NCBI GenBank assembly: GCA_036644995.1
Contig: JAVXOZ010000005.1
Coordinates: 28,067-92,066, forward strand
Direction: 5' to 3'
Source: Clostridiales bacterium
GTDB lineage: Bacteria > Bacillota > Dehalobacteriia > UBA7702
Length of the DNA: 64,000 bases
Part shown: positions 1-64,000 of the stretch, one piece after another
Layout: every line of letters begins with the position of its first letter
Position numbering within the stretch: position 1 is the first letter of the stretch
The notes under the pieces: generated by a model
Database searches by the model: none
The model's input: the letters and a program-made list of their open reading frames with translations, nothing else
What the model was told of the DNA's origin: nothing
Position numbers and translations under genes: made by a program

Positions 1-44
1 AAGCCACTCAGTCCCAAGGAAACCACTAAAAATACCAATGCCAT
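1..44 (-). CDS. spoIIIAB: stage III sporulation protein AB, N-terminal fragment (runs off the window)
   Basis: ATG at 44..42, 5 nt downstream of the spoIIIAA stop. It translates MALVFLVVSLGLSG, a hydrophobic N-terminus expected from spoIIIA operon order. Confidence 0.5.
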   Translation of the reverse strand, partial: MALVFLVVSLGLSG

Positions 45-49
45 AATTT

Positions 50-1006
50 TCACAACCTCACCCCTTTATGATCAAAAATACCTTCAATATGCCCAACCTG
101 TCCACGATTGGATAGCTGTACTAAGCGTTTAAACACCCCTAATTTCAGTAAATTTTCCACCATGGGGCGGTAAAATATATCTTCCAAATTACGGGCGTGG
201 GCAGTTAACAGCAGGGAAACACCGGAATTTACCACCTCTAAAATTGCTTTTTCATCTTCTTTATCACCTATTTCATCGGTAACAATAATATCCGGGCTTA
301 AAGCTCGCACCGCCATCAGCATACCTTGGGATTTGGGTGCACCATCTAAAATATCCGTACAGGAACCCACGTCCAAACGTGGTTGTCCCCAAAAACAGCC
401 GGCAATTTCCGAACGCTGGTCTATAAGTGTGATATTTCTGGATTTTTTCAAATTTTCACCATCCGAAAGCAATCTGGTTAAATCTCTTAACAAAGTTGTT
501 TTACCACAGCAAGGCGGTGAAAATATTAAAGTATTTTGAAAAATCCCATTATCTTCCAAATAGGGCAAAAGAATTTTGCCGCACCCCTTAATTTCCTTGG
601 CAATGCGAAAATTTAAAGAAGAAATATCACGTATTGTTGCCACTTTGCCATTATCCAACAGCACCCTGCCACCAATACCCACTCTGTGACCACCGGGTAA
701 GGGTATATACCCACGGCGAAACTCCTCAGCCAAGGCATATACCGAGCCTTGGGTAATGCGGTGTACAGCGGTTTTTAAATCTCCCTCACTACAAATAAAA
801 ACACCACCCAAGGGGTTTTTCAGCTCAAAACCCATGCCGCCGCTGCCAAGGAAAATAGGGCGACAAATCCGCAAACGAATTTCCTCTAAACTATTTTTAA
901 TATCCATAGGTAAATTTTCTATGGCTGTGGCTATTTTTGGGGGTAAATACGGTAAAATGCCACTATAACCTTGGGTTTGTCCTGTAATATTTATTTGATT
1001 TTCCAT
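50..1006 (-). CDS. spoIIIAA: stage III sporulation protein AA (AAA ATPase)
   Basis: 318-aa ORF with Walker A SPPCCGKTTLLRD and SpoIIIAA-like sequence throughout. Confidence 0.85.
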   Translation of the reverse strand: MENQINITGQTQGYSGILPYLPPKIATAIENLPMDIKNSLEEIRLRICRPIFLGSGGMGFELKNPLGGVFICSEGDLKTAVHRITQGSVYALAEEFRRGYIPLPGGHRVGIGGRVLLDNGKVATIRDISSLNFRIAKEIKGCGKILLPYLEDNGIFQNTLIFSPPCCGKTTLLRDLTRLLSDGENLKKSRNITLIDQRSEIAGCFWGQPRLDVGSCTDILDGAPKSQGMLMAVRALSPDIIVTDEIGDKEDEKAILEVVNSGVSLLLTAHARNLEDIFYRPMVENLLKLGVFKRLVQLSNRGQVGHIEGIFDHKGVRL

Positions 1007-1150
1007 TTTTAATCACCTTCTTTTTTAAGATTATGTTCCAATAAAATACCTTAGAACAAAAAAAATCATTGACCTATTGCAAAAAAAGTATTATCCTTAG
1101 AACATATAGTAGGAAAATTAGGCTAATTAGGATAAAAAGGAGGTGTCATT

Positions 1151-3067
1151 TTGCTTGCCGTTAAAGCAACCGATTTAACCAAAAAATATGGTAGGTATTA
1201 TGGTATCGATAATGTCAATATCTCGGTGGAAACAGGAGATGTATTTGGCATAGTTGGTCCAAAAGGTGCAGGTAAAACCACACTTTTAAGATTGTTAATG
1301 AACTACATATTTCCCTCTGCGGGTTCAGGTAGCATCTATGGAAACGATATTGTAGCCAATGCCGCCATAATTAAGGAAACCACAGGTTATGTCCCCACTG
1401 AGGTTACTTGCTACCCTCAGATGAAAGCAGGGAAATACATTAAAACTGCCATGAAAATGCACGGAGTAAGAAATAATGCGGCTATGGTGAAACTCATAGA
1501 CAAATTTGACGTACCCCGTAACCAAACATTTGAAGTTATGGACAGGGTGGATGCCAAAACCACAGGTATTGTGGCAGCACTTGCCATTAAACCCAAGGTT
1601 TTACTTTTAGATGAACCCACCAAAGGCTTGGATAGTTCATACAGATCTATTCTTTTTGATTTATTGATAGAAGAACACGAAAAAGGCACTACCATAGTGA
1701 TAACCGCAGAAACCATAGAGGATCTGGCGGGATTTTGTAACCGCATTGCCATTTTAGAAGAAGGCTCCGTGGTTGAAATAAAAGAGTATGATGGTAATGT
1801 TTATGTGGACGAAACCGCAGTAACAGACTTTACAGATGAATTTTCAGATTATGAAGAAATAGAAGAAACAGAAGAAAATAACCCATTGGAAGATACTATC
1901 CCCCTAAATATTGAGGAAACCCCAGTGCTTTCCTCTGATTTAGATGCGGATAAATCAGATGCTCAAAATAATGATGTTAACGGTGTTGATTTAGGGGTTG
2001 CCCCCATAAGTTCACCAACGGAAACCGAGGCTTTAAACAAGGTGACTATGGCAGCGGCGGCTGTGGAAAATTTACCCGTTAAAGAAGAACCTAAATATGT
2101 GGAAGCCTCCATTGAAGATTTTTTGGCGGAACCCGAAATAATTGAAGAAAAGCCAACTGAAGATTTTTTGGTTGAAACTGAAATAATAACGGAAAATCCA
2201 AGTGAAAAATCAGCTGAAAACAATGGGGAAATAGCAGCTCCCACCGAACCCATTACCGAAGAAAAACCAAGCTTATTAAACACAGATTTAAACGAAGAAT
2301 TAAATACGGATATACCACAAGATGAAAACTCCCCAACCATGGCCACTGAGGAATTTTCAGCAGAAAATAAAGAAACCCCAAAACCCACCACAGAAGTTAA
2401 AGAAACAGCTGATACTGCCAATGAACCTGTGGCAAATAATTCGGAAACAGTGAAGAATAATACTAAATTAGCCGATAATAAACCTCAAAGCGGTTCAATT
2501 AATGCTAAAATAAAACCCGAAATTACTGAAGCTGAAACCATTGCCCAATCCATAAAAGACGTAGCAGTAAAAAATCCCGATGAAATAAACGGCGTAAAAT
2601 ATCAAGATTTAATTGATACCAAAGCTCCAAAATCTTTTACCGCAAAAATTAAAAAACCCGAAAAACAAGTGTTTGAAGATATGGGCATGGCGGTAATGAG
2701 CGAAGAAAAAGGTAAAATAAAACTGGCTTTTGCCGGCAATCTCCAAGAATTGCAAAACAAATTAAGCCAGTTGGGTATTACAGATTTAGCCACCCAAGAT
2801 GCACTCCTTGCCCAAGCTTTGGGCATAAAAAATGAAAAAGATGAACCTTGTGCAACAACGGAAAATGTTGATTCATCGGCAAATACCCTTGGGGATGAAA
2901 ATGCGGTTAAAACAGAAAATGCGGTTCAAGAAGAAAATTCCGTTCAAGAAAATAATTCCGAAAATTCCGAAAAAATTGATTCTGAACCCGTGGTTAAAAC
3001 CGATGATATTTCAGAAATTAAAAAATCCGAAATATCTCAATCAAAAAATAATGGGGGTGAAAACTAA
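1151..3067 (+). CDS. ABC transporter ATP-binding protein with a ~430-aa acidic low-complexity C-terminal extension
   Basis: TTG start 7 nt after AAGGAGG. Walker A GPKGAGKTT, signature/Walker B LLLDEPTKGLD. The rest of the protein is E/T/N/P-rich. Confidence 0.8.
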   Translation: MLAVKATDLTKKYGRYYGIDNVNISVETGDVFGIVGPKGAGKTTLLRLLMNYIFPSAGSGSIYGNDIVANAAIIKETTGYVPTEVTCYPQMKAGKYIKTAMKMHGVRNNAAMVKLIDKFDVPRNQTFEVMDRVDAKTTGIVAALAIKPKVLLLDEPTKGLDSSYRSILFDLLIEEHEKGTTIVITAETIEDLAGFCNRIAILEEGSVVEIKEYDGNVYVDETAVTDFTDEFSDYEEIEETEENNPLEDTIPLNIEETPVLSSDLDADKSDAQNNDVNGVDLGVAPISSPTETEALNKVTMAAAAVENLPVKEEPKYVEASIEDFLAEPEIIEEKPTEDFLVETEIITENPSEKSAENNGEIAAPTEPITEEKPSLLNTDLNEELNTDIPQDENSPTMATEEFSAENKETPKPTTEVKETADTANEPVANNSETVKNNTKLADNKPQSGSINAKIKPEITEAETIAQSIKDVAVKNPDEINGVKYQDLIDTKAPKSFTAKIKKPEKQVFEDMGMAVMSEEKGKIKLAFAGNLQELQNKLSQLGITDLATQDALLAQALGIKNEKDEPCATTENVDSSANTLGDENAVKTENAVQEENSVQENNSENSEKIDSEPVVKTDDISEIKKSEISQSKNNGGEN

Positions 3068-3876
3068 TGCACATTTTTAATTTAGCTTTTCGCCGCAACA
3101 TGGGCAGCATGGTTATTTGGACCATTATTTTAGGTGGTCTTTTAGCCATTGCCATGTTCCTTTTCCCCACCATGGGACCGGAAACTTTAACCGCAACCAT
3201 TAGCGGCATAACATCTTCCATGCCCCAAATAGCAGTGGAAATATTGGGTTTGGGTTCAATGAAAATATTGGCTACTTTGGTTGGATATTTTGCATTTGCT
3301 TTTCAATTTGTAATTTTACTTTCCATGATATTCGGAGCTATACTCGGTGCTCGCAGTTTAACCACTGAAGAAGGCTGCGGTGCTACTGAATATATTTACG
3401 CCCAACCAATCACCAGAAAAACTGTGGCTTGTCAAAAATTATCCGCAGCAATTCTCACTTATTTTATATATAGCTTATTAATTTCCGCTATTGCGTTGAT
3501 TATGGCATTTGTTTTCCGCACGGCCCCGATGATGGAAATTGTTTTGGATATGTACCCTGCACTATTAGGGCTTTTCTTTTGCGGACTTATCTATATTGCC
3601 ATTGGTTTTTTCTTCTCATCATTTTTACGCAGCAACGGCGAAACCATACCCATTATGATAGCGGTGGTTTTAATAACTTATATTTTAGGTTTAATGGGCA
3701 ATATAGTTAGCCGAGTGAGTTTTCTTGTTTACACCTCCCCCATTCAATTTGCCAACCCCATTATGTTAGTGCAATCGGGAATAAATTGGATTCAATGGGG
3801 TATTGGTGCTGTGGTAATAATCCTTGCCATCATTGCAGGATTGGCTATTTACAAAAGGAAAGATTTTCGCAGTTAA
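3067..3876 (+). CDS. ABC-2 family transporter permease
   Basis: Its ATG overlaps the ATPase stop (TAATG). 269 aa with about 6 predicted TM segments. Confidence 0.7.
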   Translation: MHIFNLAFRRNMGSMVIWTIILGGLLAIAMFLFPTMGPETLTATISGITSSMPQIAVEILGLGSMKILATLVGYFAFAFQFVILLSMIFGAILGARSLTTEEGCGATEYIYAQPITRKTVACQKLSAAILTYFIYSLLISAIALIMAFVFRTAPMMEIVLDMYPALLGLFFCGLIYIAIGFFFSSFLRSNGETIPIMIAVVLITYILGLMGNIVSRVSFLVYTSPIQFANPIMLVQSGINWIQWGIGAVVIILAIIAGLAIYKRKDFRS

Positions 3877-4003
3877 GCTTTTGCTTTTAAATTAAACCAC
3901 CTATTAAAGCACCTTTGAAATTGAATTTATGGGTTTAAACTATTTATGGATTTAAACCACTAACGAGTTTAAATGAAACTTTAATTTAAAAAAATATAAA
4001 TAA

Positions 4004-4047
4004 AATCCCAACTTTTATGCCGCTTGTGCAACATAGAAGTCGGGATT
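4004..4047. terminator. bidirectional intrinsic terminator between convergent genes
   Basis: 11-bp stem AATCCCAACTT/AAGTCGGGATT with one mismatch. T-runs follow on both strands. Confidence 0.7.
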
Positions 4048-4095
4048 TTTTATTTTTTTATTAATGGGGTTTAGGTAAAATAGGAGCAATAAATC

Positions 4096-4458
4096 TTAGT
4101 TTTCTTTGGCGTGTTCTGCACAACCGCATGAACAAGTTTCTTCTTCATCATCATCGTCATCACTGTAAACAATTTCGCCCATGGCAAATTCGTCATCGTC
4201 ATCATCTTCACAGCAATCGCAATCAAAATCGCAATCATCGATAAATACGAATTCTTCCAAATCGCCGAGATCTTCATCTAATTCTTCGACGAAATCTTCT
4301 AATTCTTCAATGTCTTCTTTCACTTCGCTACATTCTTCAGCCATTTCTTCCAAAACATCTAAAATGGCGAAAATTGCACGTCCCTCTTTGGTTTCCTTAT
4401 CAAGGTCTAATCCCTCAACAAAACCTTCAAGATAAGCTACTTTTTCGTTCATGCTCAT
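4096..4458 (-). CDS. highly acidic Cys-rich protein (CD1247 N-terminal domain-like)
   Basis: RBS AAAGGAG, then 5 nt, then ATG. N-terminus MSMNEKVAYLEGFVEGL. Asp/Glu runs with DCDFDCDCC and CSCGC motifs. Lies 40 nt downstream of efp. Confidence 0.7.
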   Translation of the reverse strand: MSMNEKVAYLEGFVEGLDLDKETKEGRAIFAILDVLEEMAEECSEVKEDIEELEDFVEELDEDLGDLEEFVFIDDCDFDCDCCEDDDDDEFAMGEIVYSDDDDDEEETCSCGCAEHAKEN

Positions 4459-4498
4459 AATAAGCTCCTTTCGTGTTTAACTCATTAATAGGTTAAAC

Positions 4499-5062
4499 TC
4501 AATCTTTTGCTCTTTCAATGTATTCACCGGTTTTGGTGTTAATACGCAGTCTATCCCCTTCATTAATGAAGAAGGGAACATTAACCTTGGCACCTGTTTC
4601 CAAAATAGCGGGTTTAGAACCGCCGGAAGCAGTATCACCTTTGATGCCGGGTTCGGTTTCCGCAACAACTAATGTTACCTGACCGGGCAAATCGATACCC
4701 ATGATATCGCCTTTGTAAAATAAGATGGAGCAGTCCATATTTTCAATTAAGAAATTTTTGCCGCTGCCCAGTTGCTCATCATTTACGGGAATTTGTTCAT
4801 AGGTTTCATTATCCATGAAAATGTATTCTTCGCCGTCTTTATAAAGATATTGCATATTGCGACGATCCAGATGAGCCTTGGGCACTTTTTCACCTGCATC
4901 AAAAGTTTTTTCCACTGTGGAACCTGTACGCACATTTTTCATTTTGGTGCGAACAAAGGCAGCACCTTTTCCGGGTTTTACGTGCTGAAATTCCAGCACC
5001 TGAAAAGCATCGCCATCCATTTCAATGGTTACACCCGGTCTAAAATCATTGGAAGAAATCAT
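4499..5062 (-). CDS. efp: elongation factor P
   Basis: 187 aa, [14 protein letters not shown]...[12 protein letters not shown], canonical EF-P. Confidence 0.95.
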
Positions 5063-5278
5063 AGTTCTTACCCTCCTAAGTATACGTTAAAATATTTAAA
5101 AATAATTATTCATTATTAAATGAGCAAAATAAAACATAAAAACACTGTATAAAAAATACTTATATTGCATTTTTATTAAAATAATTAATATCAACACTTT
5201 TGTAGATTTACAGGTTTTTTGCGATTCCGTTATGTTTTTCGTTAATATCGGATAATTGCCTTCAATCATCGGTATTTT

Positions 5279-5541
5279 GAAACTACCTTAAAAGCACCTT
5301 GTAAACCACTTCAGTGCAAACTTAAAATTACCTTAATCCAACCTTGTAAATCACGTCTGTGCAAACAACTACCTTAATCGCACCTTGTAAATCACTTTGT
5401 GCCAACTTAAACTACCTTAATAGCACCTTATAAATCACTTTGTGCCAACTAAAACTACCTTAATAGCACCTTATAAATCACTTTGTGCCAACTAAAACTA
5501 CCTTAGTAGCACCTTGTAAATCACCTTTGTGCCAACTTAAA
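5279..5541. repeat. degenerate tandem array, six units of about 43 nt
   Basis: Unit CTACCTTAATAGCACCTTATAAATCACTTTGTGCCAACTAAAA. The units at 5412-5454 and 5455-5497 are identical. Confidence 0.9.
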
Positions 5542-5570
5542 TTATCTACATAATAAATTAATTTCTTATA

Positions 5571-6626
5571 TCAAAGCACAATTAAATCCTTGGGTGAGGC
5601 TGTCATGGTAAAGGCACCACTTGGGGTCATCCGCACCATATCCTCTATTCTTACCCCCCCTGCTTGGGGAATATATATACCAGGCTCCAAGGTAAATACC
5701 ATATTGGGCTTAAAAACCATATCATTTTTTTTATTCACAGTGGGTAATTCGTGGATTTCCAACCCTACCCCGTGGCCTAAGCTGTGTCCAAAATAATGTT
5801 CCAGCTCAAATTCCGCAAAATAATCCCTGGTGGCTTTTTCCGCATTGCTGATTTTAAGCCCGGGAAAAGCTTTGGCATATGCCCTTGCTTGACCTTCCTT
5901 TACCACATGGTAAAGCTGGCGCATTTCAGGTTCGGGTTCACCAAGAAAAACCGTACGTGTCATATCTGAGCAATAATTTTCATAAATACAACCATAATCC
6001 ATAAGCAAAGGCTCATGGGCTAAAATTTTATTATTTCCTGCCACCCCATGGGGCAAAGCCGAACGTGGACCGCTTGCCACGATAAAATCAAAAGATGGTG
6101 CTGTAGCTCCTTGGGAACGCATAAAAAAGTCCAATTCGTTGCTGATTTCTATTTCCAATACCCCTTCTTTAATAAAGGGTAAAATATGGCGAAAGGCATC
6201 ATCAGCAATATCCACGGCTTTTTGTAAAATTTCTAATTCTTCAGGTTCTTTAATCATGCGCAAAGCGGCAATTTCCTGTGATTTGGGCAGTAATTCCCCA
6301 TTGAGGGGTAATTCCGCCTTTAATGCTTCAAAAGTTGCCACGGTGAGGAAATTTTCCTCAAAACCTATAACTTTTTCACCCTGTAATAAGGGTTTAATAA
6401 GCCAAGGACTGGGGGATAAAACAACATTCCAGTTTGGGCATTGTTCTTTTGCCTGTTCTTCATAGCGAGAATCCACTAAAATGTAGGCATTTTTTTCCGT
6501 AAGCCAAATTCCTGCCAAGGTACCACTAAAGCCCGATAAATACAAAATATTTTCGGGTTGATGGATAAAAACACCATCTAAGTTGTTTTCTGCTATTAAA
6601 TTTCTAATTTTTTCCAATTGTTTCAC
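5571..6626 (-). CDS. M24 family Xaa-Pro aminopeptidase
   Basis: 351 aa with a creatinase-like N-domain and M24 metal ligands (HGVGLEIHE, EPGIY). Confidence 0.85.
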   Translation of the reverse strand: MKQLEKIRNLIAENNLDGVFIHQPENILYLSGFSGTLAGIWLTEKNAYILVDSRYEEQAKEQCPNWNVVLSPSPWLIKPLLQGEKVIGFEENFLTVATFEALKAELPLNGELLPKSQEIAALRMIKEPEELEILQKAVDIADDAFRHILPFIKEGVLEIEISNELDFFMRSQGATAPSFDFIVASGPRSALPHGVAGNNKILAHEPLLMDYGCIYENYCSDMTRTVFLGEPEPEMRQLYHVVKEGQARAYAKAFPGLKISNAEKATRDYFAEFELEHYFGHSLGHGVGLEIHELPTVNKKNDMVFKPNMVFTLEPGIYIPQAGGVRIEDMVRMTPSGAFTMTASPKDLIVL

Positions 6627-6684
6627 AGCAAATATACCTCTTATTGTATTTTAACATATAATGTTAAGTTTTTCCACTACATTA

Positions 6685-8016
6685 TTATGTTTTTCCACTG
6701 ATTTTCATAGAACTAATTTTCAAAGGTGGTGCACCCCTATAACCGTAAAATTTTATTTCATCACCCACAGCTTCCACATCCCGTAAAAGCTGAAAAACAT
6801 TGCCTGCCACCATATTCCCACTAATGGCAGTTGCCATTTCACCATTGGTGATGAGGTTACCTCGCACACCCAAGGAAAAATCGCCGCTTATGGGGTTTGC
6901 CATGTGTAAACCCATTAAATCACGGATATAAATACCACTTTTTATTCCTTTAACCATGGATTGCAATGTATCTTTGCCACTTTTTATGTAATAATTTGTA
7001 AACCCTGTGGTGGGTAAAGATTTTGCAGAATTAGCAAAGCCATTGCCTGTGGGTTTAACATCGGCTTTTGCCGCCGCCACGGTATCGTATAAAAAGCTTT
7101 TAACCTTGCCGTGGTCTATTAAAATATTTTTACCGCAGGGTGTTCCTTGGTCGTCAAAGGAATTAGAGGCAATGCCCCAAGGCAAAAGAGGGTTATCACA
7201 CAAGGTTAAATCCCTATGAGTGATAATTTCACCAATTTTTTCTGCTAATTTTGATTGCCCTTTACGGATATTATCTCCCAAAAAGCTCGGTAATATGATA
7301 CCTAAAAAATCCACTACGGCATCGCCATCAATAATAACAGGATATTCACCGGTTTTAACGGTAATGGCATTTAATTTATTAACCGCATTAAACCCTGCAT
7401 TTGCACCGATTTTATCCGCATCCAACTGGGAAAATAAGCGTTTTGCCATGGCATCGCCACCTGTTTCCGTTTCCGTGGCTGTTTGGCTAATTGCCACCAC
7501 AGAGCCGGTTACATAATTTGCATTAAAGGTCAAATCCAGTCCCAAGGTATTTTTTATAATGGTAGTGACCTTTGCCGAGCCTAAGGAAGCACGGTCTATT
7601 TTTTTTACTTTTTTATTCTTTAATGTTGCAGATTTAAGGGCATATAAAAATTCTTCTTTTTCCTTAAATCCCACTTCCTCTTGGGCTTCCCAAGGTACAT
7701 TGGGATAGATTAAACCATGGGGAGTAAAATGATAATAAGGCTCGGAATCCAAAAATTTGCAGGAAACCAAGGCATCGTCTATGGCTTTTTCCATTACATT
7801 TTTTTCAGCCACCGCACCGTAGGAAAATCCCAAAACACCATTTTTTAATAGGCGGATAGAAAAACCTTGGGATTTAGAGCCATTAACATCAGCCAAGGCT
7901 TTATCTTCCAAAACATAGCGTTCGCTGCTGGAATTAACCGCAAAAATTTCGCATTGGTCTGCTCCTTTTTTTAAAGCGTAACTCAAGGCGTTTTCTAAAA
8001 TAATTTCTTTTTTCAT
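6685..8016 (-). CDS. pmbA: TldD/PmbA family metalloprotease (PmbA/TldE-like)
   Basis: 443 aa with family-typical sequence. Overlaps the tldD stop by 4 nt. Confidence 0.8.
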   Translation of the reverse strand: MKKEIILENALSYALKKGADQCEIFAVNSSSERYVLEDKALADVNGSKSQGFSIRLLKNGVLGFSYGAVAEKNVMEKAIDDALVSCKFLDSEPYYHFTPHGLIYPNVPWEAQEEVGFKEKEEFLYALKSATLKNKKVKKIDRASLGSAKVTTIIKNTLGLDLTFNANYVTGSVVAISQTATETETGGDAMAKRLFSQLDADKIGANAGFNAVNKLNAITVKTGEYPVIIDGDAVVDFLGIILPSFLGDNIRKGQSKLAEKIGEIITHRDLTLCDNPLLPWGIASNSFDDQGTPCGKNILIDHGKVKSFLYDTVAAAKADVKPTGNGFANSAKSLPTTGFTNYYIKSGKDTLQSMVKGIKSGIYIRDLMGLHMANPISGDFSLGVRGNLITNGEMATAISGNMVAGNVFQLLRDVEAVGDEIKFYGYRGAPPLKISSMKISGKT

Positions 8017-9386
8017 TGGGTACCTCCCACCACTACTTCGGATAAACCCAAGGTAGGCTGGGCATCACCCACGGGCACAGATTGCCCACCCTTGCCGCAA
8101 GTGCCAATGGCAAAGCCTAAATCACTGCCTAAGGCAAAAACAGAACCCAAAGTTTTGGGGCCATTACCTATTAGTGTAGCATTTTTAACGGGATAAGTTA
8201 AAGCACCGTTTTCAATTAAGTAACCTTCAGATACTTCAAAAACAAAATCGCCGTTATTGGTGTTTACTTGTCCACCGCCCATGGTTTTTACAAAAAGACC
8301 TTTTTTTGTATCCGCCAAAATAGCCTGTGGCTCATCATTGCCCGGTGCTATATAGGTATTACTCATCCGCACTTGGGGGCTGAAGCGATAGCTTTCCCTG
8401 CGACCGTTACCTGTGGATTTTTTCCCCATTTTTTGAGCTGTGCGAATATCAAACATATATTGCTCCAAAATGCCATTGCGTATTAAAATGTTTTTTCTGC
8501 CCACTTCTCCCTCATCATCCACTTCATAGGAGCCGTATTTATTAGGTATAGTGGCATCATCTATTACGGTTATTTTGGGTGAAGCCACCATTTGCCCTAA
8601 TTTATCTTTATAAACAGAAAGTCCTTTTTCTATATGGTCTGCCTCCAAGCCGTGGCCGCAAGCCTCGTGAACCATGGTACCACCTGCGGTTCCGGATAAA
8701 ATAACATTCATGGGTCCTGAAGGGGCATCTTTGGCATCCAATAAGTTTATGGCGTTTTCAACGGCTTTATCCACCTTTTCCATTAGGAGTTTTTCAGTCC
8801 ACAAAAAGCTGGTTTGGGTATCCCCCAAGGTTGCCATAGCGGTTTCAATATCGCTATTTCTTTTAACCACAATTTTTACAAAAAAGCGTTTTCGCCCGGA
8901 ATTGCGGTGCACAAAACGCCCCTTAACATTGGCAAGGAGCATTTCTTTTTGGCTATCACCATAGCCTATGGTAACTTGTTTTATCAAAGGATTAAGCTGC
9001 CAAGCGTATTCATTTACTCTTTTTATCATATCCCCAATGGCTTCCAGCTCTATGGTTTCAACATTTTTATTAAAATCATCCACCACCATAGGGGTGATAT
9101 TTTGGGGAAAAGTGCCGTTTTTCATTGACACAGCAGCTTTTTCCCCCAAGGCAATTAAATCACCGTAGGTGCAATTATTGGTATAAAAATAACTTGCACA
9201 ATCCCCATTTATTACCCTTATACCTGCGCCCATATCATAACCACGATGAAATCTCTGTATTTTATTTTCTTCTGCCAAAATTGTACCACCAGAGCTTTTG
9301 GTGATGAAAATATCCGCAAAATCTCCACCTTTAGCCGTGGCAGTTTTTAAAATATTGGCTATTTCCTCGGGTGTAAAATTATTCAC
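8013..9386 (-). CDS. tldD: TldD family metalloprotease
   Basis: HEACGHGLE metal motif. The start is placed at the GTG overlapping the aroK stop (GTGA). The track ATG at 9470 would overlap aroK by 88 nt. Confidence 0.75.
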   Translation of the reverse strand: MNNFTPEEIANILKTATAKGGDFADIFITKSSGGTILAEENKIQRFHRGYDMGAGIRVINGDCASYFYTNNCTYGDLIALGEKAAVSMKNGTFPQNITPMVVDDFNKNVETIELEAIGDMIKRVNEYAWQLNPLIKQVTIGYGDSQKEMLLANVKGRFVHRNSGRKRFFVKIVVKRNSDIETAMATLGDTQTSFLWTEKLLMEKVDKAVENAINLLDAKDAPSGPMNVILSGTAGGTMVHEACGHGLEADHIEKGLSVYKDKLGQMVASPKITVIDDATIPNKYGSYEVDDEGEVGRKNILIRNGILEQYMFDIRTAQKMGKKSTGNGRRESYRFSPQVRMSNTYIAPGNDEPQAILADTKKGLFVKTMGGGQVNTNNGDFVFEVSEGYLIENGALTYPVKNATLIGNGPKTLGSVFALGSDLGFAIGTCGKGGQSVPVGDAQPTLGLSEVVVGGTQ

Positions 9387-9895
9387 CTGTATTTTTCTAA
9401 CTCCTTTAAAATTATCTCCGCTGTTTCCTCCATGGTTAACCCCGTGGTGTGCACAACGATATCCGCCCATTCCTCATAAACAGGCAGCCATTTTCCATAG
9501 TGTTTTGCCACCAAATCACTAACCGAGCCTTTTTCCGTAAAGGGCTTGGTATTGCGACGTGAAAGCCGCTCAACAATGGTATTTTCATCTGTTTTTAAAA
9601 AAATAAATATACCGTTTTCTTTAAGGATAGCCATATTTTCCGAGTTTTCAATAAAAGCACCCCCGGTGGCAACTACCCCTTTTTCAACCTTTGCCAAGCG
9701 TTTTAAAACCAATTTTTCTTCGGAACGAAAGCGAATTTCTCCGTATTTTTTCAGGATATGCCCCATTTGCAGTCCTGTGGCAAATTCCATTTCCTTATCG
9801 GTATCGTAAAAATCATAATCCAAGGATTCGCTTAAAAATCGCCCCATGGCAGATTTACCACTGCCCATAAAGCCAATTAAAATTATATTTTTCAT
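9383..9895 (-). CDS. aroK: shikimate kinase
   Basis: 170 aa with P-loop GFMGSGKS, typical length and sequence. Confidence 0.9.
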   Translation of the reverse strand: MKNIILIGFMGSGKSAMGRFLSESLDYDFYDTDKEMEFATGLQMGHILKKYGEIRFRSEEKLVLKRLAKVEKGVVATGGAFIENSENMAILKENGIFIFLKTDENTIVERLSRRNTKPFTEKGSVSDLVAKHYGKWLPVYEEWADIVVHTTGLTMEETAEIILKELEKYR

Positions 9896-9997
9896 GCTTG
9901 CACCTGCTTTCGAATGTTCAGTAACGTTGATGTTCTAATGATAATCTATCTCTCATTATATGCAGAAAATGCCATGAAATGCCTTGCTGTCTCTATG

Positions 9998-10501
9998 TTA
10001 TTTGCGTTTTCTCTCGATGGAGTTGTAGATTAGCCTTTCAAAATTTCGATTAAATTTTGTTATCCAAAATTCATTTTTATTGATGGGTTCAACCACAATG
10101 GTAAAAAAACCCATGAGGTTACCGCATAAAATATCCGTAATTAATTGATCCCCTATTAAGGCGGTTTCTTCAGGGGTGGCACCCAATAAAGCCATGGCTC
10201 TTTTTGCCCCGTTGGTTGTGGGTTTTTTAGAACGGGCAATAAAGGGGATACCCAGTTTTTCTGAAACCGGGGTTAATCTGGCTTCATTATTATTAGATAA
10301 AATTGCCATGGTAAAGCCCATTTCTTTGGTGGATTTAAACCATTCTATGGTGTGGTTGGTTAAACCTTGAGAATTATATGGAACTATGGTATTATCCACA
10401 TCAAAAAGTAAAAACTTAATTCCATTATTTTTTAAATTTTCCAAGGGTATTGCACTTAAATTTTTTGCCATTAAGTTCGGGGTAAACTTTTCCATTAACA
10501 T
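9998..10501 (-). CDS. yqeG: YqeG-family HAD-IIIA phosphatase
   Basis: LLFDVDNTIV motif and YqeG-like length and sequence. Confidence 0.75.
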   Translation of the reverse strand: MLMEKFTPNLMAKNLSAIPLENLKNNGIKFLLFDVDNTIVPYNSQGLTNHTIEWFKSTKEMGFTMAILSNNNEARLTPVSEKLGIPFIARSKKPTTNGAKRAMALLGATPEETALIGDQLITDILCGNLMGFFTIVVEPINKNEFWITKFNRNFERLIYNSIERKRK

Positions 10502-10643
10502 ACCTCATCAGTTTCGTAATTTATCTTTATTTGTAGATTTACTGTAGCTTAACACTATTAATTATACTTTAACACTATGTATTATACATGAATTAACTTT
10601 GGCTTTCAATGGATTTTCACCGTGTTATATCATATAATTTAAC

Positions 10644-10684
10644 GAAAAAAAAAGAAGTTAGTCGAAATAACTTTCCACTAACTT
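10644..10684 (-). terminator. intrinsic terminator downstream of the HAD gene
   Basis: On the minus strand, 8-bp stem AAGTTAGT/ACTAACTT followed by C T9. Confidence 0.6.
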
Positions 10685-10838
10685 AACTTGGGTAAATATA
10701 GGTTTTAATTTTAAAATTTACACCTTGGTATAAGCTGATTTTGGGGTTTTAAAACGGCTACTTTTCTTTGTTAAGCTAAGGGATTTAAGGACTTTAAACC
10801 CAAGAATTTTCGCCGTTAAGGGAGTTTATTTTGGGGTT

Positions 10839-11519
10839 TTAAATTAGCTCAAAAATCTCATTTAAGTCACTTATCACATAATTGGGAATAATCTCAGATT
10901 CCTGTTTTTTGGGGATAGGGGAAAAAAGGCAGGTTGCCATACCGGCGTTTATACCGCCTTTAATATCGGTATTTAAGGCATCGCCTATTACCAAAGCTTT
11001 GGCGGGGTTAAACCCCTTAATGCTGGCTTTTACATAATTAAAAAACTCCGATGAGGGCTTTTGTGCACCAATTTTAGCGGAATAAAAGCAATCCTCAAAA
11101 AAATTGTATAAACCTGCCTTTATTAAGCGGCTTTTTTGGGTAATTTCCAAGCCATTGGTTATTACAAAGAGGCGGTGAGTTTTGCTTAATTTTTCACATA
11201 CAGATAAGGCATTTTTCATAGGCACAGCCACTTCATTAAGGCATTTTCTGTATATTTTTTCCCACTCCGCACCATCTACTGTTTCACCTAATGCTGCAAA
11301 AGTTTTGGTAAATCTGGTGTTTAAAACCGTATCTAAAGATATTTTTTCCTGCTCCAATTCACACCATAAGACTTTATTTATTTTATCGTAAGTTGTAAAA
11401 ATTTCTTTGGTATAGGGGCGGTTTTTTTCCTTTAGCAGATTTTTAAAAGCAGCCTCCTCCGAGGCTTTAAAATCCAACAATGTTTCATCTATATCAAATA
11501 ATAATATACTGTATTTCAT
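10839..11519 (-). CDS. HAD family hydrolase (YjjG-like nucleotidase)
   Basis: 226 aa with DIDETLLDF motif I and GDALNTDIKGG motif IV. Confidence 0.7.
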   Translation of the reverse strand: MKYSILLFDIDETLLDFKASEEAAFKNLLKEKNRPYTKEIFTTYDKINKVLWCELEQEKISLDTVLNTRFTKTFAALGETVDGAEWEKIYRKCLNEVAVPMKNALSVCEKLSKTHRLFVITNGLEITQKSRLIKAGLYNFFEDCFYSAKIGAQKPSSEFFNYVKASIKGFNPAKALVIGDALNTDIKGGINAGMATCLFSPIPKKQESEIIPNYVISDLNEIFELI

Positions 11520-11592
11520 CTTTTACTCCTTATTTACATTATATAGCATAAATACAATTTTTCAAATCCGTAAAAGTGGGTTTAAAATATAA

Positions 11593-11618
11593 AACCAAGG
11601 CTTTTTAAAGCCTTGGTT
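11593..11618 (-). terminator. intrinsic terminator closing structured element copy A
   Basis: 10-bp stem AACCAAGGCT/AGCCTTGGTT, followed by TTTTATATTTT on the minus strand. Confidence 0.75.
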
Positions 11619-11619
11619 A

Positions 11620-11756
11620 GAAGATGTCAGGTTGTTAAGAAAGCCTTAGATTCGGTAAAAACCCCTGAATAGCGACTGTGCAGTGTACATAGATGTACAT
11701 AAGCAGTGGGTGGAAAGTGATTTTGCCGAATATCAAACTTTATCTACAGCCTAACT
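11620..11756 (-). repeat. rod-like structured intergenic element, copy A
   Basis: About 87% identical over ~134 nt to 41775..41906 by hand alignment. Long imperfect terminal inverted repeats, central TGTACA hairpin, no conserved ORF. Confidence 0.8.
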
Positions 11757-11820
11757 GTTATTTCTATAAAATACAGAAAGCACATAATTTAACCACGTTA
11801 AAATGGTTGGATAATTTAGA

Positions 11821-11963
11821 CACGGAAATTTATCCACGGGGTTATAGCCACGGAGTTATCGCCACGGAAATTTAGCCACGGGGTTATAGCCACGGAGTTT
11901 TATCCACGGAGTTTTAGTCACGAGGTTATCGCCACGGGGTTTTATCCACGGGGTTTTAGTCAC
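11821..11963. repeat. degenerate tandem array, about 11 units of 13-14 nt
   Basis: Unit CCACGGRRTTWTMG repeated head to tail, directly 3' of the scfB stop codon. Confidence 0.9.
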
Positions 11964-11968
11964 ATATC

Positions 11969-13339
11969 TTACTCACTTTCAGCCACTTGCACCATAATGG
12001 CACATTCCATACGCTTGCGAAACAGCTCACAGCCATATTCATAAATACCGCTTATGCTCCCTGTGGCATGGTAGGCATTGGCAGGGCAGCCACCGGAACA
12101 ATATAGCCTTGCCCAGCAATCCCCGCACTCCTTACGGGCATATACATTGCACATTTTAAATTCATCACGCAGCTTTGTATTGGTTACCCCATCCCAAATA
12201 TTACCCAAGCTGTACTTGGGGTCATCTACAAATTGATGGCAGGGAAAAAGCTCACCCCAAGGTGTAACCGCCATGTATTCCGTGCCGGAACCACACCCGG
12301 AAATCCGTTTATAAATACAGGGGCCTTGGGTTAAATCTATCATATAATGGTAAAAAGTGAAGCCTTCACCTTTTTTATTGCGTTTTATCATCTCTTTGGC
12401 TAAAATTTCATATTGATTAAAAAGCTCGGGCAAATCCTCAGCTGTTAAAGCATAGGGGTCTTTGGGGTCACAAACCACAGGCTCCATGCTTAATTCCTTA
12501 AAGCCCAAATCCGCCATGTGAAAAATATCATTGGTAAAATCCACATTATTGTGGGTAAAAGTGCCACGCACATAGTAATCCTTACCTTTACGGCGGCGTA
12601 CCAGTTCCTGAAATTTGGGCACAATAGTATCGTAGCTGCCCTTACCTGCAATATTTTTACGCAAATGGTCGTGAACAGATTTTCTGCCATCTAAACTTAA
12701 AACCACATTATGCATTTCTTTATTGGCAAAATCTATTACATCATCATCAATATTCACACCATTGGTGGTGAGGGTAAAGCGGAATTTTTTATCATATTTT
12801 TCTTCTTGATTTCTGCCATAATGCACTAAATCCTTTACCACTTGCCAATTCATCAAAGGTTCGCCGCCGAAAAAATCCACCTCTAAATTGGTGCGTTTTC
12901 CCGAATGCGCAATGAGAAAATCCAAAGCCTGCTTTCCCACATCCAAGGACATAATGCTGCGTTCCCCTTTATATTTGCCTTGACTGGCAAAGCAATATTC
13001 ACAATTTAAATTGCAAGTATGGGCAACATGTAAACAAAGAGCCTTAACCACTGTGCTTCTGTTTTTAAAATCAAAGGCTTTATCTTCATAGGTATCCCCC
13101 ACAAAAAGCTTGCCCTGGTTTTTTAATTCCGCTATATCATCCAAGCATTCCCCAATTTCAGCGGCGGTAATATCGGGATTATCTTGGTATTTATCTAAAA
13201 TTTGGGCAGTTATTTCTTGGGGGGATGTGGTTTGGTATTTAGCAATAATATCGTAAGCCACTTCATCCACAACGTGAACTGCACCGCTGTTAATATCCAA
13301 AACTATATTGTAGCCATTTAATTTATATTGATGAATCAT
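11969..13339 (-). CDS. scfB: radical SAM/SPASM thioether-forming SCIFF peptide maturase
   Basis: 456 aa with CNLNCEYC radical SAM cluster and a C-terminal SPASM Cys pattern. The SCIFF precursor gene lies immediately upstream. Confidence 0.85.
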   Translation of the reverse strand: MIHQYKLNGYNIVLDINSGAVHVVDEVAYDIIAKYQTTSPQEITAQILDKYQDNPDITAAEIGECLDDIAELKNQGKLFVGDTYEDKAFDFKNRSTVVKALCLHVAHTCNLNCEYCFASQGKYKGERSIMSLDVGKQALDFLIAHSGKRTNLEVDFFGGEPLMNWQVVKDLVHYGRNQEEKYDKKFRFTLTTNGVNIDDDVIDFANKEMHNVVLSLDGRKSVHDHLRKNIAGKGSYDTIVPKFQELVRRRKGKDYYVRGTFTHNNVDFTNDIFHMADLGFKELSMEPVVCDPKDPYALTAEDLPELFNQYEILAKEMIKRNKKGEGFTFYHYMIDLTQGPCIYKRISGCGSGTEYMAVTPWGELFPCHQFVDDPKYSLGNIWDGVTNTKLRDEFKMCNVYARKECGDCWARLYCSGGCPANAYHATGSISGIYEYGCELFRKRMECAIMVQVAESE

Positions 13340-13360
13340 TAATTTTCCTCATTTCTCCAT

Positions 13361-13424
13361 GGGTTTAGGTGGGATTTTATTGGGTTTAGGTTGGATTTTG
13401 TTTGGTTTAAATCAGATTTTGTTT
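13361..13424. repeat. three tandem units of about 21 nt between scfA and scfB
   Basis: GGGTTTAGGTGGGATTTTATT, GGGTTTAGGTTGGATTTTGTTT and GGTTTAAATCAGATTTTGTTT. Confidence 0.8.
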
Positions 13425-13475
13425 AACTGTGATAAATTTTAGATTTTTGGGGATTTCTTGGTATTTTCCATGAAA

Positions 13476-13514
13476 ATTGCCGCTTGCCCACACTTTGGCG
13501 GAACAGGCGGCAAT
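13476..13514 (-). terminator. terminator-like attenuator hairpin just after the SCIFF stop
   Basis: 8-bp stem ATTGCCGC/GCGGCAAT followed by TTTTC on the minus strand, about 27 nt after the scfA stop. Confidence 0.55.
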
Positions 13515-13540
13515 ATTTTAGCAAAATATTCTGCTCTTTA

Positions 13541-13684
13541 TTATTTGGAGCTTTCACATTTTTGGTTGGCAACGCCGCAAGAAGTTTTGCAAGCTGATTG
13601 GCAAGAGGTTTGGCATTCGCCACAGCCGCCGTTTTCAACGCTTTTTGCTAAATCACGAGTATCAAGAGTTTTAATTCTTTTCAT
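13541..13684 (-). CDS. scfA: six-cysteine SCIFF ribosomal peptide precursor (47 aa)
   Basis: Hand translation gives MKRIKTLDTRDLAKSVENGGCGECQTSCQSACKTSCGVANQKCESSK. This is the classic SCIFF GGCGECQTSCQSACKTSC core. It is too short for the ORF track. Confidence 0.9.
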   Translation of the reverse strand: MKRIKTLDTRDLAKSVENGGCGECQTSCQSACKTSCGVANQKCESSK

Positions 13685-13765
13685 TTTTCAATCTCCCTTA
13701 ACCATATTATTACTAATAATATACACTAAATTTTTACTTATGTAAATACGTTTTACTATAATTTG

Positions 13766-15214
13766 CTATTTTTTCAACACTCTCATCCGTGGCAAGGAGC
13801 CACCCATGCTACATTTTAAATTAACACCTTGTAAAGTTAAGTTCACTGCGGCATCAATAAAGTTTTGGGTAACACGCTCACCCGGGGTAATTAAGGGTAT
13901 GCCCGGAGGATATGCCCAAACATAATCCGCTGCTGTTTCATTTAGAGTTTGGTTAATATCTAAAATTACATATTCGCTGTTTAATACCTGGGTAACACCG
14001 TAATCACGAGGGGGGATATAAAACAGGGAATAGGGGTCAGGGGCGGAATCCTCAAAAGTTAAGGTTTGGTCTATGGCGCATATTGCCTCACCCAAGCGGT
14101 GCAAAGAATCCTTGGTATCCCCCAAGCCTGTCATGGCGATGGCGTGGGAGCCTGCTGTGGTTTCCAGTTCTATTTGATAATCATTAAGGAGTATTTTTCC
14201 TAATTGACACGCATTAATATTGGTGTTTATGGTGGAAATAACAATTTTAGAAGGGTCGAACCTAAAAATATCCTCATGATTTACAAAATAATCCGCACCG
14301 TACATAAAGATACGCAAATTTTTCAATTTTTTTACCTGTAAATTAAAAGCACTGAGGGCATCTTCCCAATTTGCAAATAAAACCGCAGATTTAGCTTCTA
14401 ACAATTCCACGCATTGGTCTATGGAAGCCATTAACAAATATGAAGGGCTGCTGGTTTCAAAAATATTCAGTTGGCGGCGAAATTTAGCACTATCCACCAA
14501 AACACCGTTTAAATGGGCAATGGCGGTTTGAGTTAAAGATGGCAATGTTTTATGCAAACTTTGCACCACAATATCGGCACCTGCTGCCACAGCACCACCT
14601 AAAAACATAGGGGAAAAGCCCAAATGGGCGCCGTGTGCCTCATCCACCATTAGGGGAATCCATTGCTCGTGGGCAATTTCCGCAATATATGGTAAATCAC
14701 TTATAACCCCTTCATAAGTTGGGCTGGTAATAACCACCAATTTTGCTTTGGGGTGTTGGGCGATTGCACTTTTTACATCTTTTGGCCTGATGGAAGCCGC
14801 AATGCCATATTTTTCATCCACAGGTGGTGTAATAAAAGTGGGTTTTAACCCAAAAAGTTCAATGGCATGATATACGGATTTGTGGCAATTTCTGGCAACT
14901 ATAATTTCATCACCATATTTAGTAGCCCCGGCTATACCTGCCAAAATACCACAAGTGCTGCCATTAACCAAAAAATATGCTTCCTCGCTACGCCAAATAT
15001 CCGCACAGTGCTCCATGGCATTTGCTAAAATTGCCTTGGCATCGTGTAAATCATCAAAACCTGATATTTCCGTAATATCTAAATTTGCACCCAAATCTTT
15101 AAGATATTTTGCCATGGTGGTATTGCGTTTATGCCCAGGCATGTGCATTGGCAACACATTTTTACGGCTATATTTTTTTAAAGCCTTAAAAAGGTTTTTA
15201 TCTTCATCTGCCAT
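13766..15214 (-). CDS. Orn/Lys/Arg decarboxylase family PLP enzyme
   Basis: 482 aa with HMPGHK and SLHKTLPSLTQ (PLP lysine) motifs. Confidence 0.8.
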   Translation of the reverse strand: MADEDKNLFKALKKYSRKNVLPMHMPGHKRNTTMAKYLKDLGANLDITEISGFDDLHDAKAILANAMEHCADIWRSEEAYFLVNGSTCGILAGIAGATKYGDEIIVARNCHKSVYHAIELFGLKPTFITPPVDEKYGIAASIRPKDVKSAIAQHPKAKLVVITSPTYEGVISDLPYIAEIAHEQWIPLMVDEAHGAHLGFSPMFLGGAVAAGADIVVQSLHKTLPSLTQTAIAHLNGVLVDSAKFRRQLNIFETSSPSYLLMASIDQCVELLEAKSAVLFANWEDALSAFNLQVKKLKNLRIFMYGADYFVNHEDIFRFDPSKIVISTINTNINACQLGKILLNDYQIELETTAGSHAIAMTGLGDTKDSLHRLGEAICAIDQTLTFEDSAPDPYSLFYIPPRDYGVTQVLNSEYVILDINQTLNETAADYVWAYPPGIPLITPGERVTQNFIDAAVNLTLQGVNLKCSMGGSLPRMRVLKK

Positions 15215-15365
15215 ATTTCATCCTTCATCTTCTACTCATTAAAATCTCTCTCTCATTTCAACTCTTTCCCATCCATTATAATTTCTCCATTAAAAATTAT
15301 GCAAAAAAGCAGGTCGCAAATGAATTAAATCTGCAATCTACTTATTTGTAAAAATTATTTTACCT

Positions 15366-16811
15366 TCATTCCGGGTGTATATTTATCTCATGTCCGCAAA
15401 TTTCCGTTTCTTTCAGTAAAATGGATTTTCCCGTTTCCTTTGCCCATTTGGCATCTAATTTATTATGTTTGATATATCTAATTATTTGAGAATCCGCATC
15501 AACAATTATGGTGTTGGAATTTGTTTGTTTTGCCTGTTTACACACTTCATGGCGTATTTGAATACAGGTCATAGAGTGGTTAAAAGCCCTGCCTCTGCCA
15601 TCGCAAAAGCTACATTCCTTGTCCATCATTTGGTTAATGCCATGGCCTGTTTTTTTACGTGTCATTTCCAAAAGACCAAGCTGGGTTAAACCTAAAATAT
15701 TGGTTTTAACTCTATCTTTTTTTAATTCCTCTGCCAAGGCATTAATTACCCGTTCTCTATCTTCAATTTTTTCCATATCAATAAAGTCTATTATAATTAT
15801 ACCGCCGATATTACGCAATCGTATTTGCCGCACAATTTCTTGAACAGCCTCTAAATTGGCGTTTAGCACCGTATCTTCTAAATTGGTAGTACCAACATAT
15901 TTCCCGGTATTAACATCAATGGCGGTTAATGCTTCGGTATTATCAATGATTATATGCCCACCGTTTTTCAGCCATGCTTTGCGTTTGCTGGCTTTTTTAA
16001 TTTCGTTTACCAAATCGTATTGTTCAAAAACTTCCATCATATCCTGAACCACAACACGTTTTTTGTAATCTCCGGATAAAAACTGCAAGCTCTCCATTGC
16101 TGCATTATAGGTTTCTTCACTATTTACAATAATTTTGCTAACATCATCGGTAACTTGGTCACGCATTATGCTGGCAAGTAGGTTTAAATCCTTATAAATT
16201 AATTTGCCGCCACCGGAGTGCACGCTTTTATTTACTATTTTGCCCCAAACACCTTTAAGCCATTTTAAATCTGCAAGTAATTCTTCTTCCCCTGCTCCTT
16301 GTGCCACAGTGCGCACAATAACACCCATGCCACGGGGGCATATTTTTTCCGCCATGGTCATTAAGCGTTCACGCTCGGTTTCATCTTCAATGCGCCGAGA
16401 TATCCCAACATAGGAAACAGTGGGCATTAAAACAAGGTAGCGACCAGCCAAGGTTAGGTGGGTAGTTACCCGAGCACCTTTTGAGGGGGTTGGCTCTTTA
16501 ACTATTTGGATTAAAAGCTCCTGATTTTTTTTCAAAAGGTCGCTAATTTCCACTTCTATTTCTTCTTCTTGTTCTTCGGTAGCTTTGGGCAAAACCTCTC
16601 TGATATACAAAAAGCTATTTTTGCCCAAGCCAATATCCACAAAGGCGGCTTGCATTCCCGGGAGCACATTTTCCACCACGCCTTTATAAATATTACCTGT
16701 AAGCCGTTCTTCATCGGCTCTATCAATATATAATTCCACTAAGCGATGGTCTTCCATTACCGCTACCATGGTTTCGTCATCTTCTGCTCTGATAATGATT
16801 TCTTTTTTCAT
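15366..16811 (-). CDS. rng: Rne/Rng family ribonuclease (RNase G-like)
   Basis: 481 aa with an S1 domain plus an RNase E/G catalytic core. Confidence 0.85.
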   Translation of the reverse strand: MKKEIIIRAEDDETMVAVMEDHRLVELYIDRADEERLTGNIYKGVVENVLPGMQAAFVDIGLGKNSFLYIREVLPKATEEQEEEIEVEISDLLKKNQELLIQIVKEPTPSKGARVTTHLTLAGRYLVLMPTVSYVGISRRIEDETERERLMTMAEKICPRGMGVIVRTVAQGAGEEELLADLKWLKGVWGKIVNKSVHSGGGKLIYKDLNLLASIMRDQVTDDVSKIIVNSEETYNAAMESLQFLSGDYKKRVVVQDMMEVFEQYDLVNEIKKASKRKAWLKNGGHIIIDNTEALTAIDVNTGKYVGTTNLEDTVLNANLEAVQEIVRQIRLRNIGGIIIIDFIDMEKIEDRERVINALAEELKKDRVKTNILGLTQLGLLEMTRKKTGHGINQMMDKECSFCDGRGRAFNHSMTCIQIRHEVCKQAKQTNSNTIIVDADSQIIRYIKHNKLDAKWAKETGKSILLKETEICGHEINIHPE

Positions 16812-16851
16812 TATACTTCCTCTCGCTCATATGCCCTTGAAATTTTTATAA

Positions 16852-17502
16852 TTAAGGGTTGCTATGACGGTTGGCTTCACGGATGTATAAACCCAGCCGT
16901 TGAATTTTTATATCACTTATTATATCCCAATAACCCAGAACTGTCAAAAGTTCTTCAGGGCGCATTGAGCCTTTTGGCCCTGTTTTTACGGAAATAAGCA
17001 GTGCTTTATCCTTTATCTCTAAATCATAAACAAAGGAACGCAAATCCAGTTCTTTATCCTTTTTAGGACTATGACGCAGGTACGGCACGGTTTCCTGTGC
17101 CAAAAATTCTGTAATTTTTTCCTGAATATCCAAAGGTAAACCCTGTTGAAAATTTATTTTATAAACTGCTTCATTAATAATGGCTTCCAACAATTTAGCA
17201 CCACGTGGCAGTTCTCGGAGATTTAACACCCTAACTTCCAAAGGTAAAACCCCGTTTAAGGTTTTCATTAGCTCATCACCATCTAAAGCTGTGGTAAATT
17301 CCATATCCAAATATTCACCAAAGCCCTCAATACCCACGCCTTTGGCAGGGCCTAAAGATAATTTGGGACGAGGGTTAAAACCTTGACTCCAAGCTATGGG
17401 CAATTTTGAGCGCAGCAAGGCTCTTTGCCACATCCGCATCATTTCTAAATGAGATAAAAAAGCCATGTGGCCTTTAACTTCGTAATTTATTCTGAATCCC
17501 AC
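16852..17502 (-). CDS. TIGR03936 family radical SAM-associated protein (DUF2344)
   Basis: Start set at GTG 17502, 9 nt after AAAGGAGGG. FLSHLEMMRMWQRALLRS is family-typical. Confidence 0.75.
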   Translation of the reverse strand: MGFRINYEVKGHMAFLSHLEMMRMWQRALLRSKLPIAWSQGFNPRPKLSLGPAKGVGIEGFGEYLDMEFTTALDGDELMKTLNGVLPLEVRVLNLRELPRGAKLLEAIINEAVYKINFQQGLPLDIQEKITEFLAQETVPYLRHSPKKDKELDLRSFVYDLEIKDKALLISVKTGPKGSMRPEELLTVLGYWDIISDIKIQRLGLYIREANRHSNP

Positions 17503-19316
17503 GGTGTTGAGCCCTCCTTTCTGCACCCTACTCCACAGCCACTGCATTTATCTTCCCAGCAGTGGGGAGTGGCTATTTCAGCTTGGGCATTTTCATATTC
17601 TTTTGCCAAGAATTTTTTAGAAACTCCACAGGAAATGTGGTCCCAAGGTAAAGGGGCATCCAAAGGAATAAGCCGTTGGGCATAAGCATTGGGATCAATG
17701 CCTGTTTTTGCAAAAGCTTGAACCCATAAATCGTTGTTAAAATATTCGCCCCAGCCATCCAGCCTTGCCCCTAATTTAAAGGCAGCTTCCAAAACATCGG
17801 CAATGCGGCGATCACCACGGGCGATAACTGCTTCAAGTAAGCCTGTATCAAAATCGTGATAATTAAGGCGGATACCCTTTTGGGTTTTTGCCCAATCCTT
17901 TAATTCATGCTGTTTAGCACGGATAGAATCACTTTTTTCCTGACCGCACCATTGAAAAGGGGTAAAGGGCTTGGGTATAAAAGTGCCCAAACTAACACTT
18001 ATATTTAAGCCTTTTCCTGCACGGGTTCGCACCTCTTTAATTAGGGTTTTTATACCTTCAATATCCTCTTGTTCCTCAAAGGGTAAGCCAATCATTATGT
18101 AATATTTTAAACTTTTAAAACCATTGCGATAAGCGGTAACTGAGGTTTCTAAAATTTCATCTTCACTGATATTTTTGTTGATTACATTACGCATACGGGC
18201 ACTGCCTGCTTCGGGAGCTAAAGTAAGAGTGCCTTTTCTCACTTTTTGCACCTCTTTTGCCAATTCCACAGAAAAAGCATCTATACGCAAAGAAGGCAAG
18301 CTCAGGCTGATGCCATCTTCGCTGTATTCTGCGGTTAAGGTGTGCACCAATTTATCAATATGGGTATAATCCATGGTGCTTAAGGAAAGCAAGCCCAGCT
18401 CATCATAGCCGCTATTGGCTATAACCTCTTTGGCATCACAAAGAAGGGTGGATAGGCTTTTTTCCCTGCGTGGGCGATAAATCATCCCTGCTTGACAAAA
18501 GCGGCACCCTCTTAAACAGCCACGGAACAATTCCAAAACCCCACGGTCGTGTATTATTTCGGAATGGGGAACCAAGGGATTGGTGGGGAAAACCGCCTTG
18601 TCCAAATCTTTTACATACCTTTTTTTAATAATTTGGGGGGCATCACCCAAAGGTATTACGCCGCCATCTGCCCCTATTTCGTAAAGAGAAGGCACATAAA
18701 AACCTTGAATTTTGCTCACCGCCGCCAAAAAATCTTGACGTGCATTATCATCTTTTTGCGGCTCCATGGTTTCGTAAAGTTCTAAAAATTCCAGCAGAGC
18801 ATCTTCACCTTCGCCAATTAAAAACACATCAAAAAACGGGGCAAAAGGCTCTGGATTATAAACACAAGGACCACCGCCAATAATTATGGGGTGGCGGTGG
18901 TTTCTATTTTCACTTCGCAAGGGTATATTGCCCAAATCCAATATATTTAAAATATTGGTTGCGGATAATTCGTATTGTATACTGAAACCCAGAATATCAA
19001 AATCACCGATGGGGGCATTGGTTTCCAAAGAAAAAAGCGGAGTTTTTTCCTCTCTGAGTAAAGCTTCTAAATCCGGGGCAGGAGCCATAACTCTTTCCAT
19101 GGTGTATTTTTGGGTTTTATTTACTGCTTCATAGAGAATACGCAAGCCAAGGTGGCTCATGCCCACCTCATAAAGGTCGGGAAATGCCATTGCCATGCGA
19201 ACTTTGCCGCCTTGAAAATCAATTTCCGGCATATTCCATTCTCTGCCGATATAGCGACCCGGTCGCTTAACTCTTTTTAAAAATCTTGCCACATTAATTG
19301 CTTTGTTTTCCTTCAT
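17487..19316 (-). CDS. TIGR03960 family B12-binding radical SAM protein
   Basis: 609 aa with CLRGCRFCQAG cluster motif and an N-terminal B12-like domain. Confidence 0.8.
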   Translation of the reverse strand: MKENKAINVARFLKRVKRPGRYIGREWNMPEIDFQGGKVRMAMAFPDLYEVGMSHLGLRILYEAVNKTQKYTMERVMAPAPDLEALLREEKTPLFSLETNAPIGDFDILGFSIQYELSATNILNILDLGNIPLRSENRNHRHPIIIGGGPCVYNPEPFAPFFDVFLIGEGEDALLEFLELYETMEPQKDDNARQDFLAAVSKIQGFYVPSLYEIGADGGVIPLGDAPQIIKKRYVKDLDKAVFPTNPLVPHSEIIHDRGVLELFRGCLRGCRFCQAGMIYRPRREKSLSTLLCDAKEVIANSGYDELGLLSLSTMDYTHIDKLVHTLTAEYSEDGISLSLPSLRIDAFSVELAKEVQKVRKGTLTLAPEAGSARMRNVINKNISEDEILETSVTAYRNGFKSLKYYIMIGLPFEEQEDIEGIKTLIKEVRTRAGKGLNISVSLGTFIPKPFTPFQWCGQEKSDSIRAKQHELKDWAKTQKGIRLNYHDFDTGLLEAVIARGDRRIADVLEAAFKLGARLDGWGEYFNNDLWVQAFAKTGIDPNAYAQRLIPLDAPLPWDHISCGVSKKFLAKEYENAQAEIATPHCWEDKCSGCGVGCRKEGSTPWDSE

Positions 19317-19330
19317 TGTAACCTCATATC

Positions 19331-19934
19331 TACATTAATTTACCTAATCAAAAATTTACCTAATCAAAACTGCCTAACAATATATCTAAATAAATCCACC
19401 CTAAAAAATATGTACGAGGAAATTTATCGTAGAAAACTTAACTTAGAAAATCTACCTAAACAAATCTACTTTAGAAAACCTATCTCAGCAAATCTACCTT
19501 AAACAAACTTAACTCAGAAAACCTACCTATCAAATCTACCTCAGAAAACTTACCTTTAGAAAATCTACCTCAGTAAATCTAACTCAACAAATCTATCTCA
19601 ACAAACCTACCTCGGAAAATCTACCTTAGAAAACTTACCTTAACAAACCTACCTCAGAAAATCTATCTCAGAAAATCTACCTAAGTAAATCTACCTCAGT
19701 AAATCTACCTATCAAATCTACCTAACAAATCTACCTAACAAACCTACCTCGGAAAACCTACCTTAGAAAACCTACCTTAGAAAACCTACCTTAGCAAACC
19801 TGCATAAACAAACCTATCTTAAATAAATCTAACTAAAAAAACTTACCTAAGAAATCTTACCTTAGCAAACTTAACTCAGCAAATCTATTTAAACAAATCT
19901 ACATTAATCTACCTTAATTAAATCCACCTAAGCC
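19331..19934. repeat. about 600-bp degenerate tandem array, about 43 units of 13-14 nt
   Basis: Unit AAAYCTACCTYAGN repeated head to tail, filling the whole gap between the M23 stop and the radical SAM start. Confidence 0.95.
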
Positions 19935-19936
19935 CA

Positions 19937-20584
19937 TTAATTTGCGGGGAAATAATTTATGGGATTTTTCTGGGTACCCTCCTCCAACACTTCAAAATGA
20001 AGTATTTCACTTTGAGGTATACCCAATACCGCCCCTTTTTCCACATTATCCCCAATATTTACCTTTGCTTCACCCAAGCGGCCATAAACCGTAGACCAAT
20101 CGCCGCTGTGCTGCACCGTAACCCAAAATGTGCTATCTTCATGGGTATCCACTGCGGTAATTTTACCGCTTTCCGCTGCTAAAATTTCGCTGCCCACAGG
20201 CACTTTTATATCCACACCACTGTGATAGGTTTCTTCACCTTTTTTGTTAAGCACAACCCCATAGCCTTCCACCACAACACCGGAAGATACAGGCAAAATA
20301 AATTCATTTTCGTTAATACCCAGCTTTGCTTTGCTAAAAACCGCCGCTTGAGAAAAAGAATTTTTGGCGGCTGCGGAAATTTTATCCATACCTGTTTTCA
20401 GCGATCCAGATGAAAACACATCTGTTTGAAATAAAATAACCGCCACAGCAATAATGCTTAAAATAACAATGATTTTACCACGGGGGGATTTTTGCCTATT
20501 TTTGCTGCCAAAACCACGATATGAACCCCAAGGCTTTTTTCTTCTGCCCATTTTATGTTTATGTTCTTGATAATAGCTTCCCAA
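19937..20584 (-). CDS. M23 family metallopeptidase, membrane-anchored
   Basis: HSGVDIKVPVGSEILAAESGKI M23 motif and one N-terminal TM. Start uncertain: TTG 20584 follows AGGAG, the alternative is ATG 20551, and the track start at 20716 overlaps rodA. Confidence 0.7.
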   Translation of the reverse strand: MGSYYQEHKHKMGRRKKPWGSYRGFGSKNRQKSPRGKIIVILSIIAVAVILFQTDVFSSGSLKTGMDKISAAAKNSFSQAAVFSKAKLGINENEFILPVSSGVVVEGYGVVLNKKGEETYHSGVDIKVPVGSEILAAESGKITAVDTHEDSTFWVTVQHSGDWSTVYGRLGEAKVNIGDNVEKGAVLGIPQSEILHFEVLEEGTQKNPINYFPAN

Positions 20585-20649
20585 TTCAATCACACTCCTT
20601 TGTCCTCTAATGGAATAATATTGGACAAAGGACTGATTTATGCCTGATA

Positions 20650-21861
20650 TCACGAAGTTTTTCTGCCTCGGAGCATAATGCTGAATATGACGCCAACTGC
20701 CATCATATTCACCCACAAACTGGTAACACCATAACTAAAGAAAGGTAAGGGCAAACCGGTAATGGGCATAATACCCATTGCCATGCCGGCGTTAACTAAA
20801 ATTTGGAATATCAACATCGAGCAAATTCCCGTTACAATCAAAGAACCGAAAAAATCTCTGGAAATAAAGGCAGCTCGCATTAAACGGATAAGAAATACCA
20901 TGTAAAGCACTAAAACAGCGGCGGTGAAAATAAAGCCCATTTCTTCACTTAAAACCGAGAAGATAAAATCCGTGTGGTGGGCAGGTAAAAAATTGCCCTG
21001 AACTTGGGTACCTTCACCATAGCCCTTACCAAAAATTCCGCCGGAACCAATGGCAACTTTACTTTGGATAATATGATAACCGCTGTCAAAGGGGTCCATT
21101 TGGGGGTTAATAAAAATCGCCAGCCGCATAAGCTGATAGGCATGCATGGGCAAAAACGGAATATCCCCTTCCAAAAGCACGGTAAAACCCTTGGTGTAAA
21201 CGTATAAACTGATATAAATAAATATAGCACAGCACAGTAAAGCACCGCAAACCCCAAAAAGAACTTTGCGGTTAGCACCTGCAACAAACAGCATTACCAT
21301 CATAATGAAAATAAACACCAAAGATGTGCCTAAATCCGGTTCAATAAAAACCAGCGCCGTGGGTACCATCATAAAGAGCATACTTTTTAACACAAATTTC
21401 GGTTCTTTTAAATGCTCCCTATTGTTGGATAGCCAAGCGGCAAAAACCACAATCATCACCAGTTTTGCCAGCTCTGAAGGTTGAAAACCAAAAAGCCATC
21501 TTTTTGAGCCATCACCTGAGCCAAAAAGAAAAACTAAAATTAAAAGCACAATAATGCCTATATAGGCAATTCTGGCATATTCTTTATAACGGCGATAATC
21601 AAAAAACATTACCACAAAGAAAATAACAGTGGCAGCCAACATTAAAATTGCTTGACGCCTAACGTAGTAATTGGGGTCCCCTGGTACTACATTGGTGGAA
21701 GCACTGTTTAACACAAATAAACTCACAAGTAAAAGTGCGGCAAAAAGCCCCAATGTGAGGTAATCTACTTTATTGGTAATCCCTTGGCTCTGCCTTATTT
21801 TTTGGCGTTGCTCTTTGGATTTTGGTCTAATTTTTTTGATATCATTCAAATTCAGCTTCAT
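20650..21861 (-). CDS. rodA: FtsW/RodA/SpoVE family peptidoglycan polymerase (RodA by context)
   Basis: 403-aa SEDS protein with about 10 TM segments, adjacent to min and mre genes. Confidence 0.8.
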   Translation of the reverse strand: MKLNLNDIKKIRPKSKEQRQKIRQSQGITNKVDYLTLGLFAALLLVSLFVLNSASTNVVPGDPNYYVRRQAILMLAATVIFFVVMFFDYRRYKEYARIAYIGIIVLLILVFLFGSGDGSKRWLFGFQPSELAKLVMIVVFAAWLSNNREHLKEPKFVLKSMLFMMVPTALVFIEPDLGTSLVFIFIMMVMLFVAGANRKVLFGVCGALLCCAIFIYISLYVYTKGFTVLLEGDIPFLPMHAYQLMRLAIFINPQMDPFDSGYHIIQSKVAIGSGGIFGKGYGEGTQVQGNFLPAHHTDFIFSVLSEEMGFIFTAAVLVLYMVFLIRLMRAAFISRDFFGSLIVTGICSMLIFQILVNAGMAMGIMPITGLPLPFFSYGVTSLWVNMMAVGVIFSIMLRGRKTS

Positions 21862-21955
21862 TGATTTTCATGGGCAAAAGCCCATCCTTCCACTTTTCAC
21901 TTGGATTTTTTTCTCTTTTTCCAAATTTATTTTAATTTGTTTTAACCTTACTTTT

Positions 21956-22240
21956 TTAATTTGTTTTAGCCTTACCTTGACGCATTTGGTTTTTGCTCAT
22001 GGGGATATTGGCAAATATTGCCACCTCGGAGCCATCTCGGTGTAAGGATACTTCCATGGCTTTTTTATCTATTGCCATATATTTTTCTATTACCTCTATT
22101 AAATCATTTTTTAATAAAGATAATTCACTGTTGCTAAGATTAATACGGTCTTGTACCAAAACCAACTGCAAGCGTTTTTTGGCAATATTTTTGCAATCCT
22201 CGCCGCTGTTTTTCTTCCATAATTTTTGAAATAAATTCAT
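21956..22240 (-). CDS. minE: cell division topological specificity factor MinE
   Basis: 94 aa, KKRLQLVLVQDR motif, lies after minD. Confidence 0.85.
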   Translation of the reverse strand: MNLFQKLWKKNSGEDCKNIAKKRLQLVLVQDRINLSNSELSLLKNDLIEVIEKYMAIDKKAMEVSLHRDGSEVAIFANIPMSKNQMRQGKAKTN

Positions 22241-22272
22241 AGTACCCTCCTTAATTTTATCTTAACGTCAAC

Positions 22273-23064
22273 TTAACGTCCAAAGCCATTGCGAATTTTG
22301 TGCCAAAGCCCAAAACCCATACGTGGCTCTACAAAGGGTACTGTTTCTCCTAAAATACGTCGGGCTATTGCTCTAAAACTTTTACCCGAACGTGAAAGTT
22401 CGTTTTTTGCTACGGGTTCGCCGCAATTAGTGGATATAACAATGGCTTCATCATCGGGAACAACCCCTATAAGCTCCACTGCCAAAATTTCTAAAATATC
22501 TTCCACATTCATCATATTGCCTTTTTTAACCATGTCGTAGCGTATTCTGTTAACAATAACACGGGGTTCGCCTATGCCTGCTGCCTCTAAAAGGCCAATT
22601 ACACGGTCTGCATCACGCACGGCACTAACCTCAGGGGTGGTAACCACCAAAGCTTTATCCGCACCGGCAATGGCATTTTTAAAACCCTGCTCAATCCCTG
22701 CGGGGCAATCAATAAGAATATAATCAAATTCTTCTTTCAAACGCAAAGTTAAATCCACCATTTGTTTTTGGGTTACATCGGTTTTTTCTCTGGTTTGAGC
22801 CGCAGGTATCATATATAGGGTATCCAACTTTTTATCCTTAATAAAACCCTGGCGCAAGCGACAATTACCTGTAACCACATCTACAAGGTCGTAAACAATG
22901 CGGTTTTCCAAGCCCATAACCACATCTAAATTTCTTAAACCAATATCGGTATCCAGCAATATTGTTTTTTTGCCCATTGCCGCCAAAGCGGTGCCGATAT
23001 TTGCGGTGGTGGTGGTTTTTCCCACCCCACCTTTACCCGAGGTAATTACGATGACTTCACCCAT
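22273..23064 (-). CDS. minD: septum site-determining ATPase MinD
   Basis: 263 aa with the deviant Walker A SGKGGVGKTT. Confidence 0.95.
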   Translation of the reverse strand: MGEVIVITSGKGGVGKTTTTANIGTALAAMGKKTILLDTDIGLRNLDVVMGLENRIVYDLVDVVTGNCRLRQGFIKDKKLDTLYMIPAAQTREKTDVTQKQMVDLTLRLKEEFDYILIDCPAGIEQGFKNAIAGADKALVVTTPEVSAVRDADRVIGLLEAAGIGEPRVIVNRIRYDMVKKGNMMNVEDILEILAVELIGVVPDDEAIVISTNCGEPVAKNELSRSGKSFRAIARRILGETVPFVEPRMGFGLWHKIRNGFGR

Positions 23065-23088
23065 GTTGTCCTCCTCTTTTTTTGGAAA

Positions 23089-23448
23089 TTAAATAGTTTC
23101 TATAACCACTTTACCCTTTTTTAATCTTGCGATTTTAGGGCGGCTACCGCCTAAGCCATAGTATCCTTGGGGGGGACAAGTTATATGGTTGCCAATCCGT
23201 AATTGGGTTGGCAAGAGTAAAAGAGCCAAAACCGTGGTTTTTTCATCACCGTGACAGCCGCTTTGCACCATGCCACGGAGTGCACCGAAAATCAAAATAT
23301 TGCCGCCTGCCACAATTTCCGCACCGGGATTTACATCACCTTCCACCACAATATTGCCGTGAAATTCGATTTTCTGCCCGGAGCGTACCGGCCCTTTAAT
23401 CAAAATAGTGTTTCCCTCGTCTAAATTATCAATTTTTATTTTAGCCAT
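23089..23448 (-). CDS. minC: MinC, C-terminal beta-helix domain only (119 aa)
   Basis: Start ATG 23448 lies 7 nt after GGAGGA. GPVRSGQKIEFHGNIVVEGDVNPGAEIVAGGNILIFGALRG is the MinC C-domain. The PBP2 stop at 23519 leaves no room for an N-domain. Confidence 0.8.
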   Translation of the reverse strand: MAKIKIDNLDEGNTILIKGPVRSGQKIEFHGNIVVEGDVNPGAEIVAGGNILIFGALRGMVQSGCHGDEKTTVLALLLLPTQLRIGNHITCPPQGYYGLGGSRPKIARLKKGKVVIETI

Positions 23449-23518
23449 AATATCGTCCTCCAAAGGATTTAACAACAATAATTATAGCTTATTTAACTAA
23501 TTAAACCAAGATTTTTTT

Positions 23519-25846
23519 TCACCCATTATTCGACTCCGCACCAGCGTTATTCGACTCTGAGTCAGTGTTTTTCAAATCCGCATCGGTTTTATTTTCCGAG
23601 CCTGCATCTTTATTGGATTTTACATTTTCAGAAACGATAAGGTCGTAATCCACCTTATAGCCAAAATAGGCTTCAAAAGCGGCTTCACAAACTTTACCTG
23701 CGGTGGGACCGCCATGCTGGCCATATTCCACCAAGCCTGCATAGGCAATTTGGGGGTCATCCGCCGGGGCAAAAGCAATAAAAACACCATGGTAATCGGA
23801 ATCGTTATTATCTTCTGCCAGACCTGTTTGGGCTGTTCCTGTTTTACCTGCGGGTTGTAGCTCCAAGGGTAAGCCTTTAAATAAATTAGAGGCAGTACCC
23901 CCACCTTCACCACTAACAACATCTTTCATGGCTTGGGTAATATTTTTTCGTATTTCATCGGTTAATTTTAAATTATCAACTTCCGTAGGTTCATTGGAGA
24001 CTAAAACATTGCCTTTATCGTCCACTATTTCATCCACCAAATGTGGTTGCATCCGAGCACCACCATTTGCTAAAGTAGCAGCGTAAGATGCTAATTGCAG
24101 CACGGTATCGGCATTTGCTCCTTGTCCCATAGCGGTATAATAGGTATCATAAATCTGCCATTGAGATTCCCAACCGGAGTTCTTTTCGGCTTTTAATTGA
24201 GGTGAGGGTAAAACCCCTGCAACTTCCCCTGGCAAATCTATATTGGTTAATTGACCAAAACCATATTTTCTACCTGCATCCAGTAGTTTATCTTCCCCAA
24301 TCCGAGCTGCCATAGTTTGGAAATAGGTATTGCAGCTCCCTGCGGTGGCGGTAAAAAAGTTAACGGTGCCATGGCTATCCCAACACCCTGCCATGGGTTT
24401 AACCGCATTAGTTGGCCCTGTGCAAGCCACGCTATCGGTAACAGGTATACCTGCTTTTAAAAGAGCAGTGGCACAAACCAATTTAAAGGTTGAACCCGGT
24501 GCATATTGACCTGAAATGGTTCTGTTCATTTGGGGTTTTAGTTTAGAATCGAAATAATAATCAACTTCTTCTTGGGTTAGCCCCCGCACAAAATCGTTGG
24601 GGTCCACAGAAGGGGCACTTGCCATGGCAATAACACCACCTGTGTGCACATCCAAAACCACGGCACTACCTGCTTTACACTTGGCATTCCCTGCGGATGC
24701 AATAACCTCTTGCAAGGCATCTTCCATGTATTTTTGGGTATTTAAATCTATTGCTAATTTTAAAGAATTACCGCTAATGGGTGGTTCTTCAGAAATTACA
24801 CTGCTTATATTGCCACGGGCATCAACTTCCAGATAGCGTTTGCCATCCTGACCACGTAAGCCCATTTCCTTGCCATCCTTGGTGTAGTGCTCGTAATAGC
24901 TTTCTAAGCCACTTTTACCCACGGTATCCGTAAGCTCATAACCGTAAAGGTCTTTTTCTTCTTCCAGTTGTTTTTCACTTATTTTACCCACTGTACCCAA
25001 GGTTTGCCCTAAATAAAAACCAAAGGGATAAGTGCGCATTGCCTCCTCAACCACGTATACGCCGGGGTATTGGTCTTTATTTTCCGCCACTATTTGGGCA
25101 ACTTTTATACCCACATCATAGGTATAGCTTCTCACGGAAACAGGTTTGTAATTATTACCAGAAGATGGCAGCATATCCTCTATTTCTTTAGGTGTTACCT
25201 TTTCATTTTTAGATATTGTGCCATCGGCATTTTTTATAGTGCCTAATTTTTTATTTTTAGCTTTTTTAGTATCTGTGGTATTTTCATCAGTGGTTTTGTT
25301 ATCTGTGGTTTCGCCATCGGCAGTTTCCCCATCAACAGTTTCGCCATTGGCAGCTTCAGCCAATGGTTTGCCATCTATGGTTTCACCTTTTTTCGCAGCT
25401 TCAGCTTTTTTGGCTTGGAGTAAAAGTTCCTGATTTTTTTCCACAGCTTCGGCAACGGTGCTTTGGCCAATAACAGAACGGGCTTCTTCTTCGGCTTCAA
25501 AAATATCTTTACGGTTGAATAAAGCAGATAAATTTTTAGCTAATTCCTCACCGTCTTTCACCTCATCCATATAAACATTTACGCTCATAATAGGTTCGGA
25601 GCTGGCTAAAATATTGCCGTTTTTATCGTATATTACACCACGTCGTGCAGGTATGTTTACCACACGGTCTATATTATTGGTGGCTTTAACCGCATAATCT
25701 GCACCTTGGACAATTTGCATAGTAAATAAACGCCCAATAAGCACCACAAATATTACTATTATCAGTGCGTAAACCAGCATTAATCTTTTATTTACCATTT
25801 GTGTTGGACGTTCGGCTTTTACGGCTTCCTTTTTACTCATTTCCAC
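23519..25846 (-). CDS. mrdA: penicillin-binding protein 2 (elongasome transpeptidase)
   Basis: 775 aa with an N-terminal TM, STFK active-site motif, and low-complexity insert and tail. Confidence 0.85.
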   Translation of the reverse strand: MEMSKKEAVKAERPTQMVNKRLMLVYALIIVIFVVLIGRLFTMQIVQGADYAVKATNNIDRVVNIPARRGVIYDKNGNILASSEPIMSVNVYMDEVKDGEELAKNLSALFNRKDIFEAEEEARSVIGQSTVAEAVEKNQELLLQAKKAEAAKKGETIDGKPLAEAANGETVDGETADGETTDNKTTDENTTDTKKAKNKKLGTIKNADGTISKNEKVTPKEIEDMLPSSGNNYKPVSVRSYTYDVGIKVAQIVAENKDQYPGVYVVEEAMRTYPFGFYLGQTLGTVGKISEKQLEEEKDLYGYELTDTVGKSGLESYYEHYTKDGKEMGLRGQDGKRYLEVDARGNISSVISEEPPISGNSLKLAIDLNTQKYMEDALQEVIASAGNAKCKAGSAVVLDVHTGGVIAMASAPSVDPNDFVRGLTQEEVDYYFDSKLKPQMNRTISGQYAPGSTFKLVCATALLKAGIPVTDSVACTGPTNAVKPMAGCWDSHGTVNFFTATAGSCNTYFQTMAARIGEDKLLDAGRKYGFGQLTNIDLPGEVAGVLPSPQLKAEKNSGWESQWQIYDTYYTAMGQGANADTVLQLASYAATLANGGARMQPHLVDEIVDDKGNVLVSNEPTEVDNLKLTDEIRKNITQAMKDVVSGEGGGTASNLFKGLPLELQPAGKTGTAQTGLAEDNNDSDYHGVFIAFAPADDPQIAYAGLVEYGQHGGPTAGKVCEAAFEAYFGYKVDYDLIVSENVKSNKDAGSENKTDADLKNTDSESNNAGAESNNG

Positions 25847-26861
25847 TGTTCCTCGGTTTTTTCTTTTTCATATCTTTTTTTTGTTTGTTTACTTTTTTAT
25901 TTACATTTTTAGGTTTATTTTTAGCTTTTTTAAATTTCTTTTCCTGTTGGTTTTCATATTCATCATCGTGATAGCTACGTTCTTGTTTTTGGGAATAATC
26001 CGGGGCATAGCCATAATTTTGGTTTATATAGTAGCCTTCTTCATAATAGTTATGACCACCTTTTTTTGCATTTTTAGGATTATTTTGTTGGCTATGTTGT
26101 TGATTATTTTCTCTGTTATCACGTTCTTTAGCATTAGCTTTGGAATTTTTTTCATGGTTATGGTGATGCTTTTTAGAAGTTTTTTCTTTATATTTTTTTT
26201 CATCGTTATTTAAGCTTTTTTGTTGATGATTATTTTTCTTATTATGATTTTTACGGTTTCTGCGGTTTTGGTCTTTTCTTTCTTCTACATATTCCATATT
26301 TACTTTATCGTTATTGGTAACCAAAACAATGCCGCCGCCAAACATATCCACAAAGCCAATTTTCAGCCCACGAAAACGCCGATAGAGGAAAATTAAGGGG
26401 AAAGATAAAGTAACCAAAAGACAATTATAAAAGGTATAAGGCACAATTATTCCGCCCAAACTCAAGGCTAAGTGCATATCGGTGCCTGTCATCCCAAAGA
26501 TTATGCAAAATATAAAACCCGAGAGCAACCCTGCAAATAAATTGGCAAAAAATATACCGGGATAAGTTTTAAAATTCATTTTTTGCCCAAGTGCACCCAT
26601 TAAATAGCCTAAAAGCCCATAGGTTAAAATGTGTATGCCAAAAGTGCCCCCTATTAACAAATCCGCCCAAAACCCCACTATGGCTCCGACTACTGCACCA
26701 TTATTCCTACCTGAATGGATACCTGCCGCCACGGCTATGATTAAAAGCAAATCCGGTTTTACACCGAAAATTGTTAAATACGAGAAAAATTCTGCTTGAA
26801 AAAATATACCTAAAAGTCCCAAACAGCTATAAAAAAGATAAGGAATGACATAGAGCATCAT
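25833..26861 (-). CDS. mreD: rod shape-determining protein MreD with a ~165-aa basic low-complexity C-terminal tail
   Basis: The N-terminal ~175 aa are a polytopic MreD-like membrane domain placed after mreC. The rest is K/N/H/Q-rich. Confidence 0.75.
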   Translation of the reverse strand: MMLYVIPYLFYSCLGLLGIFFQAEFFSYLTIFGVKPDLLLIIAVAAGIHSGRNNGAVVGAIVGFWADLLIGGTFGIHILTYGLLGYLMGALGQKMNFKTYPGIFFANLFAGLLSGFIFCIIFGMTGTDMHLALSLGGIIVPYTFYNCLLVTLSFPLIFLYRRFRGLKIGFVDMFGGGIVLVTNNDKVNMEYVEERKDQNRRNRKNHNKKNNHQQKSLNNDEKKYKEKTSKKHHHNHEKNSKANAKERDNRENNQQHSQQNNPKNAKKGGHNYYEEGYYINQNYGYAPDYSQKQERSYHDDEYENQQEKKFKKAKNKPKNVNKKVNKQKKDMKKKKPRNSGNE

Positions 26862-27850
26862 CCGGCATTATCCCCCTCGTTATTAGTATTCTCACTACCA
26901 CCGTTACTGCCGCTATCTGTGTTATCGGCATTGTCTGTATTATCCGTGGTTTGGTCAGATGTAGTGCCATCTGTATTTTCATCGGTGGTGGAACCATCGG
27001 TAGTATTATCTGTATTTGTGGTTTTTTTGGTATCCTTGGGTTTTTCTTTACTGGGTATTAAAATCAAAACCTCGCTGATGGAATCGAACTTGCAAAACGG
27101 CTCAATAATTGCCTCTTTGCTTAATCCATCCAAGGAATTGCCCACTTTTACCACTGAGCCTACCAATAAACCACCGGGGAAAATTCCCCCTTCACCGGAT
27201 GTAACCACCACATCGTTTAATTGCAATTCTGCATTAAAAGGTAAATTAGACATATTCAATAGCCCTTTACCCCCACCAATACCCGTTAAAACCCCGGGTA
27301 TGCGGCTGCCTTGGGTCATACCCCCCAAAGAGCCTTTGGCATCAAGAATCAGCAAAACTTCCGATGATTTTTCCGTTACATTGGTAGTTCTGCCCACTAA
27401 GCCATATTCGTTTACCACAGCCATATTAGGCTCTACCCCATCGGCATAGCCTTTATTAATCAGCAATCTTTCATACCAATTATCTATTTCACGGCCTTTT
27501 ACCGTGGCAACGCACATATCCCAATTTTTGGCATATGTTTTTTGTAAATCCAGCAAATCACGCAATCTTTGATTTTCCGAAGCGGTTTCCGCAGATAAAG
27601 AAGCTGCCGCCTTATATTTTGCCAAATCTTTATTGGCAGCATCCAACTGTTTTTCCAGATTTTTTTTGGTATCAAAGTCAAACATATTGGAAAAGAAATC
27701 ACCCACCGCAGCAAAGGGTGCCATCAGTGTTCTGGCGGTAGATTCAGGCGCCGTAAGCTTATCCATTGAGCCGCAGCCTCGAGCCACAATCAACAGAATT
27801 ATTGCCACGGCAATTATTAATACAAATTTCCATTTTCGCTGTATTTTCAT
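26858..27850 (-). CDS. mreC: rod shape-determining protein MreC
   Basis: 330 aa with a TM, a coiled coil and MreC beta domains, plus a T/D/N-rich tail. Confidence 0.85.
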   Translation of the reverse strand: MKIQRKWKFVLIIAVAIILLIVARGCGSMDKLTAPESTARTLMAPFAAVGDFFSNMFDFDTKKNLEKQLDAANKDLAKYKAAASLSAETASENQRLRDLLDLQKTYAKNWDMCVATVKGREIDNWYERLLINKGYADGVEPNMAVVNEYGLVGRTTNVTEKSSEVLLILDAKGSLGGMTQGSRIPGVLTGIGGGKGLLNMSNLPFNAELQLNDVVVTSGEGGIFPGGLLVGSVVKVGNSLDGLSKEAIIEPFCKFDSISEVLILIPSKEKPKDTKKTTNTDNTTDGSTTDENTDGTTSDQTTDNTDNADNTDSGSNGGSENTNNEGDNAG

Positions 27851-27985
27851 AACAATAAATATACCTCTGAATTATCAACAATAAGTGTTAAGTCCATGTA
27901 TAAAGCGTGGAAGTATTTACATTTTATCTATATCAGTTTCACACATTCACACTAAATATTTTAAATCTGATTTTATGTTTTAGCA

Positions 27986-28075
27986 AATTAATTTTACAGA
28001 TTTTGGTGTTACAATTTTAATAATTTAACCAATTAATTTTATAGGTTTTGGTGTTTCAATTTTAATTTTTTAACC
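27986..28075. repeat. two tandem 45-nt units
   Basis: AATTAATTTTACAGATTTTGGTGTTACAATTTTAATAATTTAACC is repeated with a few substitutions. Confidence 0.85.
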
Positions 28076-28181
28076 ACAGAGCCAAATTTTCAAGATTTTT
28101 CCACGATATTTGCAATTTTGAATACGCATATGCGGAATTTAAGTAAAACTTAACTGAAGTAAATCTTTAAAATAATAGTTT

Positions 28182-28313
28182 TTATCCAAAGAAGTTGTGG
28201 TTTTTGTCCAAGAAAATTATGATTCTCATTCAACAAAGTTACGGCTATTATCCAAGGAAGTTGTAGCTATTATCCAAGGAAGTTGTGGTTCTTCTCCAAG
28301 GAAGTTTTGGTAA
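28182..28313. repeat. degenerate tandem array, six 22-nt units
   Basis: Unit TTATCCAAGGAAGTTGTGGTTC, directly 3' of the maf stop. Confidence 0.85.
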
Positions 28314-28375
28314 TTTTAAAAGTTAGAAATTAAACAATTAAAAACAATAAAACTTTTCTGCAAAACAATTGGTTT

Positions 28376-28960
28376 TTAGCCCAATAAATCAATGCCAATT
28401 TCCTTAAATAGCGTATATAGCTTATTTACCGGCAAGCCAACCACATTAAAATAATCACCCTCCAAGCGGCGGATAAATAAACTGCCTAAACCTTGAGCAC
28501 CATAGCCACCTGCTTTATCCATGGGTTCCCCTGTGGCAACATAGCTTTCTATTTCCCTTTGGTTAAGCTCCTGAAAATAAACCACAGTTTGCTCCATAGC
28601 ACTAACAGTGCGGTTATTGCCTTTATCCACCATGCCAATGGCGGTTATTACAATGTGCTCCCTACCGCTTAAAGAACTGAGCATAGATTTGGCATCTGCC
28701 ACATTTTCAGGTTTGCCCAAAATTTTATTATCCAACACCACAATGGTATCTGCGGCAAGAAATATTCCTTCTTTTTCACCATGGGCTTTAGCTGCGGCAA
28801 TGGCTTTTTGCACAGCCATACGCAAAACATAAGATTGGGGTTCTTCCTCAGCCATGGGTGTTTCATCTATATTGGCAGGGGCAATGGTAAAATCCAAGCC
28901 CAAATTTGCCAAAATTTCTTTACGCCTGGGAGATGCCGAGGCTAAAATGATTTTTTTCAT
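28376..28960 (-). CDS. maf: Maf family nucleotide pyrophosphatase
   Basis: Start set at MKKIILASASPRRKE (ATG 28960). The track start at 29023 overlaps folC. Confidence 0.85.
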   Translation of the reverse strand: MKKIILASASPRRKEILANLGLDFTIAPANIDETPMAEEEPQSYVLRMAVQKAIAAAKAHGEKEGIFLAADTIVVLDNKILGKPENVADAKSMLSSLSGREHIVITAIGMVDKGNNRTVSAMEQTVVYFQELNQREIESYVATGEPMDKAGGYGAQGLGSLFIRRLEGDYFNVVGLPVNKLYTLFKEIGIDLLG

Positions 28961-28985
28961 ATTTTTCGCTTTCAATTTACTTAAT

Positions 28986-30290
28986 TTATTCGCTTTTAAT
29001 ACCCAAAATATAACCTCTGGCATCTGCCACCATGTAAAGGGAGCCTGTAATCAAAAGCAAGGCATCATCACCCATTTCTTTGGTGAGTTTTTGTGCCAAT
29101 TTACAGCCATCGGGTATTTTTTCTTCCAAATAAATTTTATCGCAGTAAGGCTCAAAGAACTTCGCAATCATCTCATAATCACCTGCACGGGCATTGTTTG
29201 GCTTGGTTACCACCACTTGGTCTACAAGGGGGCCAAGTAATGCCACGGCTTTTTCACGCTCTTTATCTGCCAGCATACCTATGAGCACAACTATTTTTTT
29301 ATCGCTGAAATGGTCTTTTAAATATTGGGTTAAAACCCCCATGCCATGGTCGTTATGTGCACCATCTATAATGGTAAGTGGGTCATTTGCCACTTTTTCC
29401 AAACGGCAAGGCCACTGGGTTTTTGCCAATCCTTTACGGATAATATCTTCGGATAAGCCCCATAATATTCCGGCTTTAACCGCCACACCGCCATTGGTTA
29501 TTTGGTGTTTCCCCTGTAAGGGAGTGAATAATTCCTTAAATTCCACGGTATCATCACGATAATTAAACCACTGTCCATCGGAGGATTCTCTCACAAATTC
29601 CACATTGAAATCACGGTTTATGGCAGATAGGGATAAAGCCCCGGTTTCTGCGATTTTTTCATCAACCATAGATAGCAAATTTTCTTCGGTTATCCCTGTT
29701 ACCACCGAACAATCTTTTTTAATTATCCCTGATTTGGTGGCACAAATAGCCTCTTTGGTTTTGCCCAAATATTCGGTGTGTTCCAAAGCTATATTGGTAA
29801 GGATAGCCACTTTTACATCTTTTATTACATTGGTGGCATCAATTTCGCCCCCCATGCCCACTTCCATAACTGCGGTTTTAACGCCTTTTTTGGCAAAATA
29901 GTAAAATGCCATTACAGCGTTTACCTCAAATTCCGTAGGCTGTTCAAAGCCATCTTTTATCATAGCTTCGATATGTGGGTGAATTTCGTTTAACAAAGTT
30001 GCCACATCATCATGGGAAATCATTTCTCCGCCGATGCGAAAACGCTCACGGTAGGAGTGTAAATGGGGGGAAGTAAACATACCGGGGTTTTCCCCTGCCA
30101 CGGTGAGCATGGAATTAAGCATAGCAGTTATGCTCCCTTTGCCATTGGTGCCACCCACATGAATATATTTCATGGTATCTTGGGGATTCCCCAAGCGGCG
30201 CAACAATTCTTCCACTCTACCCAAGCCAAAATTGAAACCAAATTTAGTTAAATCTCTCATATATAAAAGTGATTCGGTATAATTCATCAT
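28986..30290 (-). CDS. folC: bifunctional folylpolyglutamate synthase/dihydrofolate synthase
   Basis: 434 aa with the Mur-ligase P-loop GGTNGKGS, downstream of valS as is typical. Confidence 0.9.
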   Translation of the reverse strand: MMNYTESLLYMRDLTKFGFNFGLGRVEELLRRLGNPQDTMKYIHVGGTNGKGSITAMLNSMLTVAGENPGMFTSPHLHSYRERFRIGGEMISHDDVATLLNEIHPHIEAMIKDGFEQPTEFEVNAVMAFYYFAKKGVKTAVMEVGMGGEIDATNVIKDVKVAILTNIALEHTEYLGKTKEAICATKSGIIKKDCSVVTGITEENLLSMVDEKIAETGALSLSAINRDFNVEFVRESSDGQWFNYRDDTVEFKELFTPLQGKHQITNGGVAVKAGILWGLSEDIIRKGLAKTQWPCRLEKVANDPLTIIDGAHNDHGMGVLTQYLKDHFSDKKIVVLIGMLADKEREKAVALLGPLVDQVVVTKPNNARAGDYEMIAKFFEPYCDKIYLEEKIPDGCKLAQKLTKEMGDDALLLITGSLYMVADARGYILGIKSE

Positions 30291-30293
30291 GGT

Positions 30294-32942
30294 TTATTCC
30301 ACCTCTGAAAGCATGGTCAAGGTTTCTTGAAGCCCTGCCAATTTTTTATTATATTCTGTTAATTTAGCTTTTTCGCCTTCCACCACATCAGCGGGGGCTT
30401 TTGCTAAAAATCCTTGATTATTTAATTTGCCATTAAGACGTTTAATTTCTTTTTCCACATTTGCCATATCTTTATTTAGCCGTGCTTTTTCTTTATCCAT
30501 ATCTATAAGCCCTGCTAAAGGTAGATAAATACGGGCATCGCCCAAAATAGCAGCTGCGGCACCCTTGGGTGCTTCATCATTTAAACCGATAAAGGAAACT
30601 TCATCAATGGCGGCCATTTTATCCAAATAAACCTTGGTAGCCTCAATAACAGCTTTGGTTTTTTCATCCACTGCTAAAATTAATTTAGCTTTTTGACCCA
30701 AAGGTATTTTCTTTTCTGCCCTTAAATTACGGATAGTTTTTATCATTTCTATAAGCATATCCATATCTTTGGTGGCTTCCTCATCTTCAAAGGCAGGTTC
30801 CGCCTTGGGGTAAGGTGCTAAAACTATGGAATCACCTGTATGTGGCAGTTTTTGCCAAATTTCCTCGGTAATATAGGGCATAAAGGGATGTAGCAATTCC
30901 AAAGCACGGGAGAGCACATAAACCAAAATTCTTTGGCTTTGCAATCTTTCTTGGGCACTTGCTTTATATAAGGAATTTTTAGATAATTCCACATACCAAT
31001 CGCAAAAATCGTCCCAAATAAATTCGTAAATACCGTGGGAAGCTTCGCCCATTTCGTATTTATCCAAATTTTCTCGGGTTGAAGCCGCAACTTTATTAAG
31101 TTTAGATAAAATCCAGCGGTCGTGAATAGCCAGTTTTTCCTTATCCCAGTCCCCTTCTTCCATGCCCTCTAAATTCATGAGCACAAAGCGACTGGCGTTC
31201 CAAATTTTATTGGCAAAATTGCGGCTGCCTTCCAAGCGTTCTTCTCTAAACCGCAAATTATTTCCCGGGGTGTTTCCTGTAACCAGCATAAAACGCAGGC
31301 TGTCCGCACCGTAATTTTCTATAATTTCCAAGGGGTCTACACCGTTACCCAAGGATTTACTCATTTTTTTACCGTTTTTATCCAAAACCAAGCCGTGAAT
31401 CAGCACTTCTTTAAAGGGCACTTGGTCTGTGATTGCCAAGGAGCTGAAAATCATCCGAGCCACCCAAAAGAAGATAATATCCCAACCTGTAACCAAAACC
31501 GAGGTGGGGAAATATTTTTCCAAATCCGCTGTTTTATCGGGCCAGCCCAAAGTTGAAAAAGGCCATAATGCCGAGGAAAACCAAGTATCCAGCACATCTT
31601 CATCTTGTTTTAGATGGGTACTGCCACAGGTAGGGCAAGTGGTGGGATCTTCTCTTTTGCAAATTTCCCCTCCGCAATCATCACAATACCACACAGGAAT
31701 GCGGTGTCCCCACCAAAGCTGGCGAGAAATGCACCAATCACGAATATTTTCCATCCAATTCAAATAAACCTTATCAAATCGAGATGGTACAAAGGCAGTT
31801 TCCCCATTTTTAACCGCAGCAATGGCAGGTTCTGCCAAGGGTTGCATTTTTAAAAACCATTGTCTGGAAATTAGTGGCTCAATGGTGGTGCCACAGCGAT
31901 AGCATTGCCCAACCGCATGGATATGCACTTCTTCCTTACCGCCCAAGCCCAATTTTTCTAAATCATCAAGTAAAGCGGTGCGGCATTCATAGCGATCCAT
32001 ACCCTGATATTTTCCTGCTGCCGCAGTCATTTTGGCATCTAAATCTATAACCTCTATTTGTGGTAAATTGTGGCGTAAACCCACTTCAAAATCGTTAGGG
32101 TCGTGAAAAGGTGTTATTTTAACCACCCCTGTGCCAAATTCTTTATCCACATAATCATCGGCTATAATAGGTATTTCTCTATTAATTATAGGAATTATTG
32201 CGGTTTTGCCCACATATTCTGTATAGCGAGAATCTTGGGGATTAACCGCCAAAGCCGCATCACCCAGCATGGTTTCAGGGCGGGTGGTGGCAACGGTAAG
32301 GTAAACATTGCTATCATCTTTTAATTTATATTTAATTTCCCAAAGATGCCCTTCTTGTTCTTCATGTTCCACTTCAATATCTGAAATAGTGGTATGGCAT
32401 TTGGGGCACCAATTAACTATATATTTATCTCTATAAATAAGATTTTTTTCGTAATAAGTAACAAAGGCTTCACGCACTGCATGGGAAAGTCCTTCATCCA
32501 TGGTAAATCTTTCACGTTCCCAATCGCAGGAGGCACCAACACCACGGAGTTGACCCACAATGCGGTCGTGGTAGCGATTTTTCCATTCAAAGGTTTTTTC
32601 GATAAAGGCTTCTCTGCCTATTTCTTCTTTACTGCTGCCTTCGCTGCGTAACTGTTCTTCCACTTTGGCTTGGGTAGCAATACCTGCATGATCCGTACCC
32701 GGCAACCACAAAGTATTAAAGCCGCACATTCTTTTATATCTGGTTAAAATATCCTGCATGGTTACGTCTAAAGCGTGACCCATGTGTAATTGACCTGTTA
32801 CATTTGGAGGTGGTATCACAATGCAGAAAGGTTCACGCTCATCGTTAACATCGGCGTGAAAATATTTATTGTCCTCCCAAAATTGATACCATTTTCCTTC
32901 TACTTCCTTAGGGTTGTAGATGGAGTTAAGCTCTCCTGTCAT
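30294..32942 (-). CDS. valS: valine--tRNA ligase
   Basis: 882 aa with HMGH(AL) HIGH-type and KMSKS motifs and a C-terminal coiled coil. Confidence 0.97.
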   Translation of the reverse strand: MTGELNSIYNPKEVEGKWYQFWEDNKYFHADVNDEREPFCIVIPPPNVTGQLHMGHALDVTMQDILTRYKRMCGFNTLWLPGTDHAGIATQAKVEEQLRSEGSSKEEIGREAFIEKTFEWKNRYHDRIVGQLRGVGASCDWERERFTMDEGLSHAVREAFVTYYEKNLIYRDKYIVNWCPKCHTTISDIEVEHEEQEGHLWEIKYKLKDDSNVYLTVATTRPETMLGDAALAVNPQDSRYTEYVGKTAIIPIINREIPIIADDYVDKEFGTGVVKITPFHDPNDFEVGLRHNLPQIEVIDLDAKMTAAAGKYQGMDRYECRTALLDDLEKLGLGGKEEVHIHAVGQCYRCGTTIEPLISRQWFLKMQPLAEPAIAAVKNGETAFVPSRFDKVYLNWMENIRDWCISRQLWWGHRIPVWYCDDCGGEICKREDPTTCPTCGSTHLKQDEDVLDTWFSSALWPFSTLGWPDKTADLEKYFPTSVLVTGWDIIFFWVARMIFSSLAITDQVPFKEVLIHGLVLDKNGKKMSKSLGNGVDPLEIIENYGADSLRFMLVTGNTPGNNLRFREERLEGSRNFANKIWNASRFVLMNLEGMEEGDWDKEKLAIHDRWILSKLNKVAASTRENLDKYEMGEASHGIYEFIWDDFCDWYVELSKNSLYKASAQERLQSQRILVYVLSRALELLHPFMPYITEEIWQKLPHTGDSIVLAPYPKAEPAFEDEEATKDMDMLIEMIKTIRNLRAEKKIPLGQKAKLILAVDEKTKAVIEATKVYLDKMAAIDEVSFIGLNDEAPKGAAAAILGDARIYLPLAGLIDMDKEKARLNKDMANVEKEIKRLNGKLNNQGFLAKAPADVVEGEKAKLTEYNKKLAGLQETLTMLSEVE

Positions 32943-32959
32943 CTTATATCCTCCTTAAG

Positions 32960-33002
32960 ATAAAAGGCAAAATGTGTTTTACACTGCTAAAAGGTCATTT
33001 TG
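32960..33002 (-). promoter_or_regulatory. terminator-like leader hairpin directly upstream of the valS RBS
   Basis: On the minus strand, GGCAAAATG...CATTTTGCC (9 bp) is followed by TTTTATCTTAAGGAGG and the ATG. Confidence 0.5.
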
Positions 33003-33190
33003 CCACAAATTTTCTATTTTTTACTTACCAAGCCATAGCTTTGGCATTTTAATAATCAATATATTATAACATATTATGCCATTACATTAAAGGTTTTTTT
33101 CAATAAATACCACCATAATATAGTAAATTTTTACCATATAAATCATAATTTTTAAATAATTCAACATTAAGGCGAAAAGAGGGCAAAAAA

Positions 33191-33592
33191 GTGAGAGTAA
33201 TAAAAACCGCAAGTGAGATATTTATAGCAATTTTTGGTGTTACCCTACTCTATATTATTTTAAATGATGCAGAAATTTTACCTTGGAAAATAATGGAAAA
33301 AATTTGGTTATTTTACGCTGCTTTCTGCGGTTTTGCCATAGCCTACATCTTTGGTAAAAATTTTTCTTTAAGTGGCGGCGGCTTGTTTTTATCCTTTTGT
33401 TTTATTATACCCCCAACGCTTTTATCATATTATGCCGCTTTACCTTGGGGGGATTTTTTCTTTGCCCCTTTGCCCATAATTTTAGCTGGAGTTTTTTCCG
33501 CTTTGGGTGAAGCCACAGCACGACTTATAACCAAAGCCAAAATTGAAAAAGCCAACAAAAAAACTGCTGAAAATAATTTAAAAAGCCAATGA
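33191..33592 (+). CDS. small hypothetical membrane protein
   Basis: GTG start after AGAGGG. 133 aa with about 4 TM segments. No family recognised. Confidence 0.5.
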   Translation: MRVIKTASEIFIAIFGVTLLYIILNDAEILPWKIMEKIWLFYAAFCGFAIAYIFGKNFSLSGGGLFLSFCFIIPPTLLSYYAALPWGDFFFAPLPIILAGVFSALGEATARLITKAKIEKANKKTAENNLKSQ

Positions 33593-33708
33593 GAAATCCC
33601 TAAACATTTTATGCTTATTATTTAAAGCGTCAATGAAAAAATCCTAAAAAATACGCTTATTTCAGCAATAAATAACTGCGACAAATTAAATAGATGCACC
33701 AAATTAAA

Positions 33709-33737
33709 ACCGCCTCCTGTTATTTTCAGGGGGCGGT
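33709..33737. terminator. bidirectional intrinsic terminator
   Basis: 10-bp stem CCGCCTCCTG/CAGGGGGCGG. TTTTAATTT follows on the minus strand and TAAATTTT on the plus strand. Confidence 0.7.
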
Positions 33738-33831
33738 AAATTTTAGATGAACACCTGTTATTTTTTTAGCTAAGGGTAGATTTTAGGTGAAGGGTAAATT
33801 TGTTGAGATGTACGATTGTGAAAAAAACTAT

Positions 33832-34137
33832 TTAATGGTGGTGGTGGTGCTCCCCACCGCAGCCACAGCCACAGCCACAGCCTTTTTTTTGCAGATGTTT
33901 ATGGTCACGGTTTTCACGCCTTTTGGCATTTCCCGAGTCTGAGGTTCTTAAAGCTTCATACTCGCCTTTTTCGTTTTCCACCAGCACATTGTCTAAGGTT
34001 GCCCGCATATTTGCCTTTACAGATTCCAAATATTCTTTGCGTAAATCTGCTCTTTCCAGTGTTTCTTCCATTGTTAGCTCACTCTCTTTGGCTTTTTTTG
34101 CCAGAGCGTTTATTCTTGCTATTTTATCTTTATCCAT
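33832..34137 (-). CDS. DUF896 (YnzC/UPF0291-like) protein with C-terminal CGCGCGCGGEHHHHH tail
   Basis: N-terminus KIARINALAKKAKESELTMEETLERADLRKEYL is DUF896-like. The tail is read directly from the sequence. It overlaps the znuB stop by 8 nt. Confidence 0.8.
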   Translation of the reverse strand: MDKDKIARINALAKKAKESELTMEETLERADLRKEYLESVKANMRATLDNVLVENEKGEYEALRTSDSGNAKRRENRDHKHLQKKGCGCGCGCGGEHHHHH

Positions 34138-34972
34138 TTTGATTCCTCCTACGATATAGTGACATTATAAAGCCAACTAAGGCAAATAAACCTAAAACTA
34201 TTAAATTTACCACAACAATGCTGGCACCTGCAGGTAAAGATAGTCCAAAAGAAACCACAATACCCCAGAAAAAACAGAAAATTGAAATTACCGCTGAGGA
34301 AATAACCACCAATTTAAAACCATGGAATACCCGCATAGATGAAAGTGCAGGAAAAATTATTAAACTGGATATCAGCATGGTTCCCATAATACGCATACCC
34401 ACCACTATAGTACAGGCGGTTAATAAGGCAATAAGCATATTGTAAACACCTGCCTTGGTGCCTGTGGCGGCTGCAAAGTTTTCATCAAAGGTTACGGCAA
34501 AAATTTTATTATAAAATACCACAAATAAGATAAATACCAAAGCTGAAAGACCAATGCTTAAATATACATCTTGGTTGTTCATGGCTAAAATACTGCCAAA
34601 CATATAGCTATATATATCCACATTTAACCCACCGGACATAGAGGTAACAATAACCCCAATGGCAATGGCACTGCTGGAGATTAAGGCAATGGCGGCATCT
34701 CCTTTTATTTTGCTGTTTTCACTTAATCTTAAAAGCAAAATTGCTGCCACCATAACAATGGGAATGGAAATATTTAAAGGTGCTACATTTAAAGCCAAAG
34801 CCACAGATAAAGCACCAAATCCCACATGAGCCAGTCCATCACCAATCATGGAATATCTTTTTAAAACCAAGGTAACACCAAGGAGTGCAGCACAAACCGA
34901 AACCAAAGAACCTACAATCAGTGCCCTAACCAAAAAAGAATAGGAAAAAACTTGCTGTAATAATTCTAACAT
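34130..34972 (-). CDS. znuB: zinc/manganese ABC transporter permease (ZnuB-like)
   Basis: Start at MLELLQQV (ATG 34972) after GGGAGGGG. Polytopic ABC-3 family membrane protein. Confidence 0.8.
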   Translation of the reverse strand: MLELLQQVFSYSFLVRALIVGSLVSVCAALLGVTLVLKRYSMIGDGLAHVGFGALSVALALNVAPLNISIPIVMVAAILLLRLSENSKIKGDAAIALISSSAIAIGVIVTSMSGGLNVDIYSYMFGSILAMNNQDVYLSIGLSALVFILFVVFYNKIFAVTFDENFAAATGTKAGVYNMLIALLTACTIVVGMRIMGTMLISSLIIFPALSSMRVFHGFKLVVISSAVISIFCFFWGIVVSFGLSLPAGASIVVVNLIVLGLFALVGFIMSLYRRRNQNG

Positions 34973-35673
34973 TGGCATTCCCCTCCCAAAAATATACGGC
35001 AAATTTTAGAATGGGTATAGGTAGCGGTATCACCGAAAAACATTACTTTTTGATCCAAATGCAAAATTTTATTGCTGTGTTTTAAAGCACCCTCCATATC
35101 ATGGGTAACCATGATAATAGCTATGTTTTGGGTTTTATTAATTTTTTCAATTATATCATAAAATTCTCCGGTAATAACAGGGTCTAAGCCTGTAACAGGC
35201 TCATCAAGGAGCAATAATTTTTTAGTGGCGGATAAGGCACGAGCCAGCAAAACACGCTGCTGCTGGCCACCGGATAAATCACGGTAGCTTTTGTGTTTTA
35301 AAGCCGTTATGCCTAAAATTTCCATGTTATGGGCTGCCAGTTCTTTTTCTTTATGTGAATAAAAAGGTATGATGCCACGGCTGTTTAAAGTACCCGAAAG
35401 GCAAACCTCCCAAACCGAGGCAGGGAAGTCCTTTTGCACCACTGTTTGCTGTGGTAGGTAGCCAATTTCCGTGGATTTTAGCCCGTCACCATAAACTACT
35501 GCCCCGTTTTTTACCGGCAATAAGCCTAAAATTGTTTTTAAAAGTGTGCTTTTTCCCGAGCCGTTTGCCCCTAAAACCGAAAGAAAATCGCCTTTATCCA
35601 CTTGAAAACTCACATCGTCCAATGCTAAAGTATTTTCATAACCCATGGTTATATTATTACAGGAAAGGTACAT
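34966..35673 (-). CDS. znuC: metal ABC transporter ATP-binding protein (ZnuC-like)
   Basis: Walker A GANGSGKST, signature LSGGQQQR and Walker B LLLLDEP. Confidence 0.85.
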   Translation of the reverse strand: MYLSCNNITMGYENTLALDDVSFQVDKGDFLSVLGANGSGKSTLLKTILGLLPVKNGAVVYGDGLKSTEIGYLPQQTVVQKDFPASVWEVCLSGTLNSRGIIPFYSHKEKELAAHNMEILGITALKHKSYRDLSGGQQQRVLLARALSATKKLLLLDEPVTGLDPVITGEFYDIIEKINKTQNIAIIMVTHDMEGALKHSNKILHLDQKVMFFGDTATYTHSKICRIFLGGECQC

Positions 35674-36650
35674 TAATTTAATCCCTCTTTCAAATTTGCG
35701 GCATTTTGCTCCATTATTTGCAAATAGGAAATACCATCTTTTAATTCCGCTTCGGTAACATTATGGCAAGAATGCAGTAAAAGTAATTTTGCCCCTGTTT
35801 CCTCACCAATGCTTTGGGCAACGGTGGGGGTTCTTAATTCTTCATAAAATATAATGGGAATATTTTCTGTTTTTATTTCATCAATTAATTCAGATACTTT
35901 TTTGGCACTGGGTTCACCGCTATCGGAACAGGAATCATAGGCGGCATCATGCTCTAAGCCGTAATGGTCACAAAAATACAAAAAGGCAAATCTGCCGCCA
36001 AATATAATTTTATTTCTTTCACCTTCAGCGATTATGGTTTTAATTTCGTTATCCAAATCACTTAGCTGGGCTTTATAGTTTTTGGCATTTTCCTGATAAT
36101 ATTCGGCATTTTCAGGGTCTTTTTCTCCAAATGCCTTGGCGATATTATCCACCATAATCATGGCACGGGTGGGGTCTGTCCAAATATGAGGGTCTGCACT
36201 TTCTTCATGTACCGAGGTTTTTTCACCTTCATGTGCCTCATGGTTTGGGTGGGCAGGGTGATTTAAAAGGGGTATATCTTGGGAAACATCCACCACGGAT
36301 AAGGAATCAGAAGAAACACCATCTATAATAGTGGCAGCCCAAGGCTCCATAACATCTCCTGTGTAGAGGAAAAAATCCGCTTCGTTAATGGTAACTATAT
36401 CCCCTGGAGTAGGCTCATAGGAGTGGCTTTCCACCCCATTGGGCAATAGTTTTTCCACATTTACCTTATCGCCACCCACTATTTTGGCAAAATCGTATTG
36501 AGGGAATAAAGTGGCTATGGCGGTTAACTTATGGTTTTGGTTTGCAGAATTTTGGTCATCTTCGGCGGTTTTGTTTTTTTCACTGCCGCAAGCCACTAAG
36601 CCCAAGGCTAAAACCAAGGTTAAGCCCAAAAGTATTATTTTATTTTTCAT
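35673..36650 (-). CDS. znuA: zinc ABC transporter substrate-binding lipoprotein (ZnuA-like)
   Basis: Lipobox LVACG. His-rich loop HPAHPNHEAHEGEKTSVHEESADPH, typical of Zn-specific cluster A-I binding proteins. Confidence 0.85.
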   Translation of the reverse strand: MKNKIILLGLTLVLALGLVACGSEKNKTAEDDQNSANQNHKLTAIATLFPQYDFAKIVGGDKVNVEKLLPNGVESHSYEPTPGDIVTINEADFFLYTGDVMEPWAATIIDGVSSDSLSVVDVSQDIPLLNHPAHPNHEAHEGEKTSVHEESADPHIWTDPTRAMIMVDNIAKAFGEKDPENAEYYQENAKNYKAQLSDLDNEIKTIIAEGERNKIIFGGRFAFLYFCDHYGLEHDAAYDSCSDSGEPSAKKVSELIDEIKTENIPIIFYEELRTPTVAQSIGEETGAKLLLLHSCHNVTEAELKDGISYLQIMEQNAANLKEGLN

Positions 36651-37068
36651 TGTTTTGCTCCTTAATACAATCTTGGCAATATCCGTAAAAAACTGTTTTT
36701 GATGAATCTATGGTAAAGCCATATTTTTCTTGGATTTCGCAATTTGCAGCAGCTAAAATTGGGGATTCCACATGAAAAAGTTGGTGGCAGCCACTGCATT
36801 TTAAGTGAAAATGTTCCTTGCAGATAGGGTTATCCCCACAGTATTGAAAACAAGCGGGGTAGCCTTCCTGGGTGATGTATTTTCGCACAATCCCCTCGTT
36901 AACCAAAACATCCATATATCTGTAAATTGTAGATTTGCCAATAGGTGTGCTTTCATCTTTAAAAGCTTCGGTTATATCATCCACGGTAATATGGTTATCT
37001 TGATTTTTCAGCAAAAAATCCATTATTCTATCTCGCTGTTTGGTATTGTAACGGCTTAATTTTTCCAT
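36640..37068 (-). CDS. zur: Fur family transcriptional regulator (Zur by context)
   Basis: 142 aa with a winged HTH and CxxC...CxxC (CSGC, CQDC). First gene of the znu operon. Confidence 0.75.
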   Translation of the reverse strand: MEKLSRYNTKQRDRIMDFLLKNQDNHITVDDITEAFKDESTPIGKSTIYRYMDVLVNEGIVRKYITQEGYPACFQYCGDNPICKEHFHLKCSGCHQLFHVESPILAAANCEIQEKYGFTIDSSKTVFYGYCQDCIKEQNNEK

Positions 37069-37106
37069 TGTTTACTCCTATTTAACTGAATTTGAAACCA
37101 GTTCCC

Positions 37107-37158
37107 ATTTTAAACCTAAATAAAGTCAATGTCAATATGAAATTGGGTTTCAATTTCA
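37107..37158 (-). promoter_or_regulatory. candidate zur-znu promoter plus adjacent 21-bp palindrome
   Basis: On the minus strand, TTGACA (37135-37130), 17 nt, TAAAAT (37112-37107). TGAAATTG-N5-CAATTTCA at 37138-37158 abuts the -35. Confidence 0.45.
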
Positions 37159-37263
37159 ATTTATTAAAATAATTTAAAATAACACAATTAAAAATTTCCC
37201 AAAAACACCATTGTTAAATATAAAAAACAACCGCAATTTTATTACCGAAGATAAACAGCAAAT

Positions 37264-37452
37264 AGATTACAAACTTACCTAACACAGGAGATTACAAACT
37301 TACCTAACGCAGGAGATTACAAACTTATCTAACGCAACAGATTGAAAACTTACCTAACACAGGAGATTGCAAATTATCGAACGCAACAGATTGAAAACTT
37401 AGCCAACGCAGTATTTTACTAAATTAGCCAAGGCAGGAAATTACTAAGGAGC
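37264..37452. repeat. degenerate tandem array, about seven 25-nt units
   Basis: Unit AGATTACAAACTTACCTAACRCAGG, decaying toward the right end. Confidence 0.85.
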
Positions 37453-37600
37453 AAAATCTATTTTAACCTACCGAAACCAAAACAAACTTTATCTAAAAAA
37501 GGCATATATATCTGGAATATCTGGAATATCTGGATATATATACATTAAAATTAAAATATATACCAATCTAAGCCAAATGCAACACCCTACCAAAAAGATA

Positions 37601-37630
37601 AAAAACACCGCCAAAAAAGCGGTGTTTTTT
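37601..37630. terminator. bidirectional intrinsic terminator
   Basis: AAAAACACCGC-CAAAAAA-GCGGTGTTTTT with T-runs on both strands. Confidence 0.8.
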
Positions 37631-37749
37631 ACTATCAACACATATTTATTTATACTAAATATTATAAATTACATGATATTAACCGAGGATTTTTGTTTAC
37701 ATTGGCTTGATAATCATTTTAGAAACAGCCTTAATAATAAACCAAATTA

Positions 37750-37980
37750 CCGCAAACAAGCCGCAACTCAGCAAACAAAACACTACGTTAAAGTTGGGTT
37801 TAGGGTTTAGGCTACTACTGTGCAAACAAACCACAACTCACCAAACAAGCCGCAACTCAGCAAACAAACCACTACTCCGCAAACAAAACACTACGTTAAA
37901 GTTGGGTTTAGGGTGTAGGCTACTACTGTGCAAACAAACCGCATTACATCAAACAAGCCACAACACATCAAATAAACCAA
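37750..37980. repeat. CAAACAA-rich repeat region with a 108-nt higher-order period
   Basis: The 62-nt blocks 37771-37832 and 37879-37940 are 61/62 identical and sit within CAAACAARCCRCAACTCA-type short repeats. Confidence 0.85.
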
Positions 37981-37989
37981 ATTACAGTA

Positions 37990-38637
37990 TCAGCTGCGAA
38001 TTTTTTCGGTAATACACGGCACAGCACTGGTTATGCCGTCCCCGGTGTTGGGTTTAGATATGGAATGGCAAAAATCCGCCACAAATAAGGTTACCAAAAT
38101 AAGGCACAAAGCTATTTCCATTTTAGGATTAATTTTGTGATACAGGTCATCAAAAAGCGGTGCCACAATATAAATAATGGCACAGCCGCCAACCCCAAAA
38201 AACACCGTTCCTTCCAAGCATATACGCCCATTAAGGTTTAAAAGATAGCCGCTGTAATCCCACCATTTAATATTGTAAAAGGATTCCATAAAATAGCTGG
38301 TAAAATACTCCACAGTGGCACAAAGTATCATAATTAAGAAAAAGGTGAGCACGGGTTTATCTATCCATTTTCTTAAAAGTAAAATCATTAAAACCCCACC
38401 TGAACCATAAATAGGCAGCCATGGGCCAAGCAAAAAACCACGGTTAATAAAAGTACCTTCAGTAAAATAGAACAACCCAACTTCCCAACACCAACCAATA
38501 AAGGCAAAGGAAAAGAATAATAATATCAGTGATTTTATTGAATATTTTTTATGGTAATCAAATTTAGGGAATTTTTTAGGCTTAACTTCAGCAATGGGAT
38601 ATAATTCCACAGGGTATTGCTCTATACATTGCTCCAT
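37990..38637 (-). CDS. putative ABC-transporter type IV family membrane protein (DUF1113-like)
   Basis: 215 aa, polytopic, with the GPWLPIYGSGG motif typical of that family. Confidence 0.6.
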   Translation of the reverse strand: MEQCIEQYPVELYPIAEVKPKKFPKFDYHKKYSIKSLILLFFSFAFIGWCWEVGLFYFTEGTFINRGFLLGPWLPIYGSGGVLMILLLRKWIDKPVLTFFLIMILCATVEYFTSYFMESFYNIKWWDYSGYLLNLNGRICLEGTVFFGVGGCAIIYIVAPLFDDLYHKINPKMEIALCLILVTLFVADFCHSISKPNTGDGITSAVPCITEKIRS

Positions 38638-38657
38638 AATATGTAATTTTCCTTCCT

Positions 38658-39632
38658 TTAATTATCCGCTTTTATGGCTTTAAGCTCATCAGCAGTGGGC
38701 AGTGCAGTAAGATATGGGTCGTTAAAATTATTGCTATATTCATAATTTTCAGCTATTGCAATTTGGCGTAAAGCTATATATAGCTCGGCTTGGGTAGCAG
38801 CCACATAGGAATTTACAAAAAACAAACCAACAATACCGGAAGTTAAAATTTCCAAACAAGTCCAACCAATAAAAGACATATCTAAAACAAAAGCCTGCCA
38901 TTTATTGCCATCCATCATTTTACGGGAAAGTGCAAAAGCCTCTTTCTTGCTGACCAAAGGATTTTCCGCCACGATAAAAGGAACCATTTTGTAAGAATAA
39001 AATTTAATGCACACCCCAACCACAGTAAGTGACCAAAGCCCTAAATACAAATCTCTAAAAAACAATATTTTAGCGGGATTCCAAATTTTTCTGATTTTAT
39101 ATAGATAAAGTATCCTGCTTATTCGGGTTTTACAGTATTTGCGATTTTCTAAAAAGAACCTGCACTCACCCACTTTTAGGATATTGCAAATAAACAATAT
39201 AAAAGCTATGTTTAATAAAGCACCAATCAAAATAGTAATTCCCACCCCAATTCTATCATTAAAAACTGCCTGATTAATGGAATTTAAAATGCCAAATATA
39301 AAAGACTTGGATTGGGTAATATTATTAAAAGCCGTGCCCAAAAATCCCTTGGTGCTTTCAATGGTTTTATGATAAAAAACATTATCCGAAATATTAACAA
39401 ATTTATCTAAATAATTGTTAACAATTTCCGAATTTGTTGTGGGCTTTTGCTCCACCACTACGCTATGGGGCAATTCATCACCTGTGTCATATTGGTGAAT
39501 TAAAATAGTAGACATGGGATACCTGCCTATTAAAATTGCCAAAATAAAACACACCGCAATGGCATACCAATAGTTCTTTTTTATTGCGGTTTTTGCATTT
39601 TGCTTTAATTCTTTTCTAATCCACATACCCAA
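38658..39632 (-). CDS. DUF975 family membrane protein
   Basis: N-terminus IRKELKQNAKTAIKKNYW and the TM layout are typical of DUF975. Confidence 0.6.
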   Translation of the reverse strand: MGMWIRKELKQNAKTAIKKNYWYAIAVCFILAILIGRYPMSTILIHQYDTGDELPHSVVVEQKPTTNSEIVNNYLDKFVNISDNVFYHKTIESTKGFLGTAFNNITQSKSFIFGILNSINQAVFNDRIGVGITILIGALLNIAFILFICNILKVGECRFFLENRKYCKTRISRILYLYKIRKIWNPAKILFFRDLYLGLWSLTVVGVCIKFYSYKMVPFIVAENPLVSKKEAFALSRKMMDGNKWQAFVLDMSFIGWTCLEILTSGIVGLFFVNSYVAATQAELYIALRQIAIAENYEYSNNFNDPYLTALPTADELKAIKADN

Positions 39633-39650
39633 TGTTTTCCCCCTTATTTA

Positions 39651-41480
39651 TTACGATTTTTTCGGTAAAAAATAATTTATAATAAAAGCAACACCATCAT
39701 TAACACCATCGCCATAAATCATTTCTCTGGCAACTACCGGGTTATCCGTTACTATGCTATCCACCCCTAAATCAATTATTTTCCTCATATTTTCTTCATT
39801 ATTTACTGTCCAAGCGTAAAGGTCTTTACCTTCTGCGTGAACATTTTTCACCATTTCCGGTGTGATAAATGAAGATTCAATGCTAAAGCCATCGGCAAAT
39901 TCCATCTGTGAAATGCCACCGTATGCCACAGCCATAAGGAAAACCGTTTTAATATTCGGGTCTATTTTTTTAACATTTTCCAAGGCAGGGGCATTAAGGG
40001 AAGAAACCACGCAATCCCTTTTAAAATTATTATCATTGATAATATCTATAACCATTTGTTCATAATTAGTTTCGTTGCCATTGGGTTTTAACTCAATATT
40101 CAGCTTAATTTTGCCTTTACACGCTTTTATTACTTCATCCAATGTAGATATACGCACATAATCAAATTTTGGGTCAAACCAACTGCCCACATCTATTTCT
40201 TGGAGTTCATCATAGTTAATATCCCAGATATTGATATCCTTACCGGAAATTCGCTTTAAATTATCATCGTGCATCACAACTATAATCCCATCTTTGGTTT
40301 GATGAACATCTAATTCCGCATAATCTGCCAAATTTTTAATGGCACTTTTAAAGGCAGGCATGGTATTTTCCGGAGCCTTAACAGAATCCCCTCTATGGGC
40401 AGTGATTTCAGGATGATTTAATAATTGCACATTTGAGCTTATATGGTTTAAAGTGGCAATGCCAATATAAGCACCGTTAATAGCAACGGCAACCACCACC
40501 AAGATAATGGCAAATTTTGTTTTTAAAGGTTTTTTACCGGGAGGTACAGGCACATTATAAGGTGCAATATTTTCACCCATTTGTTCTTTGCGATAATAAA
40601 AAACCGAGCTGATATAGGCAAAGACAATGGGCACAGAAAATAAACCCCCCACCGCTGTTATAATGGCTAATACTATACTTGCCACTGTTAAAGCGGCAGA
40701 ATATGCCACATGAGCACTGCAAAAAATCTTAACACCGAGAATTATTAATCCCAAGCAAATTACCGAGAATAAAAACAGCAATAAAGCAATGGCAATATTC
40801 CAGATAAAAAGACCCAAAACCGAGGATATATAGTGACCTTTTATCAATTTAACGCTATCTTTACGTGCTTGGCTAAAATTATCCGATTCCAAAGTGAAAT
40901 AATGTATGCTAAAAATCCAGCGTATGGCAAGGAGTATAAGCCCAAACATTAATAAAGTAAATAAACTCAGCAATAAAGCATTGGCAACAATAAAATCCAT
41001 AATAAATTCAGGGATAGCAAGCCCTGAAATAAACCCAGAAACCAGTGTAAAATTAGTTATGGGAATAATAAACACCACAAAAACAATTAAAAGCCAATTT
41101 TTCTTTTGAAAAAATTTCTTGGCGGAATAATAGCCAATGCGAAACATTTCTCTGGCGGATATTTTTATATTGTAAAAAGAACCGTGAAAACATTGTATTA
41201 TCGCCGTCATTTCTATAAGGGTAAAAAAGGTTATTCCTATAAAAATAACAATTATAAATAATATAGTAATAGGGTCGGTTAAAAAATCCGGTAAATTTTT
41301 ATTGGATAAATAGCTTAATCCCGATATTTTTAAGGAAAGATTAAATAGCCCTACCAAAAGCGGAGTAAATATGGTAATTGTAAATAATTTATACAATAAT
41401 TCAAAAATCAACAGTGCTTTAAAATTTGTTTTTAACAAGCCCAAAGCATACTTAAACTCCTGCAAATTCCCCACCCCCAA
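39651..41480 (-). CDS. glycerophosphodiester phosphodiesterase with an N-terminal polytopic membrane domain
   Basis: The C-terminal GDPD domain has HRGDSVKAPENT and ELDVHQTKDG. The N-terminal ~330 aa are multi-TM. Confidence 0.8.
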   Translation of the reverse strand: MGVGNLQEFKYALGLLKTNFKALLIFELLYKLFTITIFTPLLVGLFNLSLKISGLSYLSNKNLPDFLTDPITILFIIVIFIGITFFTLIEMTAIIQCFHGSFYNIKISAREMFRIGYYSAKKFFQKKNWLLIVFVVFIIPITNFTLVSGFISGLAIPEFIMDFIVANALLLSLFTLLMFGLILLAIRWIFSIHYFTLESDNFSQARKDSVKLIKGHYISSVLGLFIWNIAIALLLFLFSVICLGLIILGVKIFCSAHVAYSAALTVASIVLAIITAVGGLFSVPIVFAYISSVFYYRKEQMGENIAPYNVPVPPGKKPLKTKFAIILVVVAVAINGAYIGIATLNHISSNVQLLNHPEITAHRGDSVKAPENTMPAFKSAIKNLADYAELDVHQTKDGIIVVMHDDNLKRISGKDINIWDINYDELQEIDVGSWFDPKFDYVRISTLDEVIKACKGKIKLNIELKPNGNETNYEQMVIDIINDNNFKRDCVVSSLNAPALENVKKIDPNIKTVFLMAVAYGGISQMEFADGFSIESSFITPEMVKNVHAEGKDLYAWTVNNEENMRKIIDLGVDSIVTDNPVVAREMIYGDGVNDGVAFIINYFLPKKS

Positions 41481-41725
41481 ATATAAAAATACATCAATAG
41501 TATAACATTTTGTCCACTTAAAATAAACAGTATTTTAAAAAAGTTTACATAATTTTACATAATTTTTTTATTTAATACTATTTATGACTTTTATTTCTAT
41601 TAATTTTAATTTGCCATTATTTTAACTTTAATTTATATTTAAGGTAATAGTTAAGGATATAGACTAAATATTTTTGGGACAAGGAGTTAAAATATCCGAA
41701 AAACTGCAATTTTAGGGCAAAAAAA

Positions 41726-41743
41726 ACAGCGGTATAAACCGCT
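41726..41743 (-). terminator. intrinsic terminator closing structured element copy B
   Basis: CAGCGGT-loop-ACCGCTG followed by T8 on the minus strand. Confidence 0.75.
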
Positions 41744-41774
41744 GGCAGATTGTTAAAAAACATAGTTTTTTGGC

Positions 41775-41906
41775 AAGATGTTAGGCTGTTAAGAAAGACT
41801 TAGATTCGGTAAAACTCCCTGAACAGCGGCTGTGCAGTGTACCTAAATGTACATAAGCAGTCGATGAGAAGGGATTTTGCCGAATATCAGACTTTATCAA
41901 CAGCCT
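41775..41906 (-). repeat. rod-like structured intergenic element, copy B
   Basis: About 87% identical to copy A. AGGCTGTT/AACAGCCT closing helix. Flanked by near-identical hairpins at 41726-41743 and 41908-41926. Confidence 0.8.
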
Positions 41907-41934
41907 AAACAGCGGTATAAGCCGCCGAGGTGTT

Positions 41935-42092
41935 TGGGGTTTTGGCTGTGAGATGGGGTTTAGCTGTGAGATGGGTTTTATCTACAAAATGGGGGTTTAG
42001 CTGCGAGATGGGGTTTAGCTGTGAGATGGGTTTTATCTACAAAATGGGGTTTGGTTGCAAGATACCATTTATCTACAAATAATGGGTTTTGG
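41935..42092. repeat. degenerate tandem array, about nine 18-19-nt units
   Basis: The units GGGGTTTAGCTGTGAGATG and GGTTTTATCTACAAAATG alternate, giving a ~56-nt higher-order period. Confidence 0.85.
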
Positions 42093-42245
42093 ATAAAGGT
42101 TGAAAACATCTAAACACCCAAAGTAAGAACTTCTTCTGTATTTAGATATAAAAGTTCCAAGTTTGGTTTTAGCTGTTCTCAGCCTTAATCCACAGCCGCA
42201 AAAGCTTTTACGCAATTAGTAAAAGCTTTTTTCATTTTATATTTA

Positions 42246-43472
42246 TTAATTTAATTTTTTCATTTTGCGGTTATTGCCAAATTCTGCCACAGCGGTAAAT
42301 AACACATCCGATGATGAATTTAAAGCGGTTTCGCAGGAATCCTGCACCACGCCTACAATAAAGCCAACACCCACCACCTGCATGGCAATGTCGTTAGGGA
42401 TGCCAAACAAGCTGCAAGCCAAAGGTATTAAAAGCAGAGAACCACCTGCAACACCCGAAGCACCACAAGCACTTATGGCGGAAAGCACACTTAAAATAAT
42501 AGCCGTAGGCATATCTACACTAATGCCCAAAGTGTAGGTTGCCGCCAAGGTAAGGGTGGCAATGGTAACTGCGGCACCTGCCATATTAATGGTAGCACCC
42601 AAGGGTATGGATATGGCATAAGTATCTTTATCCAAGCCCAATTCCTCACAAAGGCTCATATTAACAGGGATATTTGCCGCTGAACTCCGAGTAAAAAACG
42701 CTGTAATACCACTTTGCTTTAAACATTTAAAAACCAAAGGATAAGGATTTTTACGGATATTAATAAATGCGATAAGTGGATTTACCACCAAAGCAATAAA
42801 TGCCATAATCCCAACCAACAATATAATCAATCTGCCATAGGTAAAAAGAATTTTTAAACCACTGGTGGAAATGGCGGTAAAAACCAAACCCATAATACCC
42901 AAAGGTGCAAATTTAATAACCCACCGCACAATTTGAGAAATACCCTCTGCAAAATCGGAGATTACATTTTTTGTGCCATCTGAGGCGAATTTTAAAGCCA
43001 AGCCCAGCAAAATTGCCCAAGCTAAAATTCCAATATAATTGGCATCACCAATGGCACTTATGGGATTATCAACTATTTTAAAAACCAGAGATTGCAAAAC
43101 TTCCAATATACCTTCGGGTGGAGCAACATCCTGAACCCCGGCGGTTAAAACCAATTTTACTTTAAAAATGTTGCTGACAACCACTGCCACTAATCCTGCC
43201 ATAAAAGTGCTGATGGCATAAAGACAAATAATGGATTTCATATTGGTTTTTTGCCCCTGTTTATGTTTGGATATTGCAGCCATAACCAAAAACAAAACCA
43301 AAATTGGGGCTACTGCTTTTAATGCACCCACAAAAAGCTCCCCAAAGATGCCAAGACCCGATAATTGTTTGGGGAAAAATATAGCCAAAACAATACCCAC
43401 TGCCAAACCAATAATAATTTGTTTTACCAAACTTATTTTGTTCCATTTACCCAATAGTTTTTTAAAAAACAT
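42246..43472 (-). CDS. sstT: serine/threonine transporter SstT (DAACS family)
   Basis: 408 aa with SstT-like sequence throughout. Confidence 0.85.
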
Positions 43473-43724
43473 TTATATTTCCTTCCAATACTTATACCGC
43501 ATTTTTTATGTGGCAAAACAAGTATTTTTTTATTATTATCTTCTTTAATTTAATATATCCCAAAATTTTAATTAAACAAACGCACCCTACTTATAATAAC
43601 ACAAAATATCAAATAAGCAATAAAATATTTATGGAAATTTTGGTGCTGTGCCTAAATTTAATTATATTGAGGCAAATTGTAAAAAAATGTAATTTAGCTT
43701 AAAATGATATATTAAAAAAAGCTT

Positions 43725-43818
43725 AAACCCTTATAATCTAAATTAAACCACTGTTAAACCCTTATAATCTAAATTAAACCACTGTTAAACCCTTTATAAT
43801 CTAAATTAAACCACTGTT
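43725..43818. repeat. three near-perfect 31-nt direct repeats upstream of sstT
   Basis: AAACCCTTATAATCTAAATTAAACCACTGTT three times. The third copy has a 1-nt insertion. Confidence 0.9.
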
Positions 43819-43867
43819 TGATGTAATGAAATATACATAAATTAGGAAATTTATACCCAAAATAAAA

Positions 43868-43900
43868 AACTGCACTTCACCTTTAAGGTGAAATACAGTT
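43868..43900 (-). terminator. intrinsic terminator of the CODH operon
   Basis: A 13-bp stem whose two mismatches become G-U pairs only on the minus strand, followed by TTTTTTATTTT. Confidence 0.7.
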
Positions 43901-43920
43901 TCTTTTTTTATTTAAGTTTT

Positions 43921-44186
43921 AATGTGAGATTGGGTTAAGTTGGTATTTTCATTGGGTTTTAACTTAGGATTGGGTTAAATTGGTATTACCATTGGGTTTT
44001 AATGTAGGATTGAGGTAAGTTGGCATTTTCATTGGGTTTTAACTTAGGATTTGGGTAAGTTGGTATTACCATTGGGTTTTAATGTAGGATTGAGGTAAGT
44101 TGGTATTTTCATTGGGTTTTAACTTAGGATTGGGTTAAGTTTGTATCTTCATTGGGTTTTAACTTGAAAATTTAGGCTTGGGTTTT
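43921..44186. repeat. degenerate tandem array, about 6.5 units of about 41 nt
   Basis: Unit AACTTAGGATTGGGTTAAGTTGGTATTTTCATTGGGTTTT with alternating subtypes (81-nt higher order). Lies between the oxidoreductase stop and the terminator. Confidence 0.9.
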
Positions 44187-44241
44187 AAATTTCCATTTAA
44201 GTGTTAGGGTTAATTTTATTTTAAAATTTAGCTCCTTAAAA

Positions 44242-45474
44242 TCAGTTATTTTCCGCAACTTTCAGGGCTGCAAATCCATTTTCCAAAATGTCCATACATT
44301 GCTCAAAGCTACATTTTTCTCCTAATCTACCCATTAATATACCTGCATTGGCAACTTTGCCCACTAAAATAAAACCTGTGAGCCTGCCATCTGCAAAAAC
44401 GCATTTTTGATAAATGTTCCGCTCCCCACAAAGGTAATGCTCCTCAACAGAACCGGGGATTTTTTCACGGCTATCACCGCCGCAAATTGCATTTAATCCG
44501 AAAAAGTGCAAACTGTTCATGGAAACAGAACCTAAAAATTCAAGATTATCCCCTGCCATATTGGCACCGGCAATTTCCCCTTGCTCTGTGGCAATGGGCC
44601 AAATGGCATAAAGTGAGGGTTTTCCCGTTAATTTATCAAAACTTGTGGCAACATCACCTGCGGCATAAACATCCTTAACCGTAGTACGCATATATTTATC
44701 CACCTTAATGCCATTGCCTGCCAATTCAATTTCTTGGGGTAAAAATTCAGTATTGGGCACCACGCCTTTACCCATAAACACCACATCACACTGGATTTCT
44801 TCACCATTTGTCAGCTCCAAAGTTTTGTGGGTAAAATGATGATGGAGTTTTTTGGCACTGGCACCTAAAATAAATTTAACTCCGTTATCTTTCAAGCGTT
44901 CCATAATTAAATCCGCACCGATTTTATCAAATTGTTGGGAGAGAATATTTTGTGAAGTAACAACTATGGTTACATCTACACCATTTTCCCCTAAGGCACC
45001 TGCTGTTTTTAAGCTTACCAAACCACCGCCTAACACAACTACCCTATTTTTGCCTTTTTTTACCTGTGCCATTAAATTTTTGGCATGTTCCATGGTGCGC
45101 ATTAGGTAAATATCGCTTTCTCTGGCACCTTCAATGGAGCCACGGGTTGCCGAAGCACCACTGGCTATAAGCAATTTATCGTAATTTACAACCTCGCCAC
45201 CTTTTAACTGCACAAGTTTTTCCGCCACAGAAATACCTGTAACTCTAACTCCGCCTTTAAATTTTATACGGTTTTTTTCATAATAGTCATCGGGGCGTAT
45301 ATACATACCATTTTCACTAATTTGCCCGGATAAATAATAGGTAGTAAGACAACGTGAATAGACTTTTTCCTTTTCCGTGCTAAGGATTTCAATTTCCCCT
45401 TCTTTATCACGTTCTCTTATGGCATCAGCGGCAAATACCCCTGCTGCACTGTTGCCGATTATTAAATATTTCAT
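44242..45474 (-). CDS. FAD-dependent pyridine nucleotide-disulfide oxidoreductase (CODH-associated)
   Basis: 410 aa with GNSAAG and GGGLVSLK dinucleotide folds. Start overlaps the cooS stop. Confidence 0.8.
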   Translation of the reverse strand: MKYLIIGNSAAGVFAADAIRERDKEGEIEILSTEKEKVYSRCLTTYYLSGQISENGMYIRPDDYYEKNRIKFKGGVRVTGISVAEKLVQLKGGEVVNYDKLLIASGASATRGSIEGARESDIYLMRTMEHAKNLMAQVKKGKNRVVVLGGGLVSLKTAGALGENGVDVTIVVTSQNILSQQFDKIGADLIMERLKDNGVKFILGASAKKLHHHFTHKTLELTNGEEIQCDVVFMGKGVVPNTEFLPQEIELAGNGIKVDKYMRTTVKDVYAAGDVATSFDKLTGKPSLYAIWPIATEQGEIAGANMAGDNLEFLGSVSMNSLHFFGLNAICGGDSREKIPGSVEEHYLCGERNIYQKCVFADGRLTGFILVGKVANAGILMGRLGEKCSFEQCMDILENGFAALKVAENN

Positions 45475-47372
45475 TAAATATTTAGGGCTGCCCGTTTTGC
45501 TTTTATGTGCTCAACTATGGTGTTAGCTGCCACAATCGGGTCTTCCTCCACAAAGAATTTACCACCAACCAAAGATGCCAAATCATCGGTGAGAACTTTG
45601 GTTACCGTAGCACTGCCCAGCACGTTGGGTGCCATGCCAAGGTGGGTTAATAATCCCATATCCACAGCCCATGTCCCAATGGAAAGGGCTTTTTCGTGGT
45701 TAAGCTCAGGGGCGGATGCTGCCACAGGCAAATCCTTAATTGCCACCCCTAAATAATCCCCTAAGGCTACAAGTAAATCTCCAATTCTGGCATTATCCAC
45801 ACAGCTACCCATATGGAGCACAGGTGGTAATGGCCCACCCAAGCCTGCGGCATTACCCACAGCTTCTAAAACTGCCAGCAAGCCTTCACCTGCATATTTT
45901 TTAGCACCTTCAGGGTTCATTAACCCTGCTTTACCCAAAGCATGGGCAGCACAACCCGTTACTACCACCAAAACATTTTGTTTAACCAATTCTTTGGCAA
46001 GTCCCACAATAATTTTATCTTGGGGGAATTTTACATTATTGCAGCCCACAATACCCACGGCTCCAAGAACATTGCCTAACACTATATTATCCATTAAGGG
46101 TTTTAGGGGATTTTCCCCATTCAAATTTGCCAAAGCTGCCACAATGGCTTCCACGGAAAATCCACCCCACATTTCACATTTATCCGAGGGAATATTTACC
46201 TTGGCTCCATTGCGGTTTTTATAGGATTCTATTGCCATCCGCACAATTTTTGCCGCATCTTCATCAGCGGTTTCCGGAGCAAAGGGTACATGCTGGGCAC
46301 CGGGAATTTTGCCAATGGCATGGGTTGTAACAATTTTAGTATGATAACAGGCGGCAACCTGGGGTAAAGATGGCATGATACATTGCACATCCACCACCAT
46401 TAAATCCACAGCACCTGTAACAATGGCTAATTCTTGAGATAGGAAATTACCTGCTGCGGCAACACCTTGACGCATTAAAACTTCATTACCTGTGCAGCAT
46501 ACACCTGAAAGTTTAATACCTGCTGCACCTGCTGCTTTGGCTTCATCTTCTAATTTTCTGCCCCATTCCACAATTTTTTCCGAAAGGAAGGGAACATGGC
46601 CATGAACCACAATATTGACTTTATCCGCCTCTAAAACACCAAGATTAGCTTCGGTTTTTACAGGGGTAGGAGTACCAAAAACAATATCCTGAACATCTGT
46701 GCCTAATTTTAAACCGGAATAGCCATCCACAATACCCATTTTTGCGGTGTTAAGCAATAAATTTGTGGCATCTGCATCCACCCCCATAGTGGTTTCGTGG
46801 ATAGAGCGACGAATTTCCTGATCGGGACTTTTTGGTAAAATTCCCAATTTTCTCCAAGTTTCCACTCTTTCAGCAGGGGCATTGGCTTTTAAAAACGCCA
46901 TGGTTTCCTGACCCGGAGCAAAATCACGGAATAAAACTTCAGTTAATTCTTTTGCCAAATCATTTTTTTCTTTATTTTCAACATCTATACCTAATTTAGA
47001 AGCTACGGCTTTTAATTTAGCTTCATCTTTGATTTCATAAGGAACTTTACCTTCTGCTGCCAATTCCAAAATTTCCACAGCTTCAAAAGCATGGTCCACA
47101 TGGGTGGCTGCTCCCCCTGTAACACTGCGAAGGAGATTTCTGGCAACTATTGTATCCGCATCCGCACCGCAAATACCACGTTTTGGTTCACCAAAAGGAT
47201 TAATGCGGCAAGGACCTTGAAGGCAGTTTTTACAGCAAACCCCCAATTCACCAAATCCGCATTGTGGTTGCTGTGCTTCGTATCTGTCCCAGCATATTTC
47301 AACATTATCACTAAAGGCTTTATCTATCATTTTTAACGAGGCGGCATCTATGGATTTCTCCCTATTTTTCAT
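45474..47372 (-). CDS. cooS: anaerobic carbon-monoxide dehydrogenase catalytic subunit
   Basis: 632 aa with N-terminal CxxxxxxxC and CCKNCLQGPC cluster motifs and Ni-CODH-like sequence throughout. Confidence 0.92.
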   Translation of the reverse strand: MKNREKSIDAASLKMIDKAFSDNVEICWDRYEAQQPQCGFGELGVCCKNCLQGPCRINPFGEPKRGICGADADTIVARNLLRSVTGGAATHVDHAFEAVEILELAAEGKVPYEIKDEAKLKAVASKLGIDVENKEKNDLAKELTEVLFRDFAPGQETMAFLKANAPAERVETWRKLGILPKSPDQEIRRSIHETTMGVDADATNLLLNTAKMGIVDGYSGLKLGTDVQDIVFGTPTPVKTEANLGVLEADKVNIVVHGHVPFLSEKIVEWGRKLEDEAKAAGAAGIKLSGVCCTGNEVLMRQGVAAAGNFLSQELAIVTGAVDLMVVDVQCIMPSLPQVAACYHTKIVTTHAIGKIPGAQHVPFAPETADEDAAKIVRMAIESYKNRNGAKVNIPSDKCEMWGGFSVEAIVAALANLNGENPLKPLMDNIVLGNVLGAVGIVGCNNVKFPQDKIIVGLAKELVKQNVLVVVTGCAAHALGKAGLMNPEGAKKYAGEGLLAVLEAVGNAAGLGGPLPPVLHMGSCVDNARIGDLLVALGDYLGVAIKDLPVAASAPELNHEKALSIGTWAVDMGLLTHLGMAPNVLGSATVTKVLTDDLASLVGGKFFVEEDPIVAANTIVEHIKAKRAALNI

Positions 47373-47373
47373 C

Positions 47374-47865
47374 TTACATAGCTCCTTTCAGGTAATTTAC
47401 AATATAATCTGTTTTCTTTCCTTGGTCATATTCTTCAATTTCTTCATAGGTTAAAGCACCGGTAGGACAAGAAGCAGCACAGGCAGGCACACCGGTTTCT
47501 TTACAAAGGTCACATTTTACCGCCTTATGATTAAGCCCTTCAGATATGGCACCCAAGGGGCAGGTCATAACACACATCCAGCAGCCAACACATTTTTGGC
47601 TATCACAAATAACCGCACCGGAAACCTCATCTCTGTGTAAAGCATGTGTGATACAGGCTTTAATACAGTGGGCATCGGTACAATGGCGGCATTGCAAAGG
47701 AAAACACATTGTTTTATCCGCCAATACCTTAACGGATATCGGGGGAGTTTCACCGCCCAACACAGCACCAAGAAAAGATTTGGCTTTACTGTGAGAAGTG
47801 GCACATGCTAATTCGCAAGTATGGCAACCTAAGCATTTTTCAAAGTTTACCATTACTTTTTTCAA
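47374..47865 (-). CDS. cooF: CooF-type 4Fe-4S ferredoxin
   Basis: Multiple CxxCxxCxxxC motifs. The start is set at TTG 47865, 8 nt after GGAG. ATG 47853 is an alternative and the track start at 47982 is unlikely. Confidence 0.75.
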   Translation of the reverse strand: MKKVMVNFEKCLGCHTCELACATSHSKAKSFLGAVLGGETPPISVKVLADKTMCFPLQCRHCTDAHCIKACITHALHRDEVSGAVICDSQKCVGCWMCVMTCPLGAISEGLNHKAVKCDLCKETGVPACAASCPTGALTYEEIEEYDQGKKTDYIVNYLKGAM

Positions 47866-48073
47866 GTTAATCACTCCTTTTTTGCGTTGAACATCACTTT
47901 TTTTTTGCAAACTACGATGTAACAACAAGATTTTATACTTTATATATATATTTAGTATACACTTGCAAAGAAAGAAAAACAACTTATTTTTGGTTTTTAA
48001 TAACCTATTATTTTCATTTAATAAGAAGAAAAGCCAATCAATGATGGGATTAATATTTTATTATAGATTAAAT

Positions 48074-48298
48074 GGGGGTTATGCCCAAGGAACTATGTTA
48101 AAAGAATCTATGTTAAATGAGGTCTATGCCCAAGGGGGTTATGCCCAAGGGGTTCGTGCCCAAGAGGGCTATGTTAAAGAAGTGGGGCTATGTTAAATTG
48201 GTTTGTGCCCAAGTGGAGCTATGTTAAATTAGTACTATCTTAAAGGGGGTCTACGCTAAATTGCTCTACGCTAAAGCCGAAGGATGTCTACACTAAAT
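48074..48298. repeat. degenerate tandem array, about 14 units of 14-17 nt
   Basis: The units GGTTATGCCCAAGG, GCTATGTTAAA and GTCTACGCTAAA drift along the array. Confidence 0.85.
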
Positions 48299-48489
48299 GC
48301 TGTGGTGCGGAATAAAAACGTAATTTTTACCACGGTATAGACCATATATAACAAAAAACCTACTTTCCGATGGGGGTCTGTGCCCAAGTTAAATGGGGTC
48401 TACACTAAATGCTGTGGTGCGGAATAAAAACGTAATTTTTACCACGGTATAGACCATTTTCATATATAACAAAAAACCTACTTTCCGAT
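48286..48489. repeat. two direct repeats of about 86-92 nt separated by 26 nt
   Basis: 48286-48371 and 48398-48489 are nearly identical apart from a 4-nt insertion. Each contains a bulged hairpin GTGGT...AAAAA-CGTAA-TTTTT-ACCAC. Confidence 0.9.
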
Positions 48490-48516
48490 ATGGCATAGCT
48501 ATTTTATTATATAGCA

Positions 48517-48553
48517 AAAGACCTACCTTCCGATGTGGAAAATAGGTCTTTTT
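48517..48553 (-). terminator. intrinsic terminator of tRNA-Val
   Basis: AAAGACCTA/TAGGTCTTT stem flanked by A and T runs, immediately 3' of the tRNA. Confidence 0.75.
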
Positions 48554-48630
48554 TGGTGGAGACAGCTGGATTCGAACCGGCGACCCCCTGCATGTGAGGC
48601 AGGTACTCTAACCTGCTGAGCTATGCCTCC
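48554..48630 (-). tRNA. tRNA-Val (anticodon CAC), CCA encoded
   Basis: Hand-folded cloverleaf: acceptor GGAGGCA/TGTCTCC, anticodon stem CCTGC/GCAGG with loop CTCACAT, T-arm GCCGG-TTCGAAT-CCGGC. 77 nt. Confidence 0.9.
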
Positions 48631-48642
48631 CCAATTAAATTT

Positions 48643-48671
48643 ATTGTAACACTATTTACTTCAAGTTTCAA
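48643..48671 (-). promoter_or_regulatory. sigma-A type promoter for tRNA-Val
   Basis: On the minus strand, TTGAAA, 17 nt, TACAAT, with a TGT extended -10. It lies 12 nt upstream of the mature 5' end. Confidence 0.65.
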
Positions 48672-48864
48672 TAAAATATTTAAACTTTTTTAATTTATTG
48701 GGAAACATATGGTTATTCGGCTTATAAAAAATTAGATATTAGCACAATAACACATTTTACCAAAGGGCGAGTAAACCCACGGTTGATTTTATCAACCTAA
48801 ATTAACTACCAATCCATTGACTCTTTAGGTGATATCCTTATACTTATACATAGAGGTGATAAAC

Positions 48865-49971
48865 ATGAATGAAATAAATATCGGAAAAATACTAACTCAA
48901 AAAAGAAAAGAAAAAGGCATTACCCAAGATGAACTTGGAGAATACATCGGGGTTTCCAAAGCCTCGGTTTCCAAATGGGAAACCGCACAAAGCTACCCGG
49001 ACATTACATTGATACCCAAACTTGCAGCCTATTTTAACATTACCATAGACCGCTTAATGGACTACAAGCCCCAAATGTCCAAAGAAGAAATTGCCAAGGT
49101 ATATTTTGATTTTACCGTTGATTTTACCCAAGAACCCTTTGACGATGTGATGAATAAGGTCAGAGCAACGGTGCAAAAATACTACTCCTGCTTTCCCCTG
49201 ATTCTGCAAATGGGCATTTTAACCATCAACCACTATGAGCTGGCAAAGTCCGAAAATAAATTAGATATAATAAAGGAAGCCGTAACTTGGTTTATCCGCA
49301 TTAAAACTCAAAGCGAAAATAACGAAATACGCAAAGAAGCCGAATATATGGAAGCAATTTGCCATATTATTTTAGAAGAACCACAAATAACCTTGGAGAT
49401 ATTAGGGGAAAATATTCCAAATCTCTATGATAACACCCAGCTCCTTGCCTCCGCCTATACCATGACCGGAAACAGCGAAAAAGCCAAAGAAACATTGGAA
49501 TTGGGCATATTTAACCATTTGCTGTGTTTAACCCAAAATCTTTTGGGTTTTCTGCCCTTTGCCATGGATAATATGGATTTATTTGAGGAAATTTCAAAAC
49601 GTCTTTTTGCTATCTCCGAAGTATTTAATTTAGAAAAATTGCACCCCAGCTCCATGATTGGGATTTACATTACCTCGGCTCAAAACTATGCTTTGGCAAA
49701 TAATACCGAAAAAACCTTAGAGATGCTGGAAAAATACGCTGATTTGGTTACAAGTGATATTTATCCCCTAAAATTACACGGCGATGAGTTTTTCGATTTA
49801 ATTGACCCATGGCTTAATGATTTGGAATTGGGTACATCTGCACCACGTGATGAAAAAACCATTAAAGCATCTATGATAAACAGCGTTTCACAAAATCCAT
49901 CCTTTGGGGCATTAACAGATAATAAAAGGTACAATAAAATTATTAAGAAATTAAGTACACTTTTAGCATAA
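48865..49971 (+). CDS. XRE family HTH regulator with a large helical (TPR-like) C-terminal domain
   Basis: ATG 48865 lies 5 nt after AGAGGTGA. The HTH is ITQDELGEYIGVSKASVSKWE. The C-terminal ~300 aa are all-helical. Confidence 0.8.
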   Translation: MNEINIGKILTQKRKEKGITQDELGEYIGVSKASVSKWETAQSYPDITLIPKLAAYFNITIDRLMDYKPQMSKEEIAKVYFDFTVDFTQEPFDDVMNKVRATVQKYYSCFPLILQMGILTINHYELAKSENKLDIIKEAVTWFIRIKTQSENNEIRKEAEYMEAICHIILEEPQITLEILGENIPNLYDNTQLLASAYTMTGNSEKAKETLELGIFNHLLCLTQNLLGFLPFAMDNMDLFEEISKRLFAISEVFNLEKLHPSSMIGIYITSAQNYALANNTEKTLEMLEKYADLVTSDIYPLKLHGDEFFDLIDPWLNDLELGTSAPRDEKTIKASMINSVSQNPSFGALTDNKRYNKIIKKLSTLLA

Positions 49972-50051
49972 AAAATAAGTTAATTTTATTAGATTAAAAC
50001 TTTTAGCAAACTTCAAAAACTTAAATGGGTAAATACACCAAACTCCTCATT

Positions 50052-50157
50052 TCGGATATATCCCGATATACTCGATGTATCCCGTTGTATCCGATATACT
50101 CGTTGTATCCCGTTGTATCCCGTTGTATCCGATATACTCGATGTATCCGATATAATA
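50052..50157. repeat. degenerate tandem array (units GTATCCCGTT and GTATCCGATATACTCGWT)
   Basis: About 8 units of 10-18 nt between the regulator stop and its terminator. Confidence 0.85.
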
Positions 50158-50208
50158 AGAATCGAAAATTTGGTGAGTTTCACATTATCACATTTTCTCA
50201 ACAATCTT

Positions 50209-50242
50209 GCATATCTTGATTTTTCAAGATATGCTTTTTTTT
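50209..50242 (+). terminator. intrinsic terminator
   Basis: Perfect 11-bp stem GCATATCTTGA/TCAAGATATGC, 4-nt loop, then T8. Confidence 0.85.
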
Positions 50243-50373
50243 AGACAAGTTTCCTTGGGCTTAAAAACCGCATATATATAAAGATGTACTATAAAATCCC
50301 AAATTACAAGGCTCTTACCATAAGCTAAACTTAAAAATCCATTACCATAAATCAAAAAAAATAAAGGAGTAAG

Positions 50374-50763
50374 ATGATGAACGAAAACAAAGATTTAATC
50401 GGCACCAATGAAACCTGCCCTGCTGTGGGGTATCAGGCTTTATCCATTTGTGTTCCCATTACCATAACACCTTTTGCCAAACCCGGCACCACTGTTACTA
50501 AGTGCTGCGGCAATCCTGTGGTAAAATCCGGTAGAGTACCATGTGAAGGCGAAAAAAACGGTGCTTGTTATTTCACCATAAGCCAAGATATTTGCGTGGA
50601 AGTGCCCATAGATTTTGGTGCAACAGCCCAAGAAGGAGATACCTATGTAAACTGCAAAGGCGCATCCGCAGACGATATTTGCACAGAATGCTCCAAGCAC
50701 ATCCCTGCACCTGCACCCCAATCTGCACCTAAAGCTGAAGCCATATCCACAACTGAAGCTTAA
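50374..50763 (+). CDS. Cys-rich small protein, paralog 1 (10 Cys, no signal peptide)
   Basis: AAAGGAG RBS. 129 aa. Shares the ICVPITITPFA...CCGNPVV...FTISQDICVEV...FGAT..EGDTYVNCK scaffold with the next ORF. Confidence 0.75.
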   Translation: MMNENKDLIGTNETCPAVGYQALSICVPITITPFAKPGTTVTKCCGNPVVKSGRVPCEGEKNGACYFTISQDICVEVPIDFGATAQEGDTYVNCKGASADDICTECSKHIPAPAPQSAPKAEAISTTEA

Positions 50764-50765
50764 TC

Positions 50766-51083
50766 ATGGCAGAAAAAAAGCAGCATGACTGCGGTTGCGA
50801 AAAGGAAAATTCAACTTGCTTAAATAAAACTGCTCACTATGCAGAAATTGGCTTACCCCTAAACATAATACCCTATGCCACAGTTAAAAAAGTAAGTACC
50901 CAATGCTGTGGTGAACCCATAATTGCACCTTTTTCCTCACAATCTCCCTGTGGCTGCGATATTTTCATTACCCAAGCATTGTGCATTAGGGTTGAGGTGG
51001 AATACGGTTCCACGGTAAATCAGGGAGATGCCACGGTAAACTGTAAACCGAACTCAACTTGTGCCGATTCTTACTTTGGTTAA
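50766..51083 (+). CDS. Cys-rich small protein, paralog 2 (10 Cys)
   Basis: Starts 3 nt after paralog 1. 105 aa. IGLPLNIIPYA...CCGEPII...FITQALCIRV...YGST..QGDATVNCK aligns with paralog 1. Confidence 0.75.
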   Translation: MAEKKQHDCGCEKENSTCLNKTAHYAEIGLPLNIIPYATVKKVSTQCCGEPIIAPFSSQSPCGCDIFITQALCIRVEVEYGSTVNQGDATVNCKPNSTCADSYFG

Positions 51084-51097
51084 AAATGCAAAATAAT

Positions 51098-51197
51098 AAA
51101 ACACCGAAATAGCTGTTTTTAAACCATTATTACCCATAAGTTAGATTTTTTCCGCCTAATTTATGGATTGGTTTATTACGCTATCTCGGTGTTTTTT
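51098..51197. terminator. about 100-nt three-tier hairpin between convergent operons
   Basis: Outer stem ACACCGAAATAGC/GCTATCTCGGTGT, middle AAACCA/TGGTTT, inner CCATAA/TTATGG. T-rich runs on both sides. Confidence 0.55.
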
Positions 51198-51240
51198 ATA
51201 GTACATTTAAATTATATTGCCATAATAGTTATTTTCGATT

Positions 51241-52062
51241 TTAATTTTCCGCCTTTAAAAAGCGGTCTTTTCCGCAAAGGTCTTTAATTATCTGGGTACT
51301 TTTAAAATATTCTTGGGCAAATTTTAAAATATCCCCACCTTGGTTTTCACCTATTTCCATCAAAAAAAGTCCCTGTGTTTTCATAAATTGCGGTGCTTCC
51401 TTTAGTATTTTATAGCACAAAGATAAACCATCATCCCCACCATACAATGCCAAATCAGGTTCAAAAGTTAATTCCTTGGGGATATTTGCCATCTCCTCTT
51501 TGGTTAAATAAGGGGGGTTAGCAGTGATAATATCAAATTTCATATATTGGGGCACAGCTTTAAACAAATCGCCGTTATAAAGTTTTACTTTTACCTTATT
51601 TAAAGCCGCATTTTCCTTTGCTATTTTTAAAGCTTGGGGTGATATATCTGCGGCGTGAAATTTGCCTGCTAAATTTTTTGCCAAAGATATAATAATACAG
51701 CCCGACCCTGTGCAAAGATCCAACACATTCAAATACTCATCTTTTCCCCACTCTATGGCGGTTTGCACCAAAATTTCTGTTTCCGGGCGTGGCACCAAAA
51801 CATCGGCATTAACCTTAAAATTTAAGCCGAAAAAATCTTGACTACCCATAACATATTGAAAGGGTTCGCCATTTTCCAAGCGTTCAATAGCAGTATGGCA
51901 TTGGGCAAAATCCCTGATTGATATTTCTTCATCGCCCAAAACCAAGATTTTTTTACCGCTGATTTCTTCCAAAAGCCAACGGCTTTCATTTTCGCCATTT
52001 TCACGAAAAGCCAAATTTTCTTTTAACCATTTATATAATTGGGCATAGGTATGCGGCAGCAT
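51241..52062 (-). CDS. prmC: release factor glutamine N5-methyltransferase
   Basis: 273 aa with the NPPY motif (ITANPPYL) and SAM motif LDLCTGSG, downstream of prfA. Confidence 0.9.
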   Translation of the reverse strand: MLPHTYAQLYKWLKENLAFRENGENESRWLLEEISGKKILVLGDEEISIRDFAQCHTAIERLENGEPFQYVMGSQDFFGLNFKVNADVLVPRPETEILVQTAIEWGKDEYLNVLDLCTGSGCIIISLAKNLAGKFHAADISPQALKIAKENAALNKVKVKLYNGDLFKAVPQYMKFDIITANPPYLTKEEMANIPKELTFEPDLALYGGDDGLSLCYKILKEAPQFMKTQGLFLMEIGENQGGDILKFAQEYFKSTQIIKDLCGKDRFLKAEN

Positions 52063-52063
52063 T

Positions 52064-53134
52064 TTATTCCACCCCGGCTTTTAATTGCTGCATCTGCTCA
52101 TCACTGATAAGGGCATCAATTATTTCATCAATATTCCCCTCTAAAATAGAATCCAAACGGTGCAAAGTCAGCCCCACTCTGTGGTCTGTAACTCTGCCTT
52201 GGGGGAAATTAAAGGTGCGAATACGTTCGGAACGGTCGCCACTGCCCACCATGGATTTACGTTGGCTGGAAATATCACCATTTATTTCTGCCTGCATGGC
52301 ATCGTAAATACGGGCACGTAAAACTTTCATGCCTTTTTCCTTATTCCGAAGCTGGCTTTTTTCATCCTGACAGGAAACCACAATACCCGTGGGTAAATGG
52401 GTAAGACGCACCGCACTTTGGGTGGTATTAACACACTGCCCACCCGGGCCGCTGGCACAAAAAACATCTACTTTAATATCATTGGGGCCGATATCCACTT
52501 CCACATCCTCAGCCTCGGGCATAACTGCCACAGTGGCAGCGGATGTATGAACCCTGCCGCTGGCTTCGGTATCCGGCACACGCTGTACACGATGGACTCC
52601 GCTTTCATATTTTAAACGGCTGTAAACATTTTTACCTTCAATAAGGCAAACCACTTCTTTTACGCCGCCAATATCCGTAATATTACTGCTTAAAACTTCC
52701 ACTTTCCATTTGTTTTTTTCCGCATAACGGCCATACATTTTGTAGAGATCGTTGGCAAAAAGAGCTGCTTCTTCACCGCCCTGACCTGCACGTATTTCCA
52801 TAATTACGTTTTTGGCATCGTTGGGGTCTTTGGGCAGGAGCAAAAGTTTTAAATCCGCTTTGGCGGTTTCTATTTTTTCTTTAAGCTCATCTGCTTCCAG
52901 CTCTGCCATTTCTTTCATTTCCGCATCAGTTTCTTCGTTTAAAATTTCCAAAGTACCTTGTAATTCTTCATTCCAAGCTTTATATTCCCGAAATTTGCTC
53001 ACAATATCTTCTAAATCCGAATGGGCTTTTACGTGTTTTTTCCATTCTGTTTGGTCGTTTATCACTGCGGGATCACCAATCAACAATGATAATTCTTCGT
53101 ATTTTTCTTCTAATTGACTTAATTTATCGAACAT
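52064..53134 (-). CDS. prfA: peptide chain release factor 1
   Basis: 356 aa with the GGQ motif (GPGGQCVNT) and an RF1-type RVQRVP.TE region. Confidence 0.95.
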
Positions 53135-54096
53135 TAATTAATTTCTTCCTCTGTTGTTTTTTCGCTTATTTCTTCGCCGTCAACTGTGTCGTTTTTCTGG
53201 TTATTGGGTGGCATTTCTTCGGGGTGGTCTTGGTAATAATTGGGTATAACTGCTTTTAAAGATGTTAAAGCAACTTCCAACTGAGATAAATCAGGTTCTT
53301 CGGTGGTGAGTTTTTGCATCCACAACCCCGGTGCCATAAAAATCCGCACCGCTTTATATTGGCAATGCCCTGCGGCAAACCTTGTAACCTCATAGGTTAG
53401 TCCCGCAATAAATGGCATTGATATAAGCTTAATTAAAATACGTGCCCAGGAGCTTTCTGTTTGACCCACAAAAGTGAAAACCACAATCATCACAATCATC
53501 ACCATTAGCATAAAGGCAGTGCCGCACCGCATATGCAAGGTGGTATACTTTTGGGCAGCTTCAGGCGTAAGTTCATCGTTATGCTCCCAAGCTGCAATGG
53601 ATTTATGCTCTGCTCCATGGTATTGAAACACACGGCGGATATCCTCCATGCGTCTGACTAAAACTATATAAAGTATAAAAATAGATATACGGATTATGCC
53701 TTCAACCAAGCTTCTGCCAAAATCACCGATATAGGGATGCAGCCAAGTGCCCAACATAACAGGGGCGGCAAAAAACATGGCTAAAACCACCACCACCGCC
53801 ACGGCTATGGCTAAAAACATACCCCAAAAGCCCAAATCCTCATCTTCTTCACCGGATTGATTCGCAGACCAAGTGATATTTTTCATACCCAAAGCCATCA
53901 TCTCGATAAGGTTAACAAATCCCCTGATAATAGGCCATTTTAAGATGGGGTATTTATTTTTGATTGTATCCACAGGCTCTTTTTTGGTTATAATTTCTCC
54001 GTTTTCTTTGCGTACGGATACGGCATATTCCTTGGGACCCATCATCATTACACCTTCGATGACCGCCTGACCCCCATAATAAAAAGGTTTTTTCAT
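53134..54096 (-). CDS. DUF1385 domain membrane protein
   Basis: The N-terminus [13 protein letters not shown] is family-typical, and it holds the conserved position upstream of prfA/prmC. Confidence 0.75.
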
Positions 54097-54161
54097 TAAT
54101 ACATTCCTTTTTTAATTTACAAACCGCCAAATATTGGCAAGTGTGATTTTTCATAGCAAAA

Positions 54162-54182
54162 AACGGAGCTTAACGCTCCGTT
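54162..54182 (-). terminator. intrinsic terminator closing structured element copy C
   Basis: AACGGAGC-loop-GCTCCGTT followed by T6 on the minus strand. Confidence 0.75.
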
Positions 54183-54333
54183 GCAGATTGTGAACAAAAT
54201 GAAATTTTGCCTGCACAATTAGGACTTTAAAAAGACTTAACCCGACGAAAATAGTAAGCAGAATTTCGGGGTAAATACACCAAAAAATCGGCAATTAATA
54301 TTTTCGGCGAGCATCAGACTTTTTAATGCCTTA
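54183..54333 (-). repeat. rod-like structured intergenic element, divergent copy C
   Basis: Shares the AAAGACTTA...CG.CGAAAA / TTTTCGGCG...ATCAGACTTT helix, with the same internal mismatches as copies A and B. Bracketed by duplicated hairpins at 54162-54182 and 54334-54354. Confidence 0.65.
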
Positions 54334-54373
54334 AACGGAGCATAAAGCTCCGTTAATCGGTGCATCAAATGAA

Positions 54374-54577
54374 TTATTTTAGACCGTATTTCTTTTTGAA
54401 CTTATCTACACGGCCGCCTTCTTCTACTAAGAAGCGTCTGCTGCCTGTATAGAAGGGATGGCATTGAGAACAAACTTCAACTCTGATATCCTTTTTGGTG
54501 GATTTAGACATAAATTTGTTGCCACATGCACAAGTGATTTCTACTTCATCATAAGCAGGATGAATACCTTTTTTCAT
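54374..54577 (-). CDS. rpmE: 50S ribosomal protein L31 (type A, Zn-ribbon)
   Basis: Start MKKGIHP at ATG 54577, 8 nt after AGAGG. The CxC...CxxC Zn motif is present. Confidence 0.92.
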
Positions 54578-54632
54578 ACCTGTCACCTCTCTTTTCTCAA
54601 ATCGGTATGGTGGATATTTTCATGCAGGAGTA

Positions 54633-54674
54633 ATTATATCACATTAATTTTCATAATGCAAGAAAATTAATGTG
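54633..54674 (-). promoter_or_regulatory. rpmE promoter embedded in a 13-bp perfect palindrome
   Basis: On the minus strand, TTGCAT, 17 nt, TATAAT. CACATTAATTTTC/GAAAATTAATGTG (54640-54674) encloses the -35. Confidence 0.6.
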
Positions 54675-54692
54675 GTTTTCTACTATATTTTA

Positions 54693-55925
54693 TTATATTT
54701 TTGGGGTGGAATAATTTCCAACATCTATGCCTTCTTTACGTAAAATACGCAGTAATTTTTCCATGCCCAAGGATTTGGTTTTTTCCATGGCTAAAGCCTC
54801 ATAAAAATAATCGCAATCTATATTCAAATTGCGTATTTGCACTTTTTGTAATTGGGTGCGGTTTATAAAGCCCAGCAACGCTTCTACCTCATCTTCTCTA
54901 TCGGTAAACCCGGGAAAAGATAAAAGATTAAGTGATACGTAAACACCGCTTTCCACAGCATATTTCACCGAAGCTTCCACATCTTTTAAGGTGTATGCCT
55001 TGGGGCGATAATATGCGTTGTAGTGCTCTGATATTGCGGAAAAAATGCTCACCCTTAAGGTATCTATGCCGCTATCCACAATTTGCTCTATACAGCCTGT
55101 GTGCCCTGCATTGGTGTTCATATTTACAGTACCTTCATTGGTGTTTTTGCGGATGATTTTAATGGCTTTGCTCACACGCTCAGCCTCAAGTGAAGGCTCA
55201 CCCTCACACCCTTGACCAAAGCTGATAATATTTTCTCTGCCCTTGGCATTGAGGTGATAAATACCAACCTCGGCAATTTCTTTTACTCTGGGGCGAAAAT
55301 TAATTCTGCCTTGGGGTGAAGGACAACACTGGCTCTCTTGCAAAGATATACAGCCAATGCACCGTGCATTACAATATTGAGATACAGGCAAGCCACCTTC
55401 CCAACGTCTGTAAAAAATATTTTGAGCAGTAAAACAGCCATATTCCATGGAACAATGTGCCAGCTGAGTTATAATGCGATTATGGGGCAAAGCGTTTTTT
55501 ACCTTTTTAATACGCATAGCCAAATCCGTGGTATTATAGTGGTTGGGGTGCCATTTTTTGTGCTCATCTGTTTGAATAGCCGCCACATAAGGAGTATCCC
55601 CTTCCATAGCCACTGCGGTGTAACCTAAAATAGGCAATACCTTTTCTTGAACATTTTCAGGTGTTTCATAAGCAGGCAGTAATGTTCTGGTAAAACCTTG
55701 GGGCAATAATGCTGCCACAGGCCAACCTTGATTTTCTGAAGCTACAATTCTACCTGATACATTGCGACCCAAAGCCATGCGGCCGGGTAAAGATGTTAAC
55801 GTTGCTCCTTCGGGCATGGGTATAAAATTTTCTGAAGTTACAACTTCGCTGCCACGCACAGCAACGGCATCTAAATTTTTATCTACCAAAAGGTCACCAT
55901 TTTTATTTGTATATAATAATTTCAT
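54693..55925 (-). CDS. radical SAM protein of unknown specificity
   Basis: 410 aa with the CNARCIGC cluster motif after a ~170-aa N-terminal domain. Confidence 0.75.
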   Translation of the reverse strand: MKLLYTNKNGDLLVDKNLDAVAVRGSEVVTSENFIPMPEGATLTSLPGRMALGRNVSGRIVASENQGWPVAALLPQGFTRTLLPAYETPENVQEKVLPILGYTAVAMEGDTPYVAAIQTDEHKKWHPNHYNTTDLAMRIKKVKNALPHNRIITQLAHCSMEYGCFTAQNIFYRRWEGGLPVSQYCNARCIGCISLQESQCCPSPQGRINFRPRVKEIAEVGIYHLNAKGRENIISFGQGCEGEPSLEAERVSKAIKIIRKNTNEGTVNMNTNAGHTGCIEQIVDSGIDTLRVSIFSAISEHYNAYYRPKAYTLKDVEASVKYAVESGVYVSLNLLSFPGFTDREDEVEALLGFINRTQLQKVQIRNLNIDCDYFYEALAMEKTKSLGMEKLLRILRKEGIDVGNYSTPKI

Positions 55926-56440
55926 TTTTCAATTCCACTTTCGTGATATTTTTCTCAATTTCTCATTTTTGTAATTTATCATATAGTTTAATTATTCAAT
56001 AAAAATATACAAAATCCTTTAAACTTAGGTTAAATTACCTTAAGATAGGCAAAAATTGTGGTTAATCTGTGGTTTTATCACTTTTACTCTTAAATAAGAC
56101 TTGAATATTGTTGCAAAATATATTACTATATAATATGAATGCAGAATTTACCTTTTGCAAAAATCTGAAAATTTATGCCTTTTTAAATACAGGATTTATT
56201 AAAAATTCAAGCCGTGGGTATTTACTTTTAAAAACTTAAAATAAGGAAACATTTAGGCACTTTAAAATTAGGCTGAAAAAATTATACCTTAACAATTTAC
56301 CCACCATGTTTTTCAAGACTACACTTTTTTAAGCATATTAATATAGATTTTACCGTAAAAACCATTTATATATTCAATTTACCGTAAACCAAAAAAACAA
56401 CTTGGTTTACTGCATTAATTATTATGGGGGATTTTTTATA

Positions 56441-57838
56441 ATGAGGGATTTTTTTAAGAATAAAAAAAAGAATATCGCACCTCAACCTCAAGAACAACTA
56501 TATGCTGTTTTTATTCAAAGTAACGACAGAATATATCATTTGGATAAAGAATGTGCAGGTGTGGGCTGTATTACCATCAATAACAAAATAGCCCGTTGCC
56601 AAGCCAGAAAACCATGCCAACTGTGCGCAAAAAACCGTCCTGCGTACAATGCCCCAATAATTTCCCCAGAGGAAAATACCAAGGCATATACACACACACC
56701 CAAACCACCCTTAACACCACCACCTGCCATAGCCAATAAAGAAAATACAGCCACGGCGGATAGCAATATAAATACGCCATTATCACCTTTAAATGCCCAA
56801 GCTGACCTTGGTGTAAACCCTACCCTTGAGCCAAGCCCAGAAGCTGAAAATTTAGATATGCCGCCCTTAGCTCAAGAAGCCGCAGCCAAAAATCCCCAAA
56901 TGGAACTTAATGATATTATCGCCCCAAAAGAGCAAGCCATACCATCGGTAATTTTAAATAATGAAATAAATCCAGATAATGGCATTGCATCGGATAATAT
57001 TACCATTGCAGAAAATAACAGCGAAAATAGCAATATCGAGGAAAAAAACAGTCTTATCCAAGATATAAAAAAAGAAGATATAGAAAAACTTTTTCCTTTA
57101 CCCACAGAAAATATTGAAGATGAAAAACCTCTATCTTGGGAATCTCTTAAAGAAATGCCCCTTGCTTCCAGTACCGAAGAAGTTGCAGAAAAAATTGTAA
57201 GTGATGAGGGTGAAATTTCAGGGAATATCTCTGAAAACATTGAAGATGAAAAACCCCTATCTTGGGAATCACTTAAGGTAATGCCCCTTAACCCCAACAC
57301 CGAAGAAGTTGCGGAAAAAATTGTAAGTGACGAGGGTGAAATTTCAGCCAATATCTCTGAAAATATTGAAGATGAAAAACCATCGGTATCGCCACTGGTT
57401 TTTAACAGCACCCAAGCCACGGCAATGGCTGAGGAAAATATAACTAACACAGAAACACCAATGCCAAACCCGATAATGGCACCGATTTCCTCATCTATAT
57501 CCACAGATGAAAATGACTTAAACCCCAAAAATCAAGGCACAAATATACCGATATTAACCAGAGTACCCCTTACACCTTTGCTGGAAACACAAGAACCCTT
57601 GACTGAACATCACCATACAGAACCAAAAAAACAAAAAAAAACCGGTAAAACCCAAAACTTAGTATTTGGTAAATTAGACAAGGTTTCCATTGTTGGCATC
57701 GCCATATTTACACTGACTATTTTGGTTATAATTGCCAATTTTGCCACAGGTGGCATAGTGCCCAAAGATAAAGTAGATGCCTTGAGCTGCAATACAGAAA
57801 TATCTTGTAATATTGATAACTATGATTTAAAATTTTAA
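56441..57838 (+). CDS. hypothetical protein: N-terminal Cys motif, ~340-aa acidic disordered region with 42-aa repeats, C-terminal TM
   Basis: ATG 56441 follows GGGGGA. YHLDKEC..C...C..C motif. 126-nt tandem repeats at 57107-57382. TM segment VSIVGIAIFTLTILVIIANFA. Confidence 0.7.
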   Translation: MRDFFKNKKKNIAPQPQEQLYAVFIQSNDRIYHLDKECAGVGCITINNKIARCQARKPCQLCAKNRPAYNAPIISPEENTKAYTHTPKPPLTPPPAIANKENTATADSNINTPLSPLNAQADLGVNPTLEPSPEAENLDMPPLAQEAAAKNPQMELNDIIAPKEQAIPSVILNNEINPDNGIASDNITIAENNSENSNIEEKNSLIQDIKKEDIEKLFPLPTENIEDEKPLSWESLKEMPLASSTEEVAEKIVSDEGEISGNISENIEDEKPLSWESLKVMPLNPNTEEVAEKIVSDEGEISANISENIEDEKPSVSPLVFNSTQATAMAEENITNTETPMPNPIMAPISSSISTDENDLNPKNQGTNIPILTRVPLTPLLETQEPLTEHHHTEPKKQKKTGKTQNLVFGKLDKVSIVGIAIFTLTILVIIANFATGGIVPKDKVDALSCNTEISCNIDNYDLKF

Positions 57839-57984
57839 GTATTAAAAAAACCCTGCATCTTTATACACGGATTTGCCCCAGATAAAAATAATATATTCAT
57901 AAAATATTCTACCTTTTATAGCTTTGCAAACTTTTTAAAATTCTAACCTTTCAAATTAATACTTCACAATAAAGGGGGAAAAAC

Positions 57985-58350
57985 ATGAAAACCGGAAAAC
58001 TGCTTATTGGCATATTATGTATTTTATTATGCTTTTTTATAACTTTTCAATCCTGTGCCGCAGGAGTACACAACTTTTTTGCAAACACAGGTGAGGTTGG
58101 GGGCACAGCAGGTTTAATAACGGCATTGTTGATGCTAACAGCTGGTATAGTTGGAATTGCCACTCGCAATTATCACAAAAGAGGCGGTGCACTTTCAGCC
58201 ATGATACTTTACTGTGTGGCTGCACTTTTTGCCATTCTTTTAGCAGGCTCCTATATAGACCTAATTATTTGGGGAATTTTATGTTTGGCATTTGCGGCTT
58301 TTTATTTAGCCGATATAATAATAGAAAACAATCCATTGATAGGTGAATAA
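57985..58350 (+). CDS. small hypothetical membrane protein
   Basis: AAGGGGG RBS. 121 aa with 4 predicted TM segments. Confidence 0.55.
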   Translation: MKTGKLLIGILCILLCFFITFQSCAAGVHNFFANTGEVGGTAGLITALLMLTAGIVGIATRNYHKRGGALSAMILYCVAALFAILLAGSYIDLIIWGILCLAFAAFYLADIIIENNPLIGE

Positions 58351-58480
58351 ATAAGGGCTTTGGATTTTAAAATTATAAACAACTGATTAGGATTATAAAA
58401 AACAAAACTCCACAAAACTACATAATCACAATCCGTTTAATTTTAAAAAGCTCTTAAAATACAAATAGGGAAAATATTAA

Positions 58481-58526
58481 ATAGCCTTGGGTAAATTTAC
58501 TGATTTATAAATTTACCCAAGGCTAT
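58481..58526. other. 19-bp perfect inverted repeat (hairpin or palindrome)
   Basis: ATAGCCTTGGGTAAATTTA, 8 nt, TAAATTTACCCAAGGCTAT. No clear U-tract on either strand. Confidence 0.85.
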
Positions 58527-58531
58527 AACCA

Positions 58532-58660
58532 ATTTAGGTGGGAAGTAACCATGCACACCTGTGGATTTTAGATGGAAAGCAACTGGCATCTCTGTGAATT
58601 TCTGGTGGGGAGTAAATAATCATCGCTATAAATTTAGGTGAGAAGTAAATAAACACCTTA
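58532..58660. repeat. degenerate tandem array, about four 33-nt units
   Basis: Each unit begins ATTTAGGTGGGAAGTAA, ATTTTAGATGGAAAGCAA, ATTTCTGGTGGGGAGTAA or ATTTAGGTGAGAAGTAA. Confidence 0.7.
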
Positions 58661-58707
58661 AATATTTTACGGCACTAATCCAAAACAAAAAAGAGCCTAC
58701 ATAATTT

Positions 58708-58747
58708 AAAAAACCCCAAATCCTGTTAAAAAAGGATTTGGGGTTTT
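58708..58747 (-). terminator. intrinsic terminator of the glpX operon
   Basis: 12-bp stem AACCCCAAATCC/GGATTTGGGGTT followed by TTTTTTAAATT on the minus strand. Confidence 0.85.
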
Positions 58748-58771
58748 GTGTATACATTAAATATGCAGATT

Positions 58772-59770
58772 TTATTTGCCTGCAAAGCCCGGTACATCTT
58801 TGGTAATAATATTTATCAAAGGTTTTTTGCTGAAATCGTGGATGGTTTCCACAAAACGCATAGTACCTGTTTTTGCTCTTAATACCAAGGAATGGGTGGT
58901 AGCACCAACGCCATCATAAACCACACCACGAAGCAAAGGCCCTGTGCTGATACCTGTGGCGGCAAACATAATTTCCTCACCTGCTGCCATATCTTCCAAG
59001 GTTAAAAGTTTTTCATCATCTGCAACACCAAGTTCTGCCATTCTTTGGCGGTCCTCATCATCTTCGGGCCACAATCTACCTTGCATATCACCGCCCAAAC
59101 ATTTTAAAGCAGCAGCAGCAATAACACCTTCAGGTGCACCGCCAATACCTATCATCGCATCAATGCCGGAACCGGGGATAGCACAGGCAACCGCAGGAGC
59201 AACATCACCATCAGTAATAAGCTGAATGCGACAACCGCATTTTCTCAATTCATCAATAATGGGTTGATGGCGCTCACGATCCAACACCACAACGGTTAAA
59301 TCGCAAAGGTGTTTATCCAAAGCTTTAGCTATATTATTCATATTTTCTGTAACACTGGCATCTAATTGAATTTTGCCTTTGGCTTTGGGGCCAACGCAAA
59401 TTTTATCCATATACATATCCGGAGCATGGAGCAAGCCGCCTTTTTCACCTGCTGCCAAAACAGCAATGGCACCACTGGCACCTTTTGCCACCAAATTTGT
59501 ACCTTCCAAGGGGTCCACCGCAATATCAACCAAGGGTTCTTTGGCATTGCCAACGGGTTCGCCGATGTAAAGCATAGGAGCTTCATCCATTTCCCCTTCA
59601 CCAATAACCACGGTACCATTAATGGGTATAGTATCAAAAACTGCTCTCATACCACGTACAGCAGCGTCGTCAGCAGCCATTTTATCGCCTCTGCCCTGCC
59701 AATAGCCCGATGCCAAAGCAGCAGCTTCAGTAACACGCACAAAGTCTAAAGTTAATCCTCGTTCTAACAT
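58772..59770 (-). CDS. glpX: class II fructose-1,6-bisphosphatase
   Basis: 332 aa with GlpX-like sequence throughout. Confidence 0.92.
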   Translation of the reverse strand: MLERGLTLDFVRVTEAAALASGYWQGRGDKMAADDAAVRGMRAVFDTIPINGTVVIGEGEMDEAPMLYIGEPVGNAKEPLVDIAVDPLEGTNLVAKGASGAIAVLAAGEKGGLLHAPDMYMDKICVGPKAKGKIQLDASVTENMNNIAKALDKHLCDLTVVVLDRERHQPIIDELRKCGCRIQLITDGDVAPAVACAIPGSGIDAMIGIGGAPEGVIAAAALKCLGGDMQGRLWPEDDEDRQRMAELGVADDEKLLTLEDMAAGEEIMFAATGISTGPLLRGVVYDGVGATTHSLVLRAKTGTMRFVETIHDFSKKPLINIITKDVPGFAGK

Positions 59771-59782
59771 TTTTATCTCCTT

Positions 59783-60436
59783 TTATAAGCCTTTTAAACC
59801 GCTTTTTTCCCAATCTTTTTTGAAGGTAGCAATACCTGCATCTGTCAGGGGATGTTTTACCATTTTTTTCATAATAGCATAAGGTATCGTGGCAATATCC
59901 GCCCCTGCCAATGCCGCATCGCTAACGTCACGGGCACTTCTGATACTGGCGGCAATAACCTTTGTTTTTATATCGTATTGCCAAAAAATGGTTTTAATTT
60001 CTTCTATTAAAGCCTTGCCCTCAGCACCCACATCGTCCACTCTGCCTACAAAGGGGCTAACATAAGTTGCACCGGCTCTGGCTGCCAATAAGGCTTGATT
60101 TGCAGAAAAAACCAAAGTCATATTTGTTTTAAACCCCAAGGAAAAAAGAATAGTTTGAGCTTTTAACCCTTCCTCTGTGAGGGGTAATTTAATTACAATA
60201 TTATCGCCATATTTTTGAAGATTTTTGGCATCTTTCACCATATCTTCAGCTAAATCCCCTAAAACTTCCAAGCTTAAAGGTGCATCTACATATTTTCGCA
60301 CCTCTGCCATGAAATCCGATACGGGAATTTTTTCTTTTGCCAAAAGTGAGGGATTGGTGGTTAAACCACTTAATACACCCCAAGCTGCAATTTCTTTAAT
60401 TTCATCTAAATTTGCTGTATCTAAATAGAGTTCCAC
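59783..60436 (-). CDS. fsa: fructose-6-phosphate aldolase / short transaldolase family
   Basis: 217 aa, MELYLDTANLDEIKE...TTNPSL, typical of the family. Confidence 0.88.
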   Translation of the reverse strand: MELYLDTANLDEIKEIAAWGVLSGLTTNPSLLAKEKIPVSDFMAEVRKYVDAPLSLEVLGDLAEDMVKDAKNLQKYGDNIVIKLPLTEEGLKAQTILFSLGFKTNMTLVFSANQALLAARAGATYVSPFVGRVDDVGAEGKALIEEIKTIFWQYDIKTKVIAASIRSARDVSDAALAGADIATIPYAIMKKMVKHPLTDAGIATFKKDWEKSGLKGL

Positions 60437-60449
60437 GATAAATCCCCTT

Positions 60450-61385
60450 TTATGCTTTGCCGTCGCAACCTAAAACATTAATAAGTTTATTTTTTACCAA
60501 TTCATGGATATTGGCACGGGCTGGTTTTAAATATTGGCGGGGGTCAAAATGGTCGGGATGTTCTGCCATATATTTGCGGATAGTACCTGTCATTGCCAAG
60601 CGTAAATCGCTATCAATATTGATTTTGCAAACTGCCATTTTTGCAGCTTGACGCAACATATCTTCGGGTACACCAATGGCATCGGGCATATTGCCGCCAT
60701 ATTCATTTATCATTTTAACATATTCGGGAATAACAGAAGAAGAACCATGCAAAACAATGGGATAATTAGGCAAACGCTTGCCTACTTCTTCTAAAATATC
60801 AAATTTTAACTGTGGTTTTTGACCGGGTTTAAATTTATAAGCCCCATGGCTGGTACCAATGGCAATAGCCAAGGAATCCACCCCTGTTCTGTTTACAAAT
60901 TCTTCAACCTCATCGGGGCGAGTGTAGGAAGCATCTTCGGAATTTACGTTTACCGCATCTTCAATCCCTGCTAAACGACCTAATTCACCTTCCACAACCA
61001 CGCCTTTGCTATGGGCATATTCCACAACCTGCTTTGTAAGTTTAATATTTTCTTCAAAGCTCATTTTGCTGCCATCTATCATTACAGATGTGAAACCACC
61101 ATCAATACAGCCCTTACAGGTTTCAAAGGAATCGCCGTGGTCTAAGTGCAAACAAATGGGTAAGCCTGTTTCAATTTCTGCTGCTTCCACTAATTTTAAC
61201 AAATAAGTAGGATTAGCGTATTTTCTTGCCCCTGCGGAAACTTGGAGAATCAAAGGTGCGTTCACTTCTTTGGCTGCTTCGGTGATGCCTTGAATAATTT
61301 CCATATTATTTACGTTAAAAGCACCGATTGCATAGCCACCTTTATAAGCCTTTTCAAACATTTCTTTTGAAGTTACTAATGGCAT
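60450..61385 (-). CDS. fba: class II fructose-bisphosphate aldolase
   Basis: 311 aa with LHLDHG and VLHGSS motifs. Confidence 0.92.
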   Translation of the reverse strand: MPLVTSKEMFEKAYKGGYAIGAFNVNNMEIIQGITEAAKEVNAPLILQVSAGARKYANPTYLLKLVEAAEIETGLPICLHLDHGDSFETCKGCIDGGFTSVMIDGSKMSFEENIKLTKQVVEYAHSKGVVVEGELGRLAGIEDAVNVNSEDASYTRPDEVEEFVNRTGVDSLAIAIGTSHGAYKFKPGQKPQLKFDILEEVGKRLPNYPIVLHGSSSVIPEYVKMINEYGGNMPDAIGVPEDMLRQAAKMAVCKINIDSDLRLAMTGTIRKYMAEHPDHFDPRQYLKPARANIHELVKNKLINVLGCDGKA

Positions 61386-61387
61386 TA

Positions 61388-62515
61388 TTAAACACTTCCT
61401 TTATATATTTTTTTTACCGATGATGCCACAGCAGTGCGGCGTAAGGGAACATCAACCACGGTGCCCACTTTTGCATCGGTATTATCAAGCGAAATCACCG
61501 TGGTTTGCATGGCAATTCTGCCGATAACAGCCAAGGGTTTCTGCTCAAAATAAACAATGTTGTTGGGTCTGCGTCGCAAAAAGCTACGCAATAACTTTAA
61601 AGCCTGCCTTATAAAAATTTTCAACGATATATTATTTAAAGGTGGTTGTATACCGAATCCATCAGTATAGCCCACGGGTATAACACCTAAACGCATGGGT
61701 TTTTTAGCGGTAAAATCACCGCCATAGCCCACTTTTTCCCCTGTTTTTACTTCACGAACTTCCACAATTTTTGCTTTTCCCTGCCAAGTATCTTTTAAGT
61801 TCAAAGTACCTTTTAAAAACGGTGCAGGAAACTGCCCGTAAAGCAAAGTGCCCACCCGCACATAATCATAGCGAGCTTCAGGGTGGGATATAGATGCTGC
61901 ACTGTTACTTAAATGCACATCGAAATTATAATCTATATAGCTGCGTATCACCTGTAAAATACCATCAAAGGTATCTATTTGTTTTTGTGTTTGGGGGTGA
62001 TTTTGTATCAAAGCCGTGGGTAAATGGGAAAAAACCGAAGCAATTTTCAAATTGGGATATTCCTTTAATTTAAGAAAAAAGTCGGGAATATCCTCGGCAT
62101 TAATACCAAAACGGTTCATGCCTGTATTTATTTTTAAATGAAAAAAACATTCTTTTTCAGCGGCTGCCTCAGATAAATGCCCCAAATTTTCAGCATTATC
62201 CAAAGTGGGAGCTAAATTTAAAGAGAGAATCTCTTTATAATATTGGGGTAAAGATGGTGCCATCATTAAAATTGGGGATTTTATGCCCCCCACTCTCAAT
62301 TCCCGTGCTTCACCAAAGTGGCTCACCGCCAAATAATCCACATCTGCCTTTGCCAAAGCTTGGGCAGTTGCCAGTAAACCATGGCCATATGCCTGGGCTT
62401 TTACCACAGCCATAACGCCTTTTTGACCGCTTATTTTTTTCTTTATTTCCTGATAATTATAAATTAAATTATCTAAATTAACTTCTATCCAAAAATCCTC
62501 ATTTTGGTAAGACAT
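61388..62515 (-). CDS. alr: alanine racemase
   Basis: 375 aa with the VVKAQAYGHG PLP-lysine motif. Confidence 0.88.
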   Translation of the reverse strand: MSYQNEDFWIEVNLDNLIYNYQEIKKKISGQKGVMAVVKAQAYGHGLLATAQALAKADVDYLAVSHFGEARELRVGGIKSPILMMAPSLPQYYKEILSLNLAPTLDNAENLGHLSEAAAEKECFFHLKINTGMNRFGINAEDIPDFFLKLKEYPNLKIASVFSHLPTALIQNHPQTQKQIDTFDGILQVIRSYIDYNFDVHLSNSAASISHPEARYDYVRVGTLLYGQFPAPFLKGTLNLKDTWQGKAKIVEVREVKTGEKVGYGGDFTAKKPMRLGVIPVGYTDGFGIQPPLNNISLKIFIRQALKLLRSFLRRRPNNIVYFEQKPLAVIGRIAMQTTVISLDNTDAKVGTVVDVPLRRTAVASSVKKIYKGSV

Positions 62516-62526
62516 GATTATCCCTC

Positions 62527-63609
62527 TTATTTTCCGCCTTTAAGTTTTTTCTTGAAGCGAATCAATTTGCGTACGCCTTTATAATAAATTGGTTCAAAGG
62601 TTTCGTATAATTTATAGAAAGTTTTATTATATATCAAATCGTACTCTCCTATAAATTCAACATAATCACCATTAAATCCTTTTTTAAATTTATAAAGACC
62701 ATATAAAGGATGCTCCGGTGGGACTTGACCCGGAACTCCACGGAAATCGTACATGGTACAGCCCTGCTCTTTGGCATACTGTATCATAGTCCATTGAATA
62801 AGATAATTGGGCATAACATTTCTGTATTCATTGGCAGAAGCACCATAAAGATACCAAGCCCTAAAACCAAATTGCAAATATAAAGTACCTGCAATCATTT
62901 TGCCTTCATAATAAGCATAAAAAAGTTGTGCATAGCCTTTGGGCACCAATTTATCATACATATCTTCAAAATATTGATAGGAGCGAATTAAAAAATTATC
63001 CCGTTCCGCTGTTACTTTCAGCAAATCGTAAAATTCTTTTAGCTTGGATTTATCTTGGGCAAGCTCAATGGTAACACCTTTTTTTCCTGCCAAACGCAGG
63101 TTATAACGGGTTTTTTGGTGCATATTTTTCATTAAGGTTTCTTCATCGGGAGTTATATCCAAACGGAAAACAAATTTAGGCTGAATACCTTCAAATCCCG
63201 AACCAGAACCGGGCTTTACAAAGCCGTATTCTTGAAAAAAGTTTTGCCAAGAATTTTCTTCAACGCTAACATCGGGGTCTAATTTCAGGTAGATAGCTTT
63301 TCTCTCTTTGGCAATTTTTGCCACCTCTGCCATGAGAAATTTTACGGTTTCTTTATCATCTATATCCACCACAGGCCCACGGGTGGCATAAAAAATGGTT
63401 TTGCCCATGGGTACACTGCGTTGAAGTATGGAAATACCTGCGGCAGGTTCGCCATCTTTTAAAATCAACAAACGGATAGGAACCCAGCTCCCTGATTTTA
63501 TTTCCCCCCATTCATAGCTTTGGAGGATATGCCCTTTTTTGGGATGGTTCGCCACAAAGGTATCGAACAGTTCTCTATCTTTTTCTTCTATAATTTTTGC
63601 TTCTAACAA
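62527..63609 (-). CDS. FemAB family peptidoglycan interpeptide-bridge aminoacyltransferase
   Basis: 360 aa with FemAB-like sequence (HQKTRYNLR, YLYGAS). Confidence 0.8.
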   Translation of the reverse strand: MLEAKIIEEKDRELFDTFVANHPKKGHILQSYEWGEIKSGSWVPIRLLILKDGEPAAGISILQRSVPMGKTIFYATRGPVVDIDDKETVKFLMAEVAKIAKERKAIYLKLDPDVSVEENSWQNFFQEYGFVKPGSGSGFEGIQPKFVFRLDITPDEETLMKNMHQKTRYNLRLAGKKGVTIELAQDKSKLKEFYDLLKVTAERDNFLIRSYQYFEDMYDKLVPKGYAQLFYAYYEGKMIAGTLYLQFGFRAWYLYGASANEYRNVMPNYLIQWTMIQYAKEQGCTMYDFRGVPGQVPPEHPLYGLYKFKKGFNGDYVEFIGEYDLIYNKTFYKLYETFEPIYYKGVRKLIRFKKKLKGGK

Positions 63610-63652
63610 GTAAAAACTCCTTTCTCCCGACTAACAAACTAATTAACCGCCA

Positions 63653-64000
63653 TTATTTATTCATATTTTCAAAAGCAGCGGCAATAAGCCCTATGAATAA
63701 AGGATGAGGACGATTAGGACGGGACTTAAATTCGGGATGGAATTGACAAGCCATGAAGTAAGGATGATTTTTCAATTCAATCATCTCTACCAAGCGGCCA
63801 TCAAGTGAAGTTCCCACAATTTCCATATCGCTGTTATCGTATTTTTCACGATACACATTATTAAATTCATAACGATGGCGGTGGCGTTCTTCCACAACCT
63901 CCACACCGTATAATTCTTTAGCTTTGGAGCCATCTTTAATCACGCAGGGGTATAAACCCAAACGCATGGTGCCGCCTTTTTCTTCCACGGATTTTTGTTC
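63653..64000 (-). CDS. pyrG: CTP synthase, C-terminal glutamine amidotransferase part (continues beyond the window)
   Basis: GGTMRLG...[10 protein letters not shown]...QFHPEF motifs. The reading frame is open to the window edge. Confidence 0.9.

What the first reader, a model, noticed from the sequence alone, without database searches (positions are those of the whole stretch)
54156..54354. Structured element copy C in the rpmE 3' region, again between duplicated hairpins
Between rpmE and the DUF1385 gene, AAACGGAGCTTAACGCTCCGTT (54161-54182) and AAACGGAGCATAAAGCTCCGTT (54333-54354) bracket a ~150-nt core. The core is much more diverged than A against B. It keeps the same long helix ends (AAAGACTTA...CGACGAAAATA pairing with TATTTTCGGCG...ATCAGACTTT), including the same non-canonical positions as copy B. 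It also has an extra CAAAAT-GAA-ATTTTG hairpin. On the minus strand the rpmE-proximal hairpin lacks a U-tract and the distal one has U6. The stem sequence differs from copies A and B while pairing is retained, which is the best evidence that structure, not sequence, is conserved. The minus-strand 5' end, AAAGUCUGAU(A/G), is shared by all three copies.
Basis: seen in the sequence. Interest (0 to 1): 0.7.

Follow-up and report, generated by a model that had tools for sequence, protein, structure and literature searches.

The report
Small repeat inserted in rpmE terminator
The "structured element" after the ribosomal protein L31 gene is most likely a diverged copy of a small non-coding mobile repeat that landed inside the gene's transcription terminator and duplicated the terminator hairpin, rather than a dedicated structured RNA gene.

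Summary
Two near-identical hairpins (54334-54354 and 54162-54182) bracket about 150 nt that folds into a long rod, and only the distal hairpin has a U-tract. A covariance model built from copies A and B alone finds copy C at E about 2e-6 to 5e-6. Sequence-only nhmmer does not find it (E=2.6). No Rfam family, 6S included, matches.

More members turned up: a degenerate copy D at 42083-42200, and two copies in a related species (locus L037), one of them again downstream of rpmE. B, C and both L037 copies each sit between direct duplicates of the local terminator hairpin. The duplicated stretch is 20-35 nt and differs at each locus. Four related genomes have the empty rpmE site: one hairpin, then TTTTT(G/A)CTAT. 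The insertion point lies between the stem and the T-tract.

Copies within one genome resemble each other more than copies at the same position in different species. Folding shows no consistent strand preference. The rod diverges about as fast as rpmE third codon positions.

Best reading (0.6): a MITE-like non-autonomous element with target choice like IS1630 (IS30 family), which duplicates terminator inverted repeats. No transposase was found. A functional 3'-UTR or small-RNA role is not excluded, because basal pairs show some covariation.

The parts
54374..54586 (-). rpmE (ribosomal protein L31), the upstream gene whose terminator was hit
   Evidence: ORF; Pfam Ribosomal_L31, E=4e-31
54334..54354 (-). 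HP1: the native rpmE terminator stem-loop (AACGGAGC-TTTAT-GCTCCGTT), now separated from its T-tract; left copy of the target duplication
   Evidence: About 90% identical to HP1 of the relative L037 (22/23; 19/20). Same stem as the single hairpin at the empty site of L040
54219..54333 (-). Rod: imperfect inverted repeat of the element (5' TAAGGC..AAAGTCTGAT.. / ..TTAAGTCTTT..GTCCTAA 3')
   Evidence: Fold (z=-4.7). Covariance-model hits; the hit starts one base into HP1, at 54334
54183..54218 (-). Tail of the element: small hairpin CAAAAT-TTC-ATTTTG (54195-54209) and 3' end ACAATCTGC (54183-54191)
   Evidence: Read by eye, the tail lines up with the tails of B, L037C and L037-E2, which sit at other loci (sequences), so it belongs to the element
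54156..54182 (-). HP2: second copy of the rpmE terminator stem-loop (54162-54182) plus the original T-tract and GCTAT; the working terminator
   Evidence: Terminator scan. The T-tract plus GCTAT matches the empty sites of L036 and L040
53134..54096 (-). DUF1385 gene, first gene of the downstream DUF1385-prfA-prmC cluster
   Evidence: Pfam DUF1385, E=2e-82; conserved gene order in relatives
41727..41927 (-). Copy B with its own duplicated hairpins: HP1 41910-41927, rod 41781-41908, tail 41745-41780 (ends in ACAATCTGC), HP2 41727-41744 plus U8
   Evidence: (HP1 vs HP2 19/21),
11593..11754 (-). Copy A: rod 11627-11754, no tail, followed by terminator hairpin 11593-11618; no clear upstream duplicate
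42083..42200 (+). Copy D: degenerate rod of the same family in the opposite orientation, abutting the terminator of the SstT/SDF transporter gene
   Evidence: Covariance-model hits of 29.7 bits and 36.7 bits on + against 23.9 on -; fold

Best explanation
Copy C is a diverged member of a small family of non-coding, non-autonomous, MITE-like insertion elements, about 150-165 bp long. Each element has a 115-128-nt imperfect inverted repeat (the 'rod') and a 31-36-nt tail ending in ACAAYCTG.

Shown: the element sits exactly between the stem and the T-tract of the rpmE intrinsic terminator, and the whole stem-loop (about 21 nt) is present on both sides. The same arrangement, with a different local hairpin each time, flanks B and both L037 copies.

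Inferred: a transposase supplied in trans recognises terminator palindromes and cuts at both feet of the palindrome. Gap repair then duplicates the entire hairpin. This is the behaviour reported for IS1630, an IS30-family element of Mycoplasma fermentans.

Inferred consequences: HP1 has lost its U-tract, so rpmE transcripts probably read through the element and stop at HP2 plus U6. The rod would then be a passive 3'-UTR passenger, and its RNA fold a by-product of the DNA inverted repeat.
For: (1) It is a dispersed family. The window holds A, B, C and D. The related locus L037 holds two more copies: one downstream of rpmE, and one (E2) between convergent, unrelated genes.
(2) The flanking direct duplicates differ at each locus: B 19/21, C 20/25 with identical stems, L037C 18/24, E2 25/35 with compensated stem changes.
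(3) Four relatives have an empty rpmE site with a single hairpin directly followed by TTTTT(G/A)CTAT. These are L036 and L040 (DUF1385 86% and 84% identical to the window) and L051 and L052 (67% and 66%). Their intergenic regions are 59-157 nt, against 277 nt in the window.
(4) The two L037 copies resemble each other (z=12.5) and B (z=8.5-13.2) more than L037C resembles C, which sits at the same position (z=5.9).
(5) Folding has no consistent strand bias.
(6) Between the window and L037 the rod is 62% identical, about the same as rpmE third codon positions (0.62). HP1 is 90% identical.
(7) Short-read assemblies of the same species break inside copy A (L046 and L047 start at its apex), as expected for a repeat.
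(8) There is no Rfam match and no internal promoter-like site.
(9) There is a precedent. [quoted passage not shown] Reported duplications are 19-26 bp in one paper and 16-26 bp in another, with 27-bp terminal repeats (title and descriptions cited).
Against: No transposase was found. None of the 17 window ORFs scanned is one, and none appears in the Pfam listings of the fetched loci. The rest of the genome could not be searched.

The strong inverted repeat is internal: the 5' end pairs with the rod's 3' strand. The true 3' end (ACAATCTGC) matches the 5' end only imperfectly, about 7/11 to 9/17 by my own reading of the sequences.

Only six copies are known. None was found in GTDB representative genomes, JGI metagenomes, IMG/VR, plasmids or phages.

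Five of six copies point the same way as the upstream gene.

Basal helices show more double-sided changes than shuffled controls: 8 pairs, reached by 2 of 500 shuffles. Both flanking hairpins keep their stems while their loops diverge. Some selection on structure is therefore possible.

No insertion polymorphism was seen among strains of the window species.
Confidence: 0.6

Rival explanations
1. A family of functional structured RNAs, either 3'-UTR elements or small RNAs derived from 3' UTRs. The rod is kept by selection on RNA pairing. It is transcribed by read-through from the upstream gene, ends at HP2, and acts for example as an mRNA stabiliser or a trans-acting RNA. The family may still have arisen from a mobile element.
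For: The rods fold much better than shuffled sequence (z -3.5 to -6.4). Across five copies, 8 of 28 basal pairs changed on both sides and 86% of cells stay paired, above the shuffled and slid controls. C is recognised only when structure is modelled. The small tail hairpin keeps its pairing with different sequences in B, C and L037C (my reading). Five of six copies lie in the sense orientation behind a gene and end in a working terminator. HP1 and HP2 keep their stems while their loops diverge.
Against: The favoured strand is inconsistent: A, B and L037C fold 6-11 kcal/mol better on the antisense strand. A carries C.A and A.A mismatches in the outer helix (alignment). The element is absent from the two closest relatives and from two outgroups at the same site. 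There is no promoter-like site and no Rfam family. The sequence diverges at a roughly neutral rate. D is inverted and degenerate. With five related sequences, the covariation controls are weak evidence.
Confidence: 0.2
2. A single-stranded-DNA hairpin element handled by a recombinase or HUH transposase: an integron attC-like site, a REPIN/RAYT element, or an IS200/IS605-type palindrome-associated element. In this reading the hairpins are the protein recognition sites.
For: The rod has conserved bulges and mismatches. The base of the A and B rods reads GCCTAAC/GTTAGGC, which fits the attC R''/R' consensus RYYYAAC/GTTRRRY (my reading; the consensus is from general knowledge). The two flanking hairpins are in direct orientation, like the left and right end hairpins of IS200/IS605 elements.
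Against: The flanking hairpins differ between loci and exist alone at empty sites, so they are target sequence, not element ends. These element classes do not duplicate their target. C and the L037 copies lack the GTTRRRY/RYYYAAC motifs. The copies lie singly among housekeeping genes, with no cassette array, integrase or Y1 transposase nearby.
Confidence: 0.07
3. A cis-regulatory leader, such as an attenuator or riboswitch, for the downstream DUF1385-prfA-prmC genes, with HP2 as the regulated terminator.
For: The element lies directly upstream of the DUF1385-prfA-prmC cluster and ends in a terminator. Structured inserts also occur at this position in L037, L041 and L043.
Against: Other copies precede unrelated genes: a HAD hydrolase and a GDPD gene. 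The L037-E2 copy lies between convergent genes, so nothing downstream of it can be regulated. Four relatives with the same gene order lack the element. There is no Rfam hit.
Confidence: 0.03

Closest known systems
IS1630 of Mycoplasma fermentans (IS30 family) and similar mycoplasma IS30-type elements such as ISMhom-1
   Same: These elements insert at inverted repeats and duplicate the whole inverted repeat, giving long target duplications of variable length. Reported sizes are 19-26 bp, or 16-26 bp in another paper. That the IS1630 targets are rho-independent terminators of neighbouring genes is my recollection of the 1999 abstract, which could not be read here. In the present case the duplications are 20-35 nt and each equals the local terminator stem-loop.
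   Different: IS1630 is an autonomous element of 1.2-1.4 kb with a transposase gene and 27-bp terminal repeats. The element here is about 150 bp and non-coding. It has a strong internal inverted repeat and only weak terminal ones, and no partner transposase has been identified. The resemblance to the IS30 ends is limited to a few bases: TGTAGATT in IS30 against T(G/T)TAGG and (T)GCAGATT here. The host is an uncultured Clostridia-type MAG, not a mollicute.
Bacterial MITEs and small intergenic repeats (RUP, BOX, SPRITE, Correia/NEMIS, ERIC, EFAR, bcr1)
   Same: They are small, non-coding, dispersed in intergenic regions next to gene ends, fold into stable stem-loops when transcribed, and often cluster with other repeats.
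   Different: Typical MITEs carry short target duplications of 2-10 bp and clear terminal inverted repeats. Here the duplication is a whole hairpin of about 20-35 nt, and the insertion point is fixed between the terminator stem and its T-tract.
Bacterial class C group II introns
   Same: They also home to intrinsic terminators, inserting just after the stem-loop (general knowledge, not tested here).
   Different: Those introns are at least 600 nt long, have conserved ribozyme domains and make no target duplication. Rfam intron models gave no hit.
6S RNA (RF00013)
   Same: It is a long, rod-like fold of 150-200 nt.
   Different: There is no match to the Rfam model even at E<=10. The element is multi-copy, patchily present and lacks a consistent strand.

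Membership tests
MITE (non-autonomous transposable element) | Small (<500 bp), non-coding | tested here: met
   The element is about 150-165 bp. Only short ORFs that are not conserved between copies occur in it. A search with its six-frame translations found no protein.
MITE (non-autonomous transposable element) | Several dispersed copies in one genome | tested here: met
   Four copies in the 64-kb window and two in 21 kb of L037, at unrelated loci. The total copy number in the genome is unknown.
MITE (non-autonomous transposable element) | Target-site duplication flanking the element, absent from empty sites | tested here: met
   Locus-specific hairpin duplicates at B, C, L037C and E2. A single hairpin at the empty rpmE sites of L036, L040, L051 and L052. 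An empty site was obtained for the rpmE locus only.
MITE (non-autonomous transposable element) | Terminal inverted repeats at the true ends | tested here: inconclusive
   The 5' end pairs well with an internal segment, forming the rod. It matches the real 3' end (reverse complement GCAGATTGT..) only about 7/11 to 9/17, by my own reading of the sequences.
MITE (non-autonomous transposable element) | A cognate transposase with matching ends somewhere in the genome | not testable with these tools
   No transposase among the 17 window ORFs scanned.
IS1630-type (IS30 family) insertion behaviour | Targets inverted repeats (terminators) and duplicates the whole repeat, with variable length | tested here: met
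   The duplicated stretch is about 20 nt at B, about 21 nt at C and L037C, and 30-35 nt at E2. Each equals the local stem-loop, and the insertion lies between stem and T-tract.
IS1630-type (IS30 family) insertion behaviour | IS30-family DDE transposase and terminal repeats of about 27 bp | not tested
   No candidate gene is available. Only a 5-7-nt resemblance to the E. coli IS30 ends was seen. The IS1630 sequence itself could not be obtained.
Any Rfam 15 RNA family, including 6S RNA | Score at or near the family's covariance-model threshold | tested here: not met
   At gathering thresholds the whole window yields only a tRNA. Permissive scans of the C and B regions give only hits with E of 0.28 or more to unrelated families.
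Integron attC site | R''/R' core sites (RYYYAAC / GTTRRRY) at the base of the hairpin; a cassette array with or near intI | tested here: not met
   GCCTAAC/GTTAGGC occurs in A and B only, not in C or the L037 copies. The copies lie singly among housekeeping genes.
REPIN/RAYT or IS200/IS605 palindrome-associated element | End hairpins conserved among all copies; no target duplication | tested here: not met
   The flanking hairpins differ between loci and occur alone at empty sites.
Intrinsic (rho-independent) terminator | G+C-rich stem-loop followed by a U-tract | tested here: met
   HP2 (54182-54162, 8 pairs of which 5 are G-C, then TTTTGC) is the only terminator-like site reported in the region. 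HP1 has the same stem but is followed by UAAGGC.

The most novel reading that the evidence does not exclude
Either of two readings remains open. (a) The rods are functional elements kept by selection on pairing, forming a new class of terminator-embedded 3'-UTR RNA or single-stranded-DNA structure that spreads by copying itself behind terminators. (b) The element is moved by a so-far undescribed structure-specific mechanism outside the IS30 family. That mechanism would recognise extruded terminator cruciforms and produce target duplications whose length is set by the hairpin. The neighbouring tandem-repeat arrays, whose units resemble the element ends, could be by-products of the same machinery.
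Probability: 0.15. Interest if true: 0.7.

Novelty: new variant of a known kind. Interest (0 to 1): 0.38.

Why it matters
If this reading is right, it is a non-autonomous element showing the rare 'duplicate the whole terminator' insertion signature. I know that signature only from IS1630-type IS30 elements of mycoplasmas. Here it appears in an uncultured Clostridia-type lineage.

It gives a practical warning. Long, well-folding intergenic rods flanked by twin hairpins can be insertion scars rather than RNA genes. Covariance-model hits on such rods partly score palindromy.

The insertion also rewires 3' ends. The native terminator loses its U-tract, the upstream mRNA gains a structured 3' extension of about 170 nt, and a second terminator is created. 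That could affect mRNA stability or provide raw material for small RNAs derived from 3' UTRs.

Tried and rejected
Rfam at gathering thresholds over the whole window, and permissive scans of the C and B regions: nothing relevant, so 6S and all other families are rejected.

Scans of GTDB representative genomes and JGI metagenomes with the 21-nt 5' motif returned 12 and 17 single hits. None has the 3' partner motif, so all are chance.

A two-part motif scan of IMG/VR returned at least 120 hits, listed for 80 loci (L056-L135). None of the 80 listed loci is confirmed by the covariance model.

blastn of B against plasmids and of C against phages: no match.

A pseudo-protein made of six-frame translations of A, B and C, meant to catch spurious ORF calls on other copies, found nothing. 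It cost one protein search.

Looking for an empty site at locus B through SstT homologues failed because the neighbouring genes are not conserved, and those loci hold no copies.

Strain comparison in the window species found no presence/absence polymorphism, only one SNP in the apex of C.

RNAalifold on a plain MAFFT alignment failed because the apical parts do not align.

Extension of the target duplication upstream of the hairpin, to about 45 nt at rpmE, is only marginal (p = 0.01-0.28) and is not claimed.

The original IS1630 paper could not be read.

The cis-regulatory-leader and attC readings were considered and rejected for the reasons given under the rival explanations.

Full report
WHAT IS THERE

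Nearly all genes around the finding lie on the minus strand. rpmE (54374-54586, Pfam Ribosomal_L31) is followed after 277 nt by a DUF1385 gene (53134-54096), then prfA and prmC. Read on the minus strand, the spacer contains five parts.
- HP1, AACGGAGC-TTTAT-GCTCCGTT (54354->54334).
- A 115-nt imperfect inverted repeat, the 'rod' (54333->54219). It begins TAAGGC..AAAGTCTGAT and ends ..TTAAGTCTTT..GTCCTAA.
- A 36-nt tail (54218->54183) with a small hairpin, ending in ACAATCTGC.
- HP2, AACGGAGC-GTTAA-GCTCCGTT (54182->54162).
- UUUUGC, the remains of the T-tract.

Only HP2 qualifies as a terminator in the consensus scan, and no promoter-like site lies inside the element. The rod folds at -41.9 kcal/mol with z = -4.7.

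IS C RELATED TO A AND B?

A (11627-11754) and B (41781-41908) are 88% identical without gaps. A covariance model built from A and B alone finds C on the minus strand at 31.8 bits, E = 2e-6 to 5e-6. A sequence-only profile does not (nhmmer E = 2.6). So the similarity is carried by the retained inverted-repeat geometry plus short motifs. AAAGTCTGAT is exact in B and C. ACAATCTGC occurs only twice in the whole window, both times directly 5' of the distal hairpin, at B and at C. C is therefore a genuine, strongly diverged member. No Rfam family matches any copy.

MORE MEMBERS

The same model revealed three further copies.
- A degenerate, inverted copy D next to B (42083-42200).
- A copy downstream of rpmE in a related species (locus L037, DUF1385 77% identical; L037:9789-9914).
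- A copy between two convergent, unrelated genes in that species (L037-E2, 15812-15937).

No further copies were found in about 200 kb of related loci, in GTDB representatives, JGI metagenomes, IMG/VR, plasmids or phages.

The source organism is an uncultured Bacillota/Clostridiales MAG.

THE HAIRPINS ARE DUPLICATED TARGET SEQUENCE

At B, C, L037C and E2, the stem-loop just 5' of the element is repeated just 3' of it. The repeated sequence differs at each locus.
- B: GGCGGCTTATACCGCTG and CAGCGGTTTATACCGCTG, 19/21.
- C: 20/25, with identical stems.
- L037C: 18/24.
- E2: a CCAAAGGTCGAAACCGAYYTTTGG hairpin, 25/35, with compensated changes in the stem.

Four related genomes show the unoccupied rpmE site. 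L036 and L040 have DUF1385 86% and 84% identical to the window; L051 and L052 have 67% and 66%. Each has exactly one hairpin of the same type, directly followed by TTTTT(G/A)CTAT, and an intergenic region of 59-157 nt. In the window and in L037, HP2 keeps that T-tract and GCTAT, while HP1 keeps the native upstream flank. The element therefore lies between the terminator stem and its T-tract, and the whole stem-loop was duplicated. The length of the duplication follows the size of the hairpin, about 20 to 35 nt. Copy A lacks the tail and a clear upstream duplicate, and looks truncated or older.

DNA PALINDROME OR RNA STRUCTURE?

Folding both strands of each rod shows no consistent preference. 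A, B and L037C are 6-11 kcal/mol better on the strand antisense to the genes. C is 10 kcal/mol better on the sense strand. E2 is equal on both.

Between the window and L037, the rpmE-locus rods are 62% identical. That is about the identity of rpmE third codon positions (0.62). HP1 is 90% identical.

The two L037 copies resemble each other (z = 12.5) and B (z = 8.5-13.2) more than L037C resembles C at the same position (z = 5.9). This points to independent insertion or gene conversion rather than vertical conservation.

The mismatch positions shared by A, B and C (U.U, G.A) are U-A or G.U in the L037 copies, by my reading of the alignments. Short-read assemblies of the same species break in the middle of copy A.

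On the other side, the basal helices of five copies keep 86% of cells paired. Eight of 28 pairs changed on both sides, above shuffled controls (2 of 500 shuffles reach this) and above slid controls. The tail hairpin and both flanking hairpins keep pairing despite sequence change. With five related sequences this is weak evidence, but it keeps a structural constraint possible.

MECHANISM AND PRECEDENT

The combination of three features matches what is reported for IS1630 of Mycoplasma fermentans, an IS30-family element. The features are insertion at a terminator palindrome, duplication of the whole palindrome, and variable duplication length. [quoted passage not shown] Its duplications are reported as 19-26 bp or 16-26 bp with 27-bp terminal repeats; see also ISMhom-1. 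I could not read the original paper. That the IS1630 targets are terminators is my recollection of its abstract.

I therefore read the family as a MITE-like derivative mobilised in trans by a transposase with this target choice. Shown: the insertion point, the duplication, the empty sites and the dispersal. Inferred: the enzyme and the cut-at-both-feet model. No transposase is present among the 17 window ORFs scanned. The element's true termini are only weak inverted repeats. The resemblance to the E. coli IS30 ends (TGTAGATT against T(G/T)TAGG and (T)GCAGATT) is too short to count.

The likely transcriptional consequence is also inferred. rpmE transcripts would read through HP1, which has no U-tract, and end at HP2.

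VERDICT

The interpretation as a structured RNA copy is only partly supported. The most likely identity is a small mobile repeat carrying an uncommon terminator-duplicating insertion signature (confidence 0.6). A functional RNA role is the main rival (0.2). This is a new variant of a known kind and of moderate interest.

Noticed in passing
window 5280-5541, 11813-11963, 19430-19887, 28178-28315, 37264-37444, 37752-37979, 41935-42063, 43723-43818, 43916-44165, 50063-50154: Many intergenic regions carry tandem-repeat arrays with periods of 14, 18, 22, 25, 28, 31, 40, 43 and 108 nt and up to about 32 copies. This density is unusual for a bacterial chromosome segment made of housekeeping genes. 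Their function is unknown.
   Followed up: partly
window 11813-11963 and 41935-42063: The arrays directly upstream of copies A and B have units that resemble the element's ends. On the minus strand, TTGTAGATAAAACCC and CCGTGGATAAAACC resemble the 5' end GCTGTAGATAAAG, and ACAGCTAAACCCCATCT resembles the rod's 3' end plus tail start, ACAGCCTAACATCT. This was seen by eye and partly in the alignment. It was not tested statistically.
   Followed up: partly
L041:2762-2970 and L043:9841-10000: In two more distant relatives (DUF1385 71% and 68% identical), the rpmE-DUF1385 spacer holds a different structured insert. Its stem, AAAATCCCTG..CAGGGATTTT, and its apex, TATGTAC-N-ATGTACA, resemble the apical half of copies A and B. 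The insert again lies between two similar short GC-rich hairpins. The covariance-model hit is only E=0.65.
   Followed up: partly
window 51096-51197: A 102-nt imperfect hairpin (AAAACACCGAGATAGC...GCTATTTCGGTGTTTT) lies between the convergent prmC gene and a small + strand ORF. It scores weakly with the rod model on both strands (E 0.04-0.2). It is probably an unrelated bidirectional terminator.
   Followed up: partly
window 56402-58350: Two + strand ORFs are inserted between the radical SAM gene and the glpX-type FBPase gene, which are adjacent in relatives (L037, L051). One is a 478-aa acidic, proline-rich protein with no Pfam match and an internal 126-nt tandem duplication (57107-57381).
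   Followed up: no
window 48063-48457 and tRNA 48557-48630: A cluster of 32-81-nt direct repeats lies next to the only tRNA gene of the window, upstream of a 380-aa HTH_3 (Cro/C1-type) protein.
   Followed up: no
window 11969-13339 and upstream; L044:336-479: The radical SAM/SPASM gene upstream of copy A is the maturase partner of a SCIFF peptide gene (Pfam SCIFF in the strain locus L044). This is consistent with a Clostridia-type organism.
   Followed up: no
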